Made by a program: the position numbers and the translations under genes
Virus record (IMG/VR): IMGVR_UViG_2700989510_000019
DNA length: 4,355 bases
DNA from: a virus
Lineage: Duplodnaviria > Heunggongvirae > Uroviricota > Caudoviricetes
Direction: 5' to 3' (one strand)
The notes under the pieces: generated by a model
Seen by the model: only the letters and a program-made list of their open reading frames with translations
The model's database searches: none
What the model was told of the DNA's origin: nothing
Shown here: positions 1-4,355 of the stretch, piece after piece
How positions within the stretch are numbered: position 1 is the stretch's first letter
Layout of the letters: each line of letters starts with the position of its first letter

Positions 1-580
1 GCAGCTGGTCCGAGGTGCTGTCCGCCGTCTCCCGGACCATCCGGATGTTAAAAGGACGGGGAGGCAGATTATCCAGAATCACCGACGCCAGAAACTGCGA
101 GGTGGTCTTGCCGTTAATGGTGACATCATTTTCCGTCACCCAGTTACCGTTACGCTGCAACTGAATCAGCAGTCGGACAGAAGAGGGATTACGGTCGCCC
201 TTTGAGGTGGTCTCCAACAGTGACTGCACCCCGAAGGTGACCCGCAGGCGGTCAATGTTCGCGGACGTAATGGTGCGCGTCACCGGCTTTGCCTTCGTCA
301 CTTCCACGCCCAGTGCGGTTTCAGAGCCGGATGACTCAAAACCTTCCGGCGGTGTCTGCTCCTGCTCCCCGGCGCGCCAGACCGCTGTCACACCATGTAT
401 CACAGGATTACCGTCCGTGTCCGTCAGCGGGGTTTTGTTCACCAGAATACTCTGCAGCCCCTTCACCGGACCTTCCACGGGTCCCTCACCGATGGCATCA
501 ATCACGCTCATCATCTGCGTGGACTTAAGATTGTCCTTTGCCTCAACCGGCGTGTGCGCCCTGCCGCCACCTTTACCCAT
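1..580 (-). CDS. J: Host specificity / tail tip protein J (central tail fibre), N-terminal ~193 aa only; the 3' end lies beyond the window start
   Basis: Not in the supplied ORF track (no stop inside the window). Reverse complement of 521-580 reads ATG GGT AAA GGT GGC GGC AGG GCG CAC ACG CCG GTT GAG GCA AAG GAC AAT CTT AAG TCC = [20 protein letters not shown], continuing [22 protein letters not shown]...[21 protein letters not shown]...[93 protein letters not shown], open to position 1. This is recognisably the N-terminus of phage lambda gpJ (recalled as [39 protein letters not shown]...). ATG at 580..578 is preceded on the minus strand by SD GAGAGGAA (complement of 585-592). Confidence 0.9.
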
Positions 581-713
581 AATGTTCCTCTCAATTGGTA
601 TTATTAGTCGCAGTGATAGGATATTGCACAGCTATTGCGCGATATCATCAGAACGCTGTTTGTTACCCTGTAACCAGCAAGCTCAGTCTGTTAACGGAAT
701 TAATGAGGGTTTT
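581..713 (+). promoter_or_regulatory. Intergenic region upstream of sodC: presumptive sodC promoter and 5' UTR; also carries the J ribosome-binding site on the minus strand
   Basis: 134-bp non-coding gap between the J start (580, minus) and sodC start (714, plus). SD GAGGG at 705-709, 4 nt before the ATG. Weak sigma70-like candidates only, e.g. -10-like TATCAT at 643-648 and TATTAT at 599-604, neither with a convincing -35. Perfect 5-3-5 palindrome GTTACcctGTAAC at 662-674. Exact promoter elements cannot be assigned from sequence alone. Confidence 0.3.
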
Positions 714-1241
714 ATGAAATGTAAAATCATTGCTGCCATTGCCATGCTGACAGCAGCATCATGCGGATACGCAGCAGAACAGGAAGTCCCAATGAACCTT
801 GTCAGTGCTGACGGAAAAGAAGTCAGCATTGGAAAAATAACCATTCAGGAGACCCCCTACGGTCTGCTGTTCACACCAGCCCTTCACTCTCTGTCTGAAG
901 GCATTCATGGTTTTCATGTGCACGAAAAAGGAAATTGCGCCCCGGCACTGAAAGACGGAAAACCGGTCGCAGCATTATCGGCTGGCGGTCACTTTGACCC
1001 GAAAAACACCGGCAAACATCTTGGCCCCTGGTCTCCGGATGGACACCTGGGCGACCTCCCTGCGCTGTTCGTGACGCATGACGGAAAAGCGAACTACCCG
1101 GTCCTGGCCCCGAGACTGAACTCATTAAAAGAGATTAAAGGGCGTTCTCTCATGCTTCATGCTGGCGGTGATAACCATCATGACCATCCGGAGCCCCTGG
1201 GCGGTGGTGGTGCGAGAATGGCCTGCGGCATCATTCAATAA
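714..1241 (+). CDS. sodC: Periplasmic copper/zinc superoxide dismutase (SodC family) with N-terminal Sec signal peptide, 175 aa
   Basis: ATG at 714 with SD GAGGG at 705-709; TAA stop at 1239-1241. Translation [55 protein letters not shown]...[12 protein letters not shown]...[30 protein letters not shown]...[30 protein letters not shown]. Carries the Cu,Zn-SOD signature: Cu-ligand HxH (GFHVHE), bridging His in GGHFDP, Zn-ligand block KHLGP...DGHLGDLP, Cu-ligand His in LHAGGDN, and the LGGGG-AR-xACG C-terminal motif with the disulfide Cys pair (GNCAP / MACG). Collinear with E. coli SodC and Salmonella SodCI as recalled. The part of track ORF 207..1241 upstream of 714 is antisense to J and the intergenic region and is not part of the gene. 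Confidence 0.95.
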
Positions 1242-1247
1242 TCAGTC

Positions 1248-1276
1248 AGGTAAGGGGCGGGCCCCTTACCTTTATT
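1248..1276 (+). terminator. Rho-independent terminator immediately after the sodC stop codon
   Basis: Perfect inverted repeat GGTAAGGGGC (1249-1258) / GCCCCTTACC (1261-1270), a GC-rich stem of 9-10 bp, followed by TTTATT (1271-1276). No U-tract on the minus-strand side, so plus-strand specific. Confidence 0.6.
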
Positions 1277-1388
1277 CCTCAGGACGATAAATCCTTTCTC
1301 CCTGAAAAGAACGGCACATCCTCCCTCTCTGAGTTAATGTTTTTGTCGTGACATAAGAATAATTCCTTACACTCAATCTTCGTAACGC

Positions 1389-1421
1389 TCCCGCAGTTCC
1401 GCAACTCTGCGGGATTTTTTT
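1389..1421 (+). terminator. Second (tandem) rho-independent terminator downstream of sodC, abutting the 3' end of gene I
   Basis: Stem TCCCGCAG (1389-1396) / CTGCGGGA (1407-1414), 8 bp perfect with a 10-nt loop, followed by TTTTTTT (1415-1421) then ATTCTTTTT. On the minus strand the hairpin is preceded by an A-run and not followed by a U-run, so read-through of the minus-strand late transcript is expected. Confidence 0.65.
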
Positions 1422-1428
1422 ATTCTTT

Positions 1429-2109
1429 TTACCCCTGCCGCCCGATAACCACCACCTTCCCGTCACCGCCTTCATCACGGGTACTGATGTCCTGGGAGAT
1501 TCGCCGTGAGCCAACCAGCATTTCACCGTAAGGCACCGGCATCGGGTTCCCCTGAGCAATCATGTTATCCAGCGACGAAAAGTACGTGTTCTGTTTACCG
1601 TTATCCGTTGCCCTGTATTCCGGTGTTTTTGGCTTCGGGGCCAGCATCTGTGCCACACCACCCAGTATCATGCTGGCACCCAGTGAAAACAGCATCGTGG
1701 TGGCAGAAAAACCGCCGGCACTCAGCGCTGCACCCCAGGCTGCCATCGATGCTCCGGCCGTGAAGAAAGAGCCCACGATGGCTGCCGCCCCCAGCACAAT
1801 CTGCAGTCCGCCCTTTCCGGCTCCGGCCAGTCGCGGCACAATATGGATGACCGCCCCCTCACCCAGAGGTTCGTGAAGACGGGCGTACACCGCCTCCGGT
1901 GCCGTGTCCTCACCGCGAATACGTATCTGGTACCAGCCTTCGTTCATCTGACGGCGGAATCCCGGCACCTGTAACGACAGCGCCCGGATGGCTTCCGCTG
2001 CCGTGTTCACGTACAGGCTGAGGCGGCGGCCAAATCGTTGCAAATCCCCGTGAAGGCAGATGCGTGCCAGTGGCGGTGGCGCCAGACAGAATGCGTTCGT
2101 CGTTGCCAT
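1429..2109 (-). CDS. I: Tail tip assembly protein I (lambda gpI homolog), 226 aa
   Basis: ATG at 2109..2107, TAA stop at 1431..1429. Translation MATTNAFCLAPPPLARICLHGDLQRFGRRLSLYVNTAAEAIRALSLQVPGFRRQ...GAVIHIVPRLAGAGKGG...GAAAIVGSFFTAGASMAAWGAALSAGG...FSLGASMILGGVAQMLAPKPKTPEYRATDNGKQNTYFSSLDNMIAQGN...YGEMLVGSRRISQDISTRDEGGDGKVVVIGRQG, collinear with lambda gpI as recalled (ARICLYGDLQRFGRR..., DNGKQNTYFSSLDNM...). Sits directly downstream of K in lambda order. Confidence 0.9.
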   Translation of the reverse strand: MATTNAFCLAPPPLARICLHGDLQRFGRRLSLYVNTAAEAIRALSLQVPGFRRQMNEGWYQIRIRGEDTAPEAVYARLHEPLGEGAVIHIVPRLAGAGKGGLQIVLGAAAIVGSFFTAGASMAAWGAALSAGGFSATTMLFSLGASMILGGVAQMLAPKPKTPEYRATDNGKQNTYFSSLDNMIAQGNPMPVPYGEMLVGSRRISQDISTRDEGGDGKVVVIGRQG

Positions 2110-2750
2110 TTTTCGGAATACCTCTCCCGTTTACTCAGTTGTTCAGGCAGATGGTGAAGCAGTTCACCGTTGCCGCAGTAAATGGCGGCATGATTGGCCA
2201 CCGATGCGCCAAAGCAGCACAGCAGGATATCGCCCGCCTGTGCAGAGGACAGGGGCACCCGGTAAAAGCCTGTGACCGCCATATTGTCCAGGTAAAGGTT
2301 CTGACCGTTGCGCCACCAGTCATCCTCACGCTCAAAATCCGGCATATCAATTCCCGCCAGATGGTATGCATCCCGGAACAGCGTGTAACAGTCCGTCACC
2401 CCGTGCTCAAAGCGCCGTCCTGTCAGATGTGGCACACAGCGGAATTTATGAATGTCCCCCCGGCAGACCAGCCACCAGGACAGTGCACTTTTTATCTGCA
2501 GCCGCCGGTCGGCCTCGCTCAGCCAGGGCAGACCACCGGGATGACTGTGGACCAGTGCCACAATCTCCCCCTGCATCTCTGCCCGCAGCCAGTCTTCCGG
2601 TGCAATACGAAAATACGCCTCCGGCTCTGCAGAGATATTCACACAAGGGATATACCGCTCCCCCTCCGGCGTTCTCACCACGAAGCCGCACGACTCCGCA
2701 GGCGCACACCGCCGGGCATGCGCCAGAATCGCTGATTCTGTCTGTGTCAT
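2007..2750 (-). CDS. K: Tail tip assembly protein K (lambda gpK homolog), two-domain JAB/MPN-type metallopeptidase plus NlpC/P60-type cysteine peptidase, 247 aa
   Basis: ATG at 2750..2748 (complement of cat at 2748-2750). Translation MTQTESAILAHARRCAPAESCGFVVRTPEGERYIPCVNISAEPEAYF...IVALVHSHPGGLPWLSEADRR...WWLVCRG...RRFEHGVTDCYTLFRDAYHLAGIDMPDF...GDILLCCFGASVANHAAIYCGNGELLHHLPEQLSKRERY... Contains a perfect JAMM motif HxHx7Sx2D (HSHPGGLPWLSEAD) and a downstream Cys/His pair (DCYTLF ... NHAAIY) typical of NlpC/P60. Overlaps the start of I by 103 nt in a different frame. Confidence 0.9.
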   Translation of the reverse strand: MTQTESAILAHARRCAPAESCGFVVRTPEGERYIPCVNISAEPEAYFRIAPEDWLRAEMQGEIVALVHSHPGGLPWLSEADRRLQIKSALSWWLVCRGDIHKFRCVPHLTGRRFEHGVTDCYTLFRDAYHLAGIDMPDFEREDDWWRNGQNLYLDNMAVTGFYRVPLSSAQAGDILLCCFGASVANHAAIYCGNGELLHHLPEQLSKRERYSEKWQRRTHSVWRHRHWHASAFTGICNDLAAASACT

Positions 2751-2755
2751 TGGAT

Positions 2756-3454
2756 TTACTGCGAAAGTTTGTTAATGGAAAGGAAACCGCCAAAATTAGC
2801 CACCATGCCGCGCATCTCACACCCGCGCATGCACTTGCTGCATCTGTCCTTACGGATATCGGTGGTGGGTTTATCGAACTCATCCGCCACAGCCCCGCCC
2901 GTGTAACCACACTCATCAGAGCGGTAGGTCCACATACAGGTGTTCGCCAGCATGATGCGACCGGGAAACAGCGCCCCGTCCGTCTCGGTCGGTGTGGCCA
3001 GCACAAACGAGGCCGTCATGGCCGTCAGCGATGACATCTGCTCCACCACCCACCGGTCAGTCAGCTCCTGCTCCGGGTCGGCCTCCGGATTGCCTGCCAC
3101 AAAGTTCACCGCATCCAGAAAACGCGCATACACCCGGCGGCGGACCACCGTGGCACCCACCAGGCTCTGCAAATCCTCCGCCATCCCGGTGACAAGACCG
3201 AACAGATTGGACACCGTCAGCGACGGGCGGGCACTGCTGCCCTTTCCGTTCATCTCAAAGCCACTGCCCTCAATCGGGTACGCCTGATATTGCCGCCCCT
3301 GCCAGGTCACCGGCTCCCTTTTTTCATTCAGCTCATTGCAGAAAAAATACCGCTCACCGCCCTGCACCGTCAGGTCGATTTCCCAGAGCACCACCCGCGG
3401 TGACTGCTCTGACTTAACCGACTCGTTCAGGCTTTCTTCGTGAATATCCTGCAT
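2756..3454 (-). CDS. L: Tail tip assembly protein L (lambda gpL homolog) with C-terminal cysteine cluster, 232 aa
   Basis: Start assigned to ATG at 3454..3452 (MQDIHEESLNESVKSEQSPRVVLWEIDLTVQGGERYFFCNELNEKREPVTWQGRQYQAYPIEGSGF...), matching the recalled lambda gpL N-terminus (MQDIRQETLNE...VVLWEIDLT...GGERYFFCNE). The track's longer ORF to 3481 starts with TTG and adds 9 residues with no homolog support. SD-like GGTGG sits ~8 nt upstream. TAA stop at 2758..2756. C-terminus ...MLANTCMWTYRSDECGYTGG...DRCSKCMRGCEMRG...FGGFLSINKLSQ. Confidence 0.9.
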   Translation of the reverse strand: MQDIHEESLNESVKSEQSPRVVLWEIDLTVQGGERYFFCNELNEKREPVTWQGRQYQAYPIEGSGFEMNGKGSSARPSLTVSNLFGLVTGMAEDLQSLVGATVVRRRVYARFLDAVNFVAGNPEADPEQELTDRWVVEQMSSLTAMTASFVLATPTETDGALFPGRIMLANTCMWTYRSDECGYTGGAVADEFDKPTTDIRKDRCSKCMRGCEMRGMVANFGGFLSINKLSQ

Positions 3455-3795
3455 CAGTTCACCACCTGCTCTATCGTGCAACTGAAATCACTGTACCGGG
3501 CATTATCCGTGACACTCCACTCACGGCACACAACCCTCACCGTCCGGTTATGTTTCGGCGGTCGCCACAAAAAGGCACGGTAACCACCATGCCACGATAA
3601 AAACTCTTCCAGCCAGCGCCGGGTTGACTCATCCGTCACCCGGAACACCGCCTGAAACGTCTTCAGTTGAGGATTCAGCCCTGTGGGGCGGCGCTGTTCA
3701 TAACCGTCACCAAACCGCACCCTCACCACCGACGGCTTCTCACTCACCTGCATCCCTTCACGCGGGACCAGATGCAGCGTTTTTATCTCAGCCAC
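3454..3795 (-). CDS. M: Tail tip protein M (lambda gpM homolog), 113 aa, GTG start
   Basis: Translation (M)AEIKTLHLVPREGMQVSEKPSVVRVRFGDGYEQRRPTGLNPQLKT...FLWRPP...EQVVN, collinear with lambda gpM as recalled (...KVRFGDGY...FLWTPP...EQVVN). The start codon is GTG at 3795..3793 (complement of cac), preceded by GGAGG (complement of 3804-3808) with an 8-nt spacer. The only in-frame ATG is 14 codons downstream and would truncate the conserved N-terminus. TGA stop at 3456..3454 overlaps the L start. Confidence 0.85.
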   Translation of the reverse strand: MAEIKTLHLVPREGMQVSEKPSVVRVRFGDGYEQRRPTGLNPQLKTFQAVFRVTDESTRRWLEEFLSWHGGYRAFLWRPPKHNRTVRVVCREWSVTDNARYSDFSCTIEQVVN

Positions 3796-4355
3796 TCAGC
3801 ATTCCTCCGTCACGTCGCATGGACAGCATCACCGCCTGCACCCGCTGGTCAATCAGCTGCACAAGACTGCCTGCCGCCTCCGGCCCTATCTGGCCATTAG
3901 TCCCGTCATTCTGAATGGCGATATGGTAGACCGGGGAATACACCAGACCCGCACTGCCGTTCATACTACCCACCGCGCGCACACCCAGCGAGCCATCCGC
4001 CGCCCGCGTCAGAGGCATAATGGCTTCAGGTCCGGCCTCCCCCATCAGCCCGGCCCCTTTTGCAAAGGCAAAGTACGTGGGCGTATCCACAATACTGTTG
4101 CTGTACGCACTCAGGTTTGCCGAGGTATACACGCCGCCTTTTGCATTGGCCACCGCTCCGCCCAGCCAGTCACCAATGCTGCCGAGAAATCCTCCCGCAC
4201 CGGACATACCGTTTGCCGCCGTCTTAATTCCGTTGACAATCGCGGCATTCATAAGAACTTTTGATATTTCCTGCAGCACTGATGAGGCCCAGCTGCGCCA
4301 TTCCACTTTATTTCCGTTCAGCATCTCCGTGATGTTATTCACCATCCCTGAGATA
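3788..4355 (-). CDS. H: Tail tape measure protein H (lambda gpH homolog), C-terminal ~188 aa only; the 5' end lies beyond the window end
   Basis: The minus-strand frame is open from position 4354 to the TGA stop at 3790..3788; the ATG at 4345 reported by the track is internal. Translation ...ISGMVNNITEMLNGNKVEWRSWASSVLQEISKVLMNAAIVNGIKTAANGMSGAGGFLGSIGDWLGGAVANAKGG...GSMNGSAGLVYSPVYHIAIQNDGTNGQIGPEAAGSLVQLIDQRVQAVMLSMRRDGGMLSG, a Gly/Ala-rich C-terminal region typical of lambdoid tape-measure proteins. Position immediately upstream of M fits lambda order. Confidence 0.85.
   Translation of the reverse strand, partial: ISGMVNNITEMLNGNKVEWRSWASSVLQEISKVLMNAAIVNGIKTAANGMSGAGGFLGSIGDWLGGAVANAKGGVYTSANLSAYSNSIVDTPTYFAFAKGAGLMGEAGPEAIMPLTRAADGSLGVRAVGSMNGSAGLVYSPVYHIAIQNDGTNGQIGPEAAGSLVQLIDQRVQAVMLSMRRDGGMLSG

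Follow-up and report, generated by a model that had tools for sequence, protein, structure and literature searches.

The closest described relatives of the locus are sodC-F1 and sodC-F2 of the EDL933 prophages CP-933R and CP-933V, whose function and expression have been established experimentally (D'Orazio et al. 2008, PMC2569942). SodC-F is dimeric, has about three times the activity of chromosomal SodC (19,380 U/mg for purified SodC-F1) and is also more stable. It is made in log phase and anaerobically, independently of rpoS, and mutants show raised sensitivity to H2O2. The protein is found in both the soluble periplasmic and the detergent-phase (membrane) fractions, and its lipid modification was shown. 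For a lacZ fusion, a 299-bp fragment from upstream of sodC-F was taken as its promoter, with expression results given as data not shown (PMC2569942). By comparison, the chromosomal E. coli SodC is monomeric and rpoS-dependent, is made only in aerobic stationary phase and is not lipid-associated (PMC2569942). SodCI of Gifsy-2 (STM1044), which has an established role in virulence (work cited in PMC2569942), is a dimeric-type prophage superoxide dismutase (SOD) encoded opposite to the tail operon. SodCIII of Fels-1 (STM0924, Salmonella Typhimurium LT2) is encoded between homologues of gpI and gpJ, on the opposite strand.

The second type of system that bears on the locus is a small RNA (sRNA). 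PasB is an 83-nt RNA from prophage PP6 of EPEC E2348/69 (NC_011601.1, 1466343–1466261, − strand; PMC8550237, Table S6), with a stability reported to depend on Hfq (PMC8550237, Fig. 3A; Pearl Mizrahi et al. 2021) and a published Northern probe, AATCCCGCAGTGATCGCGGAGCT (PMC8550237). EcOnc22 (Sp15), EcOnc23 (Sp14) and EcOnc24 (Sp11) are mutually homologous candidates from strain Sakai (PMC4104026, Tree et al. 2014). EcOnc22 measures ~85 nt by Northern blotting and is destabilised without hfq (PMC4104026). We take the Hfq dependence and size of these RNAs from those studies. The table of Tree et al. flags no Rho-independent terminator for EcOnc22–24 (PMC4104026).

The window, by which we mean the whole analysed stretch of 4,355 nt (IMG/VR record IMGVR_UViG_2700989510_000019), is a lambdoid tail module with the 3′ end of H, then M, L, K, I and the 5′ end of J on the − strand, as assigned with Pfam (Table 1). 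Matching genomes annotate J as host specificity protein J. Gene I of relatives has a later start in RefSeq and is 582 nt long. Between the stop codon of I (1429–1431) and the ATG of J lie 848 bp (581–1428). A first-pass annotation, which put this distance at about 850 bp, was right on that point; it was also right that I and J are closely spaced in lambda, where the gap is 60 bp, and that an intact sodC lies on the strand opposite to the late tail operon. It had treated the gap as one self-contained sodC insertion. We consider it very likely that the gap is instead a composite of a sodC cassette (581 to ~1310) and the remnant of a PasB/EcOnc22 sRNA gene (~1326–1421).

Table 1. Features of the window, in order of position
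Feature	Position	Strand	Basis or detail
J 5′ part (tail tip/host specificity), first 193 codons	2..580	−	Pfam FNIII-A_GpJ, 2.6e-34; ATG 580–578
Upstream region of sodC	581..713	+	Sequence; GC 0.41; Shine-Dalgarno GAGGG at 705–709
J Shine-Dalgarno, GAGAGGAA	585..592	−	Read from sequence; within sodC-specific DNA
sodC (SodC-F allele with L112), 175 aa including a putative signal peptide	714..1241	+	Pfam Sod_Cu, 3.9e-32
T1, intrinsic terminator of sodC	1248..1277	+	Stem 1248–1271, 10 bp, GC-rich; weak U-tract UUUAUU
Post-T1 spacer	1278..1325	+	~50 bp deleted relative to the cM8a allele, junction ~1310/1311
Probable promoterless remnant of a PasB/EcOnc22-family Hfq-binding sRNA gene, body and terminator	1326..1421	+	Homology
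T2, intrinsic terminator of the sRNA	1389..1421	+	Stem 1389–1396/1407–1414, 10-nt loop, T7 at 1415–1421
I, tail assembly	1429..2109	−	Pfam Lambda_tail_I, 3.8e-15
K	2007–2750	−	Pfam Prok-JAB and NLPC_P60
L	2756–3454	−	Pfam Phage_tail_L
M	3454–3795	−	Pfam Phage_min_tail
H (tape measure), 3′ end	3788–4345...	−	Pfam Tape_meas_lam_C

The sodC gene and its product

The identity of the gene and its metal ligands were established directly. The predicted protein scores 111.9 bits on Sod_Cu (PF00080; cut-off 28.9) and covers positions 3–133 of the 133 in the profile. Bacterial Cu,Zn SOD chains in the PDB match it at ~1e-62; chromosomal E. coli SodC, which is of the same family and has the same ligands, matches at 1.4e-56 (PDB 1eso). 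The protein was aligned with human SOD1, SodCI, SodCIII and a second E. coli allele. The Cu ligands (H68, H70, H93 and H149) and the Zn ligands (H93, H102, H111 and D114) fall in invariant columns, as do the active-site R168 and C171 of the C-terminal disulfide; C75, the partner of C171, is at the bacterial position. Ligand assignments followed human SOD1 (Cu H46, H48, H63 and H120; Zn H63, H71, H80 and D83; Arg143; disulfide Cys). At the N-terminus, n, h and c regions can be recognised by eye together with a lipobox, AASC, at residues 14–17; an alternative SPase I site follows residue 20 (before AEQ). The lipobox is consistent with the membrane association reported for SodC-F.

In E. coli O157:H7 Sakai, ECs_1989 of prophage Sp10 has the amino-acid sequence of the window protein (100% identity), and the Sp4 copy, ECs_1120, differs from it at one residue (L112P). 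Exactly the same protein, named SodC, occurs on more than 1000 contigs of a public collection. The gene is an already known one, a member of the SodC-F1/SodC-F2 pair (D'Orazio et al. 2008, PMC2569942), which we place in Sp4 and Sp10 of Sakai. Those copies share with the window the I–J slot, the orientation, the upstream region and T1; the window differs from them in carrying a rarer loop variant of T2 and another mosaic of flanking tail genes. SodCI is 59% identical to the window protein and SodCIII 60%, with a signal peptide that has no lipobox Cys. These comparisons agree with the first-pass annotation, which had classed the gene with Gifsy-2 sodCI, Fels-1 sodCIII and the O157:H7 prophage sodC and had credited it with a Shine-Dalgarno sequence, which is found, and a signal peptide, which can be recognised by eye. 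Its description of sodC as the highest-value cargo of the window was overstated, the gene having been characterised since 2008.

Upstream of sodC, two alleles with 81% identity elsewhere agree at every position of a 32-nt block (632–663), which makes this block a candidate promoter/operator. A consensus scan for sigma-70 promoters found none in 500–1500, and inspection by eye for PhoP-box, FNR and CRP-like sites gave nothing convincing. Downstream, T1 folds with −17.9 kcal/mol (z −2.4). The scan for terminator-like hairpins on the + strand returned four, against 1.1 expected in shuffles, and two of these are in the I–J gap.

The I–J spacer with and without sodC

Location and distribution of the cassette were likewise read directly from genomes. 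Of the 5,426 complete E. coli genomes searched, 547 contain a match to the cassette (581–1310, 730 bp); there are 723 such places in total, and in 542 records the identity is 99% or more. For the flanking tail genes, identity to the best relatives is 93–100%, a combination compatible with the recent spread of a cassette among mosaic prophages. The I–sodC–J arrangement is present in Sakai Sp4 and Sp10, in two complete Stx2a phage genomes and in 13 of the 77 IMG/VR lambdoid loci with a gpI at least 91% identical. The other 64 loci are sodC-free, and sodC is absent from phage BP-4795 and from Stx1a and Stx2c phages. When genome contigs were scanned with SodC, the relatives among the matches listed were at most 69% identical (Serratia, Pseudomonas and others) and had no phage context; the scan is uninformative on the origin of the cassette.

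The first-pass annotation had called sodC a moron, and several features of the cassette fit that term. Its base composition differs from that of the flanks (GC 0.41 in the upstream region, 0.53 in the coding sequence and 0.50 in the cassette, versus 0.586 in the flanking tail genes). It has a terminator of its own in T1, T2 not being part of the sodC unit. It lies between genes that are adjacent in relatives and is absent from close relatives, although the slot in those relatives is not empty. The I–J spacer is ~246 bp in BP-4795 and the Stx1a and Stx2c phages. Among the sodC-free IMG/VR loci it measures 234–260 bp in 48, 340–343 bp in 12, 421–425 bp in three and 715 bp in one. In this phage lineage the junction was not a tight one, contrary to what had been supposed. 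The earlier annotation had also held that its boundaries would be wrong if close sodC-free relatives had the same ~850-bp spacer with unrelated content; their spacers are shorter, but the slot is occupied, mostly by ~240 bp with an sRNA gene, and the boundaries had to be revised.

Common to all 64 sodC-free spacers is a small unit on the + strand of the window, antisense to the tail genes. On its promoter side it has a conserved box, CTGAAnnTCTTCACA, followed by TTCACA, 16 nt and a TATAAT-like element. The body of ~90 nt contains the core AACTCCTTAACnTTAATCTTC, and a terminator of the form CCCGCAG-loop-CTGCGGGATTTTTTT adjoins the I stop codon. The unit is in tandem at four loci, with two copies in the 421–425-bp spacers and three in the 715-bp spacer. 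On the other side of the slot, sodC-free relatives have a − strand hairpin with a T-run before J that is gone from the window, and their sequence differs from that of the window right up to the J ATG. Fels-1 also has a − strand hairpin adjoining J; its sodCIII is followed by no PasB-like remnant, and only 53 bp separate the sodCIII stop from the I stop. The Gifsy-2 slot is a different one, with sodCI between a lom homologue/M and L and not between I and J.

Probable identity of the sRNA unit and of its proposed remnant in the window

From its sequence and position we identify the unit in the I–J slot as, in all likelihood, PasB of EPEC and EcOnc22/23/24 of EHEC. The reverse complement of the PasB probe corresponds to the terminator loop of the I–J units. 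In the NC_011601 record, PasB lies between I (ending at 1466255) and gpJ (starting at 1466496), antisense to both. The published 5′ end of PasB is ~15 nt downstream of the start predicted from the TATAAT box. The peaks of EcOnc22, EcOnc23 and EcOnc24 fall in the J-to-I intervals of Sp15, Sp14 and Sp11, and the same intervals correspond to top-ranked Hfq-bound intergenic regions: ECs2161-2162 in Sp11, ECs2942-2945 in Sp15 and ECs2718-2721 in Sp14. In Sp15, J is split into two ORFs. Reads for these candidates and regions are mainly in the column that would represent the + strand, opposite to the tail genes.

EcOnc22 coordinates refer to an older version of the Sakai sequence. With AgvB and AsxR as landmarks the shift is about +137 to +140 at 1.27 and 1.94 Mb, and at 2.2–2.9 Mb it was deduced; once it is applied, the EcOnc22 peak would sit on the body of the unit beside I. 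Taken together, these landmarks and the logic of convergent sRNA pairs at EcOnc06 support a shift of +128 to +140. As a gauge of the shift at 2.9 Mb, homology among EcOnc42, EcOnc08 and EcOnc21 was ambiguous.

AgvB, AsxR, PasA, PasC and PasD were considered as the identity of the sRNA and rejected; they lie near Q/holin-lysis genes and not in the tail operon. Rfam searches (E up to 1) with the window and two sodC-free loci with an intact unit gave no match, which indicates that the family is not in Rfam, and a full-text literature search for strings of the sRNA sequence returned only chance 11-mer matches. Of 5,426 complete E. coli genomes, 1,794 contain sequence related by blastn to the Sp15 unit (3,799 places in all), and no match among those listed overlaps an annotated feature. 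We conclude that the I–J junction of this large family of lambdoid prophages in E. coli is a small "anti-late" transcription slot that normally holds a PasB/EcOnc22 gene.

The homology of the window to PasB was established directly. PasB aligns with 1326–1421 over its full body and terminator, in the same position beside the I stop codon and on the same strand, antisense to the tail genes. EcOnc22/23/24 correspond in the same way. Unlike them, the window copy has no conserved upstream box, −35 or −10. Alignment with the cM8a allele places the box and the −35 in the ~50-bp deletion (Table 1), and the equivalent of the −10 (1318–1324) reads ATCCTCC, which is not TATAAT-like. Since the unit's own promoter (box, −35 and TATAAT-like −10) is absent from the window copy, we class that copy as a remnant and not as a gene.

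What remains of the unit is well preserved. T2 has an 8-bp stem (−14.4 kcal/mol, z −3.2), and its end is 8 nt away from the stop codon of I. Its 7-bp core stem is invariant in 18 variants of the sRNA, save for one closing pair; RNAalifold on these 18 variants gave only the invariant terminator stem, with no covariation support for further structure. The loop of T2 in the window is the rarer variant, with full-length matches in 102 genomes.

Boundaries, expression and the fate of the remnant

The boundaries of the cassette follow from direct comparison. DNA specific to sodC begins immediately beside the J ATG, so the Shine-Dalgarno sequence of J belongs to the cassette. At the other end, strain cM8a is informative: it has a divergent sodC allele (81% nucleotide identity), in which the T1 stem is conserved and the loop is different, and the order is J, sodC, T1, a complete sRNA gene and I. 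We infer the order of events from these alignments. sodC with T1 (581 to ~1310) would have replaced part of the resident spacer, from the base beside the J ATG (J Shine-Dalgarno included) to just upstream of the sRNA body, and would not have entered by clean insertion. The resident PasB/EcOnc22 gene probably lost its promoter when sodC arrived, or afterwards. The proposal of a moron inserted between I and J is thus upheld as regards cargo on the opposite strand and revised as regards the event, a replacement in an occupied slot and not an insertion into an empty junction.

Two other readings of the gap were weighed against the composite. In the first, sodC would have entered an otherwise tight junction as a single self-contained insertion that spans all 848 bp and has both terminators as its own. 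This agrees with the 60-bp gap of lambda and with the position of both hairpins downstream of sodC on the sodC strand. We nevertheless regard it as very improbable. T2 and the preceding ~95 nt also occur in relatives that have no sodC, among them Stx1a_1602, which shares ~1326–1428 with the window almost base for base. A constant linkage of 1326–1421 to sodC is contradicted by these occurrences, and T2 thus falls outside the sodC unit; of the two terminators first assigned to sodC, both are present as hairpins on its strand and the second belongs to the sRNA gene. A query with 1311–1428 finds 993 matching places versus 723 for the sodC cassette. No spacer shorter than 234 bp occurs among the 64 closest relatives without sodC (gpI identity of 91% or more), and in cM8a sodC with T1 and the sRNA gene are separate neighbours. 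The second reading, in which sodC is inactive or in decay in the manner of SOD-like proteins that have no metal ligands, would have in its favour the general commonness of decayed prophage genes. Against this, the reading frame is intact, every ligand is retained, the identical sequence occurs on more than 1000 contigs, and the near-identical SodC-F1 was purified with an activity of 19,380 U/mg (PMC2569942). We rejected a decayed sodC on the ligand check and the published activity, and give it practically no weight.

The composite reading suggests how the locus may work. We infer a sodC promoter within the ~299 bp upstream of the ATG; transcription from it would run against the late tail operon, and the lysogen would thereby express sodC without need of late transcription. 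T1 would stop most sodC transcription, and T2 would at most catch what reads through, before it runs antisense into I. The T-runs of T1 and T2 are on the + strand only, and late transcription towards J should not be blocked by them. It would in any case be Q-antiterminated, as is established for lambda. SodC-F would be exported, partly as a lipid-anchored dimer, and would dismutate periplasmic superoxide; the SOD activity, dimeric state, lipidation and expression pattern are those published (PMC2569942). Expression without the late genes, which the first-pass annotation had proposed, agrees with the published detection of the protein in uninduced lysogens (PMC2569942).

The remnant at 1326–1421, having no promoter, is presumably silent. 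The weak U-tract of T1 (UUUAUU) makes read-through into it possible, so it may not be silent, and the remnant could still function as an Hfq-binding sRNA derived from the 3′ UTR, released by T1 read-through and processing and coupled to sodC expression. The PasB-equivalent body, conserved core and strong terminator are kept almost unchanged, and the remnant is maintained beside a cassette that is itself found at 723 places. On the other side, the I–sodC intervals of Sp4 and Sp10 contain no reported Hfq-CRAC sRNA candidate or top-ranked intergenic region, and retention may just reflect recent arrival, the cassette being at least 99% identical everywhere. We consider a functional remnant unlikely, and favor a silent one beside a working sodC. 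With similarly low confidence, we suggest that sodC took over a PasB-family sRNA, the level of which would follow that of sodC, or that gain of sodC silences PasB.

The composite spacer is a modest point of annotation and evolution and does not represent a new kind of system. sodC is already on record as a fitness factor carried by EHEC prophages, and there is nothing new in the gene itself. The PasB/EcOnc22 gene is unannotated in the genome records listed, yet related sequence is present in about one-third of complete E. coli genomes. Surveys of prophage cargo or of PasB should count the sodC-linked copies as promoterless remnants. If sodC does silence PasB, the difference between sodC-positive and sodC-negative prophages would extend beyond SOD to their sRNA output.

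The antisense sRNA gene of the I-J spacer

Lambdoid prophages that lack sodC have a conserved sRNA gene in the spacer between the gene I stop and the J start codon, oriented antisense to the tail operon. It is present at the four loci listed in the table and in 64 further IMG/VR loci (among comparison loci L009-L088), and it was identified as PasB of EPEC prophage PP6, which is EcOnc22/23/24 of EHEC Sakai (Tree et al., 2014; PMC4104026). Related sequence was found in 1,794 of 5,426 complete E. coli genomes, at 3,799 places; among the matches listed, none overlaps an annotated feature, and Rfam holds no model for the PasB/EcOnc22 family. When the sRNA candidates in Table S2 of Tree et al. (2014) are mapped to the current Sakai annotation, an offset correction is needed: relative to NC_002695.2, the EcOnc coordinates (NC_002695.1) are displaced by about +137 to +140 nt at 1.27-1.94 Mb.

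Four loci carry tandem repeats of the PasB-like unit, each comprising box, promoter, body, and terminator, in two or three copies directly downstream of the gpI match. The spacers measure 421-425 bp in three of these (L066, L080, and L083) and 715 bp in the fourth (L071). The upstream box and the terminator stem are conserved among the tandem units and the bodies have diverged. The repeated units constitute a small sRNA gene array within the tail operon.

Elements flanking J and sodC

Relatives that lack sodC encode a strong hairpin followed by a T-run on the tail-gene strand, ~40 nt before the J ATG; this hairpin is missing from the window. Its variants carry compensatory stem changes (ACAGGCAtCC/GGaTGCCTGT versus ACAGGCAcCC/GGgTGCCTGT), and it looks like a terminator within the late operon, immediately ahead of J. 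Spacers of 340-343 bp (L029, L031, L039, L048, L054, L070, and others) have a different J-proximal segment of ~190 bp, which replaces that of the ~240-bp spacers. Within this segment, a hairpin, AAACCCCGGTATC...GATACCGGGGTTT, is accompanied by T-runs on each strand; the segment may be a further small cargo unit in the I-J slot.

Upstream of sodC in the window, a 32-nt block, CTATTGCGCGATATCATCAGAACGCTGTTTGT, is 100% conserved between the two sodC alleles; the DNA around it shows only ~70% identity. The block matches no recognisable consensus and is a candidate promoter/operator.

Coordinates of features in the window and in comparison loci
Feature	Locus	Position	Strand
I-J spacer with sRNA gene, sodC-free	L003	1081-1326	
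I-J spacer with sRNA gene, sodC-free	L004	1081-1326	
I-J spacer with sRNA gene, sodC-free	L169	3192-3431	
I-J spacer with sRNA gene, sodC-free	L179	1457-1696	
J-proximal hairpin/T-run	L003	1132-1155	-
J-proximal hairpin/T-run	L004	1122-1145	-
J-proximal hairpin/T-run	L169	3243-3266	-
J-proximal hairpin/T-run	L007 (Fels-1)	about 3867-3890	
Conserved block	window	632-663	
Longest I ORF	window	1429-2109	-
K	window	2007-2750	-
Longest L ORF	window	2756-3481	-
Extra genes between L and K	L008 (cM8a prophage)	6222-8247	

Tail gene boundaries and cargo between L and K

At its longest, the I ORF shares 103 nt with K, and I and K likewise overlap in lambda. RefSeq annotation of relatives uses a later ATG for I, giving 582 nt and a 4-nt overlap with K. 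The longest L ORF starts with TTG at 3481 and exceeds the annotated L (699 nt, ATG at 3454). Extra genes occupy the L-K slot of the E. coli cM8a prophage, the one with the divergent sodC allele; their annotated products are a P22AR C-terminal domain protein, a YlcI/YnfO family protein, an Arc-family repressor, and a ClpP-like protease subunit. These genes are another cargo insertion within the tail-tip gene cluster.
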